From positions 248,001 through 312,000 of IMG/VR virus record IMGVR_UViG_3300037882_003354: a stretch of DNA of 64,000 nucleotides, one strand, 5' to 3'. Below, piece by piece: positions 1-64,000 of the stretch. The notes beneath the pieces are model-generated. The model was not told where the DNA came from and made no database searches. It saw only the letters and a list, made by a program, of their open reading frames with translations. Positions within the stretch are counted from its first letter, which is position 1; every line of letters begins with the position of its first letter. A program made the position numbers and the translations under genes.

Positions 1-1
1 C

Positions 2-250
2 CGACACTATATATTTAAAGCAGTTCCGTATAATACATACTACGCAGGCGATTATGAAATAAATGGGAACGCAAATTATGCTCCCGTGTCCATGGTTACT
101 AGAAGTGATAGGGACGAATCATACATCATTAGTGCTAATAGAAGATCCCAGGATGCAGGTAATGCCAATGTTGGTCTAACTTCCCCAGCGGGCAGTGGAA
201 GTGAAACCCGCCCAAGAAACCTTGCACTATATGCAATTATCAAATATTAA
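2..250 (+). CDS. C-terminal part of a tail fibre / tail-collar protein (runs off the left edge)
   Basis: Open frame 2..250 ending ETRPRNLALYAIIKY*, the typical C-terminus of tail-collar/fibre proteins. Confidence 0.75.
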   Translation, partial: RHYIFKAVPYNTYYAGDYEINGNANYAPVSMVTRSDRDESYIISANRRSQDAGNANVGLTSPAGSGSETRPRNLALYAIIKY

Positions 251-264
251 ACTGGTTAACAAAC

Positions 265-1476
265 ATGCCTTATATTTTAAATAAAACCAACGGTGCCAAA
301 CTGGCCACAGTGGATGATGGAGCCGCCAATGTCTCAACAAGCCTGACTTTCGTGGGTAGGAATTATTCAGGCTATGGTGAGATTGTAAACGAAAACTTTC
401 TTAAATTACTGGAAAGTTCGGCCAACACCACCGCGCCTGCAAAACCCATTCAAGGACAACTGTGGTTTGACACCAACAACACCAGCCAACGATTGAACGT
501 GTGCCATGACGGCAAGTCTTTCAAGACCCTGGCCAATCTGTTCATACAAAACACCACGCCCGTTACCACCATTCGAGGAGACCTCTGGTGGGATTCTCAA
601 AACAATCAACTCAGGGCGTATAACGGCACTATATTTCAATTAATTGGGCCACCCACCAGTCGTTCGTCAAAATCATCTTGGGATTTTACAGAAGAAGCCA
701 GCACAGCCGATGTCAATACATTTAACCCCATCATAGAGGGACGAATTTCAACCAATGTGGTGGTGGTGGTTTCGGATGACGAATTCAACCCCTTGCAAAC
801 CTCAGAATTACGCCGGTCATTCCCTGTGATCAAACGCGGTGTAACCCTGGCTGGCACAACCAGTACTGGGGTAAGTGCAACTTCAGCGTCAGACGGTTAC
901 ATACTCTGGGGCACGGCAGCCAACGCACTCACAGCCAATGCCAGCGCCACGGTTGATGTGTTGCCCGGTACCACTGGTACATATTATGTTCCCTTGCTAA
1001 ACTCTGTGTCTGGCACAGGATTACCAGTGTTCTCCAGCAGCAACCTCAGCTATGACTACAATACCCGTGTGCTGTCTGCCACAGCCCTGGCGGCCCGATA
1101 TGCCGACCTTGCCGAACGTTATGCGGCTGATGACACATACGAAGAGGGAACTGTGGTGGTGATTGGCGGCGACTTTGAAGTCACGGTCACAACCGAATGT
1201 GCCAGTACAGCGGTGGCAGGCATAGTGAGTAAAAACCCTGCGTATATGATGAATTCTGAGGCTGGAAGTGACCAAACACACCCATATATTGCTCTAAAAG
1301 GCCGAGTTCCATGTAAAATCGTGGGCCAAGTGAACATGGGTGACTTATTGGTTACCAGTGTACACCCAGGGTACGCTTGTGCCTGGCAACCGGGCGACAG
1401 TCCCAATGCAGTCATAGGAAAAGCCCTGAGATCGCAATCCGAGGGCTTTGGGGTAATTGAAGTTCTGGTGGTTTAA
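265..1476 (+). CDS. Tail fibre/baseplate-associated structural protein with C-terminal intramolecular chaperone (peptidase G2-like) domain
   Basis: N-terminal MPYILNKTNG...LTFVGRNYSGYGEIVNENFLKLLE structural module; C-terminal YADLAERY...GTVVVIGG...GRVPCKIVG...GDLLVTS...IGKAL. Confidence 0.7.
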   Translation: MPYILNKTNGAKLATVDDGAANVSTSLTFVGRNYSGYGEIVNENFLKLLESSANTTAPAKPIQGQLWFDTNNTSQRLNVCHDGKSFKTLANLFIQNTTPVTTIRGDLWWDSQNNQLRAYNGTIFQLIGPPTSRSSKSSWDFTEEASTADVNTFNPIIEGRISTNVVVVVSDDEFNPLQTSELRRSFPVIKRGVTLAGTTSTGVSATSASDGYILWGTAANALTANASATVDVLPGTTGTYYVPLLNSVSGTGLPVFSSSNLSYDYNTRVLSATALAARYADLAERYAADDTYEEGTVVVIGGDFEVTVTTECASTAVAGIVSKNPAYMMNSEAGSDQTHPYIALKGRVPCKIVGQVNMGDLLVTSVHPGYACAWQPGDSPNAVIGKALRSQSEGFGVIEVLVV

Positions 1477-2360
1477 ACTGCCATGGGTGCCCGAATGGCA
1501 TCGTGACATTCATAGTCCACCAGTTCAACATCATCCATGCCGAAGTCGGTGATCACTTGAATATCGGCATTCAATTTAAGTGAAGGCAACTTTTTAGGTG
1601 TTCTGGACAGTTGCTCCTTCACCTGGTCCATGTGATTGTTGTAAATGTGTGCATCCCCTACTGACACAATCAAGTCCCCTACCCCCAGGTTACACACCTG
1701 TGCAATCATGTGAGTGAATAATGCGTATGACGCAATATTGAACGGAGCGCCTAATAGCATGTCCGCAGAACGCTGATACATGTGGCAACTGAGCCGCCCA
1801 TTGCTGACGTAAAATTGACTCATCATGTGACATGGTGGCAGGGCCATCAGATCAAGTTCTCCCGGATTCCATGCAGTGATGATGTGCCGTCTGCTGTACG
1901 GATCGTGCTTGATGCCCTCGATTAGTTCAATCAGTTGATCGTGATTCTGCAGAGCCACCTTGTTAATACAGATCAAGGGTTTACGCCACCGCCGCCACTG
2001 CACTCCATATATCCGTCCCAGGTCACCGGCGTGACGTTGTTTGCGTTGTTTGACCCAATAGTCGGCATTCGCGTTGTCGGTCCAGATGGTCTTTTTGTCA
2101 ATGTATCGATTGCCGTAGAGTATCTCTCTGAGTCGATTCTCATCTCCGCTGCCTTCAATGAACCAAAGTAGCTCACTGACCACCGAACGCCAGGCCAACT
2201 TCTTGGTGGTCACTGCGGGGAATCCCTGGTTGAGATCGAATCTCATTTGCAGACCAAAAATACCACGGGTTCCCACCCCCGTTCTATCAGGCCTGTCGTC
2301 ACCGTGCTCCAATATGGATTGCAGGGCATTGAGATATTCGTATTCTGGATGTGAGTTCAT
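1473..2360 (-). CDS. thyA: Thymidylate synthase
   Basis: FPAVTTKK, WNPGELDLMALPPCH, YQRSADMLLGAPFNIASY motifs. Confidence 0.97.
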   Translation of the reverse strand: MNSHPEYEYLNALQSILEHGDDRPDRTGVGTRGIFGLQMRFDLNQGFPAVTTKKLAWRSVVSELLWFIEGSGDENRLREILYGNRYIDKKTIWTDNANADYWVKQRKQRHAGDLGRIYGVQWRRWRKPLICINKVALQNHDQLIELIEGIKHDPYSRRHIITAWNPGELDLMALPPCHMMSQFYVSNGRLSCHMYQRSADMLLGAPFNIASYALFTHMIAQVCNLGVGDLIVSVGDAHIYNNHMDQVKEQLSRTPKKLPSLKLNADIQVITDFGMDDVELVDYECHDAIRAPMAV

Positions 2361-2836
2361 TTGTTGTATTCTTTGATTGAATGGGTTACGGGATCAGTAT
2401 ATGCAGCATGCTCGACAACATTTGTAAAGTTTTGTTTGACATACTTAAAATTAAAATATTTGTCACATGGATAATCTTGATCAATCTCCGTGACATAAAA
2501 TCTGTCCACCAAGTGCATGCAACTATCATACAATGCTTGGCCACCTATAATGAAGACGTCTTTATCTGGGTATAGCCAGTGGCATGCGTCTAATGCATCC
2601 TCTGGAGTCAAGTATCGATGATCTGATCCCTGGCAGTCATGACGGCTGATCACCATGTTAATTCTATTGGGCAATTTTTTACCCAGGCCGTTCCATGTGG
2701 TTGATCCCATGATCACCACATGATGGGTGGTCAATGTTTTAAACCACCGCATGTCATGCACAAGATGAGGCCAGGGCATGGATCCATGAAACCCAATGCC
2801 CTGGCCACGTTCAACTGCTACCATGCAGTTGATCAT
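2357..2836 (-). CDS. folA: Dihydrofolate reductase
   Basis: IGFHGSMPW, VIMGSTTW, LPNRINMVIS, FIIGGQALY; overlaps thyA start. Confidence 0.92.
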   Translation of the reverse strand: MINCMVAVERGQGIGFHGSMPWPHLVHDMRWFKTLTTHHVVIMGSTTWNGLGKKLPNRINMVISRHDCQGSDHRYLTPEDALDACHWLYPDKDVFIIGGQALYDSCMHLVDRFYVTEIDQDYPCDKYFNFKYVKQNFTNVVEHAAYTDPVTHSIKEYNK

Positions 2837-3420
2837 CAGGCTTGGACGGCAGCCCGCTTGGTTTTAGTCTTGGGCGGGTCCAGCGCATCTGCCTGCTTGC
2901 GAAGATCTTGCGCTTCCTGGAATAACCGATCTGCCTTGGCACGCATGTCCACCGCAGTGGTGGGCTGATCCTCCACCACAGGTTCAATGACGATTGCTTC
3001 AGTAATTGGCTGTTTGGCAGACTTGGTGGCAGGCTTACCATTTTCAGTAATGGCCAGATCCTCCAGGTTGACACCACGTTGTTCAGCAATGATCTTGTTC
3101 AGTTCATCTAATTGAACAGTGGCCTGCGTATTGGGAGTCATCAACACTAAATTAGTGGGAACCTTTTTCAAGTGTCCACGAGTGTGCAAATATTCCAACA
3201 TGTTGCTGCCGTCTGGGAATCGCCGAACGGATAGAATGTCTGCCAACTCGTTGGCGGATTGTGCACTCTCATCTTGAATCAGTGACATGAGTGAATCATG
3301 ATATGAATCAACAAGCCCTTGAGTTCCCACAACAAGTGCGCTCAGGTGGTCTCCGGGAAGTGTACGGTAGACCACCACAACCTTGGCGCTGTTGTTTTTC
3401 ATTTTTCCCACATGTTTCAT
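2836..3420 (-). CDS. Conserved hypothetical phage protein
   Basis: 194-aa ORF abutting neighbours in the operon; no family recognised. Confidence 0.75.
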   Translation of the reverse strand: MKHVGKMKNNSAKVVVVYRTLPGDHLSALVVGTQGLVDSYHDSLMSLIQDESAQSANELADILSVRRFPDGSNMLEYLHTRGHLKKVPTNLVLMTPNTQATVQLDELNKIIAEQRGVNLEDLAITENGKPATKSAKQPITEAIVIEPVVEDQPTTAVDMRAKADRLFQEAQDLRKQADALDPPKTKTKRAAVQA

Positions 3421-3432
3421 GTGAATCTCCTA

Positions 3433-3654
3433 TTAAGCTTCAGGTGCTTGATCTGCAGGCGGTGCCACTGCGTTTAAAAATGCATTGATACGATCAAATG
3501 TTGCGCCCACGGCGCTGACTTCGGCCGCACCAAATGCACCACGGCGAACGGCCATGTCCACAATAGTACGCAAATTTTTAAGATCGTTGATGCTGAGTTC
3601 TGGGGCAGCAGCGCCTTCGGCGGATTCGACTTGAGGTTGTTCTTGATTTTCCAT
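3433..3654 (-). CDS. Hypothetical protein
   Basis: 73-aa ORF with AGGAG upstream; packed in the operon. Confidence 0.7.
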   Translation of the reverse strand: MENQEQPQVESAEGAAAPELSINDLKNLRTIVDMAVRRGAFGAAEVSAVGATFDRINAFLNAVAPPADQAPEA

Positions 3655-3655
3655 T

Positions 3656-3961
3656 TTAAAATAACTCCTTGGTGTTGTTGTTTATGTAAGGGCATCCCAG
3701 CAGCAACAGGGTGATCTCCCTGCCGTCTTCCAGGCCGATTTCAATAACTTCTTTAATTTTATTATCTTGATCGATCATAACAGATTGTTTGATGCCATAT
3801 CTACTATTTAAGTTGTAGTTAATCCACTGTGTTAGAAATTTGATATCTACCAGCGGTCCAATTCGGACTGTGGTAAAGTGCGCTGGAATAAATTTTAACC
3901 TTCTCAATTTCAGCACACCCAGTGGGTTAACTTCACCTTTATTTAGCGACATTATATACAC
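3656..3961 (-). CDS. Hypothetical protein
   Basis: 101-aa ORF directly downstream of a TATAAATA box. Confidence 0.65.
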   Translation of the reverse strand: MYIMSLNKGEVNPLGVLKLRRLKFIPAHFTTVRIGPLVDIKFLTQWINYNLNSRYGIKQSVMIDQDNKIKEVIEIGLEDGREITLLLLGCPYINNNTKELF

Positions 3962-3963
3962 AC

Positions 3964-5220
3964 TTATTTATAATAGGCCGTCTGTCCGAACGGCGAAACA
4001 ATGTTTTCATTACCGTGGATGACAAACAATGCTTCGCAGTAGTTTTCATCTCCCCAGCTACCGGACGGATATCCGTCAGTGAACATGATGAACCGCTTGG
4101 GCTCGATTCCCTGCTCCTTCATGAAGGTATAGTTGACATCAAAGTCAGTACCACCACCACCCATGCAGGTATAGTCGTCAATTTCGTCAGCATTGTCGCT
4201 GGTAAATTGCTTGTATCCATAAACTTGCGTGTCGAACGTCCACAAGTCCAACTTGAAGTCTGTGTATTCTTCCATGATGCCCTTGACCTCTGTCAGAAAG
4301 TCCTTGGCCATGGCATCCGAAATGCTTCCACTCATGTCGATTGACACCGACACGTCGATGGTTTCTTCGTTCATCAGGCCGGGCAGGATGGCACCACAAT
4401 GTTGACTCTTACGATTGGGGCGGCTGAAACTGAAGTTGCTCTTGACGATACTCTGGATGTTCATGCGCAGCATCTGGCGCCAATCCATCTTGGGCTCAGT
4501 AAAGTTTTGGATCATTCGAGCCACGCCTACTGGCACACGGCCAGCGCCCGCAGCCTGAGATGCAGCCACCATGGCCTCTTTGATCTCATCGCGGATCTTC
4601 TTCTTTTCTTCAGCAGTGAGCCGTGGGCGGCCCTTGCCTTTTCCGTTTTCGTCCTCACCGTCGTCACCTTCACTATCGCCTTCACCGTCCAGGTGCTCGT
4701 CCAACAATTCTCCCAGTGTGGACAGGTCAATCTTGTCAGCCTTGTCGTAGACGTCGTCGTAAATTTCTTCGTAGCTCTTGCCGCGATATTGGTTGTCCTG
4801 ATAGATCTTGATCCAATTGGGCACCAGTCCAATGCGTTCGTCCACCAGGATTTGGTTGGTTGCATAGTCAGCAGCAATATTACTCAGCACTGGATCACGT
4901 TCACCGCGGCGACCCATGTGATCGAATACATTGTGCAGGACTTCGTGTGCGAAGCCAAATTCAGCCTCCTTGGGCTTGAGTTTGTTGACAAAGTCGTTAT
5001 TGTAATAAAAATTACGGCCGTCCGTGGCCAGGGTGGCACACCAGTCGGATGCATCAACCAATTGCAGACGTGTGGCCAGGTTGCCGAAAAAGGGATGGCG
5101 CAACAGCAAACCCACTCGCGCAGTGATCAACTTTTCCACAATCTTGTTCTTTTCAGCCTGGCTGTATTCCTTGCTGATCGTCGCCTTTTTAACTTTTTCA
5201 GTCTTCATTACTGCTGACAT
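3964..5220 (-). CDS. Putative metallopeptidase plus vWA domain protein (DUF2201-like)
   Basis: HEVLH zinc motif, acidic linker, vWA MIDAS-like DMSGS and GGGGTDF. Confidence 0.85.
   Translation of the reverse strand: MSAVMKTEKVKKATISKEYSQAEKNKIVEKLITARVGLLLRHPFFGNLATRLQLVDASDWCATLATDGRNFYYNNDFVNKLKPKEAEFGFAHEVLHNVFDHMGRRGERDPVLSNIAADYATNQILVDERIGLVPNWIKIYQDNQYRGKSYEEIYDDVYDKADKIDLSTLGELLDEHLDGEGDSEGDDGEDENGKGKGRPRLTAEEKKKIRDEIKEAMVAASQAAGAGRVPVGVARMIQNFTEPKMDWRQMLRMNIQSIVKSNFSFSRPNRKSQHCGAILPGLMNEETIDVSVSIDMSGSISDAMAKDFLTEVKGIMEEYTDFKLDLWTFDTQVYGYKQFTSDNADEIDDYTCMGGGGTDFDVNYTFMKEQGIEPKRFIMFTDGYPSGSWGDENYCEALFVIHGNENIVSPFGQTAYYK
3965..3972 (-). promoter_or_regulatory. T4-type late promoter TATAAATA
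   Basis: Exact reverse-complement match just upstream of the 3961 start. Confidence 0.6.
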
Positions 5221-5248
5221 GGTGTCTCCTTGTTAGTTGCTATGCACT

Positions 5249-5277
5249 ATTATACACTGATTTATCGGAGTAGTCAA
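5249..5277 (-). promoter_or_regulatory. sigma70-type promoter
   Basis: TTGACT-17 nt-TATAAT on the minus strand. Confidence 0.8.
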
Positions 5278-5305
5278 TGGAAACGGGCATCACTGCCCGT
5301 TAGGT

Positions 5306-6385
5306 TTATTCCATGGCCTGGATAATGTATTTTCCATACTTGTCATGGAAGCGATCGAAGTGCTTGAGCTTGGAAGCATCGAACGGCAACTGATAGTTGG
5401 TCAGTGCCACCTTGGCACCCATGACCACAAGTTCAGTGGGGAAGTTGTCCATCAGGAACTTGAAGAAATTGTCTGCCATGATGTCCCAACCCTTGACCTT
5501 CTTCTGATCTGCACTCTGCAGTTCGTAGCACAGGCTAATGGTCAATGAGTACATGGCGGAAATTTCCTTGATGACAATCTTGTCCACCTTGCCAGACAGA
5601 ATGTCTTCTGGATTGGGCATCTGCTTGGCCACCTTGCGGTGCGCCATGAACTTGACAGCCAGGCCTTCGCCAACTGCACCTGCCACCAGATCAGTCAGTG
5701 TGTTATCGTCAAGATCGTCGTCGTGCAGCAGGTCGCTGACGAAACTCCAGCTACGCGGAGTAGCGAATGCACGGCTGGAGCTCTTGGGATCGAAGTCGTA
5801 CAGATCTTGCTTGGCAAAACCCACATAGCCCACCACTTGATCGTGGATGGTGTTCTTGACGGCCCACTCTTGCCAGTCTTCAAAGTCGGTCTTGAGCTCC
5901 AAGTGGACGAAACGATTGGCCAGGGGAGCCGGCATGCGGTAGGTCACGCCCTTGTCGGCCTCTCGGTTGCCTGCTGCCACAATGCTCACGCCCTTGGGCA
6001 AACGGTAAGTGCCCACGCCACGGTTGAGAATCAACTGGAATGCTGCCGCCTGCGTGGCAGGAGCGGCGCTGTTCAACTCATCCAGGAACAGGATGGCGGT
6101 GGAATCCTCATCAGTAGGAAGTTCTGCCGGCGGCGCCCAGGTCATGGTGCCCGAATCGCTGTTGTAATAGGGGATGCCCTTGATGTCAGTGGGTTCCCAC
6201 AGGCTCAGACGAACGTCAATGACATCACGGCCTTGCTCGTCACCCAACTGCTTGACGATGTCGCTCTTGCCGATGCCAGGAGGCCCCCACATGAACACAG
6301 GACGCTGAATCTTCAGGCACTTGCGGATGCTCCGCTTGGCTTCGTTGGGAGTTACGGTGCGATTTGAGGAAATTTTCTCTGCCAT
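5306..6385 (-). CDS. MoxR-like AAA+ ATPase, partner of the vWA protein
   Basis: Walker A GPPGIGKS, Walker B ILFLDELN, AAGNRE, PLANRF. Confidence 0.88.
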   Translation of the reverse strand: MAEKISSNRTVTPNEAKRSIRKCLKIQRPVFMWGPPGIGKSDIVKQLGDEQGRDVIDVRLSLWEPTDIKGIPYYNSDSGTMTWAPPAELPTDEDSTAILFLDELNSAAPATQAAAFQLILNRGVGTYRLPKGVSIVAAGNREADKGVTYRMPAPLANRFVHLELKTDFEDWQEWAVKNTIHDQVVGYVGFAKQDLYDFDPKSSSRAFATPRSWSFVSDLLHDDDLDDNTLTDLVAGAVGEGLAVKFMAHRKVAKQMPNPEDILSGKVDKIVIKEISAMYSLTISLCYELQSADQKKVKGWDIMADNFFKFLMDNFPTELVVMGAKVALTNYQLPFDASKLKHFDRFHDKYGKYIIQAME

Positions 6386-6446
6386 GATAACTTTCTAAGT
6401 AGTGTGTTAGGGATATATTGAACACCATCTGCATCAATATGTATAT

Positions 6447-6475
6447 ATTGTACAGGAAAATCATCAGAATGTCAA
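6447..6475 (-). promoter_or_regulatory. sigma70-type promoter
   Basis: TTGACA-17 nt-TACAAT on the minus strand. Confidence 0.8.
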
Positions 6476-6849
6476 GCAGCCAGCCGTTCTGCCTTGGCTG
6501 AAATAAACTTTTTAAGATTGCCGGAGAACAGAATCAGTTGAACAGCCATCTTCTCTCCGAACACATATACTGACGTATTAGTGATGTAGAACGGGCAGTC
6601 CATGAGTCGATCCAGTTGGATGACAAAATGATTGTTCAAATCCAATGCACCCTCCAGATCGATTCGGTAAGATTTAACACCGGCCAGGGCCAGTGCATCA
6701 AAACCATCATCTGTCAGTCTCAGTCCACCACGTGGTTTTTTACGGCAACTGAACCACCATGCTCCTTGTGCCTGTCGAATGTCTTTCTCAGACGCGGTGG
6801 GATTTAATATTTCAAGAACCTTGCAGGTGAGTTCATCCTTGAGATTCAT
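6472..6849 (-). CDS. Hypothetical protein
   Basis: 125-aa ORF in the operon. Confidence 0.7.
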   Translation of the reverse strand: MNLKDELTCKVLEILNPTASEKDIRQAQGAWWFSCRKKPRGGLRLTDDGFDALALAGVKSYRIDLEGALDLNNHFVIQLDRLMDCPFYITNTSVYVFGEKMAVQLILFSGNLKKFISAKAERLAA

Positions 6850-7186
6850 TGCCCAGTTTTTCTCCGGTAGTTAATTTATAAACGGAAAAATCAGAGGAAT
6901 CATACATCTTGTTGAGTTTTTCGGCAAGATTTATTGCATGACCTTCATTGGAAAAACTGACTTTTTTATATTTTGGAGTTGCTTGATTGCCGATCAGACT
7001 GCCGGTTTTCAAATTAATGGGTCGGTTTTTATAAAATACTGCCCAGATGGCATCAGCTGCTAATACCTGTTCAGTTTTGTAATTTTTTTTATTGGTAATT
7101 TCCAATAAAATTTTCGGTTTGGGTCTTGGCATATACGGCTCTCCGGCAGCTCGTATATTTAGCGGAATCTCAGAAATCGCCGCCAT
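6833..7186 (-). CDS. Hypothetical protein
   Basis: 117-aa ORF overlapping both neighbours. Confidence 0.7.
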   Translation of the reverse strand: MAAISEIPLNIRAAGEPYMPRPKPKILLEITNKKNYKTEQVLAADAIWAVFYKNRPINLKTGSLIGNQATPKYKKVSFSNEGHAINLAEKLNKMYDSSDFSVYKLTTGEKLGNESQG

Positions 7187-7394
7187 CCATCTTAATTTCC
7201 ACGGTATTTGACGATTGTGCAGCAGATAGCAGTTGTTCCAGCTCTCCGTTGAGACGGGTCATTACTACCGACAGACTGTTCTGTAGATCGGTGACTTCTT
7301 TTATGGAAAAAGCCACAGTTTTTTGATTGGTTTTGATGGCGACCCTGGCTTTGTCCAGGAAATCTTCGATGGGCACGGTGTTCAGTTGTTTCAT
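7170..7394 (-). CDS. Hypothetical protein
   Basis: 74-aa ORF, ATGA overlap with upstream gene. Confidence 0.65.
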   Translation of the reverse strand: MKQLNTVPIEDFLDKARVAIKTNQKTVAFSIKEVTDLQNSLSVVMTRLNGELEQLLSAAQSSNTVEIKMDGGDF

Positions 7395-7870
7395 GGTTTG
7401 TTGAGTAAGTTTAATTCTGACTTCATTTCGCCTTCATTTTTGAAGGGTCCATGGAATGGGTAGCGTTCCAGTGTGATTAATTTTGGACAGAAACTTTTCA
7501 GCCAGCCCTTTCTAAATTTGATCACATAGTATCCGGCACAATATTGACTCTTGCTTTTGGCGCTTTTGGTATATAGCGGCAGTTTCTTTTTTATACTGTA
7601 CACAGGATTATAGGGCTTGGAACCACATGGAAAGTCATATATCATGAGGAGAGTACCATCGTCGGGACAGGTGCTATCCATGTTGGCCTCAAAACTAGCA
7701 ATATCAAATTTAGTCTTGATTTCAGACAGTGTTGCAGCCCCTGTTACCTTTTGACCACGGCTCCAGAACACATAGCCTTTTTTAACCTTGGATATGGATC
7801 CAATCTTTTCTTGATTGGATTTAACCAACCATTCCTTGTTGGGAATCAATACTTTGGCATTTGAACTCAC
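7391..7870 (-). CDS. Hypothetical protein
   Basis: Start re-picked to GTG at 7870 (GTGA overlap with upstream stop). Confidence 0.7.
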   Translation of the reverse strand: MSSNAKVLIPNKEWLVKSNQEKIGSISKVKKGYVFWSRGQKVTGAATLSEIKTKFDIASFEANMDSTCPDDGTLLMIYDFPCGSKPYNPVYSIKKKLPLYTKSAKSKSQYCAGYYVIKFRKGWLKSFCPKLITLERYPFHGPFKNEGEMKSELNLLNKP

Positions 7871-8859
7871 TGTGTGTACCTTGCATTTAATGGTTCCGCA
7901 TAACTCTGCACTTGTTCGCTGATCTTGACCAAGTCGTATTCGGAACAAAGTTTCAACAATCGTACGCCCACCTGAGAGATGTTTTTACCCTTGCTGATTT
8001 CTTGTTCAATCGCTTGTTGGATGAGTAGTTTGATTTCTGCTGGCTGCGCCGACAGGTCGCATAGCAATCTATTTCGATTGTAGTCATCCAACACACGATG
8101 TTCAACACCTTCATGATCAGTCCATCGTTGCAGCATCATGTTATTCCAGTTGTAACCACGATGATCACGATCGGCAAATGCCTCGCGCAGGCCAATCTTG
8201 TTCTTGGTTCCCCGTTCGCGGACACCAGGATATGCACTAAAGATGTTGTCAGATGTGTCGCCACGCATGCACTTTTCAAACAACAGCCATTCCGGATCAG
8301 GTGCGGGTTTCACTTCCTTGGTCTTCTTGTCCACCACCCGCTTGCCCTTGTCGTCGAAGTAGCCTTCGTGAGTGGTTGTCACAGCGGTCACACCATTGTA
8401 CTGTTTTACATTGGTTGCAATCAGTTGTGCGAAGTCACCATCAGTACTGATGATCACATGTTGGTCGTCAGTGTGACTTTGAATCCAGCCGGCGATCAGG
8501 TCGTCGGCTTCCAGCTGTTGATGCTGTAGTGCAGTGGCATTGGTCTTTTCTGCGATAAAGTCTTTAAACTCGTCAAATGTTTCCCAGAACACTCGATCTT
8601 CTTCGGCTTCCCTGGGACTCTGCGCCGCACGAGCATCTGACCGCTGTCGCTTGTAGGGTGCGTAATAATCCTTGCGCCAGCTGCGGCCCTCGAGAAAAAA
8701 GATCACATGGTCACCATGGAAATCGCGCCAGGCTTTTCTCACACTGCTTAAAACGGTGTGCAGACTCATGCCAATTTTATCTTCAGTGTCGCCGCGAACG
8801 ACGTGCCTGGCGCGAAAAAACAGGTTGGCTAGATCGACCAATATGTAAGTTTTATTCAT
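7867..8859 (-). CDS. rnh: RNase H / 5'-3' flap exonuclease (T4 Rnh-like, PIN/FEN fold)
   Basis: LVDLANLFFR, LEADDLIA, ISTDGDFAQL, GDTSDNIFSAYPG. Confidence 0.88.
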   Translation of the reverse strand: MNKTYILVDLANLFFRARHVVRGDTEDKIGMSLHTVLSSVRKAWRDFHGDHVIFFLEGRSWRKDYYAPYKRQRSDARAAQSPREAEEDRVFWETFDEFKDFIAEKTNATALQHQQLEADDLIAGWIQSHTDDQHVIISTDGDFAQLIATNVKQYNGVTAVTTTHEGYFDDKGKRVVDKKTKEVKPAPDPEWLLFEKCMRGDTSDNIFSAYPGVRERGTKNKIGLREAFADRDHRGYNWNNMMLQRWTDHEGVEHRVLDDYNRNRLLCDLSAQPAEIKLLIQQAIEQEISKGKNISQVGVRLLKLCSEYDLVKISEQVQSYAEPLNARYTQ

Positions 8860-8862
8860 GAG

Positions 8863-9477
8863 TTACTTGACTTTTTTATAACTTACCTTGCGTCCTTCTA
8901 CTCCATACTCAATCACCTCAAAATTATTTTTAATTAAATCTTCGTGTATCAATGCATGTGGGTAATCAGCAATATCGTCAAATATAAAAATTGTACCTGT
9001 GGCAGACCTTGGGTAAAAAAATCTCAATTCCCTGAATAAGCTGACTATGTCATGTGGCCCATCAAAGAACACTAGACTGTACTGGTTTATAATTTGTTTG
9101 TAGTCTTGATAAACTGGCACCCCATCGGCGAATCTAGAAAAGAATTCGGTATCCTCTAGGCAAAAGAATACAACATTCACTGGCTTTCCTTGCGCGAAGT
9201 TGTATATACCTGGCAAGGCTTCGTCGCGCATGTGGTTGCTATAACCACATTTCCGCAATTCGCCCTCTCTAGGTGCATAATCAATATCGCCATACGGGTC
9301 AATGCATACGACGTTTCTATTAATATCACCGGCGCTCAGTAGCCCATTAATGATATGGGATAGACTGCCACCTTTCCTAGTGCCGATTTCACATACAATT
9401 CCTTGCACGTCTTTGATTGCTGCGGCGGCATTATACAATACATGATAATCTCCGCTGTCTGTTGGTAGTGTTTCCAT
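8863..9477 (-). CDS. Class I SAM-dependent methyltransferase (Methyltransf_24/TylF-like)
   Basis: VCEIGTRKGGS, CIDPYG, LVFFDGPHD, FIFDD. Confidence 0.75.
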   Translation of the reverse strand: METLPTDSGDYHVLYNAAAAIKDVQGIVCEIGTRKGGSLSHIINGLLSAGDINRNVVCIDPYGDIDYAPREGELRKCGYSNHMRDEALPGIYNFAQGKPVNVVFFCLEDTEFFSRFADGVPVYQDYKQIINQYSLVFFDGPHDIVSLFRELRFFYPRSATGTIFIFDDIADYPHALIHEDLIKNNFEVIEYGVEGRKVSYKKVK

Positions 9478-9485
9478 ATATTTCC

Positions 9486-9842
9486 TTAGTAAACTTCCGA
9501 TTTTCCGTCGCCCAGATCATTTATATTAACATAGCCTGCGCCTCGGCGGTCCATGTTAATTCCGGCTTCGGCCCCGATATTCCGGCATAGATCGCCGAAC
9601 CACTTGTCCACAGTTTCTTCGTCGGAACTGCCAGAATATCCGCTGTTACGTAATTGTAGCACAAAATACTCATTCCAGTCAAGTTCAAAAAATCCGTTGC
9701 GAATATTGTCCTTGTTTACATGAGTGTCCAATACAGCCACCCAGGGTTCTTTTTTCTCTGTGGCGATCTCTTTTGCAGTCTTTTCCACCACTACTGGTGC
9801 TGGTTGACTGCCCAGCATTTTTTTAAAAAACTCTTTAATCAT
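9486..9842 (-). CDS. Hypothetical protein
   Basis: 118-aa ORF in the operon. Confidence 0.7.
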   Translation of the reverse strand: MIKEFFKKMLGSQPAPVVVEKTAKEIATEKKEPWVAVLDTHVNKDNIRNGFFELDWNEYFVLQLRNSGYSGSSDEETVDKWFGDLCRNIGAEAGINMDRRGAGYVNINDLGDGKSEVY

Positions 9843-10075
9843 GATCGTTCCTTTAATAATTGTAATAGATGTTCATGACTGTCCCTCCAACGCACTTCAG
9901 ACTTTCGACCAGCATCCGAGTTGGGAGATATAGCAAGCCCACGATATCCGTATTTCCAAAAAATAATTTTGTTGGTTATCTCACAACGGTGGGGTAGCCA
10001 GGCAAAGGACAATTGCCACGTGGCTCTGGAATAAAATGGGTCGTATGTTTGATAGTTTTCTGTGTAAAACATCAT
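9839..10075 (-). CDS. Hypothetical protein
   Basis: Start re-picked to ATG at 10075 (ATGA overlap with the queE stop). Confidence 0.55.
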   Translation of the reverse strand: MMFYTENYQTYDPFYSRATWQLSFAWLPHRCEITNKIIFWKYGYRGLAISPNSDAGRKSEVRWRDSHEHLLQLLKERS

Positions 10076-10923
10076 GTGCCCCATGCGTTGCGGAACAAAG
10101 GCACCTGCAATCGATCACTATATCGCAGTCCATGCTGCATGGCCAATTCGGCCACACGACGATTGTTCAGTGTGTATACACTTTCCACACCACCCACGGG
10201 CATGAGATAGATGGGTCCACGAAATCCAGCAGCACGATATTCAGCCGAGGCTTCCAAGGCATCAGCTACATCTGTTTCAGTGGCCACCACAAACTTCAGG
10301 TATGCATAACCCACCTGTTCATATTCGCAGACAACTTCCGGACGAATGGCATCCTCCCAGTTTTCACCACTGCATGGCAGTTTGGCACTGACTGAGAATG
10401 TGACCTCACCACCAGCGCCGTGTGGAAACTGCGCCTGATTCCAGGCTTGCAAGTACTCTTTAAATTCCTTGGTCAATCGCTGAGTGCCGTTGGTCTCAAA
10501 AGTAATCTCTTTTAGATTCTTCATCTTGGCATGCGCCAGCAAGTCAGGATAGGCCCGTTGCCAACCCAGCAAGGGCTCACCGCCTGTGATCACCAGGTGC
10601 TCATCACGCCATTCGCCGAACGGTAAAATTTCCATGATGCGGTCGGCGATGGCATCAGTGGTCAGCATGGGACTCAGATGTTTGAACTCCGGCATCCAGG
10701 AGGCGAAGGAGTCGCATCCTGACTTGACCAAGGGCAGGTCGTTGTATGTTTTATAATCTGCGATCTTGATCGCATGACGCTCTTGACTGGCTTCACCTGG
10801 CAGCATGCCAAATCCGTCACAGGTAAAATTACAACCAAATGTTCTCAAGAACACGGAGGGAACGCCCATATAACGTCCCTCTCCCTGGATTGAATAGAAT
10901 AATTCGCTTACTTTAATCTTCAT
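10072..10923 (-). CDS. queE: 7-carboxy-7-deazaguanine synthase (radical SAM QueE)
   Basis: KVSELFYSIQGEG, VFLRTFGCNFTC...GCDS, VITGGEPLL, ETNGT, VSAKL, YSDRLQV. Confidence 0.9.
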   Translation of the reverse strand: MKIKVSELFYSIQGEGRYMGVPSVFLRTFGCNFTCDGFGMLPGEASQERHAIKIADYKTYNDLPLVKSGCDSFASWMPEFKHLSPMLTTDAIADRIMEILPFGEWRDEHLVITGGEPLLGWQRAYPDLLAHAKMKNLKEITFETNGTQRLTKEFKEYLQAWNQAQFPHGAGGEVTFSVSAKLPCSGENWEDAIRPEVVCEYEQVGYAYLKFVVATETDVADALEASAEYRAAGFRGPIYLMPVGGVESVYTLNNRRVAELAMQHGLRYSDRLQVPLFRNAWGT

Positions 10924-11248
10924 GTTTTAATCCGTCCATAATGACTTTACGTTCTCTATTGTACACTTCTCTATTTAGAAAAGCAAGAAACTCTTCGTAC
11001 TCCATGTGCTCTGCATGCTTTAGCAGATTCTTGCAGGCCAGGTAGTAGTATCTGCGACGAGCAGACTTGGTGACACCCTTGGCACTCTCCACGGTGATCT
11101 GGAATGTACGTACCAACACGTCAGCGGCCTCGCTGGGTTTGCCATGCCATTCAACATCACCGTCATTGGTAATAACTAACACTGGTTCGCTTTGAGCGTT
11201 GTTGAATGTAAATGCAGAAGTATGGATATTGGTATAGGTTGGAGTCAT
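10913..11248 (-). CDS. Hypothetical protein
   Basis: Start re-picked to MTPTY at 11248; the longer version overlaps the HIT gene. Confidence 0.6.
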   Translation of the reverse strand: MTPTYTNIHTSAFTFNNAQSEPVLVITNDGDVEWHGKPSEAADVLVRTFQITVESAKGVTKSARRRYYYLACKNLLKHAEHMEYEEFLAFLNREVYNRERKVIMDGLKHED

Positions 11249-11276
11249 GGTGCCAACCCAGTTGCCCTGTACATGA

Positions 11277-11672
11277 TTACAGTTTTTTATATTGTGGTGA
11301 TCGATAGTTGCCTTGGCCCGGTATCGTATTACGCACGCCGCCCACCGGATCCGAGACATCGCCTGTTCTACGTGGGATAAGATGTATATGGGGCCAACTA
11401 ACAGTTTGACCAGCAGCCTGGCCTTGATTAATTCCCACGTTAAATGCATGCCATTCTCCTGATTCCACTTGTTGTTTGCCATATCTGACTGCATCTTCAA
11501 ATGCATTGGTCAAGATTGCCATGGTGTTATATTTAGGTACAAATAATAGATGCCCAGGAGTCACTGGGTATCGATCTCGATACACGGCCACATGAAAATC
11601 TTCCCGTACTAGGTCGTCCCAGGGTGCATCGCTATCGGACAGATGTTCAGGACCATCAAAAACTTTAATCAT
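11277..11672 (-). CDS. HIT family nucleotide hydrolase
   Basis: YPVTPGHLLFVPK, GQAAGQTV, HIHLIPRR. Confidence 0.9.
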   Translation of the reverse strand: MIKVFDGPEHLSDSDAPWDDLVREDFHVAVYRDRYPVTPGHLLFVPKYNTMAILTNAFEDAVRYGKQQVESGEWHAFNVGINQGQAAGQTVSWPHIHLIPRRTGDVSDPVGGVRNTIPGQGNYRSPQYKKL

Positions 11673-12406
11673 ACAATTTCCTCTAAGGTTGGTGAATAGT
11701 TGCCACGATGTTGCACCGTGATGCTGGCCACACGAGTGGCAAATTTAATGGCACCGGTGATGTCGTGACCATTTTCCAGGTACTTGTAGGTCAGCGCAGA
11801 CAGGAAGGTGTCCCCTGCACCGCATACATCACTGACTTCTACCAGGGGTGCAGGATACGTTTCATTCTGGTATCGAGCACCTGATGCACCCAGGGTGACG
11901 ATCAGGTCATCACAATGGGATGTTGCCTGGTTGAACTCCTGATTATTAATTTTGACAAATGCTCCACTGAATCTGGCAAGATCCGTCTTCTTGGTATCAA
12001 TGAACACTGGTCCAGGGAAGTTGTGAATCACGTGTTCTATATGTTGGTAAGACAGGAAACCCTTGTTGTAGTCGGAAATCACCACAGCATCGTAATATTC
12101 CCAGGGCTTGCTCACAGAGCCTTTCCAGGCGTCAATGTTGCCCTCGTCATCCACACGCAACAGATGTTGGCCCGATCGATCATCAATGTATCTGGTCTTG
12201 GTGATGATGGTTTGGTTGCTGATGAATGTGACATCACAATCCAAATTCAGCAGGTTTTCAAGTACATTGGCTGCCATGCCCGGCACTGTGTAGTATTCTC
12301 GGATTTTCATCACAGGAACTGGTGCTTCTGGACTCAAACGATCGCATGACCCAATGTAGTATTCGTCAGTGCACTGATCCCCCAGGAGTAAAATTTTAAA
12401 TGACAT
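11669..12406 (-). CDS. PfkB-family sugar kinase, HldE/RfaE kinase-domain-like (heptose-7-phosphate kinase)
   Basis: RLSPEAPVPV, GMAANV, SDYNKG, DVCGAGDTF. Confidence 0.85.
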   Translation of the reverse strand: MSFKILLLGDQCTDEYYIGSCDRLSPEAPVPVMKIREYYTVPGMAANVLENLLNLDCDVTFISNQTIITKTRYIDDRSGQHLLRVDDEGNIDAWKGSVSKPWEYYDAVVISDYNKGFLSYQHIEHVIHNFPGPVFIDTKKTDLARFSGAFVKINNQEFNQATSHCDDLIVTLGASGARYQNETYPAPLVEVSDVCGAGDTFLSALTYKYLENGHDITGAIKFATRVASITVQHRGNYSPTLEEIV

Positions 12407-12412
12407 GATGCC

Positions 12413-12913
12413 TCACTTGGTCCACCAATTTTCCCAGGTGTATTCAATCCAGACGTCGTCTTCCATCTTGTTGATTTCCATGCCAGCGTAATACACGCCC
12501 ACCTGGCAGTCACTGGCCAAGTTGTCAACAACAGTGGCAAATCTAACATTTTCATTCCAGACTTTTTCCCAGCGATCACAATCGTTGGGGTGACAAAGAG
12601 TGGGCCAGTCTTTCATGATCCAGTTGAGAGTGGCACCGGTATCGTTGATGTCGTCGACGACTAGTATTCGTTTGCCATCGTATGCATCCTCGGCCATGCC
12701 ACAGTCACTGACGGTGTCACCGCCATCCCGTAGACTGACGTTCAACGCCTTCATGGGCACACCCAGATAGTGGCTGATCATCACAGCGGGCAGCAGTCCG
12801 CCACGAGTGATACCCACCACATAATCGGGCCGCCACTCAGACACCACAATTTGCCTGCAAATATTGGATATCAGCGACTGAAATTTTACATGATCAATAA
12901 TGAGTTTTTTCAT
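12413..12913 (-). CDS. Purine phosphoribosyltransferase (Gpt/Hpt-like)
   Basis: VVGITRGGLLPA; PRPP loop ILVVDDINDTGAT. Confidence 0.85.
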   Translation of the reverse strand: MKKLIIDHVKFQSLISNICRQIVVSEWRPDYVVGITRGGLLPAVMISHYLGVPMKALNVSLRDGGDTVSDCGMAEDAYDGKRILVVDDINDTGATLNWIMKDWPTLCHPNDCDRWEKVWNENVRFATVVDNLASDCQVGVYYAGMEINKMEDDVWIEYTWENWWTK

Positions 12914-13245
12914 GATCGCTTGAGTGACTCCATGGTGATAATTTTATCCAGCTCTCGGCCAAAATCTTGATCACTGGTGATGACATACAGCCCAGTGGTA
13001 TTTCGATCGTGGTTATGATCGTAACGCTGCGTTTCCACGATCCTGCCACCAGTGGCCTGAAATACATGAAAACGCAGAGCACGTTCACGCTCCAGTGTAA
13101 TACTACCCGCTTCACTATCACGTGGAGGGCTACTCAGATACTTTGACTGTGACCTTTTGTTTGAGACTGAGATTATGTCTCGACGTTCGTCAGCATCGTA
13201 TGCTGATCGGCACTTGCGATTGAGCCAATTAAAAAACCAGTTCAT
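12910..13245 (-). CDS. Hypothetical protein
   Basis: 111-aa ORF in the operon. Confidence 0.7.
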   Translation of the reverse strand: MNWFFNWLNRKCRSAYDADERRDIISVSNKRSQSKYLSSPPRDSEAGSITLERERALRFHVFQATGGRIVETQRYDHNHDRNTTGLYVITSDQDFGRELDKIITMESLKRS

Positions 13246-13247
13246 GT

Positions 13248-14330
13248 TTATTCCTTTACAATATTATCGATCATAACACCGGCATTGAGATACTGTTCAA
13301 TTAGAATTTTACGCTGTTTGTCCAACGCATGCAAGTATTTTTCACGATTGTGAATACGCTCGCTGATAAACTCCACAACATCTGCGCGATGCAGTTCATA
13401 TGCTGCCACACTCTCGGTCCAGGCACTGGGATACTTGAATTCCGGCAGATACATTTCAGCATAACTGCATCGATCTGGCAACACGGGAATAACTCCAGCC
13501 AGCACACCTTCCATGATGCTGATGCCCAGATTTTCATGCAACGCACAACTGAAAATAATCTTGCTCCGACTCAACATCTGGTAATACTCGTCTTTGCTGA
13601 GATTCAACTTCTGCGTGATGACCATTCGGGACACCTGACACAGGTCAAATACCTGAGCTAGATCCTCAGCAATGTCAGGTTGCTTGTCGGCATTATACCT
13701 GTGCGGCCACATGACCAAATTGTCCGGATCTTTCTGCACATGGGCATATTGCGTCATAGCATCTACAATCATGCCATGCGGTTGTCCACTGCGCACAGCA
13801 CGATACTGTTCGCCAATGTCAATTTTTAGATTACGGAGGAACATGTCCTTGTGAAAGTCAGTGGCATAGTAATTGTACTTGCAACTATGGAACCAACTGC
13901 TCTCTGCCTGCCAGGGCCAGGGTTTTTGCATTTTGTATCCCAGGATGTCTGTGGGATCGTATGCTCCAGCATGCCAGATGGCATGTAGTTCCCAATCTTG
14001 TCCCATCAAGTCTCGCATGTATGCAATTTGCGTGATACACGGATTCCAAGCATCAGTAAACAGGATTTTGTCATTAGTGGTGACATTACCTGCATCCAAC
14101 TGGGTTATAAAGTTGCACAATTGAGTGCTTTTCCAAAAGTTTGTATCGGAAAAATTTAAAAATGCACCTGCTGTGACTTGCGTGGTACGTTGAACGCCAT
14201 CCAGCTGAATTACGGTAAACTTGTCGCCTGCTGCCTGAGCGAGTACTTGAGGAATGTTCTGATGCCATTGCATGGTATATCTGGAATCCAAGGGCTCCAG
14301 TGCAAAGATCCAAATGTTGGGTTTGTTCAT
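13248..14330 (-). CDS. GT-B glycosyltransferase, GTDC1/QTMAN (DUF3524)-like
   Basis: WPHRYNADKQPD, SKDEYYQML, SCALHENLGISIMEG, PVLPDRCSYAEM; GT-B E-x7-E sugar-nucleotide motif. Confidence 0.75.
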   Translation of the reverse strand: MNKPNIWIFALEPLDSRYTMQWHQNIPQVLAQAAGDKFTVIQLDGVQRTTQVTAGAFLNFSDTNFWKSTQLCNFITQLDAGNVTTNDKILFTDAWNPCITQIAYMRDLMGQDWELHAIWHAGAYDPTDILGYKMQKPWPWQAESSWFHSCKYNYYATDFHKDMFLRNLKIDIGEQYRAVRSGQPHGMIVDAMTQYAHVQKDPDNLVMWPHRYNADKQPDIAEDLAQVFDLCQVSRMVITQKLNLSKDEYYQMLSRSKIIFSCALHENLGISIMEGVLAGVIPVLPDRCSYAEMYLPEFKYPSAWTESVAAYELHRADVVEFISERIHNREKYLHALDKQRKILIEQYLNAGVMIDNIVKE

Positions 14331-14337
14331 TTATTTG

Positions 14338-14344
14338 ATAAATA
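14338..14344 (+). promoter_or_regulatory. T4-type late promoter core ATAAATA
   Basis: Lies 5 nt before the ATG at 14350 of a lone + strand gene. Confidence 0.55.
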
Positions 14345-14349
14345 TTTAC

Positions 14350-14601
14350 ATGCGTATCAAAGAATTACTTGCCGAAAAAACCATTGCAGCACCCACTGCC
14401 AGTCAGTGTCAGGTCAAACGGCTGAGTAATGTTCGTTATTCTCAATGTGTGGCACGTGGGCTCAAAGCTCATGACAGTGAGCACACTGATGGCACTGGTA
14501 CACAAGGTGTTAAAGGCAGTGGCCGGCATCTTCGTGGACGCAAAGTCAAGAGCACCAAGTACGGTGGTAGTTTAAAATACTATCCGGGCAGTCGGGAATA
14601 A
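14350..14601 (+). CDS. Small basic protein with capsid-targeting-like leader
   Basis: Start re-picked to MRIKELLAE; lone counter-oriented gene behind an ATAAATA box. Confidence 0.65.
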   Translation: MRIKELLAEKTIAAPTASQCQVKRLSNVRYSQCVARGLKAHDSEHTDGTGTQGVKGSGRHLRGRKVKSTKYGGSLKYYPGSRE

Positions 14602-14604
14602 GAT

Positions 14605-14844
14605 TCAAAAATCGCTCGACTGTTGTGCCGATTGAGCAGCCCGCTGCTCCCTGCGTGCCTTGCGCTCGTGGTATTCTTGAGCACGTTGAAAATCCCGATA
14701 TGCATCGGACTTGTACATGTCCTTGGGTTCAAATGGCAGTAGATTGAACCTGCAGTGATCCAGCCAATTTTCCAGATCATCAAAGATCTTGGAAACTTCA
14801 GGCTTCATCTTGAGGGTCTTCTGAATGTAGTGTGGCAGTGCCAT
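14605..14844 (-). CDS. Hypothetical protein
   Basis: Start re-picked to MALPHY at 14844. Confidence 0.6.
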   Translation of the reverse strand: MALPHYIQKTLKMKPEVSKIFDDLENWLDHCRFNLLPFEPKDMYKSDAYRDFQRAQEYHERKARREQRAAQSAQQSSDF

Positions 14845-14860
14845 GATTTTATTACCTTGA

Positions 14861-15325
14861 TTAAATTGTGATAGATTGAATTGGGCGAGAAGTGTTATAT
14901 CTAACGATGCATCCGTTCTCACCATCCTCGGACACCTCGATTTCTACCTCACGACGTGGATAGCGTGTGGCAATTTGCTCATAAAGATCGTCTGCGATCA
15001 TCTCGCAACTTTTATGATCCAATGACAATACTGCTTGGGAGTTTGAGTACAAATCTTCCAGCCAGCGTTTAAATTGAATAAATTCAATTTCCCGGTCATC
15101 ATGAAATACTTCAATAGCCACCCGGAAGTGAAAAATATGTCGATGCGGGGTTGCCAGGAATGACACATCATATCGGTCACCAGTGGCCAGTGCAGGATCT
15201 GTGGCAGCCGCTGGGTAGCAATGGATGCCTTCCTTGGCAAAAGTCACCCAAATTTTACGATTTGCCGAATTTCGAATTCGATTTCGTTGTTCTTGTAGCG
15301 CCAGGTTATGTTGTTCTTCAATCAT
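14861..15325 (-). CDS. QueD-like T-fold protein (QueD or DpdL-type)
   Basis: EGIHCYP, PHRHIFHFRV (HxH metal site), KSCEMIADDL, VSEDGENG. Confidence 0.7.
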   Translation of the reverse strand: MIEEQHNLALQEQRNRIRNSANRKIWVTFAKEGIHCYPAAATDPALATGDRYDVSFLATPHRHIFHFRVAIEVFHDDREIEFIQFKRWLEDLYSNSQAVLSLDHKSCEMIADDLYEQIATRYPRREVEIEVSEDGENGCIVRYNTSRPIQSITI

Positions 15326-15352
15326 ATGTTAAACGTAGGTTAGTAAGTAATT

Positions 15353-15381
15353 AGTATACAGGAAAACAGGTGATCAGTCAA
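15353..15381 (-). promoter_or_regulatory. sigma70-type promoter
   Basis: TTGACT-17 nt-TATACT on the minus strand. Confidence 0.75.
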
Positions 15382-15402
15382 GTTACTCCTGATCACCATG
15401 GT

Positions 15403-17040
15403 TCATTCGTCCAGGCTGTCTTCAAGACCCCTGAGTTTGTCGTCATCACGATTGGCAAAATCAATCTCATCTTGCGAAGTGTGTTCGAAATCAAACAAGT
15501 TGTTGAATGTGGTTGGCACTGGGCCAGTGGACCATGAACCGGCCAGATCGCACAAGAACGAATCTGCTTGTTCAATCATGTCAAATGCTTCCTGCTTGGT
15601 CTTGGTTTCAAAAAGTTCTGCAACAAACCGATTGAAATACAAAATATTACGTGGAACCCACACGCTGTATTCGTCCATGTTGGACTCTTTGGCGTTCAAC
15701 TTCCTCCAATGACGCCAATCGGGCAATTCGCGAGCGCATTCCATGTCCATGAGATGGTTTGCACGTTGTATTGCGGCAATATGTGAATAGACATTGTGTC
15801 CCATCATGAGTGCATATGCAAAACTATCCCAGGAAGTTCTGTTGGGAATCTTGTCCAGCTTGTTAAGCCGAGGGACAACCTTATAATGTTTTTTATTCAA
15901 GTGATCAAACTTTACCTGATTGTCCTGGTCATCTTTGCCCAGTTCCTTGTCTGTCTTGCGTACACCCAGGTCGTAATAACAGATGTCGCCCATGGTCAAC
16001 CGTCGACCGATTTCGCTTTCGAATGGGAATGGAATGTCGCTTCCTGCAAGTGCCTTGTTGTCAGGGGCTTTTTCCATAATAACACTCCAACGCTTTGCTG
16101 TATGTTGCGAGTTGGTGTAGACGAGTCCATATGCCGTGGCGACAAATGGGGATGCGCAGTCAAAAGAGATGGTAACGTCTTCATTAATGTGTTTCCTGAT
16201 TTGTCGTTGAATAGCAGTTAAGTAGCAGGCCCAATCCATCTGGGCAGTGCCCAGGAAGTGGATCCAGTTTTTGCCCTTGAGCAAACCATCTTCTCTCAGG
16301 GTCATCAAACGCTTGAGTGTGATGTCCATGTCACTCTTGGTACCGCTGCCAAATGCCCAGCCGTCAGCAGCACGATCACCCCATACCGCAGGATCACTAT
16401 ACTCCTTGACTCCGTTGTACCATTTTTCAGTCAGTTCCCAATCATCACCCTGCAAGACATTGAGTAACTTGGTCTTGCCCAGGCGGTTCTTGAGGAAATA
16501 CTCGTTGTTGAATCTGGTCTTTTCCAGACAGTCTTCAAACGTCTTCAATCCAGTCTTGGGACCGTGAGTTTCATCGCAAGCCCAGGTGGGAACGTCCAAC
16601 ATCATGGACCAATCTGCAGTTTCTTCCAACCAATACAAGATGTCATCTCGCATTTTATTGGCAGCCGCACCTTCAAAGTCTCTGAAGTCAAATTTAAGCA
16701 CACCCTTGCCGATCTGGAATCCACCGGAGTCACCCAGGATCAGCGTGTTGTTGCGATCTCGTTGTTGCACCATGGACTCCTGTGTGTAACTCTTCTTGAG
16801 ATCCAGTTGTGCGTGACCTGCCGAATACAGACCGTATTTGTAGGAAAAATATCCTTGTTCAGGATTCAGGAAGTTTAGTCCTTCAACTCCGCGATCAAAG
16901 CCGGCTGGCATGCGTGATGCAGGAACAAAATCTTCCAGGCGTTGTTTTGCTATGTAAGTTCCATAGAAGCCACTGATGGCCGGCAGGAAAATAGCGTAGT
17001 CTTTTTGCGACTCTGTTAGATTGATTGGTGGATTACTCAT
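15403..17040 (-). CDS. dpdA: TGT-fold transglycosylase, DpdA-like (7-deazaguanine insertion)
   Basis: Ordered TGT motifs GDSGGFQ, MMLDVP, NVLQG, GWAFG, HFLG, FDCASP, GHN. Confidence 0.8.
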   Translation of the reverse strand: MSNPPINLTESQKDYAIFLPAISGFYGTYIAKQRLEDFVPASRMPAGFDRGVEGLNFLNPEQGYFSYKYGLYSAGHAQLDLKKSYTQESMVQQRDRNNTLILGDSGGFQIGKGVLKFDFRDFEGAAANKMRDDILYWLEETADWSMMLDVPTWACDETHGPKTGLKTFEDCLEKTRFNNEYFLKNRLGKTKLLNVLQGDDWELTEKWYNGVKEYSDPAVWGDRAADGWAFGSGTKSDMDITLKRLMTLREDGLLKGKNWIHFLGTAQMDWACYLTAIQRQIRKHINEDVTISFDCASPFVATAYGLVYTNSQHTAKRWSVIMEKAPDNKALAGSDIPFPFESEIGRRLTMGDICYYDLGVRKTDKELGKDDQDNQVKFDHLNKKHYKVVPRLNKLDKIPNRTSWDSFAYALMMGHNVYSHIAAIQRANHLMDMECARELPDWRHWRKLNAKESNMDEYSVWVPRNILYFNRFVAELFETKTKQEAFDMIEQADSFLCDLAGSWSTGPVPTTFNNLFDFEHTSQDEIDFANRDDDKLRGLEDSLDE

Positions 17041-17050
17041 GTTTTATCGA

Positions 17051-17785
17051 TTAAGCCTGTGCTGGGATGATGTACTTGTAGACTGCCAGTCCGCTGTCCA
17101 GTGTAATTTGCATGGCGCCTTCGTTGCTGAAACTCATCTTGGCATTATTGGCATCTGCAATTTTTAGAATGGCCAGAATGCTGGACACTGGCCAAGTCCA
17201 GGTCTTGTTGACCTTGCCAGTGACACCAGTGGCAAATACAAACTCACCACCATGTGAACTCACATCACCGAATGTAAAGATCAACTTGTCGCCATCTGTC
17301 TTGGCCAGGAATGTGGTGTGCTCAGTATTGGCACCAGCCTGGAATTGGAATCGCTGGATGGCAGCAACTGTGGGCTCAACTTCCACATCCCACTTGACGC
17401 CGCGAAACTTCACAGTCTTGAGCTTTTCGTTGATAATGTCCTGGTTCATGAAGCGATAGTCGTTCTTGAAGTCTCCATCTTTATTTTCAAAGTGCAGCCC
17501 CACCGGAATGGTATCGCCATTACGATCAGCCATGGTAACTTCAATCTTGGCATCCTCTTGATATTCCTTGCCGTCCAGCAAATAACGCAGTTTGTCCAAC
17601 TGCGGCATGCCAAACGTGCCAATCATGTCGGGATAGGGATTGGTTGTTTCACTGTACATGATTACCGATCGATCATCGGCCATGGAATCCACCAGCGTCT
17701 TGTCCTCTGTGCCTGTAATTTTTACAATGTTCAAGAACCCCAGTTTATTTGTATGTGCCACGATGTCTTGTAAGATGTCTTTCAT
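17051..17785 (-). CDS. Probable DNA polymerase sliding clamp (gp45/PCNA-like)
   Basis: 244 aa, alternating beta/alpha pattern, C-terminal YKYIIPAQ, immediately downstream of polB. Confidence 0.55.
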   Translation of the reverse strand: MKDILQDIVAHTNKLGFLNIVKITGTEDKTLVDSMADDRSVIMYSETTNPYPDMIGTFGMPQLDKLRYLLDGKEYQEDAKIEVTMADRNGDTIPVGLHFENKDGDFKNDYRFMNQDIINEKLKTVKFRGVKWDVEVEPTVAAIQRFQFQAGANTEHTTFLAKTDGDKLIFTFGDVSSHGGEFVFATGVTGKVNKTWTWPVSSILAILKIADANNAKMSFSNEGAMQITLDSGLAVYKYIIPAQA

Positions 17786-17807
17786 GTTAATTTCCTTTGA
17801 TTAAGTT

Positions 17808-17836
17808 AGTATAGATATTTTTGTTGACCATGTCAA
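17808..17836 (-). promoter_or_regulatory. sigma70-type promoter
   Basis: TTGACA-17 nt-TATACT on the minus strand. Confidence 0.8.
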
Positions 17837-17845
17837 TGTTTAATT

Positions 17846-20515
17846 TCAATCGAATGAGAATAGTTTGCCAAATGTATTTGTTTCTGTGGTACTATTTAGG
17901 TCCCAATCCAAGACACCAATTAAATTGTCGATCTTGTTGTTGATGATCACAGCCTCCATCTCAGCATGATCAAATGGCAGTTCCTGGAACCATTTGGGTA
18001 ATCTCAATTCATCCACAGGATATGCAATGGATGTGTAGCCCAGGGGATTTGCTTTGACCTTGCACACAATGACCTTCATGCCGTCCACGATGTTGGTGCT
18101 GTACTTGTCTCCATTCATGCGCTTGAGCGTGTTCCAATTGATGCTGGCTCTCACATGTCCTGGCATGTTGGCCCGGCCGGCCTTGAGTTCATCGGCCTGG
18201 TACTTGGCGATGTTGTTGGCTCGCTTGGGACTGCCCTTCTCCCAACCAGGACGCGACTTGAACTCAGTGCGGAATTCGCAGATGCGAGCCAGCACTTCCT
18301 TCTCCTGCCCACCATTCAGCACCGTGGTCAGGATCTCCTCCAGGAACTTTTGCATGAACTCAGGTGTATCACTACGCCTGAGATCCAGTCCCATGGCCTT
18401 GATCTTGCCCGGCCGGCCTTCAATATCACTACGCTTGCCATCCTTGTCATAGTACAGCACAGCATAACGCTTCTTGGTAATGAACAGCCCCTTGATGGCC
18501 ACAATTTCACGACCAGCCTTGATGACTTCTCCACGACTCTTGGGACAATGGAATGCATCCAACATCAACTGCGGAAAGGTGCTGTTGACCTCTTGAGCAA
18601 TGGTGTCATACAGTTGCACCACTGTGTCCTTGTCCCAGCGAATTTGACCCTTGTTAATTTCAGTCTTCAACGAACTGTATGCACTAAAGTAGGCACTATC
18701 AGTGTCACCGTAGATGATGGATTTGCCCATGTGATCATATTCTCCAGTGATCACCTCGTTGATCTTGCCGGCCATGTGCCGGGCAATGGCGCGTCCTGTG
18801 AGTGTGGTGCTCTGTCCAATGCGTTTGTCGAAGAACCTACAACCGGAATTTAAGATGGCGCCGTACAGACTGTTCAAGTTAATCTTCTTGACCAGTTGTC
18901 GTTTGTCCCAGTACTCTTCCTCGATCTTGTTCTCGGCCAGTATGGCATCTTTGAGTTTGGCCTGCATTTCTTTTCTCTCGGAATACCAACGCTTGAGCAG
19001 ACCAGGAATGATGCCTTCACGCTCGTATGTGAAGATGGTGCCATTGGCTGACAACATCCAGGGCTTGTTGCTCTCATAGATCAATTCGTAAATTTGAGCA
19101 CCGCTCATGACATCAGTTTCGCCATTTTCCCAGTCCACGATGATGTCATGGCTACGATCCTGACTCATGACATATTCGTACTCGTCACTGCCAAACTTGC
19201 CTTCCCAGGCTCCTGAGAAAGTTGCGCCCTTGGCCATCTTGGCGTCAATGTCTGCCCGGGTATAATCCTGCCGCAGTTGCCCCACGATGGTTTCTGGTCC
19301 CATGTTCAGTGCACGAATCACTGATGGATACAGACTGTTGATGTCCATGCTGCCAATCCAGTCATGCAAGCCCTTCTTGGGATATGCCACGTATGCACCG
19401 GCTGCCTGTGACCCTTCATCGTCGTCCTTCTTGGGACGGCTGGGCACGATCAATCCTCTATGATGTGCTTCGTTGACAATGGCCTGCTCAGTGACTGCCA
19501 CTGCGCCCATGGTGGTTTGCAGCAGCACGGTATTTTCGTGTGCCACAGTATTGGCCAGATCCAGGAATTTAAGTTTCTTGTCCAGTTTGTCCAAGAGTGC
19601 ACAGTCCTGACGATTGTATTCAATAAACTTTTTAAAGTCATTGTTATACAACTGATCCAGGGTGCCTTCATAGACTGTTTTAGTCTCGCCCAGTTCGTAT
19701 TCAGCAATGGCATCCAGTCGATAACTGTGTCGTTCTTCGTAGGTGTACTTGCGGTACAGTTCCAGGCTGTCCAGGTGCACTCGGCCCACTAGATCATAAG
19801 TGCTTGCTGCCTTGCCGTATTTTTCGTATTCTCGCTTCTTGGGGAAATGATTCCACAGACAAAATCTGCGAGTGTCCTCTTTGCTCAGGGCCTTGGTCAC
19901 ACGGTTCACGGTGTAGGGAATATCGAAACCCTCGCTGTTCCAACCACTCAGCACATCGGCATCTTCAATAAGATTCAGAAAGGCATCCAGCATTTCGGCT
20001 TCTGTGTCAAACAGAATGGTATTGGGAAATTCTTTCACCATGTCCCTGGCCTGCTCTATGGTCAAGGTTTTGGGAGGTATTGCCAGGCACACCAGAGTGT
20101 CCATCCATTGCAGATGTACTGCAATGGCAGTGATGGGCATGAATGCATCTTCTGGACTGGCATAGCCGCGTTCAGGATCAAAGTCTACCTCAATGTCGAA
20201 CCAGGCCACGTTGAGTCGGGGACCATCTCGCCCCAGGTAATTCTCTTCCAGGCATCTGAACACTGGATTCATATCGCTCTCATACAAGCGATGATCACTG
20301 TGCACTCGTTGTTCTTTGGTGTGTTCCTTGAAGCTACGTGAAGTCACCTTGCTTAGGTTTTCACCATGTATGCTCTTGTACTTGCCACGAGCATCGGGAT
20401 AATAGAACATGTACTTGGCAGGATAATCTTGATAGATTCTGCCTTTTTTCGGGTCTCGCTCCACGACATGGATGATATCCTTGTCGCGATCCCATACTGA
20501 ATCCACATATGACAT
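17846..20515 (-). CDS. polB: Family B DNA polymerase with 3'-5' exonuclease
   Basis: Exo FDIEV, GWNSEGFDIPY, YNRQD; pol DINSLYPS, KINLNSLYG, YGDTDS, KKRYAV. Confidence 0.97.
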   Translation of the reverse strand: MSYVDSVWDRDKDIIHVVERDPKKGRIYQDYPAKYMFYYPDARGKYKSIHGENLSKVTSRSFKEHTKEQRVHSDHRLYESDMNPVFRCLEENYLGRDGPRLNVAWFDIEVDFDPERGYASPEDAFMPITAIAVHLQWMDTLVCLAIPPKTLTIEQARDMVKEFPNTILFDTEAEMLDAFLNLIEDADVLSGWNSEGFDIPYTVNRVTKALSKEDTRRFCLWNHFPKKREYEKYGKAASTYDLVGRVHLDSLELYRKYTYEERHSYRLDAIAEYELGETKTVYEGTLDQLYNNDFKKFIEYNRQDCALLDKLDKKLKFLDLANTVAHENTVLLQTTMGAVAVTEQAIVNEAHHRGLIVPSRPKKDDDEGSQAAGAYVAYPKKGLHDWIGSMDINSLYPSVIRALNMGPETIVGQLRQDYTRADIDAKMAKGATFSGAWEGKFGSDEYEYVMSQDRSHDIIVDWENGETDVMSGAQIYELIYESNKPWMLSANGTIFTYEREGIIPGLLKRWYSERKEMQAKLKDAILAENKIEEEYWDKRQLVKKINLNSLYGAILNSGCRFFDKRIGQSTTLTGRAIARHMAGKINEVITGEYDHMGKSIIYGDTDSAYFSAYSSLKTEINKGQIRWDKDTVVQLYDTIAQEVNSTFPQLMLDAFHCPKSRGEVIKAGREIVAIKGLFITKKRYAVLYYDKDGKRSDIEGRPGKIKAMGLDLRRSDTPEFMQKFLEEILTTVLNGGQEKEVLARICEFRTEFKSRPGWEKGSPKRANNIAKYQADELKAGRANMPGHVRASINWNTLKRMNGDKYSTNIVDGMKVIVCKVKANPLGYTSIAYPVDELRLPKWFQELPFDHAEMEAVIINNKIDNLIGVLDWDLNSTTETNTFGKLFSFD

Positions 20516-20588
20516 AACTCGTTCTCCTTTTGTGATTTACGGCTCACAAATACCCTGTTGATCACTTATGGCCGATCTTGCCTTGCTC

Positions 20589-20879
20589 TTAATTAATCAG
20601 CATCCTGACTAACCCAACACTGTCAATTGTGACTAACAGCATATAGTTTAACAGCATGCCAAAACTTTGTCTAGTATATGCGGCCCAGGCATACATACTA
20701 CATCCTATGATCCAGATGGGATACAGCATGAGCAAGGGCGGTGTGGGCACAGTGATGGCCATGATGATAGCACATCCGATACTCATGGCCCAGGCCGCCA
20801 GTTCTACCCAAAACCGATAGGGATGTGATCGTCGGTCCAATGCGATCCAGGTCAGAGTGCCCTGGAAAATTTTAATCAT
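20589..20879 (-). CDS. Small membrane protein
   Basis: Start re-picked to MIKIF at 20879; about three hydrophobic segments. Confidence 0.65.
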   Translation of the reverse strand: MIKIFQGTLTWIALDRRSHPYRFWVELAAWAMSIGCAIIMAITVPTPPLLMLYPIWIIGCSMYAWAAYTRQSFGMLLNYMLLVTIDSVGLVRMLIN

Positions 20880-21144
20880 CTTTACGGCGATTAGCGTGAC
20901 CGGAAATATCCACGATGGTCTCCAGATCATCAAATTCACGGAACACTTGGTCCCATTGATCCTTCTGTGCAATGCGAATTGCCTTGCGAATCACACTGGG
21001 TTTAACATCCAGTTCTTCTGCCACGGCCATGATGGTTTCTTTCAAACCCTCTGTGAGATCAGCGATCTCCTGCATGACTGTGATGCCCTCGGCAACGATT
21101 TGCTTGATTTTGGCCTGTTCCGGAGCACCGAATGATTTTCCCAT
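20872..21144 (-). CDS. dsDNA-binding protein, T4 DsbA/GapR(DUF2312)-like
   Basis: MQEIADLTEGLKETIMAVAEELDVKPSVIRKAIRIAQKD pattern. Confidence 0.6.
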   Translation of the reverse strand: MGKSFGAPEQAKIKQIVAEGITVMQEIADLTEGLKETIMAVAEELDVKPSVIRKAIRIAQKDQWDQVFREFDDLETIVDISGHANRRKDD

Positions 21145-21167
21145 GATTTTATATCTCCTTGTAAGCT

Positions 21168-21196
21168 AGTATACAACCTGACAAGGGATAAATCAA
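21168..21196 (-). promoter_or_regulatory. sigma70-type promoter
   Basis: TTGATT-17 nt-TATACT on the minus strand. Confidence 0.65.
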
Positions 21197-21197
21197 G

Positions 21198-21410
21198 TTA
21201 TTCAATAGTTTTGCCAGCCTTTTTCACCCAATCGTCTGGAATTCGATTATGTTTTTCCACAAAAAGGTCATGCAATTTTTTAGGAGTGATGTTATATTTT
21301 TTAGCGATGGATTTCATCATGTGATCAATGGCATCATATCCCAGCGGATTTTTTAAATCTTTTTCCAGATCCTTGACAGCATCTTCTCTGATCAAATCTA
21401 AAATTTTCAT
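21198..21410 (-). CDS. Hypothetical protein with capsid-targeting-like leader
   Basis: Starts MKILDLIRE. Confidence 0.7.
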   Translation of the reverse strand: MKILDLIREDAVKDLEKDLKNPLGYDAIDHMMKSIAKKYNITPKKLHDLFVEKHNRIPDDWVKKAGKTIE

Positions 21411-23566
21411 TTCTTCTTGCTGGGATTCTTGGCAGCATAACTAGCAGCCACTGCCATTTGACGACGCTTTTCCTTGGTCTTGCCACGGAATTGTGGAGCA
21501 TTGGATTTTTCAAAGTCTTTGATGTATACATCCACTGGCGCATTTGCTGGAATCTTCTCTGCCAGAACATTTTCTAGAGTGGCTTGCAACCTTTGGGCAT
21601 ACGCATCACTAGATTCGTTGGGCACACAATTGTTCACTCGGATGCCGCCCTTGATCTTGGTGCCCTCTTTGTGCTTGCCCTTCCAGCACTTGGCATCAAG
21701 TCGTTGTTTGATTTCCATCATGTTGTTGCCATGTGTTTCACACATGCCACAATCTGGACATGTCATTTCCATCATCAGGTCTTCATTGTGTTTTTTCTTA
21801 CCAGCACAATGTGCCTTTTGACTGAAGCCCTTGGGATGACTGCAATTGATGCTGCCCTTGTACTTTTGACTCCAGGCTTCATTATAGTTGTCGTGTTTGT
21901 CACGAATGGCATCCAACTTCTTTTCACTGGCACCATCACGCCCTGCCTTGGCCAATGATTGCATGCCTTTTTTACCATACTTCTCATAGCCTTTGGCAGC
22001 ACGACTCATTGTACGCTCGCCTTCTGCCACATCTTCTTCCTTGGCAGTCTTTGCTGCGTCTTTCCAGGCCTGGTCCGTGGGTGCTTTGGGGTTGGATGCA
22101 GATCTACTGGTGCCTGCCTGCTTGCGCTTGTTCACATAGTAGTAAAGACCTTTCTTCTCAGCCTCCGCTACACCTTGCTCGCCGATCTTGTCACCAGGAA
22201 CATTACCTTTCATTCGTATGACACTTTTAGCACTGTGACCGGCGGCAATGCGTCGGGCGTCGGCATCATCTTTGGCAACAAACTTCTTTACTTGACCATT
22301 ACGCAGCATCATTTCGTATTTTTGTGTTGATCCTTCTTCCACACCTTCGTCCTTGGCCCGTCCTGACTTCATGTTAGCCAACCAATGCGCCATGCGTTGC
22401 TTCTCACCAGAACTATGCCGGGCTGTGTCGCGCAATGAGCTGACACTGGCCCCGGTGTTGACTCCCGAACGTTTGGCCAGGCCCTTACGACCAGGGTTTT
22501 TGCCATCTTTGAAGTTTTCCGCCATGCCTGTGTCATGTTGCTCACCACTGATGCTTTGCAACACAGAATTTAGATAATCAGCGGCCTTGGTGATCTTGCT
22601 CTGTTGCCAGGCTTGCAATCCCTCACGTTCGCTGTACCGGCGCACCAGGTCCAACAAATTCACGGCATTTTTGGCAATGCTCTGCAACTCACTGCTGGCC
22701 ATCTGAATCTCGTGATCTTCCGACACACCTTCTTTTGGTTCAGGTAAGTCAGGTAAGCCTAATTTTTTAAGAAGTTCAGGATTTACTTTTTTTAGTTTTT
22801 GTAGTTGCGACTGTATTTCTTTTTTACGCTGGGCTATTGCTTCTGGGCTATAGGCGCGCTGTTCTCTACGATCACCGCTGGGAGTACGATTATCCATTTC
22901 GGTAACATCTTTACTTGCGGTCTTTTCGGACAATTTCTTGCCAATTTGTTCCGACCTGATCATTTTGATCAAACCGAGTTGTTCTCTGGCAATTTTATGT
23001 TCAGGATTCTTTTCCAGAGCACGATTCCAGAACTGTATTAAATCAGCCAATTCTTTGTCGCTCTTGCTTCTTAAATTTTGCTCTTGGTTGAAGGGGCTGG
23101 AATTAGAGCCCTCCGCCACATCTTTCTGGCCACGCAGGTCTTTCAACCGGGCCTTCAACTGGTTTAACTCGCCAGCATTACTGTCTGTTCCGGACAGTTT
23201 GCGGTCATACATTATTTGACGGATGCGAGTCTCAATTTGTTTTTCGGTGGTGTACTCATCTGCACTTTCAGCAAAAGGTTTTTTGTGTTTTTCGTTGCCC
23301 TGCTTCTGTGCTCGCTTTTTGTCCACGTGAGCGCCAGCACCTCCTGTGGTGGCATTCTTGGCTACAAAGTTTCTGGGCTTGCTAGTAGGAACCACTTCTT
23401 TTTTATCTGCTTCTTGTGCAATCAGATTGTCACCACGTTTGCGAACACCACCCATGGGGCTACTCACACTGGCAATACTTCCTGAACTGGTACCGCCGCC
23501 GGTTGCACTTTCCAGTGTATACACAGTTTCCGTTTTGTTTTGTTTTTTGCTGAATTCGGTTGTCAT
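21407..23566 (-). CDS. Large Lys-rich modular protein, probable internal head protein
   Basis: 719 aa of short basic modules separated by recurring (G/D)V(A/S/E)E-type motifs. Confidence 0.7.
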   Translation of the reverse strand: MTTEFSKKQNKTETVYTLESATGGGTSSGSIASVSSPMGGVRKRGDNLIAQEADKKEVVPTSKPRNFVAKNATTGGAGAHVDKKRAQKQGNEKHKKPFAESADEYTTEKQIETRIRQIMYDRKLSGTDSNAGELNQLKARLKDLRGQKDVAEGSNSSPFNQEQNLRSKSDKELADLIQFWNRALEKNPEHKIAREQLGLIKMIRSEQIGKKLSEKTASKDVTEMDNRTPSGDRREQRAYSPEAIAQRKKEIQSQLQKLKKVNPELLKKLGLPDLPEPKEGVSEDHEIQMASSELQSIAKNAVNLLDLVRRYSEREGLQAWQQSKITKAADYLNSVLQSISGEQHDTGMAENFKDGKNPGRKGLAKRSGVNTGASVSSLRDTARHSSGEKQRMAHWLANMKSGRAKDEGVEEGSTQKYEMMLRNGQVKKFVAKDDADARRIAAGHSAKSVIRMKGNVPGDKIGEQGVAEAEKKGLYYYVNKRKQAGTSRSASNPKAPTDQAWKDAAKTAKEEDVAEGERTMSRAAKGYEKYGKKGMQSLAKAGRDGASEKKLDAIRDKHDNYNEAWSQKYKGSINCSHPKGFSQKAHCAGKKKHNEDLMMEMTCPDCGMCETHGNNMMEIKQRLDAKCWKGKHKEGTKIKGGIRVNNCVPNESSDAYAQRLQATLENVLAEKIPANAPVDVYIKDFEKSNAPQFRGKTKEKRRQMAVAASYAAKNPSKKK

Positions 23567-23931
23567 TTTTTATTCATCCAATTGTTTATGGGACTCACAG
23601 TGTTGGTGGTCTTTAGTTCTTCACTGTCCATGTTACCATGATTGATGTCTTCGTAGTCGGCACCCATGGCCTCGGCTGCTTGCTTGAACATTTCTTGTTC
23701 TAGGGGTGTGTATGGATGCACAGTTTTCTTTTTGCCGTACCATGATTTATAATCCATATCCAGTGGATCAGATCCGTTGGCGCACGCCATGGCCAGGCCC
23801 ATTCGGTATGCTGTGTAAGTGCTATCCATACGCTCATGGTCGCCGTAGGTGTTGATGCCCACACTGGACTGTTGTGCTCTTTGGGAAATTTTTCCAACGG
23901 TTTTTTCCACAATGAATTCTTTGGATCTCAT
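23563..23931 (-). CDS. Hypothetical protein with capsid-targeting-like leader
   Basis: Starts MRSKEFIVE. Confidence 0.7.
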   Translation of the reverse strand: MRSKEFIVEKTVGKISQRAQQSSVGINTYGDHERMDSTYTAYRMGLAMACANGSDPLDMDYKSWYGKKKTVHPYTPLEQEMFKQAAEAMGADYEDINHGNMDSEELKTTNTVSPINNWMNKK

Positions 23932-23935
23932 GGCA

Positions 23936-24373
23936 TTATACTTTTGAACTGGCTTTTAGGAACCAGGCATGCTTTTTATGTGAGTCCATGCGTTCTGCAA
24001 GAAAATTTGAAAGTCCATGTGCACCAGCAACCTCAGCAGCATCATAATTTTTCTTTAATACTATCTGTATACGCTCGCTGTCTTGCAACAGTTCTTGGAT
24101 CATGTCTTCCTTGCTGGGCACGCGATCTTCATCTTCAATGCGGGTCAACATGCTGAGATTGTGGTAACTGGTGGGCATGTAACCCCCCAGTTTACGTACA
24201 TTTTCTGCATAGGGGTCAATGGCACCGTAAACTTCAGTGTAGATTTCTTCAAACAATTTATGGTATTCGTAAAAGTCTGACCCCTCTATGTTCCAGTGCA
24301 TGGAATGCACCTTGACATAAAAACTAAAAGTGGTGGCAAAACCTATACGAGTCAGTTGAATTAATTTATCCAT
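23936..24373 (-). CDS. dps: Dps / ferritin-like protein
   Basis: HSMHWNIEGSDFYEYHKLFEEIY, DPYAENVRKLG, HKKHAWFL. Confidence 0.9.
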   Translation of the reverse strand: MDKLIQLTRIGFATTFSFYVKVHSMHWNIEGSDFYEYHKLFEEIYTEVYGAIDPYAENVRKLGGYMPTSYHNLSMLTRIEDEDRVPSKEDMIQELLQDSERIQIVLKKNYDAAEVAGAHGLSNFLAERMDSHKKHAWFLKASSKV

Positions 24374-24374
24374 T

Positions 24375-24683
24375 TTATTCCCCCACCGGCTTCTCGCCGG
24401 TCATGTATTGTCTGGCAAACCATAATCGAAACCATTCGGGAGTGCCAGGGCGAATGTCATTCTGCCGCATGATCTCTGCCTTCTCTGTTCCGGTTACACT
24501 GATATTACTACCTTTATTTATTTCTTCTTGGTGGCGTCGGTATTCTGCCAGCCGGGCTTGACCACCCAGCCCTGCCAGATACTGTACAATTTTTAACTCG
24601 TGTATGGGATCCGCTGGGTCAAGATGGCAGTCATCAGGGTCATCCCTGGGGATATTATCAGTGCTTATTCGGTACTGCTTCAT
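24375..24683 (-). CDS. Hypothetical protein
   Basis: 102-aa ORF in the operon. Confidence 0.7.
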   Translation of the reverse strand: MKQYRISTDNIPRDDPDDCHLDPADPIHELKIVQYLAGLGGQARLAEYRRHQEEINKGSNISVTGTEKAEIMRQNDIRPGTPEWFRLWFARQYMTGEKPVGE

Positions 24684-26575
24684 TTGACTGCACGTTCTAT
24701 CAATCGCAGCATGGCCTGGGCCATGGCCATCTCATATTCTTCACCCAGCGGAACCTGACGGCTTTCTGCGACCGGCGCTGGTGCAGCAGGCGCCGCTGGT
24801 GCAGGTTCATCAGTCAGTCCCATGCCTTCTCTGGTGGCTTGATACAAGGTCTTGCCAGCCACTTGGATCTTGGCTCCAACTCCAGTTGCTTGTTGGAATC
24901 CTGACTCATTGCCCTCAGCGGCATATTTACGAGCCAAGGATCCACTGATTCCAGTGACATTGGTAGTATCAGCATCTCTTTCACCGCTGCTGACAAAACT
25001 CAGGTGCACATATTCTCTGGCACCTGCGGGGTCAGTCGAACGGACTGGTCCGCTGTTCCAGCCGTTGAGTAATTTCTCAATGCTGCCAGCACCCTTGCCC
25101 AGACGATCACTGCCGCCAATGAATGTCATGTTGCGGAATCCCTTGGCATACAACCAATTGGCTGCATAGATGGGACCCAGTACATAGTCAGTGACGATGT
25201 GCTTGGCAAACTCAGGATAAATTTGTTTGATGAACGCAGCCTTGGTGGCGGGATCCAGAGGATCGTCCTTGGTGCCACTGCTGTTGCTCAGGAATATGAA
25301 ACTGTTGGCGCCGCCGGTCTCCACGGTCTTTGCCATGACCAACTGATGTCCCAGGGTGGGTGGATTCATGCGGCCGAAACAGAACGCAGCCATGGGGCCC
25401 TGTTTTTTAGCAGCAACTTCTTCATCAGGCACTCGGTGCTTGGCAAAGTTGGCACGACTGAATCCCAGACGATCAATCAACTTGAGTTTGTCCTTGCCAC
25501 CACCGAAAACATAACCTTCGTGTGCGTTAACACCATCTGTGATGGCAATGATTTCACTGCCCTGTTGCTGGGAGTCAATCTGTTGCTTGATGTGTGTCTT
25601 GAGTTCAGTCACTGCTGCCCACATGGTCCAGATGCCCAACAGTCCAGGACCACCACCATCTTCTTGATACAACCAACCGTCCCGGTTGGTGCCCAGCATT
25701 TTTTGTGCAGCACCTTCGCTCAGTCGGCCACGAACAAACTCCAGGAATCTGGGCACGATTTCGTTGCTGATGTCATTCTCTTCCAGCATGCTGGTGATAA
25801 ACGGACCCATGGCTGTGATCACACTCTTGCCCTTCATGGCAGTCAGCTCATCAATAAATTTGTCCACAGCCGGCCCATTGGCAGCAATGATGTTTTGAGT
25901 CTCTTTGATCAAGTTGGGATTAATTTTAACTATTGGCTTATCACGCATTTCACCAACCATGAAAGTGACACCTTGTTTTTCTTTGAGACCCTTCAATCCC
26001 ACCAGTGGTGTGTCTCCCTGACCCAGACCAGGAATATAAGTGTGCACAGCAATACCGCCCACGCTGGCACCAATGGTTTCACCAAGTTCGCCCTCAATCT
26101 TCACACGATATTCCACGGTGTTGGGCTTGAATACAAAATATCCATTGTCAGTGGGTGGCGTACCAGTCCACATGAGATCGCCCATGTAGAAGAAATCGGT
26201 GCCCTGTGGTACAATTCGCTCCAGGGCAGGGCGCAAGATACTCTCCTTCTCCCAGAGATCATTACGGTTGGCGCCACGACCTTCGTCATATGCCCTGATG
26301 GTCATGAATTCCATCTTGCCCTTGGCCACCTTGTCGTACATGTGTTTGTCTGCAAACACCAGTTGACCCTGATCATCTCGTCCAAACACCACGGCGGGAA
26401 ATCCATCCCACTTGACAGTCACTGTCTTGGGGTCTTTTTGCAAGGAAATCAGTTCCTGCACCACTCGCTGTGCGCCCTTGCTGCCACTTGTGATGATGAG
26501 ATCTTCAGGGTGGTCAATGCCTTCACGCAACACCGGCGCTGTACTTGAACGGTTGAACAGTTCTCTTAGTATCAT
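24680..26575 (-). CDS. Fusion of an RNA-ligase-like (DUF6267-like) domain and a HxGH cytidylyltransferase-like domain
   Basis: VKWDGFPAVVFG (KxDG), HEGYVF, KLIDR; C-terminal FCFGRMNPPTLGH, IGGSDR, ISGSLAR. Confidence 0.7.
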   Translation of the reverse strand: MILRELFNRSSTAPVLREGIDHPEDLIITSGSKGAQRVVQELISLQKDPKTVTVKWDGFPAVVFGRDDQGQLVFADKHMYDKVAKGKMEFMTIRAYDEGRGANRNDLWEKESILRPALERIVPQGTDFFYMGDLMWTGTPPTDNGYFVFKPNTVEYRVKIEGELGETIGASVGGIAVHTYIPGLGQGDTPLVGLKGLKEKQGVTFMVGEMRDKPIVKINPNLIKETQNIIAANGPAVDKFIDELTAMKGKSVITAMGPFITSMLEENDISNEIVPRFLEFVRGRLSEGAAQKMLGTNRDGWLYQEDGGGPGLLGIWTMWAAVTELKTHIKQQIDSQQQGSEIIAITDGVNAHEGYVFGGGKDKLKLIDRLGFSRANFAKHRVPDEEVAAKKQGPMAAFCFGRMNPPTLGHQLVMAKTVETGGANSFIFLSNSSGTKDDPLDPATKAAFIKQIYPEFAKHIVTDYVLGPIYAANWLYAKGFRNMTFIGGSDRLGKGAGSIEKLLNGWNSGPVRSTDPAGAREYVHLSFVSSGERDADTTNVTGISGSLARKYAAEGNESGFQQATGVGAKIQVAGKTLYQATREGMGLTDEPAPAAPAAPAPVAESRQVPLGEEYEMAMAQAMLRLIERAVK

Positions 26576-27600
26576 GATGCAAATAATCCTTTAACCATTT
26601 CCAATCCACTCAGGATCTTTTTCTTGTCTTCTTCTGCCCGTGCCATGGCCTGTGGGGTCTCTGCCTTGTCACGTTTTTTGCCCTGAACATCTATCATGGC
26701 CTTCTCTTCATAACGACGGACAAACTGAGACAAGAAGTCATCTGCTGATGTAAAATTGGCCAGGTTGCCCTGACCAAACATGTTGTTGATTTCAAAACTA
26801 CGTGCCAATCCTTTGACACCGTTGACCAGTATGGAAATCTTGATGTTGTTGATGTCTGATCCTGTGTTTTGTTTTAACAATGGATCTACCTTGACTCGGC
26901 CGAGGTCACCACCTGCCTGCTGTACTTCGTATTTGAAGATGTCCAACAGCCAGGTGTTGGGATTGGTGGTGACTGTGACGGTCTGAGTGTCTTTTTGCTT
27001 GGAGAACGACACACGCTGGTCGTCCACAACTTTTAACTGTACTCCAGCATGTTGTATGCTCATGTCCAAGAGTTCACCAGTCACGCTGTACATGTTGCCA
27101 GCCAGTAATCCCTTTTGTCCACGCTCGGGTGTCACACGAGTGGCTCCCCAGTCTCTCATCTTTTCCTCGTGCCACATGAAATCAATCTGTACAAAGTCCT
27201 TGGCACCGATCTTGAATATGGGATGCCCGGGCTTGCTTTCGGCTGTGTCCACATAGGGCACATGCCCTGCTTTGACAAACTCGTCTGCTAGTTTATTCCA
27301 ATGGGTAGTGAACTGACCGTAACTGGTGCCCTCCACTGGCGGGGCGATCATTTGCAGATCAATGTCTCCGTATATTTTATCTGGATTCTCTGCGGCATCT
27401 TGCTCGTGGTAGGCGCTGCTGCCTGTGGGACGACCGCGTTCTACGGGGCCTAAACCTTTTTGTTCTAGGAATCGGTTAAAGTCTGTAACGAAGTTGTCAA
27501 CCACCTTGAGGGCATGACCCACCACAGCGGGATGCAACACAGTTCCTTGTGTGATCTTGGTGTCCCATCCACCTTCTCTGAGTAATTCAAAGATTTTCAT
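26572..27600 (-). CDS. Pol-beta superfamily nucleotidyltransferase
   Basis: PTGSS...YGDIDLQ (GS plus DxD), third acidic strand VQIDFM. Confidence 0.7.
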   Translation of the reverse strand: MKIFELLREGGWDTKITQGTVLHPAVVGHALKVVDNFVTDFNRFLEQKGLGPVERGRPTGSSAYHEQDAAENPDKIYGDIDLQMIAPPVEGTSYGQFTTHWNKLADEFVKAGHVPYVDTAESKPGHPIFKIGAKDFVQIDFMWHEEKMRDWGATRVTPERGQKGLLAGNMYSVTGELLDMSIQHAGVQLKVVDDQRVSFSKQKDTQTVTVTTNPNTWLLDIFKYEVQQAGGDLGRVKVDPLLKQNTGSDINNIKISILVNGVKGLARSFEINNMFGQGNLANFTSADDFLSQFVRRYEEKAMIDVQGKKRDKAETPQAMARAEEDKKKILSGLEMVKGLFAS

Positions 27601-28487
27601 TGTAGGTGGTCCATGATAAATCTAAACCACTCACGAGTACCTTCTTGCACAGCAGGTGCAGGGTAGAATTTTTCAACAGCCTTCCACTTTTCGGGATATC
27701 GTTGCAGGGCTTTCTTGATACCAGACAGACTGGATATGTCTCGGGCCGATGCTTCAGGTCCAATCAGGAACTGGGCAATTTTATCCTTCTCAGCACCACT
27801 GGCCACCACTTGCCCAGTCTCACGGTCCACCAACCCGTGGTCCGGACTGAATTGAAAGTTGCCCTTGGTCTCACCAGTCTTGGGATCCACTATTTGTTTT
27901 TGGCTGCTGACCTTGGCCAGTGCAGGGTAGATCTCATTCCACAAATCACCGCCACGCATGCCTGCATCCTGGCTGAAATCATGTGTGTGCAGACTCCAGC
28001 CTGCGCGTGGTCGCACAATGAGGTCTATGGAATAACTTTTACCACCGGCTGTATAATGCACAGTGAGTGTGCCAGGGTCTGTATCCATGCCGTTTGTGGT
28101 CATGTAGTCAGCCAGGGCAGCCTTGCTGGCGCTCATTTGCAATTTGGCTTTTTTTGCAGGATCTGACAGGGCGTTGGCCATGGCCTTGGGACCCATGGGC
28201 TTGTCAGAGGCGGCATTCCATTGTTCTATGTCGGCTGGAAACTTTTGCAGCAGTTCCTGTGGGTCGATCATGATGTCGATGTCGCCAGAATCTGTGCGTA
28301 ATGTGCCTGGATAGGGATGCTCGGGATCAAAACTGCCAGCACCACCAGATGTCCACCCTGCCGCTATGCCGGCTTTTTGCAATATGGGATTTATTTTAGC
28401 CTTGGCTGCAAGGTATGCTGCCTTGTCCACACGACTTAGGTCAACTCCTGCTGAGGCAAGGCGCTTGCCGGCTTCTTGTATGGTCAT
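27597..28487 (-). CDS. Pol-beta superfamily nucleotidyltransferase
   Basis: GGAGSF...SGDIDIMID, YSIDLIV. Confidence 0.65.
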   Translation of the reverse strand: MTIQEAGKRLASAGVDLSRVDKAAYLAAKAKINPILQKAGIAAGWTSGGAGSFDPEHPYPGTLRTDSGDIDIMIDPQELLQKFPADIEQWNAASDKPMGPKAMANALSDPAKKAKLQMSASKAALADYMTTNGMDTDPGTLTVHYTAGGKSYSIDLIVRPRAGWSLHTHDFSQDAGMRGGDLWNEIYPALAKVSSQKQIVDPKTGETKGNFQFSPDHGLVDRETGQVVASGAEKDKIAQFLIGPEASARDISSLSGIKKALQRYPEKWKAVEKFYPAPAVQEGTREWFRFIMDHLQ

Positions 28488-28488
28488 T

Positions 28489-28866
28489 TTATTGCCCCAG
28501 TTTGTACTTGTCCTTGATCACATCCTCTTGGAAGTGGTCAAACAGTTTTTCGCACATGTCTTTTTGTAATTCCTTGGTGAATATCTTTTCAGGATGGCCT
28601 GTCAAATCAGCATGCTTGTAATATTCCATGCATCCTTTCTTGACCATGGGCATGAACTCTTGTACCAGTGAGTCTTTGTCCAAGGTATCATGTTTTTTGT
28701 GTGCCTGTTGCATTTTCTTGGCCAGCGGCAGCAAGTAGTCTTTATGCAATCTGTCATGATCCACAATATACCAAAATAGGTCATCACCTATGTTTTTTTC
28801 TTTGTGATCCTTTTCCAACTTTTTGGTTGGATTCACGGCTTTTCCGAAGAATTCATTTAACAGCAT
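28489..28866 (-). CDS. Hypothetical protein
   Basis: 125-aa ORF starting MLLNEFF. Confidence 0.7.
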   Translation of the reverse strand: MLLNEFFGKAVNPTKKLEKDHKEKNIGDDLFWYIVDHDRLHKDYLLPLAKKMQQAHKKHDTLDKDSLVQEFMPMVKKGCMEYYKHADLTGHPEKIFTKELQKDMCEKLFDHFQEDVIKDKYKLGQ

Positions 28867-28896
28867 ATTATATGCCCCTGTAAATTTTGTGGTGCA

Positions 28897-29313
28897 TCAC
28901 CATGATCTGCAACTCCAATAGTTGGCCTTGGTTCTGGGTCCAGGATTATCGCAATGATGCCTTGCTCGGTAACTTCGTCTACGAGCAGGGTTGGATTTCT
29001 TAATACGCATGGTTTTGTCGCCAAAATTTACTTTTTTAATGTTGCCAGTCTTGGGATCCTTGACAAAGACCTTAGACTTTTTAACATCGCCAGCCATTTT
29101 TTTGTTCAAGGTGACTTTACGCCCGTGATATTCGGCTTCAGTCAAGTCAGTGATGGGCAAGTAGGCCAGGGCAATGGCATCGATGCTGATGACGGGTCCG
29201 TCATCTCGCATGCCGATGACAATGGTTTCTAACACAATGTCATCCAGTTCTAATTCAAAGACATCGCCCTCTTGGAGGTCATCTGAATTGGTCAATAGGT
29301 CGCTAAAACGCAT
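28897..29313 (-). CDS. Hypothetical basic protein of the type common in T4-like phages
   Basis: VKDPKTGNIKKVNFGD...RARHHCD...ANYWSCRSW. Confidence 0.75.
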   Translation of the reverse strand: MRFSDLLTNSDDLQEGDVFELELDDIVLETIVIGMRDDGPVISIDAIALAYLPITDLTEAEYHGRKVTLNKKMAGDVKKSKVFVKDPKTGNIKKVNFGDKTMRIKKSNPARRRSYRARHHCDNPGPRTKANYWSCRSW

Positions 29314-29331
29314 AATACTCTCCGTGCAGAG

Positions 29332-29338
29332 TATTTAT
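29332..29338 (-). promoter_or_regulatory. T4-type late promoter core ATAAATA
   Basis: About 19 nt upstream of the 29313 start, heading the head-protein gene run. Confidence 0.6.
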
Positions 29339-29360
29339 TACATTTTAATCAAATGAAAAT

Positions 29361-29756
29361 TTAGTGATTGTACAGTATGGACTCTACTGACCCAGCGTCG
29401 ATGGCAACATACCCACGCACCCAGACAAAGTTACCGGTGAAATTAAAGTAATCCACTGTGCTGGTGTTTCTAAAATTACCGAATGTATAGTTCACGGTGG
29501 TGTTGGTCACTGTGAACCAGTCAGATTCCACAGGGCTAGTGGCCAGGCTGGCCTGCATGGTCACAGTGCCAAAGAATTCAGGGCTGGCGGTGTACATGAC
29601 TGTGTGCAGTCCATCGCTGCTGCCGTAATACCCATCGCCCTGTACTGGCAGACTGGTATACACCAGGGTGGATGTTGCAGAATTGGGGTATACAACAGCC
29701 ACACTGCTGGTGCTGTTGTATATTGAGAATGTTAATCCTTGGCTTAGGGCTGGCAT
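29361..29756 (-). CDS. Probable structural protein
   Basis: Ser/Thr/aromatic-rich beta-type sequence, FTGNFVWVR; late box upstream. Confidence 0.65.
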   Translation of the reverse strand: MPALSQGLTFSIYNSTSSVAVVYPNSATSTLVYTSLPVQGDGYYGSSDGLHTVMYTASPEFFGTVTMQASLATSPVESDWFTVTNTTVNYTFGNFRNTSTVDYFNFTGNFVWVRGYVAIDAGSVESILYNH

Positions 29757-30448
29757 GACATTTCCTGTTCTAGTTCAGTATTTATACTATCTCGCGTTAT
29801 AAACTTGGTCACAGACTGCACAGCATCTCCCATGAACATGCCCACCATGGTCAACAATTGACTGTCTTCCACGTACAAGAAGGGTGTTTGAACCCATCCA
29901 CGATTGCCGCGAAACCACTCGGTGTTATTTTTAGAAACGTTGAATCGGTCTCCATAATTGCGAGACCAATCGTAAAACTTCTGTCTGAGTTCTCTTGTTG
30001 TGGTGTGTTTAAAAATCACCTTGTACATATACCGACCGTGTGGCAAGTCATCGCACAGCACGGCCTTGTGTCCATTCTCCAGGATAAAATCCAATTCAGT
30101 GTCAGTGTCGGGAGAATGAATCTCGGTAATCCACGGATTCAATGCTGTGGTAATCTGATTTAGCAAACCCACATCACCGCAAAATATATTAAAATGACGC
30201 CCCTCCACACGAGATTTTACATCAGTTCTGTTCAAAAACGGCTGTATTGCATGGAAGAATGTCCGTAGTTCTTGAGGATTGGCATTGATATGATTCTTAC
30301 CGTAGGTGGCCCATGATCCACCCATCATCAACCGTGATTGAGAGGTGTTACTGGCCCGCATGAGCTGGCTGGCGCCGTTGATCACGCAGCACACCTTGTA
30401 GGGCCATTTTTTGTAAAACAGCCGATTAGTTTTCAACTGGCGTGGCAT
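29744..30448 (-). CDS. Hypothetical protein
   Basis: Start re-picked to MPRQL at 30448. Confidence 0.7.
   Translation of the reverse strand: MPRQLKTNRLFYKKWPYKVCCVINGASQLMRASNTSQSRLMMGGSWATYGKNHINANPQELRTFFHAIQPFLNRTDVKSRVEGRHFNIFCGDVGLLNQITTALNPWITEIHSPDTDTELDFILENGHKAVLCDDLPHGRYMYKVIFKHTTTRELRQKFYDWSRNYGDRFNVSKNNTEWFRGNRGWVQTPFLYVEDSQLLTMVGMFMGDAVQSVTKFITRDSINTELEQEMSCQP
29779..29786 (-). promoter_or_regulatory. T4-type late promoter TATAAATA
   Basis: Exact match upstream of 29756. Confidence 0.65.
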
Positions 30449-32693
30449 CACTTTTAACCTTGACAACTGGTAAAATGTCTACAATATTGAGTTTTAACTT
30501 ATCGGCTTCTACCGACACCTCAACCATCCCGCCGTTGACCAGACGTCCGAACAGGATCTCCTTGCTCAATGGTTTCTTGATCATGTCATCAATGACACGC
30601 TGTAGCGGACGAGCTCCCATCTTGGGATCAAATCCGCGGCTGATCAGGTATTCCACGGCTGCGGCGTTGGGTTTGATATGAATGTTCTTTTCTTTGACCA
30701 GGGTGTTGAGATCATCAACAAACTTCTTGACGATCTTGGCCATGGTCACATGATCCAGCTTGCCGAATCTAATGACACCATCCAGTCGATTGCGGAACTC
30801 TGGTGCAAAGAACTTGTTGACAGCATCCTTGGGATCACTATCTCGTTCCAGGCTACCAAATCCCACACCGTTTTTGTCGGCATCAGCAGCACCCAGGTTG
30901 CTGGTCATGATGATGATAGCGTTGCGCCCATCGGCCCGCTTGCCATTGCTGCCCGTGATGAATCCGTTGTCCATCAACTGCAACATGATATTCAGCACAT
31001 CAGGGTGGGCCTTTTCCACTTCGTCCAGCAGCAGAATACAATTGGGATTTTCCTGGAGATTGGTGATCAGTTGTCCAGCATTGTCATCGAAACCCACGTA
31101 GCCCGGTGGGCTGCCGATAAACTTGGCCACTGAGTGCTTCTCTTGAAACTCACTCATATCAAATCGGATCAACTTGGTGTTCAGATTGGAGGCCAATTGT
31201 TTGGCTGCCTCAGTCTTGCCCACACCGGTGGGTCCCACGAACAGGAAACTGCCCACGGGTTTATTGGGAGACTTCAATCCAGCCTGTGCAATAAAGATTT
31301 TATCCAGCAACACTTCGATAGCTTTTTCCTGTCCGAACACCTTGGACTTCATGTTTTTCTCCAGGCCAGTTAGGTTGACGCTCTCTTTGTTTGAGATCTG
31401 ATCCACCGTCAAGTTGGCAATTTTGCTCACCTCGAACAAAATTTCATCGTGATCCACAATACCACCCACCTCGTCACGTACTTTGAACCTGGCACAAGCG
31501 CAGTCGATTAGATCGATGGCCTTGTCGGGCAATTTTTTATCTGCCATGTATTTCACGCTGTACTTGACAGCATCAGCAATGGCCTGACTGGTGATTTTGA
31601 CACCGTGGTGCTTTTCATAATACTTCTTGAGACCCTTGAGGATTTTGATGGCAGTGGCTTCATCAGGCTCGTCGATGGTCACACGCTGGAACCGGCGCAT
31701 GAGCGCACGATCCTTTTCAAAGTACTTGCGATACTCTTCCCAGGTGGTGCTGGCAATGACCTTGATGCCGCCCTTGCCCAGTGCAGACTTCAACATGTTG
31801 GCCATGTCGTTACTGCCACCATTGGATGCACCTGCACCATTCATCATGTGCGCTTCATCGATGAACACAATACAGTTGCCCTTCTTTTCCACGGCATTGA
31901 TCACTGACTTGAGTCTTTCCTCAAAATCACCACGGTACTTGCTGCCTGCCAGCATGGCTGAGATGTCCAGACTGTAAACTGTGTGATCCTTGATAAAGTT
32001 GGGCACATTGCCTTCATGAATTTTACGAGCAATGCCTTCTGCGATGGCTGTCTTGCCCACGCCTGGATCACCAATCAAGATGGCATTGGCCTTGGTACGC
32101 CGTGCCAACACCAGTTCGATTTCTTCAATCTCTCGATCGCGGCCAATCACAGGGTCAATCTTCTTGGCCTTGGCACGGGCACTAAGGTCTGTGCAAAATT
32201 GTGCCAACATTTTATCTGAATGCACTGATCCCCTGGTGGGGGCAACCTCATCCTCATCTTTAATTGATGTCTTACTGATGAACTCTACAAAACGATCTTT
32301 TTCAATGTTTGCTTTTTTTACAAAGAAGTTGGCATGGCTGGACTTTTCGGAGAACATGCTGATGAAGCAATCCATGGGTTCAACAGTGCGCCGGCCACTG
32401 AACAACACTTGTGTGAATGCTCGATTCAACATTCGATCCACAGTGGATGTTTTTCTAGGTTTCACGTTACCGTTGGTCACAATGTTCTGTAAATCAACAG
32501 CGATGTAAGACTCCAGGTCTCGTTTTAGGTCGTCTACATTTGCACCAAATGTGCCCAGAGTTTCTGCAAAGGTAGTGTTGCCCAGCATGCAGTATAAAAA
32601 ATGTTCAAGGGTAATGTATTCGTGATTATTATCACTGGCTAAAATTACAGCATCTTCAAAAATCTGTTCTAACTCTTTATTGGGTTCCAACAT
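30426..32693 (-). CDS. clpA: ATP-dependent Clp protease ATP-binding subunit ClpA
   Basis: HEYITLEH N-domain; D1 GDPGVGKT, FIDEAH; D2 GPTGVGKT, RFDMSEF, LLDEVEKAH, GARPLQR. Confidence 0.93.
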   Translation of the reverse strand: MLEPNKELEQIFEDAVILASDNNHEYITLEHFLYCMLGNTTFAETLGTFGANVDDLKRDLESYIAVDLQNIVTNGNVKPRKTSTVDRMLNRAFTQVLFSGRRTVEPMDCFISMFSEKSSHANFFVKKANIEKDRFVEFISKTSIKDEDEVAPTRGSVHSDKMLAQFCTDLSARAKAKKIDPVIGRDREIEEIELVLARRTKANAILIGDPGVGKTAIAEGIARKIHEGNVPNFIKDHTVYSLDISAMLAGSKYRGDFEERLKSVINAVEKKGNCIVFIDEAHMMNGAGASNGGSNDMANMLKSALGKGGIKVIASTTWEEYRKYFEKDRALMRRFQRVTIDEPDEATAIKILKGLKKYYEKHHGVKITSQAIADAVKYSVKYMADKKLPDKAIDLIDCACARFKVRDEVGGIVDHDEILFEVSKIANLTVDQISNKESVNLTGLEKNMKSKVFGQEKAIEVLLDKIFIAQAGLKSPNKPVGSFLFVGPTGVGKTEAAKQLASNLNTKLIRFDMSEFQEKHSVAKFIGSPPGYVGFDDNAGQLITNLQENPNCILLLDEVEKAHPDVLNIMLQLMDNGFITGSNGKRADGRNAIIIMTSNLGAADADKNGVGFGSLERDSDPKDAVNKFFAPEFRNRLDGVIRFGKLDHVTMAKIVKKFVDDLNTLVKEKNIHIKPNAAAVEYLISRGFDPKMGARPLQRVIDDMIKKPLSKEILFGRLVNGGMVEVSVEADKLKLNIVDILPVVKVKSDATPVEN

Positions 32694-33193
32694 TATCTAT
32701 AATTCCTTTTTTTGGTTTTTTTAACAGCCAATGCCCACTTGAGCACACTGACACGATCTTGATAAACAATACCTTCCAAATGATCTAATTCATGTAGGAA
32801 GCATTTGCAGTTGTATCCGTCGAACTCTGATTCTTGTAGTTCCCCTTGGGAGTTTTGCCATCTTGCAATTATTTTCTTTGGACGTTTGATGTTAACATAA
32901 ACATTGGGAAAACTCAAACATCCTTCTTCCAAATCGTCAGTCTCATCCACAGTGGCCACCACCATGGGATTGAAGAACGCTTGCACCGTGTCAGGATTGT
33001 CTCGGTGGCCCATGACAAACATTCGAGCACGGATGCCCACTTGGTTGGCAGCCAGTCCAATGCCATCATGTGTCAACATGGTGTCCGCCAGGTCTTTTTC
33101 CAGTTGCACAGGATTCAGGCTGGGATTTGCAAAATCAAATTCGGGCACACGCTCCCGCAAGATATCATTGGGAAATTTAATTATTTTCAACAT
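32693..33193 (-). CDS. def: Peptide deformylase
   Basis: GIGLAANQVG, EEGCLS, HELDH. Confidence 0.95.
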   Translation of the reverse strand: MLKIIKFPNDILRERVPEFDFANPSLNPVQLEKDLADTMLTHDGIGLAANQVGIRARMFVMGHRDNPDTVQAFFNPMVVATVDETDDLEEGCLSFPNVYVNIKRPKKIIARWQNSQGELQESEFDGYNCKCFLHELDHLEGIVYQDRVSVLKWALAVKKTKKRNYR

Positions 33194-33201
33194 GCTGATA
33201 T

Positions 33202-34044
33202 TTAATTAATGAATTGACGCAGTAATTCTTTTTGTCGATCAGACAGACCCACGGGCACAGTTATGTTGACACTGAGCAACATGCGACCTTTAAATCGGTT
33301 GTCCGATGCCTTGGGCATGCCATACCCTGCGGCCGCCAACACTTGACCGTGCTGTGTCCCGGGATTGATTTTAATTTCCAAGGTGCGCTGATCCAGAGTG
33401 GTCACGTTGATTGTGGTGCCCAGCATGGCGTCAACACAATTTAAACTTAGATTGGTCATCAGATCATCGCCCTGACGTTGAAATACAGCATGTGGCTGTA
33501 CATGTATAGTAAGGTGTAAATCTCCTCTGGGCAGGTTTACGTGGGCGTCATCTCCCAGCCCCTGCAATCGCAGCGTGACCCCATCGTGGACACCAGCGGG
33601 TATCCTGACCTCCACCACTTGATCCCTACCACTGGGCAATCGCAATGTGGCAATCAAATCCTTGCCATGAAACGCTTCCTCCAGAGTTATTGAGGTTTGA
33701 ATATTCAGTGTTCTGTTGCGCGGGGGCGGCTGTGGCGCACGCTGTCCAAAAATATCACCAAATGGATTACCATGCCCAAAGGCATGCGACATGAAATCTG
33801 ACATTGGATCCCGCCCCTGCTGGAATCCTGGAGGAAATCCCTGTGGTTGTGGGTTGTCGTATTGTTGCCGTTTGCCAGGATCACTCAGCGTGGCATATGC
33901 CTCTTGAATTTTTTTAAATTCGGTGTCGTCCCCACCTGTGCGGTCAGGGTGATGTCGCATGGCCAGTTTGCGATAGGATCGTTTGATGTCTTCTTCAGAA
34001 GCATTTCGCTCGACACCTAGTATTTGATAGTAATCTGTGGTCAT
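33202..34044 (-). CDS. dnaJ: DnaJ/CbpA-type co-chaperone without zinc finger
   Basis: DYYQILGV, HPD, G/F linker, C-terminal ITLEEAFHG, GDLHL, GMP. Confidence 0.92.
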   Translation of the reverse strand: MTTDYYQILGVERNASEEDIKRSYRKLAMRHHPDRTGGDDTEFKKIQEAYATLSDPGKRQQYDNPQPQGFPPGFQQGRDPMSDFMSHAFGHGNPFGDIFGQRAPQPPPRNRTLNIQTSITLEEAFHGKDLIATLRLPSGRDQVVEVRIPAGVHDGVTLRLQGLGDDAHVNLPRGDLHLTIHVQPHAVFQRQGDDLMTNLSLNCVDAMLGTTINVTTLDQRTLEIKINPGTQHGQVLAAAGYGMPKASDNRFKGRMLLSVNITVPVGLSDRQKELLRQFIN

Positions 34045-34051
34045 GAAAAAA

Positions 34052-34078
34052 GGTATAGTAAACTTAATATACTATACC
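34052..34078. repeat. 9-bp inverted repeat overlapping the -10 of the dnaJ promoter
   Basis: GGTATAGTA ... TACTATACC. Confidence 0.7.
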
Positions 34079-34094
34079 TTCCCGTGGGAGTCAA
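34066..34094 (-). promoter_or_regulatory. sigma70-type promoter
   Basis: TTGACT-17 nt-TATATT on the minus strand. Confidence 0.6.
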
Positions 34095-34103
34095 ATGATT
34101 ATA

Positions 34104-34421
34104 TCATGGTTCACCCAGTGGGGTATTTCCATTATTGGCACCAATCATTTTTTCTTTAGTACGTCCATATGCACTGATGCCCAGTATGGTTCCCATGGCC
34201 AGGTGGAACAATCCTGCGCCCTGCAGGGTCAATGGTTGCCATTGATTGGTGATCACACCATGCAGTAAACTTTGCATGGCGCTCCATAACACTGGCGCCA
34301 CTACAAAATCAAATACACACACCACCAGGTACATCCAACCCATGGAAGGTCGCCACTTGGACTGTATCCAATGTTCTGATTTGTGTTCTTCTGATAGCGT
34401 ATGTTCCACATGGTCTGTCAT
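34104..34421 (-). CDS. Holin (3TM, GTA-holin-like)
   Basis: WIQSKWRPSMGWMY, hydrophobic helices, ISAYGRTKEK; next to the endolysin. Confidence 0.75.
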   Translation of the reverse strand: MTDHVEHTLSEEHKSEHWIQSKWRPSMGWMYLVVCVFDFVVAPVLWSAMQSLLHGVITNQWQPLTLQGAGLFHLAMGTILGISAYGRTKEKMIGANNGNTPLGEP

Positions 34422-34422
34422 G

Positions 34423-35046
34423 TCAGGCTCCTAGAATTTTTAGTGCACGGGCATAATTAGTCTTGCGTTCTTCAAGACCCAGTGTGCCACCATTGATGCG
34501 TTTGGTCATGGTCAGGATGTCGCCGGTGTCAGCATATTGGTTGAGTTTGTTCTCTTTCCAGAACCAGCAAGCAGATTGAACTGCGCCTTCGATGGTGGTC
34601 AAAAACTCAGGCATGAGATTGATGTCGCGTTTGATGCTAGCGGCAAATGCTTGTTGATTTGCTCGGCCAGTCAGTTGAATCAATCCACGACCACAAAATT
34701 TTGCTCCATCACCGCTGGCCTCGTCGCCATTGCCCATGCGGTTTGCATATGCACGATTGGCTATCATTTCTGGTTTGTGAGCATACTTGTTGGCAGTCAC
34801 CAGGTCTGGGAAATGCTTGGGCCACACACGCATGAGGCTTTCTGCCCGATAGTTCAAGTTCTCTTTAAGAAATTTAAATCCACCGCTTTCATGTCCACAC
34901 TGAGCAACAAATGCAGCCACGCGTTGCTTGCTGTTGATGTCATATTGTGGCAACAACTTGGCCATGGCCTCGTGCCACTTGTCTATGTTGGCGTTGCCAG
35001 GTATAAGTTGAGCCAACTGTTCTTTGCTTGGTATAAAATCTGACAT
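34423..35046 (-). CDS. Glycoside hydrolase family 19 endolysin
   Basis: AAFVAQCGHESGG, GRGLIQLTGRANQ, SACWFW, TKRINGG. Confidence 0.92.
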   Translation of the reverse strand: MSDFIPSKEQLAQLIPGNANIDKWHEAMAKLLPQYDINSKQRVAAFVAQCGHESGGFKFLKENLNYRAESLMRVWPKHFPDLVTANKYAHKPEMIANRAYANRMGNGDEASGDGAKFCGRGLIQLTGRANQQAFAASIKRDINLMPEFLTTIEGAVQSACWFWKENKLNQYADTGDILTMTKRINGGTLGLEERKTNYARALKILGA

Positions 35047-35066
35047 TATGTACCCCTTTAACTTAT

Positions 35067-35321
35067 TTACGCCAAACTTGCCAAAGTTATCAACCCAGTT
35101 AATGCAACATTTATAAGTTCAGTAACCTCCATGTTGTCCATGTTTTTGTTGATATCGTTGGTTTTTACAATGTCATCAATCAATTGTACATACTCAGCCT
35201 GTGTAAGTAGTCCACATTTGAGCAATTCAGTGTATTGATTGGCAGTCTGTGCCGCACTTTGCAAAGCAGCATCCTGCGATCCATGCGATAGTAACGATTG
35301 TTGAAGTTGATCCATGTTCAT
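35067..35321 (-). CDS. Hypothetical protein
   Basis: 84-aa ORF inside the lysis cassette. Confidence 0.65.
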   Translation of the reverse strand: MNMDQLQQSLLSHGSQDAALQSAAQTANQYTELLKCGLLTQAEYVQLIDDIVKTNDINKNMDNMEVTELINVALTGLITLASLA

Positions 35322-35725
35322 CTTGGTCTAGCTCCTATAATGGTTTGCATTCTGTCTGCAGATGTTTCCATGCTTTCAAATTTGATCTTGCAAAATGCCG
35401 GGCTGACCTTGGCGGCATTGGCATACTGATTGTCTAACCCTTGTGCAATTTCCTGCAAGTTCTTGGAAGATTTGATTAATGCATCATTTCTTGGTATATG
35501 TTCGCTGTACAACGCGAACATCGTGATGTCCAGTGACAACTTGCTGGCATGCATCTTGCTGACCACTGGGTCATTGCATTGTTCTTTATAATGCCTGGCT
35601 TGCGCCCGAATGCCAGTTATTAGTTCGTACTCGTTGGAATCGTAGGGTGCCATTTGATATGCATCTACCACTGCGCAACCGGACAGCGCCAACAAGACTG
35701 AAGCAGCCAGCATGAACTTTTTCAT
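35318..35725 (-). CDS. Lipoprotein
   Basis: MKKFMLAASVLLALSGC signal and lipobox; start re-picked to 35725. Confidence 0.75.
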   Translation of the reverse strand: MKKFMLAASVLLALSGCAVVDAYQMAPYDSNEYELITGIRAQARHYKEQCNDPVVSKMHASKLSLDITMFALYSEHIPRNDALIKSSKNLQEIAQGLDNQYANAAKVSPAFCKIKFESMETSADRMQTIIGARPR

Positions 35726-35736
35726 ATGAACCATCC

Positions 35737-36009
35737 TTATTTGATGTTAGTGTGTATATTTTTCTGTGCGTTGTACCATTCTATCCAGGTGTCAACTTTT
35801 ACCTTGCACTGGTGGTATTGACCATAATTTTCAGTGACCACTGTGATCACACTGCTCAATTTGGCACCATCTGGGTTTACTTTTTTTAAATCCGGACATG
35901 TTTCCAGGAGTTCCTTGGGAGCATCAGGAAACTTGACCGCCACTGGCACAGTGGCTTGCATGCATCCTGTCAATAGGATCACAGGAAGTAGTATGGATAG
36001 TCTGTTCAT
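35737..36009 (-). CDS. o-spanin (Rz1-like lipoprotein)
   Basis: Lipobox LLTGC, Pro-rich KFPDAPKELLETCPDL, second Cys. Confidence 0.75.
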   Translation of the reverse strand: MNRLSILLPVILLTGCMQATVPVAVKFPDAPKELLETCPDLKKVNPDGAKLSSVITVVTENYGQYHQCKVKVDTWIEWYNAQKNIHTNIK

Positions 36010-36482
36010 TGTGTGTTTTCCTCTGCAGGTGTGGCTGGTGGAGTGAACGGATTTGTTGCAGCATCATTGAGTATCCGGGGCACTTCGGGATCCAGCACAC
36101 ATGCTTGATCTATTCTCTTTTCTATTTCTTTGATACGTTCGCGGTACACTATTTGTCTGTTGATGATCACCTGCTGTTTCTTTTGTCGTTCAATTGAGAG
36201 TTTTTGGTTGAGGTCTTGCGATTCTGTTGCAGCCTGGTCCAGTTTGACCTGCAGGTCCGCCACACGTTGACGCCACACTTTCTCAGTGTCGTAACTGCCA
36301 TAAAAGTATACCCCGGCTATGATGGCTATCAGCCCTATTGCTTGTAACGGTGCTTTATAAAATACCAGGGTGGGAATGAATCTGCACGCTGTACCAATCA
36401 CATACACTGCAATGCCGCCAAATAATATGGATAATACTGCTGTGTACAACCAAGTGTCTGGAATAAACGACAGCATCCACAT
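36006..36482 (-). CDS. i-spanin (Rz-like)
   Basis: N-terminal TM helices, coiled coil, C-terminal Cys; upstream of the o-spanin. Confidence 0.7.
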   Translation of the reverse strand: MWMLSFIPDTWLYTAVLSILFGGIAVYVIGTACRFIPTLVFYKAPLQAIGLIAIIAGVYFYGSYDTEKVWRQRVADLQVKLDQAATESQDLNQKLSIERQKKQQVIINRQIVYRERIKEIEKRIDQACVLDPEVPRILNDAATNPFTPPATPAEENTQ

Positions 36483-36484
36483 GG

Positions 36485-37240
36485 CTACCACCGGTCCTTT
36501 TCTATGACCACTGCTTGGTCACCGTTTCTAATAAGAAACTTGTTGCCTATTTTGTTGATGTCGTAATTGCCCAGATATTTGTTTAAGAATGTCACTTGTC
36601 CGTGACTGCTCTCGTCCAGGGCCAGGTGCCCGGGCACAGTGGCCTTCACTGCATCATAATCACCAATGGACACCAACTTGGCAGTGACATCACCTGCATA
36701 CGGCTTGCTGAATGTGATGGTACTGTCTGATTCCAGCGCCACAGAGGTCGCGCCTTGGTTAAAAAATTCCTGTATGTCCTGGGTTTTGTCTTCCAGTACT
36801 ACCTGCTGGTAGTCCTGTGGTGTCATGGGCACATGTTGTGATACAGATTCCGGGCTGAAGTCCACAGTTTTGGCTGATTTATAATACTTGAATTTCCAAT
36901 CGTAGCAGTCGCACAGCTGGCTGATACCGCTCATCAGATGTTTCAGTTGTCCGGGCAATCTGGGAGTTCTTGCTATTTCTACAAACACCTGATATTGGCC
37001 ATCCATTTCCTCACCGGCACTCATGTCAGCGTCCAGGATAAATGTGTATCCTTTTTCCATGAACTCCATGAGATCAGTGGCGGGGTATTTTTCCTTGACG
37101 CGAAAACCCAATACCACCACATCCTGGTCGTCGCCCATTTTGCTCTTGTATTGATCCACTGTGAATATGTCACTGACATATTCTTTTAGATCTTTTGCTC
37201 TCAGGCCTTCTGTGAGATTATGCTGGTGTTTCTTGAGCAT
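36485..37240 (-). CDS. Hypothetical protein
   Basis: 251-aa ORF, late-gene context. Confidence 0.75.
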   Translation of the reverse strand: MLKKHQHNLTEGLRAKDLKEYVSDIFTVDQYKSKMGDDQDVVVLGFRVKEKYPATDLMEFMEKGYTFILDADMSAGEEMDGQYQVFVEIARTPRLPGQLKHLMSGISQLCDCYDWKFKYYKSAKTVDFSPESVSQHVPMTPQDYQQVVLEDKTQDIQEFFNQGATSVALESDSTITFSKPYAGDVTAKLVSIGDYDAVKATVPGHLALDESSHGQVTFLNKYLGNYDINKIGNKFLIRNGDQAVVIEKDRW

Positions 37241-37745
37241 TGTTGGGGTTCTCCTGGGCTGCTTCGTCAGCGTTCATGGTCGCACTGGGATTGTAACGCA
37301 TCAATTCGGCCATTTGAATATGATCTTTATTTTCCTTGCCAACGTAGACATCTCGCATCAATGTCTTGGGCATGATCACGGTCACTGTCCATATGGGGTG
37401 TGCATCAATCTTGCCTTTCTTGGTACCTGGGCGGTAGTCGTCAGGATCTTTGATTTTTCTGGGAATCAGCACATTCTCTTTTTTATAGATCACCTGGCAC
37501 CCGTATTCGTAGAGTCGCCGGCCACCTTCAGGATCAGGCATCTCTTTTTCAGGCCACATGAATGTGCATGACACGCTGTATCTAGAAATGTTGGGCCCGG
37601 ACACCAACTCACCCTCCTCCCAGTTTTTAAACACGTAGATATCCAGTTCGTCAAACACTCTCTCATATTCCTTGAGTGTGTTAAACGCACTATTATTTTC
37701 GCTAAGTGTTTGGAGGTTTCGAATTACGTCAAGTATATCGTGCAT
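37218..37745 (-). CDS. Hypothetical protein
   Basis: 175-aa ORF behind an ATAAATA box. Confidence 0.75.
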   Translation of the reverse strand: MHDILDVIRNLQTLSENNSAFNTLKEYERVFDELDIYVFKNWEEGELVSGPNISRYSVSCTFMWPEKEMPDPEGGRRLYEYGCQVIYKKENVLIPRKIKDPDDYRPGTKKGKIDAHPIWTVTVIMPKTLMRDVYVGKENKDHIQMAELMRYNPSATMNADEAAQENPNNAQETPA

Positions 37746-37764
37746 GATTGGTCTCTTTACTGGT

Positions 37765-37771
37765 TATTTAT
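37765..37771 (-). promoter_or_regulatory. T4-type late promoter core ATAAATA
   Basis: Upstream of 37745, heading the lysis operon. Confidence 0.55.
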
Positions 37772-37891
37772 GATTTTTTACTAGTAAAATTCTAAAATCC
37801 CACAGGGCGATTATTGGGCTGTTTCCCATACTTTTTAATTTGATGCCGTAAATACTCGTGCAGGTCGATGTTCACCAACTGGGAGGTAAAA

Positions 37892-38629
37892 TTGCCAAGA
37901 GCCAGAAGACACGAAAAATTTCAAGATCAACGAAAAGATCGAGAAGCTAGCCATACTTCGAATCAACCTGATTCGAACATCAAGAAGCAGCGTCAAGTGA
38001 TGATTGTTCCTCGGAACACGTCACAAGAGAATTATCTCGAGATGCTAAAAAACCCTAAAAAATACATTGTTTTTGCCATCGGCCCTGCCGGTACAGGTAA
38101 AACCATGATGGCTGTGCAAATGGCCATCAAATTGTACAAAGAAGGAGCGATTAAAAAAATAATCATCACACGGCCAGCTGTGTCGGTGGATGAAGAGCAT
38201 GGGTTCTTACCAGGCACCCTGAATCAAAAAATGGAGCCCTGGACACGACCCATCATGGATGTGTTTGAGGAATACTATCATCCCAAGGAAATTTCAGACA
38301 TGCTGGATGACGGCGTTATTGAAATAAGCCCCCTGGCCATGATGCGTGGCAGGACATTTAAAAATGCCTTTATCATAGCCGACGAAATTCAGAACACCAC
38401 GCCCAGTCAGATGAAAATGCTACTGACCAGAATAGGTGAAGGATCTAGGATGGCCGTGACGGGCGATTTAAATCAAGCAGATCGACCCAGAGAAAATGGA
38501 TTGCTTGACTTTACTTCCAAACTGGGAGACCATGCGTGTAAAATGATTGCTTTTGCGTATTTTACCACCAACGATATTGAAAGACACCCCGTGGTCAAGG
38601 AGATATTATCAATATACAAAGATGAATAA
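37892..38629 (+). CDS. phoH: PhoH-like ATPase
   Basis: GPAGTGKT, ITRPAV, GFLPG, MRGRTF, DEIQN, GDLNQ; start re-picked to TTG after GGAGGT. Confidence 0.93.
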   Translation: MPRARRHEKFQDQRKDREASHTSNQPDSNIKKQRQVMIVPRNTSQENYLEMLKNPKKYIVFAIGPAGTGKTMMAVQMAIKLYKEGAIKKIIITRPAVSVDEEHGFLPGTLNQKMEPWTRPIMDVFEEYYHPKEISDMLDDGVIEISPLAMMRGRTFKNAFIIADEIQNTTPSQMKMLLTRIGEGSRMAVTGDLNQADRPRENGLLDFTSKLGDHACKMIAFAYFTTNDIERHPVVKEILSIYKDE

Positions 38630-38697
38630 CATTTAACTCACACACTGAAAACAAACCGCATGAACACTCGACCTGCAATCGATCATGCGGTTTCCCA

Positions 38698-39627
38698 TCA
38701 CTGGTCCTGCAATCTGGCCAGTTTTACCAAGACTGCTGCTAGATTTATTTCAGCGTCAGCCACCAGTGTGTGGTCCACTAATCCCTGCTTGATGATCAAC
38801 AACGCAGAGTCTTTTTTCTCTTCAGTATCACCGAATAATTCCAGATTTTCGTAGAGCCAGCGAAATATACTTTCCATTTCTTCCGCCTGTGCCCTTGAGC
38901 ACAGTAATTCGCGAGCAGCCCGTATCTTGCCGGCCTTGAACAACTCCACCATTTCAATCTTGTAATCGCTGCTGTCTGAACCACCGATCGTTGGAGACAG
39001 CAACACGCCATCAGACACATTTTGTTGCACCAGGTTGATGCACTTGCGCAGATCGGGATACGCCACCTTGACGTAGGTGTCCAGGGTGTCCAGGTCAAAT
39101 TCCACGTTCTCGGTAACCAGGATGGTGGCCACTCGAGCAGTATATTCTGTCTGATCAGTCTTCTCTACATGGAACCCCTGGCACCTGCTGTGCAGTGCGG
39201 GAATAATCTTGTTGGGATAGTTACAGGTCAAGATGAATCTGCTGGTGCTGGAATATGTTTCCATGACTCCGCGCAGGATGGCCTGCGCATTGGGCGTCAT
39301 ATAATCCGCCTCGTCCAGCAGCACCACCTTGAAGGGTCCGAATGGAATCATCTGTACAAAGTTGATGATCTTGTCGCGCACCGTTTCCACATTGTTTTCA
39401 CGACTGGCATTGATCTCTAAAACATCATATTCTTCGATGCCCAGTTCATGTAGTAGAACCTTGGCCAGTGTGGTCTTGCCAATGCCTGCAGCACCAGAAA
39501 ACAACAGATGCGGTATGGACCGTTCCTTGACCCAGGACTTGACCTGTCGCTTTTGTGCTTCATCTTTGAACACATATTCTTCGATAGTATTGGGCCTATA
39601 CAACTCTGTCCAGAGTTTCTTATTCAT
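38698..39627 (-). CDS. Clamp loader small subunit (RFC/T4 gp44-like)
   Basis: WTELYRP, GAAGIGKT, EINAS, LLDEAD, FILTCNY, SRC, DLRKCIN. Confidence 0.92.
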   Translation of the reverse strand: MNKKLWTELYRPNTIEEYVFKDEAQKRQVKSWVKERSIPHLLFSGAAGIGKTTLAKVLLHELGIEEYDVLEINASRENNVETVRDKIINFVQMIPFGPFKVVLLDEADYMTPNAQAILRGVMETYSSTSRFILTCNYPNKIIPALHSRCQGFHVEKTDQTEYTARVATILVTENVEFDLDTLDTYVKVAYPDLRKCINLVQQNVSDGVLLSPTIGGSDSSDYKIEMVELFKAGKIRAARELLCSRAQAEEMESIFRWLYENLELFGDTEEKKDSALLIIKQGLVDHTLVADAEINLAAVLVKLARLQDQ

Positions 39628-39775
39628 TTTTACCTTTAATTAAAATGTTGATCATTCTTGTTCTCCACAGTCTGGCATCCGACTCGGAATCAAATCCCGG
39701 ACTGAGCTCAGTGTCGTGGTCGTTGGTTTCCACCCAGACCCAGACTTCATTCCACTCATCATGAATGAGTGTCAT
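39620..39775 (-). CDS. Small hypothetical protein
   Basis: Start re-picked to MTLIHDE. Confidence 0.45.
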   Translation of the reverse strand: MTLIHDEWNEVWVWVETNDHDTELSPGFDSESDARLWRTRMINILIKGKNE

Positions 39776-39965
39776 GTTTGAACTCCATGTGAGGTAGGAT
39801 GCAGTTGTCGAAAATTTGTGCCATGTTATTGTAGATGTGCTCTCTTTCTGAGTGCGTGGTCCCACATGCCATGACATTGCAACCAAAACCCACTGCCCTT
39901 TCTAGGCCGTAGTCGTGTCTGTAAGTATAGCACATGGACAGAATGATGTCTTCACGAGTTTTCAT
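39759..39965 (-). CDS. Small hypothetical protein
   Basis: Start re-picked to MKTRED. Confidence 0.55.
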   Translation of the reverse strand: MKTREDIILSMCYTYRHDYGLERAVGFGCNVMACGTTHSEREHIYNNMAQIFDNCILPHMEFKHDTHS

Positions 39966-40425
39966 GTTTGGATCGTTCTGCCGCTGCCACTCTTTTACGC
40001 AGGCTGCTGCTGGAGAAGCTATGGTCTCTTCCATTGAAGACAATTTCTATGCCACGTTTCTTACAGATATCTTTGCCTGTAAATTCCTGATCAGCGTATT
40101 CCACACCTAATACTCTAACATCAACTGGTAAAATTAGCAATAGATCTTCAAGATCTTTTTCAGTCTGATAGACCACCACTTCGTCCACATTACGATTGGT
40201 GGCCAACTGAATTTGTCGCTCCACTATGCTCTGTATGGGAGCATTTTTAGTTGTGGGCCTGTCTATGGTGGGGTCTGTTTGTAGCGCAGCAATCAGGTAA
40301 TCGCAGTGGTTTCTCGCTTCGGCCAGCATGGCTATGTGACCAGAGTGAAAAAGATCAAATGCAGAAAACACGATGCCAATTTTAAACCCTTCTTGTTTGA
40401 GTTGTTTGACCTTGTTGAATATCAC
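39952..40425 (-). CDS. HxGH nucleotidyltransferase (TagD / RfaE domain II-like)
   Basis: SAFDLFHSGH, VDEVVVY, GVEY, FSSSSLR. Confidence 0.88.
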   Translation of the reverse strand: MIFNKVKQLKQEGFKIGIVFSAFDLFHSGHIAMLAEARNHCDYLIAALQTDPTIDRPTTKNAPIQSIVERQIQLATNRNVDEVVVYQTEKDLEDLLLILPVDVRVLGVEYADQEFTGKDICKKRGIEIVFNGRDHSFSSSSLRKRVAAAERSKHENS

Positions 40426-40455
40426 AGTTGTATGTCCTTACATCTTTTCACCGCA

Positions 40456-40788
40456 TCAGGCACGATACAGCATGTGTGGTTTTGCGTCGGCACTCATCAG
40501 GACTGCCTGGTTGTCCACCATACGAACTTCCATGCAGTCACCAGATGCAGTCTCCACTTGGATGGTGCGAGTCCAGCGCCCATGTTCGATCAAAATCCAT
40601 TGACCCACGGTGACGTCTTGTTGCTCAGGACCCACGGCCCACACCTGCGCCCATCTGGGAACAATGCCTTCAGCCTTGCCATCAGAGCTGGCAATAAAAA
40701 TACCACCTGAGGTTTTTTGCTCACCAAAGTCCATGTCACTGACCAGCACCTTGTCTCCCAGCGGTCGTACCGTACCTTGAACTTTCAT
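40456..40788 (-). CDS. groES: Co-chaperonin GroES
   Basis: VRPLGDKVLV, TSGGIFI, VWAVGP, VTVGQ. Confidence 0.85.
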   Translation of the reverse strand: MKVQGTVRPLGDKVLVSDMDFGEQKTSGGIFIASSDGKAEGIVPRWAQVWAVGPEQQDVTVGQWILIEHGRWTRTIQVETASGDCMEVRMVDNQAVLMSADAKPHMLYRA

Positions 40789-41061
40789 TTATTCTCCTGC
40801 CTGGGAGGATTTTTTAGGCTTGTTGACTTCTGCCTGTTCTGTGGACTTGATCACTGGGGTGGATCGCATGACCTGTGCTTGCGGATTGTCTTCGTAGTAA
40901 TCTGACACCACGTCTTCTCGCTTGCGAATGATCTTACCGCCAGGGCCCAGCTCGTCCCCCCTCGCATTAACTTTCATATTTCCAATCGCCGGCATTAACT
41001 CATTCTTCTTGATTAATTTTTCTAGATCGATTTCTTTACCTTGCATTGTTCTGTATACCAT
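40789..41061 (-). CDS. Hypothetical protein
   Basis: 90-aa ORF with GGAG upstream. Confidence 0.7.
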   Translation of the reverse strand: MVYRTMQGKEIDLEKLIKKNELMPAIGNMKVNARGDELGPGGKIIRKREDVVSDYYEDNPQAQVMRSTPVIKSTEQAEVNKPKKSSQAGE

Positions 41062-41071
41062 GATGGTCTCC

Positions 41072-41593
41072 TTATTTTAAAAACTCTTTGATATCAAGTT
41101 CGTACTTGATACTGTCCACTTTGTGCACGCCCATGAGGTATAGACAGTAGCTGGCCACTGAACTGCCACGGCCCACACCCCACACGATACCATGTGCTCG
41201 CATGGTATCCACTAGATATTTAAGATATACCAACAGGTCGTACATGCCATACTGAACAAACATTTCCAATTCTTGGTTGACTCGTGCGCGTTGTTGATCG
41301 GTGGTGCACTGATCGTACAACCATTCCACCAGAGGGAATTCTCCATAGTGTTGGGGCATGAACCAGTGTGCTTGGTTGGTCTGATCAAACTCCCGCTGAC
41401 TGATCATGATGTCGGACAGCGTGTGCAATCTGGGCATTCGATCAGCATTGATCTCGCATGCTTGATTGTATTGATCGATCACAGGCAGGTCATCCACATA
41501 TACCCCCCGCAGATCATGGATCTTGCTGTGGTATAATGCCGTAAATGCTTCTGACTCTGTTATGGATACGCGACTGTAATCGTCAATTTTCAC
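41072..41593 (-). CDS. DNA polymerase III alpha (DnaE)-like fragment
   Basis: RVNQEL...WGVGRGSSVASYCLYLMGVHKVDSIKYELDIKEFL matches the DnaE GPGRGS...GIT.IDP...FERFL segment. Confidence 0.75.
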   Translation of the reverse strand: MKIDDYSRVSITESEAFTALYHSKIHDLRGVYVDDLPVIDQYNQACEINADRMPRLHTLSDIMISQREFDQTNQAHWFMPQHYGEFPLVEWLYDQCTTDQQRARVNQELEMFVQYGMYDLLVYLKYLVDTMRAHGIVWGVGRGSSVASYCLYLMGVHKVDSIKYELDIKEFLK

Positions 41594-42140
41594 TCAATCC
41601 GCCTCTGATGACTCGTGGTTCGAATCCAGTGCTGTCGCTGATGTCCAGTTCGGCCCAGGATTTGTTGGTGCTGCCGGATCCTGTGTCGGTGGAATCTGAG
41701 TTCCACCAATGATCGCCTGCGAGTTCCAAATCAGCATCTTCAGGATCCACAATAGCATATTGTATGCGGTCGCCTATTGGGCTGTCAATGACCAGTTGAA
41801 TTATTTCAAAATACTTTTCAGCCAACACTGAAAACTTTCTGAGCAGTATGGAACCCAGGTAGAAATCGTAGGGATCCGTGGGCATGTGCACTATATTGGT
41901 GTCCAGCGATTTCAAGGTTTCAATCATGGCGCTGTCCTGATTGACAATCACGCTGTTGTGCAGATGATTTTCCACAAAATACCTGATCTTCTTGAAGCCA
42001 GTGACTATGTTGCTCTGCGCGTCACCGTTGGGTTCGATGCTGATACGAATGTTATAATGGTTGGGCAACATGCAATTTTCTATCACCAGGGTGCAACTGA
42101 AATCCACGGGCCATACCACGTCTTCTGAGTTAATTGACAT
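41583..42140 (-). CDS. Hypothetical protein
   Basis: 185-aa ORF in the operon. Confidence 0.7.
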   Translation of the reverse strand: MSINSEDVVWPVDFSCTLVIENCMLPNHYNIRISIEPNGDAQSNIVTGFKKIRYFVENHLHNSVIVNQDSAMIETLKSLDTNIVHMPTDPYDFYLGSILLRKFSVLAEKYFEIIQLVIDSPIGDRIQYAIVDPEDADLELAGDHWWNSDSTDTGSGSTNKSWAELDISDSTGFEPRVIRGGLSEN

Positions 42141-42372
42141 TGATTAAATCGTCCAATCCTTTTTCTTGTTTGTTGACCATGACTTTGTTGGTTTGCTTGT
42201 ATCGTTGCTGTTGTTCGGTCTTGTAGACTTCCAGAGCCATGATGATCTGTTGACACATGCCACCCTGTCCCAACCGGGCAGCCATGTGATACTTTTTACT
42301 CAGATCCTGGATCTTCTCCTCCAGATCTTTGTCTTTTAACTTGCCGGGATTGGCTAACAATGGGTGAAACAT
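42130..42372 (-). CDS. Hypothetical protein
   Basis: 80-aa helical ORF. Confidence 0.7.
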   Translation of the reverse strand: MFHPLLANPGKLKDKDLEEKIQDLSKKYHMAARLGQGGMCQQIIMALEVYKTEQQQRYKQTNKVMVNKQEKGLDDLINVN

Positions 42373-42378
42373 TGATGG

Positions 42379-44145
42379 TCAACCGGTGGTTTTCATTATG
42401 TAGAGCAGGGCATAGTACTGCGGCACAGTGGCCACGCTGTGCGTGTGTGCTATGGTATGATTGTGCGGTTGCCCGCCGCCAGTGCCACCGATCTGCTGCC
42501 CATCAAGCGACCCTGCGCTGCCGGTATATCCCGCATAACTGATGATCTGACTTGCATCCCTTACAAATCCCCCAACTCCATCGGTGGCAGTAACACCTGT
42601 ATCGCCAGAAAGATACGGATGGCTGTGCAGCGGCATCTGATCGATGGTCAGTGTGGTATCGCCGGTGTTGCTTGCACTGGAGGCACCGGTCGAGGTGGAT
42701 GCATGACCACCTATACTGGTTGCTGCATATATACCGCTGGTGACAGTGGTGGCAGCGACTATGAATTTCCCCCTCAGGTCCGGGGTATCGTTCAGGCCAT
42801 CGCACACAGCCCAGCCCGGGGGAATTGACGCCTTGGTGGCCCCAGACCACATGATGATGGTTCCACGGGGTAAAATGTCATGCACAAATTCTGTGGTGGC
42901 CAGGGAGAGGCTGTTATTTTCCACTGGCAGCGTCTGTGTGGCCACAGGGGATCCTGAACCATCAAGTGCATTGAATTTGGCCCAGGTGTTTCCACCTGCA
43001 GCAAAGTCAGCAACTGCTATGTATAGAGCAGTTGAATCGGCTGCCACTTGGCCCCTAAGGTCCCCCGGTCGACCCCTGGGCACATTTGTAGGAACCCCTG
43101 TCACCAGGTTGAGCAATTCCGGTTGGCCTGGAAATCTGGGGTTGGTAAAAATCATGTTGGGCTGGGTGGAATACGGAGTTGTTAATAGATTTGAATCAAA
43201 CTCTGTGGTGGTCACCTTGTCACCATCCAGGTCCAGGCTCAGCACTGTAAATGTTGCGGTAAGTGAGGTAGAATTGAACAGAAACTTGGCGTTCAGCCGG
43301 ATGCCCTCAATGCTGGTCACTGCGAATTGGGTGGATGTGCTGCTGTTAACATCAGACTGCAGATCGTTGACAACACCCAAAAATTTGGTAGACACCTGAT
43401 TGGGCAACAACGCCAGGTTTCCAGCCGACGATGTGGATATGTTGGTCACCACAGTGAAATACGTGGTAGTTGACTGTTCTGTGGTGAATATGTTGGAACC
43501 CAATTGCAGACTGGTGGTGGCAGTCACACGGTTGCCCTTGACCAAATCAGAATTAACGTTGGTGGTGCTAGTGATGGAATCAAGTATTTGTCCATTGACC
43601 TTCCTGACAAACAGGTTTTCACTGGTGCCATCACTGTGGATTTCGAACAGCACAGGCACACCTGTGATGAGTTTGATGGGCAAGGGCTCTGAGCTCAAAT
43701 TCACCACGTTGACTCCCAGGAAGTCCACGTCTGTGTCATACGGAGTGCTCTTGGATATGGCCAGCGTGAGGTTGCCTGATTTGTTGTCTCCGGGCCAGTT
43801 GCTCACGGTGATGCGGTGTGTGCCCTGACCCACGCTGATTTTCTGATAGCTGCCATTGCGGTAGTCCACAGTCAGGTCGCCAGCACTGCTCACTGATTCA
43901 TTATCATACACAAATGTCGAGCAATTCTTAAATTGAGCCTGCGTGACCAGACTTTGTCCAAAATCGTTGTCTTGGTTCAATCGCACCAGGTTGGTTTGCA
44001 GGTCGGTGATTTCGTCATTGGCCGTGTTCAGTGCCAGGGCAATGTTTTTATAGTTGTCCCTGAATCCCTGGCTGTCATTGTCCACCCCGGGCAAGGGGTA
44101 GTTCTGATTGATTTTGTTGATGTAATTACTGGTTGTACTGGACAA
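42379..44145 (-). CDS. Tail fibre / structural protein with phage tail-collar domain
   Basis: PRGTIIMWSG...IPPGWAVCDG...PDLRGKF; HTH-type His repeats; PQYYALLYIMK end. Confidence 0.85.
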   Translation of the reverse strand: MSSTTSNYINKINQNYPLPGVDNDSQGFRDNYKNIALALNTANDEITDLQTNLVRLNQDNDFGQSLVTQAQFKNCSTFVYDNESVSSAGDLTVDYRNGSYQKISVGQGTHRITVSNWPGDNKSGNLTLAISKSTPYDTDVDFLGVNVVNLSSEPLPIKLITGVPVLFEIHSDGTSENLFVRKVNGQILDSITSTTNVNSDLVKGNRVTATTSLQLGSNIFTTEQSTTTYFTVVTNISTSSAGNLALLPNQVSTKFLGVVNDLQSDVNSSTSTQFAVTSIEGIRLNAKFLFNSTSLTATFTVLSLDLDGDKVTTTEFDSNLLTTPYSTQPNMIFTNPRFPGQPELLNLVTGVPTNVPRGRPGDLRGQVAADSTALYIAVADFAAGGNTWAKFNALDGSGSPVATQTLPVENNSLSLATTEFVHDILPRGTIIMWSGATKASIPPGWAVCDGLNDTPDLRGKFIVAATTVTSGIYAATSIGGHASTSTGASSASNTGDTTLTIDQMPLHSHPYLSGDTGVTATDGVGGFVRDASQIISYAGYTGSAGSLDGQQIGGTGGGQPHNHTIAHTHSVATVPQYYALLYIMKTTG

Positions 44146-44172
44146 TTTCTGGCTCCGTGATCGTTATATGAC

Positions 44173-44179
44173 TATTTAT
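44173..44179 (-). promoter_or_regulatory. T4-type late promoter core ATAAATA
   Basis: Upstream of 44145. Confidence 0.55.
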
Positions 44180-44189
44180 TGATGGAATT

Positions 44190-47100
44190 TCAGGAGAACT
44201 TTTTCTTAAACTCTTCAAATTCTTTGCTGAGTTCCTTGATGGCCTCCACCAACAAAGGCACCACCTTCTCGTACTGAATGGTCCGGTAGTTCTCACCTGA
44301 CTTGCTGTCACCGTTTTCATCACTATCAAACGGAGCCAACTTGACTGCCTCCGGCAATACAGCTTCCAATTCGTCGGCAAATAATCCAACTATGGATTCA
44401 TCAGTGGAGAACCCCAGCTGTTCAGCCAATTGATTGGGAGTGTACCGGATGCCAGTCAGGGCCCTGACCTTGGTCACAGCATCAGTAATCACACAAACAT
44501 TGGTTTTCAATCTACGATCTGAAAAGAATGCTGTGATGTCACCCGTAGTTGTCAAAGCACCACTAAATTCATGACATTTTGCAACATACGGAATAGTACC
44601 TTCATCGATTGTGGCTGCGTTAGTTCCGACAAATCCAATGTAGCCCTGTCTTACTCCACCGCTGTGCGGGAAAAATTCAACATATCCAGACTTTGCACTA
44701 GTGCCAGTGCGTAGAGTTAAGAATCCGTTAGTTGTGCCAACCTGCGTGGTCAGCAATGTGGCATTTAGTGTGCCAGCAGTGCCAGACGCAGCAGCACCAA
44801 TTCCCACGCTGGTAAATTGCAGGCTGCTGGTGCTGTTGATGCACAATATGCCAGTGCTGTCCACCCGGATGCGCTCTGCAGTACCAGCGCCAATCAACAC
44901 AGTGCTTGACAATCCATTCGAACCAATTAATGCACCAATGACAGTGTTATTGATACCAGTGGTTATTGCACAACCAGCACAGTATCCAATGCCAATATTG
45001 CGGGATCCGATGGTATTACTCACGAGCGCATTCCATCCAACGGCAGTGTTGTCAACCCCACTGGTGTTGGCGTTCAAGGCACAGGCACCTATTGCTGTGT
45101 TTGTAATACCAGTGATGTTGCACTGGAGTGCATAACTACCCACTGCGGTGTTTAAGCCACCATTTGTGTTTCTAAAGAGCGTATCGTTGCCAACGGCTGT
45201 GTTGCATCCGCCACCGGTATTCTGCACAAGCGCACCAACTCCCAGGCCTGTATTGTAGCAGCCGACAATGTTGCATTTGAGTGTACCATACCCAATGGCC
45301 ACGTTATTAACACCGCCAGAGTTGCAGTAGAGTGCACCGACACCTTGTGCGGTGTTTCCACAGCCGTTAATGTTGAAGTATAGTGCACAAGCGCCAATAG
45401 CTGTATTGTTGTTGCCATATCCAGAGGGGCCAGGGCTGTTGTTGGAGAAAAGCGCATTATGACCCACGGCAGTGTTGTAGCTGTTTTCTATGGCGTTTGA
45501 TAGCGCACCAGTGCCCACAGCCAAGTTGCCCCAGCCGGTGGTGTTGGCAGCCATGGCAAGGGCACCTATGGCCACATTGCCGTCGGTAGTGTTTTGCCTA
45601 AGCGCAAAACAACCTATTGCGATATTACTGCAACCGATAATATTGTTAGAAAGTGCATTATATCCCACTGCAAAGTTGTTGTTGCCAATAGTATTTTTAC
45701 CCAGTGAACTGGTGCCCTGTGCAAAGTTATTGCAACCAGTGGTGTTGTTGACCAGTGCATGGCATCCAGCTGCAAAATTATAGCAACCAGTCTGTGTCTT
45801 GTTACCGGCACAGCAACCTATGCCCACGTTGCCCAGTCCAGTGGTGTAGCCGAACACTGATCCCAGGCTGGTGGGAGTGGCCAGGGTGCTGGCGGCACTA
45901 CTACCCACATATCCTGCCGCTGACGAACCAGTGTAACCTGTACTTCCGATGTATCCAGGATCACCCCTGGAGCCCACCCATCCCACCGATCCAGTGTATC
46001 CCTGACTGCCCACATAGCCACTACTGCCGGTGTAACCAATGCTGCCAGTGTATCCACGACTGCCAGTATATCCATTACTGCCGTTATAACCAACGTCACC
46101 CCGACTGCCGGTGTAACCCAGAACTCCCGATCCCGCATATCCAGTGGACGCTGATCCGGTGTAGCCAATGAGGCCACGACTGCCTGTGTATCCCAGCACA
46201 CCCGATCCCACATATCCCGTGGCAGCTGAGCCGGTGTAACCCACGCTGCCCTGGTATCCCACTCCTATGGAACCAGTGTATCCCAGTACAGCCGATCCCA
46301 CATATCCAGCACCGGCGGAGCCAGTATAACCCAGGCTACCACTATATCCAAATCCTGTGGAACCAGTGTAACCCAGACTGCCGGTGTATCCCTGTGTTCC
46401 TGAACCAGTGTAGCCAATGCCCTGCGAACCAGCATAACCCGCGCTGCCGCTGTATCCTATGCCCGACGAACCAGCATAACCGCGACTGCCAATGTAGCCA
46501 ATGCTGCCAGTGTAACCAATTGATCCAGTGAAGCCAACACCCTGTGAACCAGCGTATCCTGAACTGCCAGTGTAACCTTGAGCGCCCGATCCTGTGTAGC
46601 CAACACCTTGTGAACCAGTGTAACCCTGGCTACCAGTGTAACCTTGGGCGCCCGATCCTGTGTACCCAAGCAGACCGCGACTGCCCACGTAGCCCACGCT
46701 GCCGGTGTAGCCCAGCACACTGGAACCGGAATATCCAATGCCCTGTGAACCGGTATATCCTGAACTGCCAGTGTAACCCTGTGGGCCCTGTACATTGCTT
46801 GCCGAGCCGGTGTATCCTATGCTGCCCACGTACCCTCGGCTGCCCGAGTAACCAGATGGTCCCACAATTTTACCAACATCAGAAAATCCTGACACATTAC
46901 CCGGAGCAGTGGCATTGGAGTAGACCCATAAATTACCCGAATTCGCAGCAATATATCCATCGCCAATATTGATGGGACCAACGATGCTGGCGAACTGGCT
47001 GGTGGTGGCTTCAGTCACACTGCCCTTGATGTTGAGGCCAGAGCCCAGGGAACCAGTGTACCCAAAATCACCTCTAGAGCCACGACTGCCCACATATCCC

Positions 47101-50100
47101 GTGTCTCCCAGACTGCCAGTATAACCAATGGATCCAGTATAACCTCGACTGCCGGTGTATCCCAGACTGCCGTCGTATCCTCTGCTGCCGGTATAACCCA
47201 GGGACCCAGTGTATCCCTGTGGGCCTGACACTGTGCTGTTTGCACCTGAACTGCCAGCATACCCAATGCTGCCAACGTAACCAACTGATCCAGTATAGCC
47301 CAGGCTGCCGGTATAGCCCAGGCTACCGGCATATCCTGAATCTCCGCGACTGCCAGTATAACCAATGGATCCGGTATAACCAATGCTACCGGTGTATCCT
47401 TGACTGCCCACATACCCTCGACTGCCAGTGTATCCTTGACTGCCGGTATAACCAATTGACCCAGTGTAACCAGATGGTCCTACAATTACACCAACATCGA
47501 TAAATCCTGACACGTTACCTGGGGCACTGGAATTGGCATACACCCACAAGCGGCCAGTGTCTATTGCAATATATCCATCCCCCAGGGCAGGAGTACTTAT
47601 GCTTGAAAGGTCTGACGACGTGAGCACGCTGCCCTTGATGTTAAGTCCAGTGCCAGCACTTCCGGTGTATCCAATACTACCGGTGTATCCTTGACTGCCA
47701 GTGTATCCTTGACTGCCAGTATAGCCACGACTGCCAGTGTAGCCTATACTTCCAGTATACCCAATTGATCCTGTGTAACCAGTTGATCCCTGATATCCAT
47801 TAACGCCCTGTGATCCATCGTAACCAGCAGAACCAGTATAACCGCGGGATCCTGCATAGCCTGTGGATCCAACATAGCCAACAACGCCGGCGGTGTATGG
47901 TACTCCGTTGATGCACAGGCCGTTGGCATCCACCTTGATACGCTCGCAAGTGCCAGCACCTATTAACACTGTGCATACACAGCCTGCACCAGCCTGCAAC
48001 TGACCGATCACTGTGTTGCTGTGTCCAGTGGTTATGGCACATCCTGCACAAAACCCAATGCCAATGTTGTCGCTGGAAGTTGCACTGGCCAAGGAGTTGA
48101 CACCGATGGCAATATTGCAGTTGCCTGTACTGGAAACACCCAGACTGCCGAATCCCATGCTGATGTTGTCACAACCAGTGATGTTATAAATCAGCGCATT
48201 GCAACCCAGGGCAATATTGCTGTTGCCGAATTCGTTAAAAAATAATGAATTATATCCCATGGCAATATTATTATTGCCAGTGGTGTTACTGTTCAAGGAT
48301 TGGTAACCCACTGCAAAGTTATCACAGCCAGTGGTGTTGCCTTGAAGTGCGCTGCCCCCAACGGCCGTGTTGCGTGTGCCCAGCGTGTTTCCGTAGAGAG
48401 CTCTGTGTCCAATGGCTGTGTTATAACAACCATTGGTGTTGCTATAGAGTGCATATGCACCCTGAGCTGTGTTATTGCAACCAGTGGTATTGTTGTGAAG
48501 TGCACTGTAACCTTGTGCCACGTTATAACAACCGGTGGTATTGCTGAGGAGTGCACTACTGCCCTGAGCAGTATTATAACCACCAAGGGTGTTGTTTTGT
48601 AGTGAATTGGCACCCTGGGCTGTGTTGAAGCAGCCAGTGGTGTTAGTAATCAGTGCAGCAGCACCTTGAGCTGTATTGTAGCAGCCAGAGGTATTACTAT
48701 AGAGTACATTGTTACCCTGACCTGTGTTACCGCAGCCAGTGGTATTACTGTAAAGCGCAGAATAACCCTGGGCTGAGTTGTTACAACCGGTGGTATTACT
48801 ATAGAGTGCATTAAAACCCAGAGCTGTGTTGCTGCTGCCCAGTGTGCTGCTGCGTAGTGCTTGGTGTCCGATGGCCGTGTTGTTGATGCCAGAGGTGCTG
48901 GATTTTAATGCTTCTGATCCAATGGCTATATTATAGCCGCCCACAGTATTGGTCACCAGTGCACACAGACCAATGGCTATGTTGTCAGTTCCTGTCTGTG
49001 TGGTATTACCCGAGCAGTAGCCCACGCTGATGTTGCCCAGGTTTGACGTGGTATAAGCATACACTGTGCCCAGTGATGTTGGCGTTGCAGGGCTAGTACT
49101 ACCGGCACTGAATAATGCACCGTTTTGATAAAGGTTGCCATTAAAATGTATGTCACAGCCAACCCCCAGGCCACCCACAATGGTCACGGCACCAGTGATG
49201 GTGGAAATGGCATTGGCAGTAGACAGCACATTGACATTGGTGGCTGTGGCCGTGAATATGGGAGTACCCAGCGACCTTACAGCCAGGGTTCCTTCAGAGT
49301 TGATCAGGTCCACACTCTGGCTGGTGCTGTTTTGTATGCTGATGCCCGCAGTATTTGATCCCTTGTTCTTGAAAAGTGCACTGGCAGTAAAACTGGGGAA
49401 TGTCTGTGCGCTGTTGATTTCAAAGGTGGATTGATTGCCTGCATATACACCGCCACCCAGCCCCAGCCCGCCAACAACGATCACAGCACCAGTGGTTGTT
49501 GATGTGGCAATAGTGGAACTGGTGACTGCAATTTTGGGCATGGTCAGTATGCCACTGCTGGCCACGTAACTTAGGCCACTGTTGGCACCCAGGCTGAGAT
49601 AATCTCCCACAGCCGAAGCCATGGTGGGATAATATACTGTGGAACTGGTATTGGTTATATTATTGACAAAAATCCTGTCGGCCTGGCCGGAAGTAACTGA
49701 TCCAAAGATGCTGGAAGTACTAACCCAGGTGGCAGTGGTGCCCTGTGATTGCAACAAATAACCAGCTGTGCCTATGGGAATGAACGCAGTGGTGCTGTTT
49801 CCAGTCTGTATGGGTATGGAGCCAGTGGCGCCGCCCACCAGATTGACTGCAGAATTCACCTGCGCGGGTGCTGACCCGGTGTACCCAATGAGTCCGCGAC
49901 TGCCTGCATAACCAATGCTTCCAGTATAACCCTGAGAACCCACATAACCACGGCTGCCAGTGTACCCAATGCTGCCTGAGTAACCCAGGCCGCTTGAGCC
50001 GGTGTAGCCAGTGCTGCCCAGATATCCACGACTGCCAGTATAGCCTATGCTGCCGGTGTAGCCCAGACTGCCGGCACTGCCATTATATCCTGTGTCTCCT

Positions 50101-50309
50101 CGACTGCCTGTATACCCGATTAATCCTCGAGATCCAATGTATCCCCTGGGGCCCTGGGGGCCCTGGGCGCCTTCAGTGCCCAGTATTGCTGCGGCTCTCG
50201 CCACAGTCAGTGTCAATTCAGTGCCGCCCTCCGTGACAATAAACAGCGTTTCCCCAACAGTGGGGCTGGTCAGTGGTATTAGAGATTCGAGTTCTTGACG
50301 GATGGGCAT
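44190..50309 (-). CDS. Long tail fibre with collagen-like repeats, beta-roll repeats and C-terminal S74-type chaperone
   Basis: GYTGSx hexapeptide runs, NTAxGxxALxxNTTG 14-mers, SDRRLKTNV...YEKVVPLLVEAIKEL. Confidence 0.88.
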   Translation of the reverse strand: MPIRQELESLIPLTSPTVGETLFIVTEGGTELTLTVARAAAILGTEGAQGPQGPRGYIGSRGLIGYTGSRGDTGYNGSAGSLGYTGSIGYTGSRGYLGSTGYTGSSGLGYSGSIGYTGSRGYVGSQGYTGSIGYAGSRGLIGYTGSAPAQVNSAVNLVGGATGSIPIQTGNSTTAFIPIGTAGYLLQSQGTTATWVSTSSIFGSVTSGQADRIFVNNITNTSSTVYYPTMASAVGDYLSLGANSGLSYVASSGILTMPKIAVTSSTIATSTTTGAVIVVGGLGLGGGVYAGNQSTFEINSAQTFPSFTASALFKNKGSNTAGISIQNSTSQSVDLINSEGTLAVRSLGTPIFTATATNVNVLSTANAISTITGAVTIVGGLGVGCDIHFNGNLYQNGALFSAGSTSPATPTSLGTVYAYTTSNLGNISVGYCSGNTTQTGTDNIAIGLCALVTNTVGGYNIAIGSEALKSSTSGINNTAIGHQALRSSTLGSSNTALGFNALYSNTTGCNNSAQGYSALYSNTTGCGNTGQGNNVLYSNTSGCYNTAQGAAALITNTTGCFNTAQGANSLQNNTLGGYNTAQGSSALLSNTTGCYNVAQGYSALHNNTTGCNNTAQGAYALYSNTNGCYNTAIGHRALYGNTLGTRNTAVGGSALQGNTTGCDNFAVGYQSLNSNTTGNNNIAMGYNSLFFNEFGNSNIALGCNALIYNITGCDNISMGFGSLGVSSTGNCNIAIGVNSLASATSSDNIGIGFCAGCAITTGHSNTVIGQLQAGAGCVCTVLIGAGTCERIKVDANGLCINGVPYTAGVVGYVGSTGYAGSRGYTGSAGYDGSQGVNGYQGSTGYTGSIGYTGSIGYTGSRGYTGSQGYTGSQGYTGSIGYTGSAGTGLNIKGSVLTSSDLSSISTPALGDGYIAIDTGRLWVYANSSAPGNVSGFIDVGVIVGPSGYTGSIGYTGSQGYTGSRGYVGSQGYTGSIGYTGSIGYTGSRGDSGYAGSLGYTGSLGYTGSVGYVGSIGYAGSSGANSTVSGPQGYTGSLGYTGSRGYDGSLGYTGSRGYTGSIGYTGSLGDTGYVGSRGSRGDFGYTGSLGSGLNIKGSVTEATTSQFASIVGPINIGDGYIAANSGNLWVYSNATAPGNVSGFSDVGKIVGPSGYSGSRGYVGSIGYTGSASNVQGPQGYTGSSGYTGSQGIGYSGSSVLGYTGSVGYVGSRGLLGYTGSGAQGYTGSQGYTGSQGVGYTGSGAQGYTGSSGYAGSQGVGFTGSIGYTGSIGYIGSRGYAGSSGIGYSGSAGYAGSQGIGYTGSGTQGYTGSLGYTGSTGFGYSGSLGYTGSAGAGYVGSAVLGYTGSIGVGYQGSVGYTGSAATGYVGSGVLGYTGSRGLIGYTGSASTGYAGSGVLGYTGSRGDVGYNGSNGYTGSRGYTGSIGYTGSSGYVGSQGYTGSVGWVGSRGDPGYIGSTGYTGSSAAGYVGSSAASTLATPTSLGSVFGYTTGLGNVGIGCCAGNKTQTGCYNFAAGCHALVNNTTGCNNFAQGTSSLGKNTIGNNNFAVGYNALSNNIIGCSNIAIGCFALRQNTTDGNVAIGALAMAANTTGWGNLAVGTGALSNAIENSYNTAVGHNALFSNNSPGPSGYGNNNTAIGACALYFNINGCGNTAQGVGALYCNSGGVNNVAIGYGTLKCNIVGCYNTGLGVGALVQNTGGGCNTAVGNDTLFRNTNGGLNTAVGSYALQCNITGITNTAIGACALNANTSGVDNTAVGWNALVSNTIGSRNIGIGYCAGCAITTGINNTVIGALIGSNGLSSTVLIGAGTAERIRVDSTGILCINSTSSLQFTSVGIGAAASGTAGTLNATLLTTQVGTTNGFLTLRTGTSAKSGYVEFFPHSGGVRQGYIGFVGTNAATIDEGTIPYVAKCHEFSGALTTTGDITAFFSDRRLKTNVCVITDAVTKVRALTGIRYTPNQLAEQLGFSTDESIVGLFADELEAVLPEAVKLAPFDSDENGDSKSGENYRTIQYEKVVPLLVEAIKELSKEFEEFKKKFS
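45895..47890 (-). repeat. Main collagen-like coding repeat block (about 18-nt unit; boundaries approximate)
   Basis: Gly at every third residue, GYTGS(I/R/Q/L/A); a shorter block lies at about 49875..50171. Confidence 0.85.
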
Positions 50310-50334
50310 TATGTTAATTACCTGTTATAAAAGA

Positions 50335-50341
50335 TATTTAT
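50335..50341 (-). promoter_or_regulatory. T4-type late promoter core ATAAATA
   Basis: Upstream of the 50309 fibre start. Confidence 0.55.
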
Positions 50342-50418
50342 CCGGGTGGACATGTGGCTGTATCACCAACATATTTAACATTTTCCAGTGTAAAATTTCA
50401 CATTTATTGACGAATAGT

Positions 50419-50447
50419 TTGACTGCACTGGAATTTCGCCGTATAAT
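50419..50447 (+). promoter_or_regulatory. sigma70-type promoter opening the + strand arm
   Basis: TTGACT-17 nt-TATAAT. Confidence 0.82.
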
Positions 50448-50487
50448 ATGCGTATCATACCAGGACAGCAGGGACAGAGTATTTTGC

Positions 50488-50564
50488 ACGGCCATACCGG
50501 AACGCTCTTCTAAAGCGTAGTACCGTAATTGGAGTCAATGTGGGTTCGAGTCCCGCTGGCCGTA
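50488..50564 (+). tRNA. tRNA-Arg(TCT)-like element lacking a D arm
   Basis: Acceptor ACGGCCA/TGGCCGT; anticodon arm ACGCT-CTTCTAA-AGCGT; T arm GTGGG-TTCGAGT-CCCGC; only 7 nt where the D arm should be. Confidence 0.65.
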
Positions 50565-50609
50565 CAAAATACTTTCGAACAGCTGAATCAACACAATAAC
50601 CAACAAATC

Positions 50610-51389
50610 ATGAGTAGAAAACTAACCATCATAACTAGAACATGCGGCAGAGTATTTGCCATTCACGGAAGCCGATACATTGACCGAACCAAGGCCGAAA
50701 TTATCAACACCTGCCTCAGCAGTCTGGTCCACAGCATCAACCGGGTGCAAGGACATGAGATTGAGTTGTATGTGCTGGACGATCACAGTGACGATGCTGT
50801 GACGGCAGACATCAAGACCATATTGTCCAAGTGCAAATTTCCCACAGAGTTCATACCAGTTGTGGACGGCACTGGCGCCAGCCACACCTGTTTCAAGGTG
50901 TACGACCTGGTGGAAAAACACGCCACTGACCTCTGGTTGCACGTGGAGGATGATTATCTGCACGTGCCCGAATCCATTCAGGACATGATTGACACGGTGG
51001 ATCACTTGGAGGTCAATACTGGACGAATGATTGCCATCAATCCACACGATGATCCGCACCGCTACTCCAGCCAAATTTATGAAAGCATCCTGCTGTACGG
51101 CCCCGAGCGGCATTATCGCACGGTCAAACACAGCACATACACCTGCCTGGCCAGTCGTGCCATTTACGACACCTATCGAGATCTCTTCCAGGAATCGGCA
51201 GAGTGGATACTCAGACGTGGTGAAGACGAGCACATCAATCGGGTGTGGAGCAAGCCTGATGTCATGATGTTCAGCCCCATACCCAGTGTGGCCCTGCATT
51301 TGGCAGACGAAATGAGTCGAGATCCTTACCTGGACATTGACCAACTATGGAACAGTGTGCCTGAACTCTGGAGGACGGATCATGAGTAA
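50610..51389 (+). CDS. GT-A (family 2-like) glycosyltransferase
   Basis: YVLDDHS, WLHVEDDY, SVALH; start re-picked to MSRKL. Confidence 0.72.
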   Translation: MSRKLTIITRTCGRVFAIHGSRYIDRTKAEIINTCLSSLVHSINRVQGHEIELYVLDDHSDDAVTADIKTILSKCKFPTEFIPVVDGTGASHTCFKVYDLVEKHATDLWLHVEDDYLHVPESIQDMIDTVDHLEVNTGRMIAINPHDDPHRYSSQIYESILLYGPERHYRTVKHSTYTCLASRAIYDTYRDLFQESAEWILRRGEDEHINRVWSKPDVMMFSPIPSVALHLADEMSRDPYLDIDQLWNSVPELWRTDHE

Positions 51390-52206
51390 TCGAACATTTC
51401 TTCATGCTGGCACTTTTGGCGACACCATTTATGCCCTGAATGTCATCAAGTTACTGGGCGGCGGCGATCTTTACATCGAATTAAATGGCATGGATGCTCT
51501 GGCACGGAAAATGTGGGGCGGTGGTGATGCAGGGGATCACAGAGGCAGATACACTCAACAAGACATTGATTTTATCCTGCCCTTGCTTGAAAAACAAAGT
51601 TACATCAACCAGGTGAAGATCTGGAACGGGGAACACATAGACCATGATCTCAGGGATCACTATAAATTTTGGGCCAAGAGGGAGGGAAAAATAGAAAACT
51701 GGATGGGCAACCAAACAGAAACCTATGCAATCGCCTGCGGCTTGGACATACACCAGCACAGACAGGACCTCTTGATCAATCCCTGGTTGGACAACATTGA
51801 TCCGGTGTCAATTCCAGGTAAACCCATCATTCTCAATCGCACACATCGACACATCAGACGCGACACTTTCAACATGCAGTTGACTAATGATCAATGTGAT
51901 CACTGGATCAAGGAAGACAGTTTGCTGGACATGGCGGTGTTTGTGGGCGCTCCACAGGAGCATGCAGAATTTTGTGAACAATATGCATGTGATATCCAAT
52001 ACCGACCAGTGACTGACATGCTGGAAATGGCGCAGCTGATAAAAGGATCCGAACAGTTTATCGGAAACCAGAGCATGGCATTGAGCCTGGCCATAGCACT
52101 GGGTAAAACTTTTTGGTGTGAAATTCGGGTGGATTACGAAGATATAAAAACACCACACGGATATGGCGACGTCTGGTTCCCCAGGGCCAATGGTCATTAT
52201 TTTTAA
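51382..52206 (+). CDS. GT9-like (heptosyltransferase-like) glycosyltransferase
   Basis: HAGTFGDTIYAL; MLEMAQLIKGSEQFIGNQSMALSLAIALGK. Confidence 0.65.
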   Translation: MSNRTFLHAGTFGDTIYALNVIKLLGGGDLYIELNGMDALARKMWGGGDAGDHRGRYTQQDIDFILPLLEKQSYINQVKIWNGEHIDHDLRDHYKFWAKREGKIENWMGNQTETYAIACGLDIHQHRQDLLINPWLDNIDPVSIPGKPIILNRTHRHIRRDTFNMQLTNDQCDHWIKEDSLLDMAVFVGAPQEHAEFCEQYACDIQYRPVTDMLEMAQLIKGSEQFIGNQSMALSLAIALGKTFWCEIRVDYEDIKTPHGYGDVWFPRANGHYF

Positions 52207-52229
52207 CAGTGATTGATAAAAGGATTAAC

Positions 52230-53072
52230 ATGAGCAAGAATTTAGTTTTAGGAGCCGCTTTCGGCTATGGCGTGGAAAAAGTCAAACCATTCGTTCTGTC
52301 ACTGCGCAGACACTATGATGGTATCATTGTGTTTGTGGTTGAGCATGTGACTGATGAATTGGCTGAATTTTATCAGGAGCATGACATTTACACCTGTGTG
52401 CCCGAAGGTCCAGTCAATCGCGGATATGCCAATGTTGATAGATTCAGGTATTATCTGGACTGCCTGGAAAACTTTGACGACATTGACAACGTCATGCTGA
52501 CCGACATTCGTGATGTGGTGTTTCAAAGCAATCCATTTGATCACTATCCCAAACACGATATTGAATTATTTGCTGAACCGGAAGTGTTTGGCAAGTGCAA
52601 TCATAATGGTCCTTGGTATTCAGGATTATACGGTGCACAGCAGCTGGACAAGATCAAAGATGAATACGTGCTGTGTGCTGGCACCACCCTGGGCAAGTTT
52701 GACACCATGGTGCAATACATCACAGTTTTGATTGAAGAAATTGCCAAGTTGGAACAGGCAGGCCTGGCACATGGCACCTGCGATCAGGCTGTGCACAATC
52801 ACATTGTTTATACCGGAAGGTTTTCTGATTACCGAATCAATCATAACGGTCAAGGCCTGGTGGCCACCATGCACCATAGCAAGACACTGACATTCGATCG
52901 ACAGGGACGCATGTTAAATCATGACGGCTCGCCCACACCAGTGGTGCATCAATATGATCGGTGTGGTGCCATGAGTGTGGTTTTTCTTAAAAACGCGCTG
53001 GGGCTGACAGGCAAGGGCATTCGAACAGCCGCGGAGTATGCCGCAAATAATTTTTTCGAACATGATTTGTAA
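52230..53072 (+). CDS. Putative GT-A glycosyltransferase
   Basis: LTDIRDVVFQSNPF, LCAGT, DQAVHN, VVHQYDR. Confidence 0.65.
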   Translation: MSKNLVLGAAFGYGVEKVKPFVLSLRRHYDGIIVFVVEHVTDELAEFYQEHDIYTCVPEGPVNRGYANVDRFRYYLDCLENFDDIDNVMLTDIRDVVFQSNPFDHYPKHDIELFAEPEVFGKCNHNGPWYSGLYGAQQLDKIKDEYVLCAGTTLGKFDTMVQYITVLIEEIAKLEQAGLAHGTCDQAVHNHIVYTGRFSDYRINHNGQGLVATMHHSKTLTFDRQGRMLNHDGSPTPVVHQYDRCGAMSVVFLKNALGLTGKGIRTAAEYAANNFFEHDL

Positions 53073-53650
53073 TGATACATGTTATCGCCACATCAGCCAA
53101 CATAGAAAATAATTATGCTGTCAGGAAGCAGCAGTATCTAACCGGACTGTGTAGTATTATTTCAAATTATAAAATCAATCCTTACATCATAGAAACTTGC
53201 AGTCCAACAAACTACCTAGCTGAACATTTTGTTGGACATAGCAATTACTCGGAAAACAAAGGAATTAGTGAATTTATCAATATCGATAACTTTTTTAAGA
53301 ACACTGATTTAAAATTGGAAGATGACGATGTTATTATTAAAACTTCTCTGAGATACGAGATCGTCTCTCCACATTTACTAGATGTAATCAAATCTAATGA
53401 TCACGAAGTATACTGTAAATCTTCATCGGACATTTATGGACCTCAAGACACCGGTGTGCATTGTTTTTTATTTGCCATGAAATATAAATGTTGGAAAAAC
53501 TTTTTAAATACATTCGATAGACATGTGCACCGTGATCAACCCATAGAGGGTCAATTGGCAGATTACTTCAAAAAAACAGATACTAAATATCTGGATAAAC
53601 TGGGCATACTAGCAAATCCAGCCAATCATAACAAAATTTACACAGTATAA
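53072..53650 (+). CDS. Hypothetical protein, visibly AT-rich
   Basis: 192-aa ORF within the glycosylation block. Confidence 0.7.
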   Translation: MIHVIATSANIENNYAVRKQQYLTGLCSIISNYKINPYIIETCSPTNYLAEHFVGHSNYSENKGISEFINIDNFFKNTDLKLEDDDVIIKTSLRYEIVSPHLLDVIKSNDHEVYCKSSSDIYGPQDTGVHCFLFAMKYKCWKNFLNTFDRHVHRDQPIEGQLADYFKKTDTKYLDKLGILANPANHNKIYTV

Positions 53651-53658
53651 AGGCAAAC

Positions 53659-54198
53659 ATGTCACATCAAGCACAAATAGATTATTGTCTCTGGGTAAAG
53701 AACAAATTCCCAGAATTTTTTAAAAACACACGAGTGGTTGATTTCGGGTCCTTGGACATCAACGGCAGCAACCGGCGTTTCTTTGACAATTGTGAGTACA
53801 CTGGTTTAGACATTGGTGCTGGCAACAATGTGGACATTGTCACCAGGGCACACGAATATCATGCCCCGGATGCACACTACGATGTGGTGGTTTCTACAGA
53901 AATGTTTGAACATGACAAATACCTGCATCTCAGTCTGCCCAACATGGTCAGGGTACTGAGACCCGGCGGCCTGTTTTTCTGGACATGTGCAACCACAGGC
54001 AGGCATGAGCATGGGACTAGGAGAACAGAACCTTCTGCATCTCCGTTCACATCGCAAGCAGACGATGGCTGGGATGACTTCTACGAAAATGTAGACCAAG
54101 CCAAGGTCAGACAAATATTAGACATCGATGCTCTGTTCAGCGAGTATGCATTTGATGTTCTGGGATATGACATCAGATTTTATGGAATAAAAAAATAA
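53659..54198 (+). CDS. Class I SAM-dependent methyltransferase
   Basis: VVDFGSLDING, YTGLDI, DVVVSTEMFEHD, LRPGG. Confidence 0.88.
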   Translation: MSHQAQIDYCLWVKNKFPEFFKNTRVVDFGSLDINGSNRRFFDNCEYTGLDIGAGNNVDIVTRAHEYHAPDAHYDVVVSTEMFEHDKYLHLSLPNMVRVLRPGGLFFWTCATTGRHEHGTRRTEPSASPFTSQADDGWDDFYENVDQAKVRQILDIDALFSEYAFDVLGYDIRFYGIKK

Positions 54199-54209
54199 TC
54201 AAAAAGCAG

Positions 54210-54238
54210 TCGACAGCGGCAGCAGCCGACTGTATACT
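54210..54238 (+). promoter_or_regulatory. sigma70-type promoter for the tRNA cluster
   Basis: TCGACA-17 nt-TATACT, embedded in a CAGTCG/CGACTG inverted repeat. Confidence 0.65.
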
Positions 54239-54275
54239 ATACGTCATAGTATTGAAACAAATTAGTGTGTTATAC

Positions 54276-54348
54276 TCTCCAGTAGCTCAGCGGTAGTAGC
54301 ATTTGACTGTTAATCAAAGGGTCCGTGGTTCGATCCCACGCTGGAGAG
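54276..54348 (+). tRNA. tRNA-Asn(GTT), CCA not encoded
   Basis: TCTCCAG/CTGGAGA; TTTGA-CTGTTAA-TCAAA; G73. Confidence 0.92.
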
Positions 54349-54366
54349 CATAACACATTAATTCAT

Positions 54367-54442
54367 GGGCTGTGATTGAGCTGGGGTTCTTGGCTGCTTT
54401 GCAAGCAGTTATCGGTGGGTTCGATTCCCACACGGTCCACCA
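54367..54442 (+). tRNA. tRNA-Ala(TGC)
   Basis: G3:U70 and A73; GCTGC-TTTGCAA-GCAGT; CCA encoded; weak D stem. Confidence 0.8.
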
Positions 54443-54452
54443 AAATGATAAA

Positions 54453-54540
54453 GGAAGATTGGCAGAGTGGCCGATTGCGTCAGTCTTGAAAACTGAAGAC
54501 CCCAACGGGTCCGTGAGTTCGAATCTCACATCTTCCTCCA
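54453..54540 (+). tRNA. tRNA-Ser(TGA)
   Basis: TCAGT-CTTGAAA-ACTGA, long variable arm, CCA. Confidence 0.92.
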
Positions 54541-54542
54541 AG

Positions 54543-54571
54543 TTGACATGAGCAGCGACCGGCTGTACAAT
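54543..54571 (+). promoter_or_regulatory. sigma70-type promoter
   Basis: TTGACA-17 nt-TACAAT directly before tRNA-Lys. Confidence 0.8.
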
Positions 54572-54579
54572 CAGATCAT

Positions 54580-54655
54580 GGGACGATAGCTCAGTTGGTA
54601 GAGCAGTAGACTTTTAATTTATTGGCCGTGGGATCGTGCCCCACTCGTCCCACCA
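54580..54655 (+). tRNA. tRNA-Lys(TTT) with variant T loop
   Basis: GTAGA-CTTTTAA-TTTAT; T loop ATCGTGC; CCA. Confidence 0.88.
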
Positions 54656-54660
54656 TATTA

Positions 54661-54761
54661 AAACACATTCAACGGCAACCGGGATACCTAGCAACTGGAC
54701 GCAGGGGCTATCCAAATAGTAGGGCACTACAGCCGAAAGCTAGGACTAGAGTGTGTTTCCA
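54661..54761 (+). ncRNA. Candidate structured RNA of about 100 nt
   Basis: 10-bp closing stem AAACACATTC/GAGTGTGTTT followed by CCA; inner CCTAGC/GCTAGG helix; strand inferred from context. Confidence 0.5.
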
Positions 54762-54764
54762 TAT

Positions 54765-55010
54765 GGTGGATTAATTGTGTTGTCATGGAAAATGGCTGTG
54801 TTCACCAGCCCAGTGTTAAGAGATCAATTGGGGGAGTGCCGGCTTCGATCATGATCATAGATCATGGTTCAACCCAATCTCAACGGAGACGACGAATCCT
54901 GGACCACACAGTCCGGGCAATAAGCGTCCGGGGAAAGAAAAAATATTTCCATCCCACAAACGACAGCAGGGCGATTGCTGTTCATAATATGACAACACAA
55001 TTAATCCACC
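54765..55010 (+). ncRNA. Candidate 246-nt structured RNA
   Basis: Perfect 22-bp terminal inverted repeat plus at least five internal helices; strand inferred from context. Confidence 0.65.
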
Positions 55011-55025
55011 TGGCAAGATACACGT

Positions 55026-55033
55026 TATAAATA
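55026..55033 (+). promoter_or_regulatory. T4-type late promoter TATAAATA upstream of tRNA-Ser
   Basis: Exact match flanked by CACGT/ACGTG. Confidence 0.5.
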
Positions 55034-55053
55034 CACGTGAAGAACAATGAACT

Positions 55054-55141
55054 GGATAGTTGGCCGAGTGGTTAAGGCAACGGTTTGCTAAACCGTCGCT
55101 CCGAAAGGGGCGCATAGGTTCGAATCCTATACTATCCGCCA
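55054..55141 (+). tRNA. tRNA-Ser(GCT)
   Basis: ACGGT-TTGCTAA-ACCGT, long variable arm, G73, CCA. Confidence 0.93.
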
Positions 55142-55151
55142 AATTTATCCT

Positions 55152-55227
55152 GGGTCCTTAACTCAGCCGGTAGAGTGTCTGCCTTAAAGGCAGAATGTCG
55201 TCAGTTCGAACCTGGCAGGACCCACCA
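55152..55227 (+). tRNA. Class I tRNA with anticodon TAA (nominally Leu)
   Basis: TCTGC-CTTAAAG-GCAGA; 5-nt variable loop ATGTC; A73, CCA. Confidence 0.8.
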
Positions 55228-55233
55228 ACACAT

Positions 55234-55315
55234 GCATCAGTGTCAGATTGGGAATGAAGCGGTCTGCAAAACCGCTCCGAAAGGGAAGTAGGTTCGATTC
55301 CTACCTGATGCTCCA
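55234..55315 (+). tRNA. tRNA-Cys(GCA) with long variable arm
   Basis: GCGGT-CTGCAAA-ACCGC; U73; variable region TCCGAAAGGGAA. Confidence 0.88.
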
Positions 55316-55338
55316 ATTAATTTTACCACTTGCCACTG

Positions 55339-55367
55339 TTGACGCATAACTAAGATATGTATACACT
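55339..55367 (+). promoter_or_regulatory. sigma70-type promoter
   Basis: TTGACG-17 nt-TACACT. Confidence 0.65.
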
Positions 55368-55373
55368 TTATTC

Positions 55374-55484
55374 ACGGTTGTGAGTGGAATTGGCAGACCT
55401 CCAAAAGAATCGTTGTATGATTTGAGGGATGGGGCAGAGTTATAAACATCGCCTTTGTAGGTTCGAGACCTACCAACCGTACCA
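55374..55484 (+). ncRNA. 111-nt tRNA-like element with expanded anticodon/variable region
   Basis: ACGGTTG/CAACCGT-A-CCA; Leu-type D loop GGAATTGGCAGAC; T arm GTAGG-TTCGAGA-CCTAC. Confidence 0.7.
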
Positions 55485-55527
55485 AAAATAAAAATAATAA
55501 TAATAACAATAACAACATATATCATTT

Positions 55528-56349
55528 ATGATCATAGATTGCTTTACATTTTTTAACGAGCTGGATGTGCTGGAGGGTAGATTGGAATATCTGTATGACA
55601 CAGTGGATTATTTTGTCATTGTGGAAGCCGATATAACACACAGTGGTGCTGCCAAGCCCATGCAATATGCAGAAAACATGCGTCGGTACCACAAGTATTC
55701 AAAGAAAATATTGTACATGCCCGTGTCCATTGATCCCAGTCAGTACAATCTTGATTACCGGCCTGCGACATTTGAACCCACTGCACCACAATGGAGTGTG
55801 GAAAATCTGCAAAGGAATCACATAGCCAAGGCCTTGGCGCTGTTTCCTGATGATGCCATGGTGGGCATAAGTGATGCGGATGAAATCCCCAGCAAATCAG
55901 CCATTGAACTGGCCAAGTACATCCTGGGTTCTGAAACAGAGGCCTGCTGTCTGGAGCAAGAGATGTTTTATTATAATTTCCGCCAGCAGGCCACCATTGG
56001 ATGGATACCTGGTGCCCTGGTCACCAACCGATTTGCCAAGCAAGTGTCTCCGCAGGGAGTTAGAAATCAAGCCATGTGGGGTCAGTTAACTCGAATTCCA
56101 CAGGGTGGCTGGCACCTGAGCTATTGGGGATCGCCTGAAGACATTTCGTATAAAATTAAAAATTTTGCACATCAAGAACTAAACAATGCTGAATTCACTA
56201 ACATTGATAACATTCAACAACGTATAGCAACAGGGCGAGACCCGTTCGACCGTGCACCTATGGTGCATGTGGATCCCATGAGTTTGCCCAAATTGCCACA
56301 CGAAGTGGTTGGTATTTTTGGCAAAGATTTTAAAAATTTTACACGCTGA
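55528..56349 (+). CDS. GT17 (MGAT3-like) glycosyltransferase
   Basis: MIIDCFTFFNELDVL, FVIVEA, QRN, ISDADEIP, GGWHLSY. Confidence 0.85.
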   Translation: MIIDCFTFFNELDVLEGRLEYLYDTVDYFVIVEADITHSGAAKPMQYAENMRRYHKYSKKILYMPVSIDPSQYNLDYRPATFEPTAPQWSVENLQRNHIAKALALFPDDAMVGISDADEIPSKSAIELAKYILGSETEACCLEQEMFYYNFRQQATIGWIPGALVTNRFAKQVSPQGVRNQAMWGQLTRIPQGGWHLSYWGSPEDISYKIKNFAHQELNNAEFTNIDNIQQRIATGRDPFDRAPMVHVDPMSLPKLPHEVVGIFGKDFKNFTR

Positions 56350-56368
56350 CACCTGGAGTAATTAACAC

Positions 56369-58021
56369 ATGATCATAGATTGCTTTACATTTTTTAACGA
56401 ACTTGATCTGCTGGAAGGCAGGTTGGAATATCTGTATGATACAGTGGATTATTTTGTCATTGTGGAAGCTGATGTAACACACAGTGGCCAACCTAAACCA
56501 CTCAACTATCTGGAAAATATTGCAAGGTATCACAAATTTTCTGATAAAATTCTGTACTTTCCAGTGCACATTGATGTCAGCGCATACGATTGGAGTGTCA
56601 AACATGCTGCAGATGACCTAACATCACCACACTGGCAAGTGGAAAACCTGCAGCGCAATCACATAGCCACAGCGTTGAAATTATTTGATCCACAAGCATG
56701 GATCATGATTGGAGATCTGGATGAAATACCCAACCGTGATGTGATCCAGTATGCAATATCATGTGTAAATGACACCCAGCCCATGTGTACTTTCAGGCAG
56801 GACATGTTCTATTATAATTTCAATCAAAAGCAAATTGGCTCCTGGCCGGGCACAGTGGTGACCACCAATCAATACGTGATTAATCATGGCCCACAACAGA
56901 TCAGAATGTGGCGATGGGGCTTTGGAGTCACGTGCGGCTGGCACCTGAGCTACTGGGGTTCACCAGAAAAGATTAAACTTAAACTGGAAAATTTTGCACA
57001 TCATGAATATAACACAAGTGAGTTTACTGATGTGGATAAAATAGCAGAACGAATTAAAGCAGGCAAGGATATATTTGATCGTGGTGATCACTGCCGATGT
57101 ATTCCAGTGGATCGATCTTCACTGCCTGCAGATTTATTGAGAGTATTCGGAAAATACGAAATTATAAATGTTGATAACACAGTCCACCAACCTAAGAATT
57201 TAGTGCTGGGAATTGCACTGGGCTACGGTGTGGACGAAATAAAGAATTTTATTTTAAGTTTTAGGGCGTACAACCAACGGGATTGCATCAACCTGATCAT
57301 GGACCAGTCCACACTGGATAAAACCCAGAATTTTTTAAAGTCACAAAATGTGGACATCACGTTGTTTGATCTGCATGATGCAATGGGCACCACACCAGTG
57401 AACAATCTCAGATTTGAACAATATGGAAAGATTATCACTCAGGGAACATATAAAAATATTTTATCAACTGACATTCGGGATGTGATATTCCAGAAAGATC
57501 CCTTTGTAAACCTGCCCGACCATCCCTACCTGTACTTGTTTCAAGAAGACAGTGGTGTCCCCATTGGTGAAGAAGTATACAATTCATTGTGGATAAAAAA
57601 TGCATATGGTGATCAAATACTAGATCAAATAAAAGATCAATTGGTCATCTGCGTGGGCACAGTCATGGCCAGCGCACCAAAGATGTTGGAGTATGTGGAT
57701 TTCGTCACTGCTGAATTAAAAAAATTCAAGGAAAGATCCCCGGATGTCTGGAGAGCCCATGCGTTTGAACAGGCGCCGGGCATGTATTTGGGTTATGCAA
57801 AAGAACAAAAGATTCAGGGCCTGGAAATAAAACCCAGCGGACACATTGTGGGCACCATAGGACTGTCCCTGACACACCACCTGGCCCGTGATCAAATAGA
57901 AGGTCGAGGGGACGGATTCGTCTACGTGAACGGTCTAGTGCCGGAGATAATCCACCAATATGACCGACACAAAGAGCTGGTGGCATTCTTCAATCAGAAA
58001 TACAGCATGCCTGAGTCCTAA
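56369..58021 (+). CDS. GT17 glycosyltransferase fused to a second GT-A-like domain
   Basis: N half paralogous to 55528; C half (STDIRDVIFQKDPF, IIHQYDR) paralogous to 52230. Confidence 0.85.
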   Translation: MIIDCFTFFNELDLLEGRLEYLYDTVDYFVIVEADVTHSGQPKPLNYLENIARYHKFSDKILYFPVHIDVSAYDWSVKHAADDLTSPHWQVENLQRNHIATALKLFDPQAWIMIGDLDEIPNRDVIQYAISCVNDTQPMCTFRQDMFYYNFNQKQIGSWPGTVVTTNQYVINHGPQQIRMWRWGFGVTCGWHLSYWGSPEKIKLKLENFAHHEYNTSEFTDVDKIAERIKAGKDIFDRGDHCRCIPVDRSSLPADLLRVFGKYEIINVDNTVHQPKNLVLGIALGYGVDEIKNFILSFRAYNQRDCINLIMDQSTLDKTQNFLKSQNVDITLFDLHDAMGTTPVNNLRFEQYGKIITQGTYKNILSTDIRDVIFQKDPFVNLPDHPYLYLFQEDSGVPIGEEVYNSLWIKNAYGDQILDQIKDQLVICVGTVMASAPKMLEYVDFVTAELKKFKERSPDVWRAHAFEQAPGMYLGYAKEQKIQGLEIKPSGHIVGTIGLSLTHHLARDQIEGRGDGFVYVNGLVPEIIHQYDRHKELVAFFNQKYSMPES

Positions 58022-58028
58022 CATGCAG

Positions 58029-58058
58029 TTGACTGTTCAGTTGACCATGTAGTATACT
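58029..58058 (+). promoter_or_regulatory. sigma70-type promoter
   Basis: TTGACT-18 nt-TATACT. Confidence 0.6.
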
Positions 58059-58079
58059 ATCATTTACAAAGGAAAAACC

Positions 58080-58286
58080 ATGCCCAGACACTCATCACAA
58101 CAAGCAGTAGAAGCCGTTGGCAATCGCTATGACCTGGTGCACATTGCCAGCATCCGAGCACGAGAATTGTCTCGTGGTGCCGCGCCCTTGATCCCCACCA
58201 CCAACGGATTTCTAGTAACTGCACTAGCAGAAATCCAGGCTGGCGAGGTGGGTCGCGAATACCTGGATAAATTAAAACAACGGTAA
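58080..58286 (+). CDS. rpoZ: RNA polymerase omega subunit homologue
   Basis: AVEAVGNRYDLVHIASIRAREL...LVTALAEIQAG matches the omega pattern VGNRFDLVLVAARRARQL...VIALREI. Confidence 0.85.
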   Translation: MPRHSSQQAVEAVGNRYDLVHIASIRARELSRGAAPLIPTTNGFLVTALAEIQAGEVGREYLDKLKQR

Positions 58287-58296
58287 AAAAATAATT

Positions 58297-58381
58297 GGGA
58301 ATGTGGCGTAATTGGTAGCCGCACCAGATTTAGGTTCTGGCGCCGAAAGGTGTGTGAGTTCGAGTCTCACCATTCCCACCA
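58297..58381 (+). tRNA. tRNA-Leu(TAG)
   Basis: CCAGA-TTTAGGT-TCTGG, long variable arm, A73, CCA. Confidence 0.93.
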
Positions 58382-58404
58382 AAAATAACAAAAGGCGATA
58401 CAAC

Positions 58405-58647
58405 ATGGAAATAACACAACTAGAAATGGCATACACAGATCTGATCACAGATGCCAGTCCCGCCACCTTGCACATGGCAAATCGCGTGCGTGATATACTC
58501 ATGCAGCATGCGCCAGGCAACATGGACTCACTGGGCATGTTGACTGCACTGGATCCAGTGAGCCAGATTGAATTTCTGCCCAAAAGAGAACAAATGAAAA
58601 AATATATGAATTTGGTTTCTATTGCCATCAGGGACACAGCACCATGA
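58405..58647 (+). CDS. Hypothetical protein
   Basis: Start re-picked to MEITQL, downstream of the tRNA. Confidence 0.6.
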   Translation: MEITQLEMAYTDLITDASPATLHMANRVRDILMQHAPGNMDSLGMLTALDPVSQIEFLPKREQMKKYMNLVSIAIRDTAP

Positions 58648-58901
58648 CCAACCTGATAAAAGAAACACTGGAAAACGGCGACGTCTACGAATTTGATCTG
58701 GACGTATGCAACGCAGCGGCTGATCAGGCGCTGGAAGAACTCTTGGAAAAAGAGGGCGAGGTGGAAAACTTTGACTTTGTGGCCAGCGTCTTCAGCTTGT
58801 TTGTGGCCAGCATCAGCATCCTGACTCAGTCGGGTTGGACCACGGATGAGTTGATCAACGAAGTCATGGCCAGCACAGAACATACGGACACACAACATTA
58901 A
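58644..58901 (+). CDS. Hypothetical acidic protein
   Basis: 85-aa ORF, ATGA overlap. Confidence 0.65.
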   Translation: MTNLIKETLENGDVYEFDLDVCNAAADQALEELLEKEGEVENFDFVASVFSLFVASISILTQSGWTTDELINEVMASTEHTDTQH

Positions 58902-58915
58902 CACAAGGAAATCAA

Positions 58916-59098
58916 ATGAGCCACGGTGGAAAAGGCAGTAGAGCAAGACCCTACAGCGTGACCAATGACGAGTATTCTCGACGGTGGGACGCCATCTTTG
59001 GTCGCGACCTGGATAAAAAGACCCCGCCTGAAGAACCCACGCCGCCTGAAGTCGCTCCTGTGGAAAATGACACACACCCAATGCCCGCTGATAAGTAA
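58916..59098 (+). CDS. Hypothetical protein
   Basis: MSHGGKGSRARP...WDAIFG; AAGGA upstream. Confidence 0.65.
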   Translation: MSHGGKGSRARPYSVTNDEYSRRWDAIFGRDLDKKTPPEEPTPPEVAPVENDTHPMPADK

Positions 59099-59101
59099 TC
59101 A

Positions 59102-59130
59102 TTGACACTGTATAAGAAATTTGTTATAAT
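59102..59130 (+). promoter_or_regulatory. Consensus sigma70 promoter
   Basis: TTGACA-17 nt-TATAAT exact. Confidence 0.88.
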
Positions 59131-59140
59131 AATAAAATAC

Positions 59141-59223
59141 GCTGGAGTCGCATAGTGGCAATTGCAACGGTTTTGTAAGCCGTCGGGAAACCTCCGTGAG
59201 TTCGAGTCTCACCTTCAGCACCA
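59141..59223 (+). tRNA. tRNA-Thr(TGT) with long variable arm
   Basis: G1-C72, C2-G71; ACGGT-TTTGTAA-GCCGT; variable region CGGGAAACCTCC; CCA. Confidence 0.82.
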
Positions 59224-59245
59224 ATCGACATATAAAGTACATGGA

Positions 59246-59321
59246 GCGGCGTTAGCTCAGTTGGTAGAGCGCGATCCTTCCACGTTCGAGGTCATCGGTT
59301 CGAGCCCGATACGCCGCTCCA
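59246..59321 (+). tRNA. tRNA-Gly(TCC)
   Basis: GCGGCGT/ACGCCGC, U73, loop CTTCCAC, CCA. Confidence 0.88.
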
Positions 59322-59349
59322 TGTACTTCAACCTTTCAACCTCTTAATC

Positions 59350-59910
59350 ATGTCATTAACTGAATTTGCAAAAAACCATCATCCCAGAACCGACAAATAC
59401 GACCTGGGATACATTGACGAATTTTACCATGAGTTGTTTGCACCCAGGGTGCATGCTGTAAAAAATTTACTCGAGATTGGAGTTTATCAGGGCAATTCCA
59501 TTCTACTGTGGCGAGACTTCTTCCCCCATGCATCCATCACTGGAGTGGACATCAATCAATGTCCGCGATTGCACTCGGAACCCAGGGTAAATGTTTTTTA
59601 CGAAAACGCTTATGCCCAAAGTTTTGTTGACAAATTTCCCAAGAACTTGTTTGACGTCATTATTGACGATGGTCCGCACACATTTGAAAGCATGGAGTTC
59701 TTCTTAAAGAATTATCTAGCCTTGGTCAAGCCTGGTGGATTGTTGATTTTAGAGGACATCATTAATCCTGCATGGACTCCTGAGTTATTGAAATTGATTG
59801 ATCCTGGGGTCAGCAAGGTCACAGTGGTGGACATGCGAGGCAAGCAACTTAATGCTAATTTGTTGCAAGATTGGAAAAACGGTCTCGATGTAATTATTGT
59901 GGAAAAGTGA
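59350..59910 (+). CDS. Class I SAM-dependent methyltransferase
   Basis: LLEIGVYQGNS, ITGVDI, DVIIDDGPH, VKPGGLLILEDI. Confidence 0.88.
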   Translation: MSLTEFAKNHHPRTDKYDLGYIDEFYHELFAPRVHAVKNLLEIGVYQGNSILLWRDFFPHASITGVDINQCPRLHSEPRVNVFYENAYAQSFVDKFPKNLFDVIIDDGPHTFESMEFFLKNYLALVKPGGLLILEDIINPAWTPELLKLIDPGVSKVTVVDMRGKQLNANLLQDWKNGLDVIIVEK

Positions 59911-59926
59911 TCAAGCGAGGTATCGC

Positions 59927-60391
59927 ATGCCTACATTGTATGTATTAGTGGGTGTTCCGGGCAGTGGAAAAAGCACCTGGGCACTGAGTCAAGAATGGGC
60001 ACTATCCTGTGCTTATATCAACACTGATAAATTTGTCCAAGCATATGCTAGGACCCGGGGCCAGACCTATTCAGAAGTATTTGAGTTCATCATGCCCCGG
60101 GCTGTGCGTATGATGACAGATGAGGTCATTGCTGCCCGAGAACAAGGTCAAGATATCATCTGGGATCAGACATCCACCACCAGGCACAGCCGTGAGAAGA
60201 AGTTGGTCATGTTGCCAGATCATCGCAAGATTGCAGTGGTGTTTGCCACACCTGATGCCGCTGAATTATCCCGGCGATTGAACAGCCGTCCGGGAAAAAT
60301 CATTCCTGATCATGTGGTAAATGACATGATTGAAAATTTTGAACAACCCACACTGGCAGAAGGATTTGATCAAATCTGGATGGTCAGTTGA
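59927..60391 (+). CDS. P-loop kinase, polynucleotide-kinase-like (AAA_33)
   Basis: LVGVPGSGKSTWA, INTD, IIWDQT, RRLNSR; start re-picked. Confidence 0.82.
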   Translation: MPTLYVLVGVPGSGKSTWALSQEWALSCAYINTDKFVQAYARTRGQTYSEVFEFIMPRAVRMMTDEVIAAREQGQDIIWDQTSTTRHSREKKLVMLPDHRKIAVVFATPDAAELSRRLNSRPGKIIPDHVVNDMIENFEQPTLAEGFDQIWMVS

Positions 60392-60403
60392 CTAGAGAGT
60401 ATC

Positions 60404-60970
60404 ATGCCATCAGTATTTTTAGTATCAGACACACATTTTTCACACCTGGGAGTCTGCCGATTTCTTCGTAGCGACGGCATAACCAAACTGCGTCCCTGGG
60501 ACTCGGCCGAAGAAATGGACGAGGAAATGGTACGACGGTGGAATGATCGTGTGCGACCCAACGATAAGGTATATCACTTGGGCGATGTGGTCATGAAACG
60601 CAAGGACCTGAGCATCATGAGTCGGCTGAACGGCGACAAGGTGCTGATCCGTGGCAATCACGACATCTACAAGATGTCTGATTACGCTGAATATTTCCGC
60701 GACATTCGAGGTTACCATGTGATGAATGGACTCATACTGAGCCACATTCCCATTCATGAGGAGAGCCTGGGCAGGTTTGGCACCAATGTGCATGGACATA
60801 CTCATGCCAACCGTGTGATGAAAGACGGTGCTATTGATGTTCGATATCACTGCGTCTGTGTTGAGCAAATTGACTACACTCCCATACTGTTTGAACATGT
60901 ACTCGAGCGAATTGAAGCAGAAGGCGGACATGTGGGGTTTCGTAATGGCAATGGTCCTGTGGCTGATTGA
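60404..60970 (+). CDS. Calcineurin-like metallophosphoesterase
   Basis: SDTHF, HLGDV, GNHD, SHIP, HGHTH. Confidence 0.9.
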   Translation: MPSVFLVSDTHFSHLGVCRFLRSDGITKLRPWDSAEEMDEEMVRRWNDRVRPNDKVYHLGDVVMKRKDLSIMSRLNGDKVLIRGNHDIYKMSDYAEYFRDIRGYHVMNGLILSHIPIHEESLGRFGTNVHGHTHANRVMKDGAIDVRYHCVCVEQIDYTPILFEHVLERIEAEGGHVGFRNGNGPVAD

Positions 60971-60971
60971 C

Positions 60972-61355
60972 ATGTCAGTTGTCCAATTTTTCAATAAAAG
61001 AAAACTATTAGCCATCTGCGGGTTATTGGTCTGCGGTGCAACTCATGCTCAATGGACACATGTCATGGACGATATATATCTTGACTTTCCAAAAATAAGG
61101 CAAATTAATAACAACACTTTCCAGGCTTGGATGCTTGCAAATACAAAAACTCCCGGTAGCTCGATGTTTTTAGCAGAATTTGACTGCCAAAAGAAACGTG
61201 TGAGCATGATACGAGTTGTAATTTTTGCTAAACCCATGGGAACGGGGGATGTGCTTCGTTCAGGAACATACTCTGATTGGGGCTCCATTATATCCGACAG
61301 CCCGCTGGATGCCGTGTCTACGGCACTTTGTCGTAAAACTAGAATAACTCATTGA
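60972..61355 (+). CDS. Probable exported protein
   Basis: Signal-like LLAICGLLVCGATHA, two Cys (EFDC...ALC); start re-picked. Confidence 0.6.
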   Translation: MSVVQFFNKRKLLAICGLLVCGATHAQWTHVMDDIYLDFPKIRQINNNTFQAWMLANTKTPGSSMFLAEFDCQKKRVSMIRVVIFAKPMGTGDVLRSGTYSDWGSIISDSPLDAVSTALCRKTRITH

Positions 61356-61380
61356 CAATATGACAGTAATACGTTATACT
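61352..61380 (+). promoter_or_regulatory. sigma70-type promoter
   Basis: TTGACA-17 nt-TATACT. Confidence 0.8.
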
Positions 61381-61411
61381 ATATACATAAGTTAACATAA
61401 AAGTTTATCAT

Positions 61412-61488
61412 GGGACGGCAGCTTGAGCATGAGGAGCACGGGTCTCATAAACCCGAGGTAATGGGTGCGAATCCCATACGTCCTACCA
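61412..61488 (+). tRNA. tRNA-CAT (Ile2 or elongator Met), divergent D and T loops
   Basis: CGGGT-CTCATAA-ACCCG; T loop TGCGAAT; D loop lacks GG; CCA. Confidence 0.72.
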
Positions 61489-61495
61489 GTACCCT

Positions 61496-61527
61496 GCCCG
61501 GCTATTGACAAGTAGCCGGGCATTTTG
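61496..61527 (+). terminator. Possible intrinsic terminator
   Basis: GCCCGGCTA/TAGCCGGGC hairpin followed by ATTTT. Confidence 0.5.
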
Positions 61528-61547
61528 GTCAACAGATAACCCTTATC

Positions 61548-62150
61548 ATGCATGTGTTAAGAACTTTACCCAGTCATGTGGCAGTTGCAGTGTCTGGCGG
61601 TGTGGACAGCCTGGTGCTGTTGCACTGGTTGAATCAACGTCGCCAGGTCACGGCAGTACACTACCGTCATGACAGTGATTTTGCACAGGAAGAATATTCA
61701 TTTGTCAGCGACTTCTGTCAAGAACGCGGCATCAACCTAATCACACAAACGCAGACACCCAGCGGCCAACATGGACTGAGTCAGGAAGAATATTGGAGGA
61801 GAGCACGATATGATTTTTTTAAAAACATTACACTACCGGTATGCACTGGTCATACACTGGATGATGCAGTGGAGTGGTATCTATTTTCCTGTCTTAATGG
61901 TCAAGGCCATTACATGGAATACAGTCACGCCAATGTGATCCGACCCTTCCTGGCCACTAGAAAATCTCAATTGATTGAGTATGCTCAGACCCATCAAATC
62001 GTCTGGTTGGAAGACCCCAGCAACCAAGATGTGGAGTTTGCCGCAAGAAACCGAATTCGTCATGACATTCTGCCCACCGCGCTCCTGATCAACCCAGGGC
62101 TACACAACATGGTGAGGAAACGAATTATTGAAAAATTAGGTCGGGTGTAA
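61548..62150 (+). CDS. tilS: tRNA(Ile)-lysidine synthetase, catalytic domain only
   Basis: AVAVSGGVDS, TGHTLDD, IRPFL, EDPSNQD, RNRIRH. Confidence 0.88.
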   Translation: MHVLRTLPSHVAVAVSGGVDSLVLLHWLNQRRQVTAVHYRHDSDFAQEEYSFVSDFCQERGINLITQTQTPSGQHGLSQEEYWRRARYDFFKNITLPVCTGHTLDDAVEWYLFSCLNGQGHYMEYSHANVIRPFLATRKSQLIEYAQTHQIVWLEDPSNQDVEFAARNRIRHDILPTALLINPGLHNMVRKRIIEKLGRV

Positions 62151-62156
62151 TATACT
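62128..62156 (+). promoter_or_regulatory. sigma70-type promoter
   Basis: TTGAAA-17 nt-TATACT. Confidence 0.55.
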
Positions 62157-62168
62157 AATAACTACACG

Positions 62169-63194
62169 ATGAAACCCATTCTACACATCCTATCCAACCC
62201 CTACGGCACAGTCAACACCAACAACAGAATTGATCCATTTTCCATGCTCACATGGAAATTCATCCATCACATGACGGCCAGGGGTTGGCCATGCATTCAT
62301 TATAGCACACCGGGTTCCCAGGTGGATTGCATGCAGGTGCCGTGCCTGGACGAAATTGTGCCTGATCAGGAAACCAACGTCATCAGGTACAATGAACGTG
62401 CCGCTCATGAAATCGCTCTGAGAAAGCAGCCTGGGGACATGATTCTGTGTTTTTATGGTGCTGGCAACGGCCAGGCGGCCCTGGCTCATCCAGACTGCAA
62501 AATCATTGAACCTGTGGTGTGTTATAATACCAAGGCAGTGTTTGCAGAATTCCGAGTGTTTGGCAGTTACGCACACATGCACATGTTCTACGGTGAACGA
62601 GGCATGCTCATGAACCCCAGTAGTTTTGATGCCATGATTCCCAATGCCATTACCGCCAGTGAATTTGATTTCTCTGAGCACAAGGATGATTATTTCTTGT
62701 ATTTCGGTCGTGTGATCGAACACAAGGGGGTGCAGGTGGCCATTCAAGCCACTGAGGCCGCCGGCAAAAAATTAATCATTGCTGGCCCTGGCACATTGCA
62801 GAGCATGGGATATCTGGAAACGCCCAGTCATGTGACCATGATGGGGCTGTGTGATGCTGATCAACGCAGGCAGTTGATGAGCGGGGCCCGAGCAATTTTA
62901 GGACCCACAATATATGTGGAACCGTTTGGCAACATGGTGGCTGAAGGGTACATGAGTGGCACACCAGCCATCACCACCGACTGGGGTGGTTTTACTGACA
63001 CAGTGGTTCAAGGTGTCACAGGATTCCGATGCAGAGAATTCCGCGAGTTCGTACAGGCAATTGATCAGATCGACAGGATCGACCCACATGCCTGCCGCAA
63101 ATGGGCACTGGACAATTACGAAGATTCAGTGGTGCATGACAAGTTTGATGCCTACCTGGAAAAAATTATAACCAAGGATTTTTACCGATCATGA
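62169..63194 (+). CDS. GT4 (GT-B) glycosyltransferase
   Basis: YFGRVIEHKG, EPFGNMVAEGYMSGTPAITTDWGGFTD. Confidence 0.88.
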   Translation: MKPILHILSNPYGTVNTNNRIDPFSMLTWKFIHHMTARGWPCIHYSTPGSQVDCMQVPCLDEIVPDQETNVIRYNERAAHEIALRKQPGDMILCFYGAGNGQAALAHPDCKIIEPVVCYNTKAVFAEFRVFGSYAHMHMFYGERGMLMNPSSFDAMIPNAITASEFDFSEHKDDYFLYFGRVIEHKGVQVAIQATEAAGKKLIIAGPGTLQSMGYLETPSHVTMMGLCDADQRRQLMSGARAILGPTIYVEPFGNMVAEGYMSGTPAITTDWGGFTDTVVQGVTGFRCREFREFVQAIDQIDRIDPHACRKWALDNYEDSVVHDKFDAYLEKIITKDFYRS

Positions 63195-63739
63195 ATGTAC
63201 ATTTGATAATTGTGGATGATTTCTATCAGGATCCTGACAGCATACGAAATTATGCATTGAGTCAGGAATTCTCTGTCAAAGGCAATTTTCCCGGCGCACG
63301 AACTGTGCCATATCTGCCCGACGATGTCAAGACGGCCATCTCCCATCACATGCAATTTGCAGGTGGCGTGACCGATTGGTTGGTGGAGAGCGGATACACT
63401 GGAGCCTTCCAACTGGCCACCGCCGGTGACAGGACCTGGATACACGCTGATCACTACAACATGTGGGCCGCTGTATGCTATTTGACTCCCAATGCACCGC
63501 ACACCGGTGGCACTGGATTTTTCAGGCACCGTGCCAGTGGTGATTACAACCGTGTGGATTCAGATCATGAAGGTCAGGATTATACCAAGTGGGATTTATT
63601 CGATGTGGTGGGCAACAAATACAACCGATTGGTCATCTATCGTTCAGATCTGTTTCACACCAGCCTGGATTATTTTGGCAGCACACCTGAAGATGGCAGA
63701 TTGTTTCAAACATTCTTTTTTAACACCAGACGGTATTAA
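63191..63739 (+). CDS. 2OG-Fe(II) oxygenase-like protein (DUF6445-like)
   Basis: IIVDDFYQDPD, WIHAD (HxD), GTGFF, YNRLVIY...FHTS, RLFQTFF. Confidence 0.75.
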   Translation: MNVHLIIVDDFYQDPDSIRNYALSQEFSVKGNFPGARTVPYLPDDVKTAISHHMQFAGGVTDWLVESGYTGAFQLATAGDRTWIHADHYNMWAAVCYLTPNAPHTGGTGFFRHRASGDYNRVDSDHEGQDYTKWDLFDVVGNKYNRLVIYRSDLFHTSLDYFGSTPEDGRLFQTFFFNTRRY

Positions 63740-63740
63740 C

Positions 63741-64000
63741 ATGAAGGAACGGTTCAAACAATTTTATATGGATGTGGCTGAACGAACAGCCCAATTGTCG
63801 CGAGCCAAACGATTGCAAGTGGGAAGTTTGGTGGTCAAAGATGACAGCATCATCAGTTACGGATATAATGGAACTCCCGCAGGCTGGGATAATGTGTGCG
63901 AAAATGTCATTGGATATGGCACTGATGGTATGCCAGTGTTGAAAACCCGACCAGAAGTGCTGCATGCAGAAATGAATTGTCTGATGAAGCTGGCCAAAGG
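63741..64000 (+). CDS. dCMP deaminase (runs off the right edge)
   Basis: QVGSLVVKDD.IISYGYNGTPAG, VLHAEMN. Confidence 0.9.
   Translation, partial: MKERFKQFYMDVAERTAQLSRAKRLQVGSLVVKDDSIISYGYNGTPAGWDNVCENVIGYGTDGMPVLKTRPEVLHAEMNCLMKLAK

Follow-up and report, generated by a model that had tools for sequence, protein, structure and literature searches.

A probable anticodon-less, leucine-type tRNA mimic of phages

The closest known systems provide the background for the element discussed here. Bacterial and phage tRNA-Leu are class II tRNAs with a 7-bp acceptor, A73-CCA, a GGAAUUGG-type D loop, A15/U48, a long base-paired variable arm and a canonical T arm. The tRNA-like domain of tmRNA lacks an anticodon yet is processed and charged like a tRNA; it carries alanine identity (G3.U70), has no D stem, and has a message and pseudoknots in place of the anticodon arm. 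Similarly, Bacillus cereus tRNA-Other and the staphylococcal cell-wall tRNA-Gly are tRNA-shaped RNAs kept for roles outside normal translation (PMC3399842). These are chromosomal, are not Leu-type and keep a normal-sized cloverleaf with an anticodon loop. Among phages, T4 encodes rnaC and rnaD (species 1 and 2 RNAs), small stable RNAs of unknown function annotated in its tRNA gene cluster, which are the nearest precedent in kind. Furthermore, Fremin et al. 2023 (PMC10690425) predicted 8,495 candidate structured phage RNAs from IMG/VR, the same data source used here, and reported that many look like tRNAs or tRNA-like structures; the paper names only five tRNA-overlapping candidates, none described as Leu-type or anticodon-less.

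The element in question lies in a 64,000-nt stretch of DNA (hereafter the window), bases 248001-312000 of the 322,512-bp IMG/VR virus record IMGVR_UViG_3300037882_003354, which has direct terminal repeats. Seven tRNA genes occupy bases 54276-55315 of the window, and directly after them come a promoter-like site and, 6 nt later, a 111-nt tRNA-like RNA, the parts of which are as follows.

55339-55344 (+): -35 hexamer TTGACG of the element's own sigma-70-type promoter, followed by a 17-nt spacer.
55362-55367 (+): -10 hexamer TACACT, ending 6 nt before nucleotide 1 of the RNA.
55374-55484 (+): the whole 111-nt tRNA-like RNA.
55374-55380 (+): 5' strand of the acceptor stem (positions 1-7), ACGGUUG, pairing with CAACCGU at 55474-55480.
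55381-55399 (+): U8 and the Leu-type D region (positions 8-26), with GG and the conserved A's; the D loop is GGAAUUGGCAGA.
55400-55402 (+): 5' strand of the basal helix of the middle arm (U27 C28 C29).
55403-55425 (+): variable distal part of the middle arm, with an AAAA internal loop, a 5-bp stem and the 7-nt loop GUUGUAU (55412-55418).
55426-55428 (+): 3' strand of the basal helix of the middle arm (G53 G54 G55), pairing with 55400-55402.
55431-55455 (+): long variable arm (GGGGC...GCCUU), with a 5-bp outer helix (55431-55435 with 55451-55455), internal loops and an inner 3-bp hairpin with an AUA triloop (55439-55447).
55456 (+): U at the position of tRNA nucleotide 48.
55457-55473 (+): T arm, with the 5-bp stem GUAGG/CCUAC and the loop UUCGAGA.
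55474-55484 (+): 3' strand of the acceptor (55474-55480), discriminator A73 (55481) and encoded CCA (55482-55484).

A preliminary description, made from the sequence alone, had listed the promoter, the intact acceptor, A-CCA, D-loop and T-arm signatures and two enlarged arms between them, and this observation is confirmed, since everything it listed is in the sequence and the two arms are recovered in the minimum free energy fold. However, taken alone the case is weak. The fold is no better than shuffles (z -1.6), and although a promoter scan finds the same site, at 9 of 12 matches, the match is no better than chance for the region (8 found, 3.8 expected). Standard finders also pass it by: ARAGORN gives nothing at its default thresholds, whether run at defaults, with introns allowed or in tmRNA and mitochondrial modes, and Rfam gives no family at either the gathering threshold or E<=10. 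Similarly, blastn of three family members against 50,697 GenBank phage records returned no homologue (the only hit of the window copy was a 29-nt, chance-level match, E 0.3, to a tRNA-Gln), and an exact 25-nt pattern of this copy found nothing in IMG/VR. What makes the element more than chance is its family.

The first relative was reached through the downstream glycosyltransferase gene, which led to a 97%-identical contig (L082) in which the 111 nt differ at only two positions, one in the 7-nt hairpin loop and one in the T loop, while the flanks differ more. A covariance model (R1) built from these two sequences, which scores the window copy at 145.2 bits, found full-length matches at 49-94 bits in the records behind other loci, and also the three next-closest relatives (L083-L085, 128 bits), where the element sits at a different junction of the same sugar-modification gene block; over these and the later searches homologues score 49-128 bits (E 1e-9 to 1e-29). 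Two exact-pattern scans of IMG/VR, using motifs conserved among these hits, then returned 55 and 119 stretches, almost all of which were confirmed by R1. In all there were 142 hits, comprising 71 distinct family sequences and 2 ordinary tRNA-Leu, and full-length homologues lie in well over 100 IMG/VR phage contigs. The same pattern scanned over one genome for each of 185,579 bacterial and archaeal species gave 7 stretches, of which only one contig is a true member, a 14-kb contig in a Gammaproteobacteria assembly that may itself be phage DNA, and the family is therefore essentially a phage family. I found no description of it in Rfam or in the papers I searched.

Comparison of 69 distinct sequences defines the anatomy. 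Over the acceptor, the outer and inner helices of the variable arm and the T stem, 99.6% of cells are paired, against 93.4 +/- 0.3% in shuffles; 12 of 20 pairs show changes on both sides, against 6.0 +/- 1.0 in shuffles and reached by 0 of 500 shuffles; and versions with the partners slid by 1-3 columns are only 30-48% paired. The alignment was fitted to the model, which favours its structure, but even so the acceptor alone shows six covarying pairs of 7 (99.8% of cells paired) with quite different sequences. In the variable arm 3 of 5 outer and 2 of 3 inner pairs show double changes, with 97.9-99.7% of cells paired, and the T stem is paired in 100% of cells. U8, A10, A15, G20, A22 and A24 (linear numbering) are invariant in 69 of 69 sequences, A16 is present in 67 and G19 in 68, the single U between the variable arm and the T stem (U83) is present in 69 of 69, the T loop is UUCRA in 68-69 of 69, A73 is present in 69 of 69 and CCA is encoded in about 63 of 69. 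On my reading of the alignment, the core positions correspond to U8, A14, A15, G18G19, A21 and U48 in standard tRNA numbering, and the invariant U can form with the invariant A of the D loop the A15-U48 pair typical of E. coli tRNA-Leu. The D stem is a clean 3-bp AGC/GCU in only 5 of 69 sequences; the other 64 (AGUG...ACC) need a bulge or a mismatch, one candidate pair (A10-U27) competes with the basal helix of the middle arm, and in the window copy the stem is 2 pairs plus a mismatch or bulge.

These data also make it very unlikely that the element is a decaying tRNA-Leu pseudogene with insertions. The weak D stem of this copy, the silence of standard tRNA finders and the poor fold score are what such a reading would rest upon, but the helices are kept through compensatory changes among 71 distinct homologues, the core bases are invariant, the promoter is conserved, and among the five closest relatives the 111 nt are 93-98% identical, with changes only in loops and linkers while the flanks diverge. 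The covariation refutes this reading in practice.

The arm that stands where the anticodon arm should be starts with a conserved 3-bp helix, U27.G55, C28-G54 and C29-G53, in which 198 of 207 cells are paired, with C-G to U-A changes in 8 sequences and C-G to G-U in 6. The preliminary description had instead drawn a CCUC/GAGG pairing, a register that is peculiar to this copy (all four pairs form in only 5 of 69 sequences) and is rejected. Beyond the helix nothing is conserved: the arm is 11 to about 31 nt, with one 37-nt outlier that looks like an alignment artefact, and the apical loop has 4 nt in 41 of 69 sequences, 33 of them GNRA tetraloops (GUGA, GCGA, GAAA, GGGA, GAGA and GUAA). The other tips are UUCG, other tetraloops, a CNCAUAG heptaloop in one clade, and GUUGUAU, GUUUUAU (L082), AUGGUAC (L083-L085), UUUCGAG or AAUG in the window's own clade, and one member is just CUCC-GAAA-GGG. 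No triplet is conserved. By contrast, the variable arm is conserved in sequence as well as structure, with a 5-bp helix, two small internal loops and a 3-5-bp hairpin with an NUA triloop (UUA mostly, also AUA, GUA and CUA).

The interpretation offered beforehand, an intron-containing or mimic tRNA whose acceptor may mark a phage-specific class, is thus partly supported: the mimic holds, the intron and the shared acceptor class do not. The point set in advance, whether removal of an intron yields an ordinary tRNA, was examined with ARAGORN, and relaxed intron-mode calls give a different anticodon and intron for almost every homologue (Leu-gag, Arg-gcg, Ala-ggc, Tyr-gta, Pro-ggg, Cys-gca, Gly-gcc, Trp-cca), so that no normal tRNA is rescued. 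The extra sequence, at most about 30 nt per arm, is far too small for a group I intron, no Rfam intron family matches, and some members have only an 11-15 nt arm capped by GAAA or UUCG, which leaves neither room for an anticodon loop nor anything to splice. An insert with a bacterial group I core or an archaeal bulge-helix-bulge motif, whose removal leaves the same ordinary tRNA in all homologues, is not found. A true decoding tRNA, intron-containing or with an extended anticodon stem and reading Thr codons through the UGU of the 7-nt loop, is likewise very improbable. It draws on the 5-bp stem and 7-nt loop of this copy, with U at the second and A at the sixth position, two bases that the closest relatives keep, with UGU, GGU (both Thr anticodons) or UUU in the middle. 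However, the hairpin stands on an extra 3-bp helix and an internal loop, placing the loop roughly five base-pair layers further from the elbow than in any tRNA, homologues replace it with GNRA or UUCG tetraloops or almost delete it, and the phage already has a tRNA-Thr(UGU) at 59141-59223. About 20 members, this one included, do keep a 7-nt loop with U second and A sixth, and a residual anticodon-loop-like role in some clades is therefore not excluded.

The ACGG/CCGU-A acceptor top that the element shares with a second oddity, at 50488-50564, is literal but not a family trait, since family acceptors vary freely (GUGGUCG, GCGACCG, GCAGUCG and others), and the proposal that it marks a common class is not supported. 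The latter element is a tRNA with a UCU anticodon loop whose D arm is reduced to a 2-bp CC/GG stem with no loop; it carries an 18-nt insert in the variable region containing AAUUGG, lies behind its own TTGACT-17-TATAAT promoter, is missed by ARAGORN, and scores 40.6 bits with Rfam's tRNA model but only 22.6 bits with the family model.

The only ordinary tRNAs scored above about 25 bits by R1 that I could identify are tRNA-Leu: T4 tRNA-Leu (33.7 bits), the window's tRNA-Leu(UAG) (30.6 bits), and tRNA-Leu of other contigs (33-41 bits), including those of contigs L094 and L144 (37-41 bits) and three of the genome G002. Furthermore, the shortest member (L102) still passes Rfam's tRNA threshold (29 bits) at 34.5 bits, linking the family to tRNAs, although Rfam's tRNA model misses the window copy and 11 of 12 members tested. 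The family therefore looks like a derivative of a class II, Leu-type tRNA, from which it differs in having no anticodon loop, a middle arm that is unconserved and often GNRA-capped, and a variable arm about twice as long and conserved in sequence. With respect to tmRNA, the 3-70 pair here is G-C in 67 of 69 sequences and A-U in 2, the RNA is only about 90-115 nt, leaving no room for a tag frame at 111 nt, and ARAGORN's tmRNA search finds nothing at the element; it does call a tmRNA gene (flagged with an asterisk) outside the window, at 45244-45616 on the minus strand of contig C1 of the phage genome (G000), with tag peptide AANDDAYLMAA. For T4, with filters off, R1 gives 14.3 bits (E 0.02) on the 3' half of rnaC, which has an acceptor-like stem, a GG-containing loop and a T arm, and nothing on rnaD; rnaC is 139 nt with a 5' extension, ends in ACA, and has a different architecture in a different phage group. 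Nor does the element resemble tRNA-Sec (8+5 or 9+4 acceptor/T helices, a 6-bp D stem and a UCA anticodon), as its helices are 7+5, its D stem is 2-3 bp, there is no UCA loop and Rfam's tRNA-Sec model gives no match here.

The promoter call, weak for one copy, is supported by its conserved position. In 40 of 70 family loci a strict TTGACN-16..18-TANNNT match ends 5-7 nt (33 times exactly 6) before the first base of the RNA, and most of the rest have TTGCAT/TTGATT...TATAAT in the same place; the -35 hexamer is identical in L082 and kept as TTGACG/TTGACA in L083-L085, while the sequence further upstream diverges. Nucleotide 1 is a purine in 69 of 69, and I infer, from sequence alone, a leaderless transcript that starts at or next to this base and needs no 5' trimming. 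Contigs of four lake metatranscriptomes do not lie on 55374-55484, although contigs, unlike small-RNA libraries, are a poor test for a small structured RNA and this result is uninformative. In another set of phages the element has no promoter and lies inside tRNA arrays, typically 3-13 nt before tRNA-Ser(GCU) and about 42 nt after tRNA-Ser(UGA), so there it must be released by the tRNA-processing machinery.

The surroundings also bear on whether the RNA is merely a cis-acting tRNA-like leader, supplying a promoter and a structured 5' end that is cut off by tRNA-processing enzymes to release or stabilise the downstream mRNA, with no trans function. In stand-alone loci it is the first feature after a promoter and points the same way as the genes behind it, no terminator follows it, and in the window's own sub-clade it sits 25-45 nt before the first gene of a sugar-modification block in four different arrangements. 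This block, at whose head the sub-clade places the element (window 50529-53072 and 55528-58021; L083, L085), consists of tandem family-17 glycosyltransferase genes and sugar-modification genes (DegT aminotransferase, epimerases, methyltransferases) and is rearranged between close relatives. However, the downstream genes differ completely between clades (GT17, DegT aminotransferase, a small basic protein or tRNA-Ser), in tRNA arrays there is no mRNA behind the element, and a mere processing signal would not need the conserved variable arm, A73 or Leu-type D loop, making this reading unlikely. The conserved neighbours in the stand-alone clade, a radical SAM enzyme, ThyX, a small basic ORF and a 154-166-aa protein with no family match, look like ordinary synteny, and none is tRNA-related.

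Now considering these findings together, the reading I favour, with a probability of roughly 0.6, is that the element is one member of a conserved phage family of non-decoding, class II (leucine-type) tRNA mimics. What the analysis itself establishes is a promoter placed so that transcription should begin at nucleotide 1, an RNA that keeps the parts of a tRNA shaping the L-form core and the 3' end (acceptor stem, A73, usually CCA, D loop with GG, U48, T arm and a long structured variable arm), and a variable-length structural hairpin without a conserved anticodon in the anticodon position. The remainder is inference: that the RNA folds like a tRNA-Leu body, gets or keeps its CCA end and is stable; that it is recognised by proteins reading the tRNA core and acceptor end but not the anticodon, such as CCA-adding and end-processing enzymes and first of all, probably, the host LeuRS; and that, having no anticodon and a doubled or truncated middle arm, it cannot take part in decoding and would therefore act off the ribosome, either as a leucine-charged donor or as a competitor for a factor that binds class II tRNAs. 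E. coli LeuRS needs A73 and the tertiary core but neither the anticodon nor the variable arm, and minimal substrates lacking the anticodon and variable arms are still charged, so the RNA is, by analogy with E. coli, a good candidate substrate or ligand of the host LeuRS. The phage genome encodes no LeuRS and no Leu/Phe-tRNA protein transferase, and any charging would be by the host enzyme. However, the strongest sequence conservation, in the variable arm with its NUA triloop, is not explained by bacterial LeuRS recognition and points to some other, unidentified partner.

One such partner could be a host anti-phage nuclease, or another factor that recognises the body and long variable arm of class II tRNAs, for which the RNA would be a decoy or sponge that does not disturb translation because it cannot decode. 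The most conserved module apart from the elbow is the variable arm while the anticodon end is free to vary, the family is confined to phages but for the one 14-kb contig, and the Septu and retron-Eco7 defences cleave class II tRNA-Tyr in the variable arm, to which phages answer with extra or resistant tRNA-Tyr (PMC13096335). On the other hand, the body is Leu-like and not Tyr-like, no defence targeting the tRNA-Leu variable arm is known to me, a decoy would not need an invariant A73 or CCA except for stability, and no defence or anti-defence gene is linked to the element, leaving this a doubtful, though not negligible, alternative. More tentatively still than the main reading, large freshwater phages may carry a dedicated, leaderless, anticodon-less tRNA-Leu analogue that the host LeuRS charges, used either as an off-ribosome leucyl donor or as a translation-neutral sponge against immunity that attacks class II tRNAs, with the NUA-tipped arm as its specific handle; if true, this would be a new functional class of viral tRNA mimic.

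Phage tRNA genes are usually explained by codon usage or by replacement of tRNAs destroyed by host defences, whereas here a widespread phage RNA keeps the whole tRNA body under strong selection but appears to have given up decoding, which would separate, in a natural molecule, the non-ribosomal interactions of a tRNA (synthetase, CCA enzyme, processing enzymes, possible immune sensors) from translation. The family thus offers a ready substrate for asking what a tRNA core alone does during infection, a class of genes that standard annotation with ARAGORN and Rfam misses, and a possible new counter-defence or aminoacyl-donor principle.

The tRNA regions of these uncultured large phages also hold several other unconventional RNAs. 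The 390-nt gap between tRNA-Lys and tRNA-Ser(GCU) (window 54660-55050, + strand assumed) folds far better than shuffles (-137.3 against -98.8 +/- 5.9 kcal/mol, z -6.55), with a 23-bp long-range helix; contigs from three lake metatranscriptomes lie on 54681-54995 with 1-4 differences, and with no Rfam match and no blastn match in GenBank phages it is a candidate large structured RNA. At window 55152-55227, a class-I-shaped tRNA with anticodon UAA (called Leu) differs from its counterpart in L082 (approximately positions 103-178) almost only in the anticodon loop (CUUAAAG against CCUACAC), and ARAGORN calls the relative's copy Val(UAC), which looks like an anticodon switch between near-identical phages. 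The tRNA-Cys(GCA) (82 nt, 55234-55315) and tRNA-Thr(UGU) (83 nt, 59141-59223) have long variable arms, a class II shape unusual for these amino acids, and the same is seen in the related contig L002 (2442-2525 and 2872-2953), which shares the tRNA order but has a small ORF at the spot corresponding to the element, its own copy of the RNA lying elsewhere on the contig. Similarly, tRNA-Ile(UAU) genes of 91-92 nt with a long variable arm recur in several related phage contigs (L004, at 10223-10313, L072 and L144). Contig L004 (IMG/VR 3300032286_000505) also carries, at 3047-3163 inside a 27-tRNA array, a 117-nt tRNA-like gene that proved to be of a different kind from the family here, with an intact D arm followed by a 44-nt insert with two small hairpins. 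Finally, a weak tRNA match (29.3 bits) at window 61413-61484 has a CAU loop, its own promoter and a terminator, and is followed at 61548-62150 by a 200-aa ORF with an SGGVDS PP-loop motif, 91% identical to a relative's protein that carries Pfam PF01171 (the TilS-type ATP-binding family), such that this may be a phage tRNA-Ile(CAU) with its own lysidine synthase.
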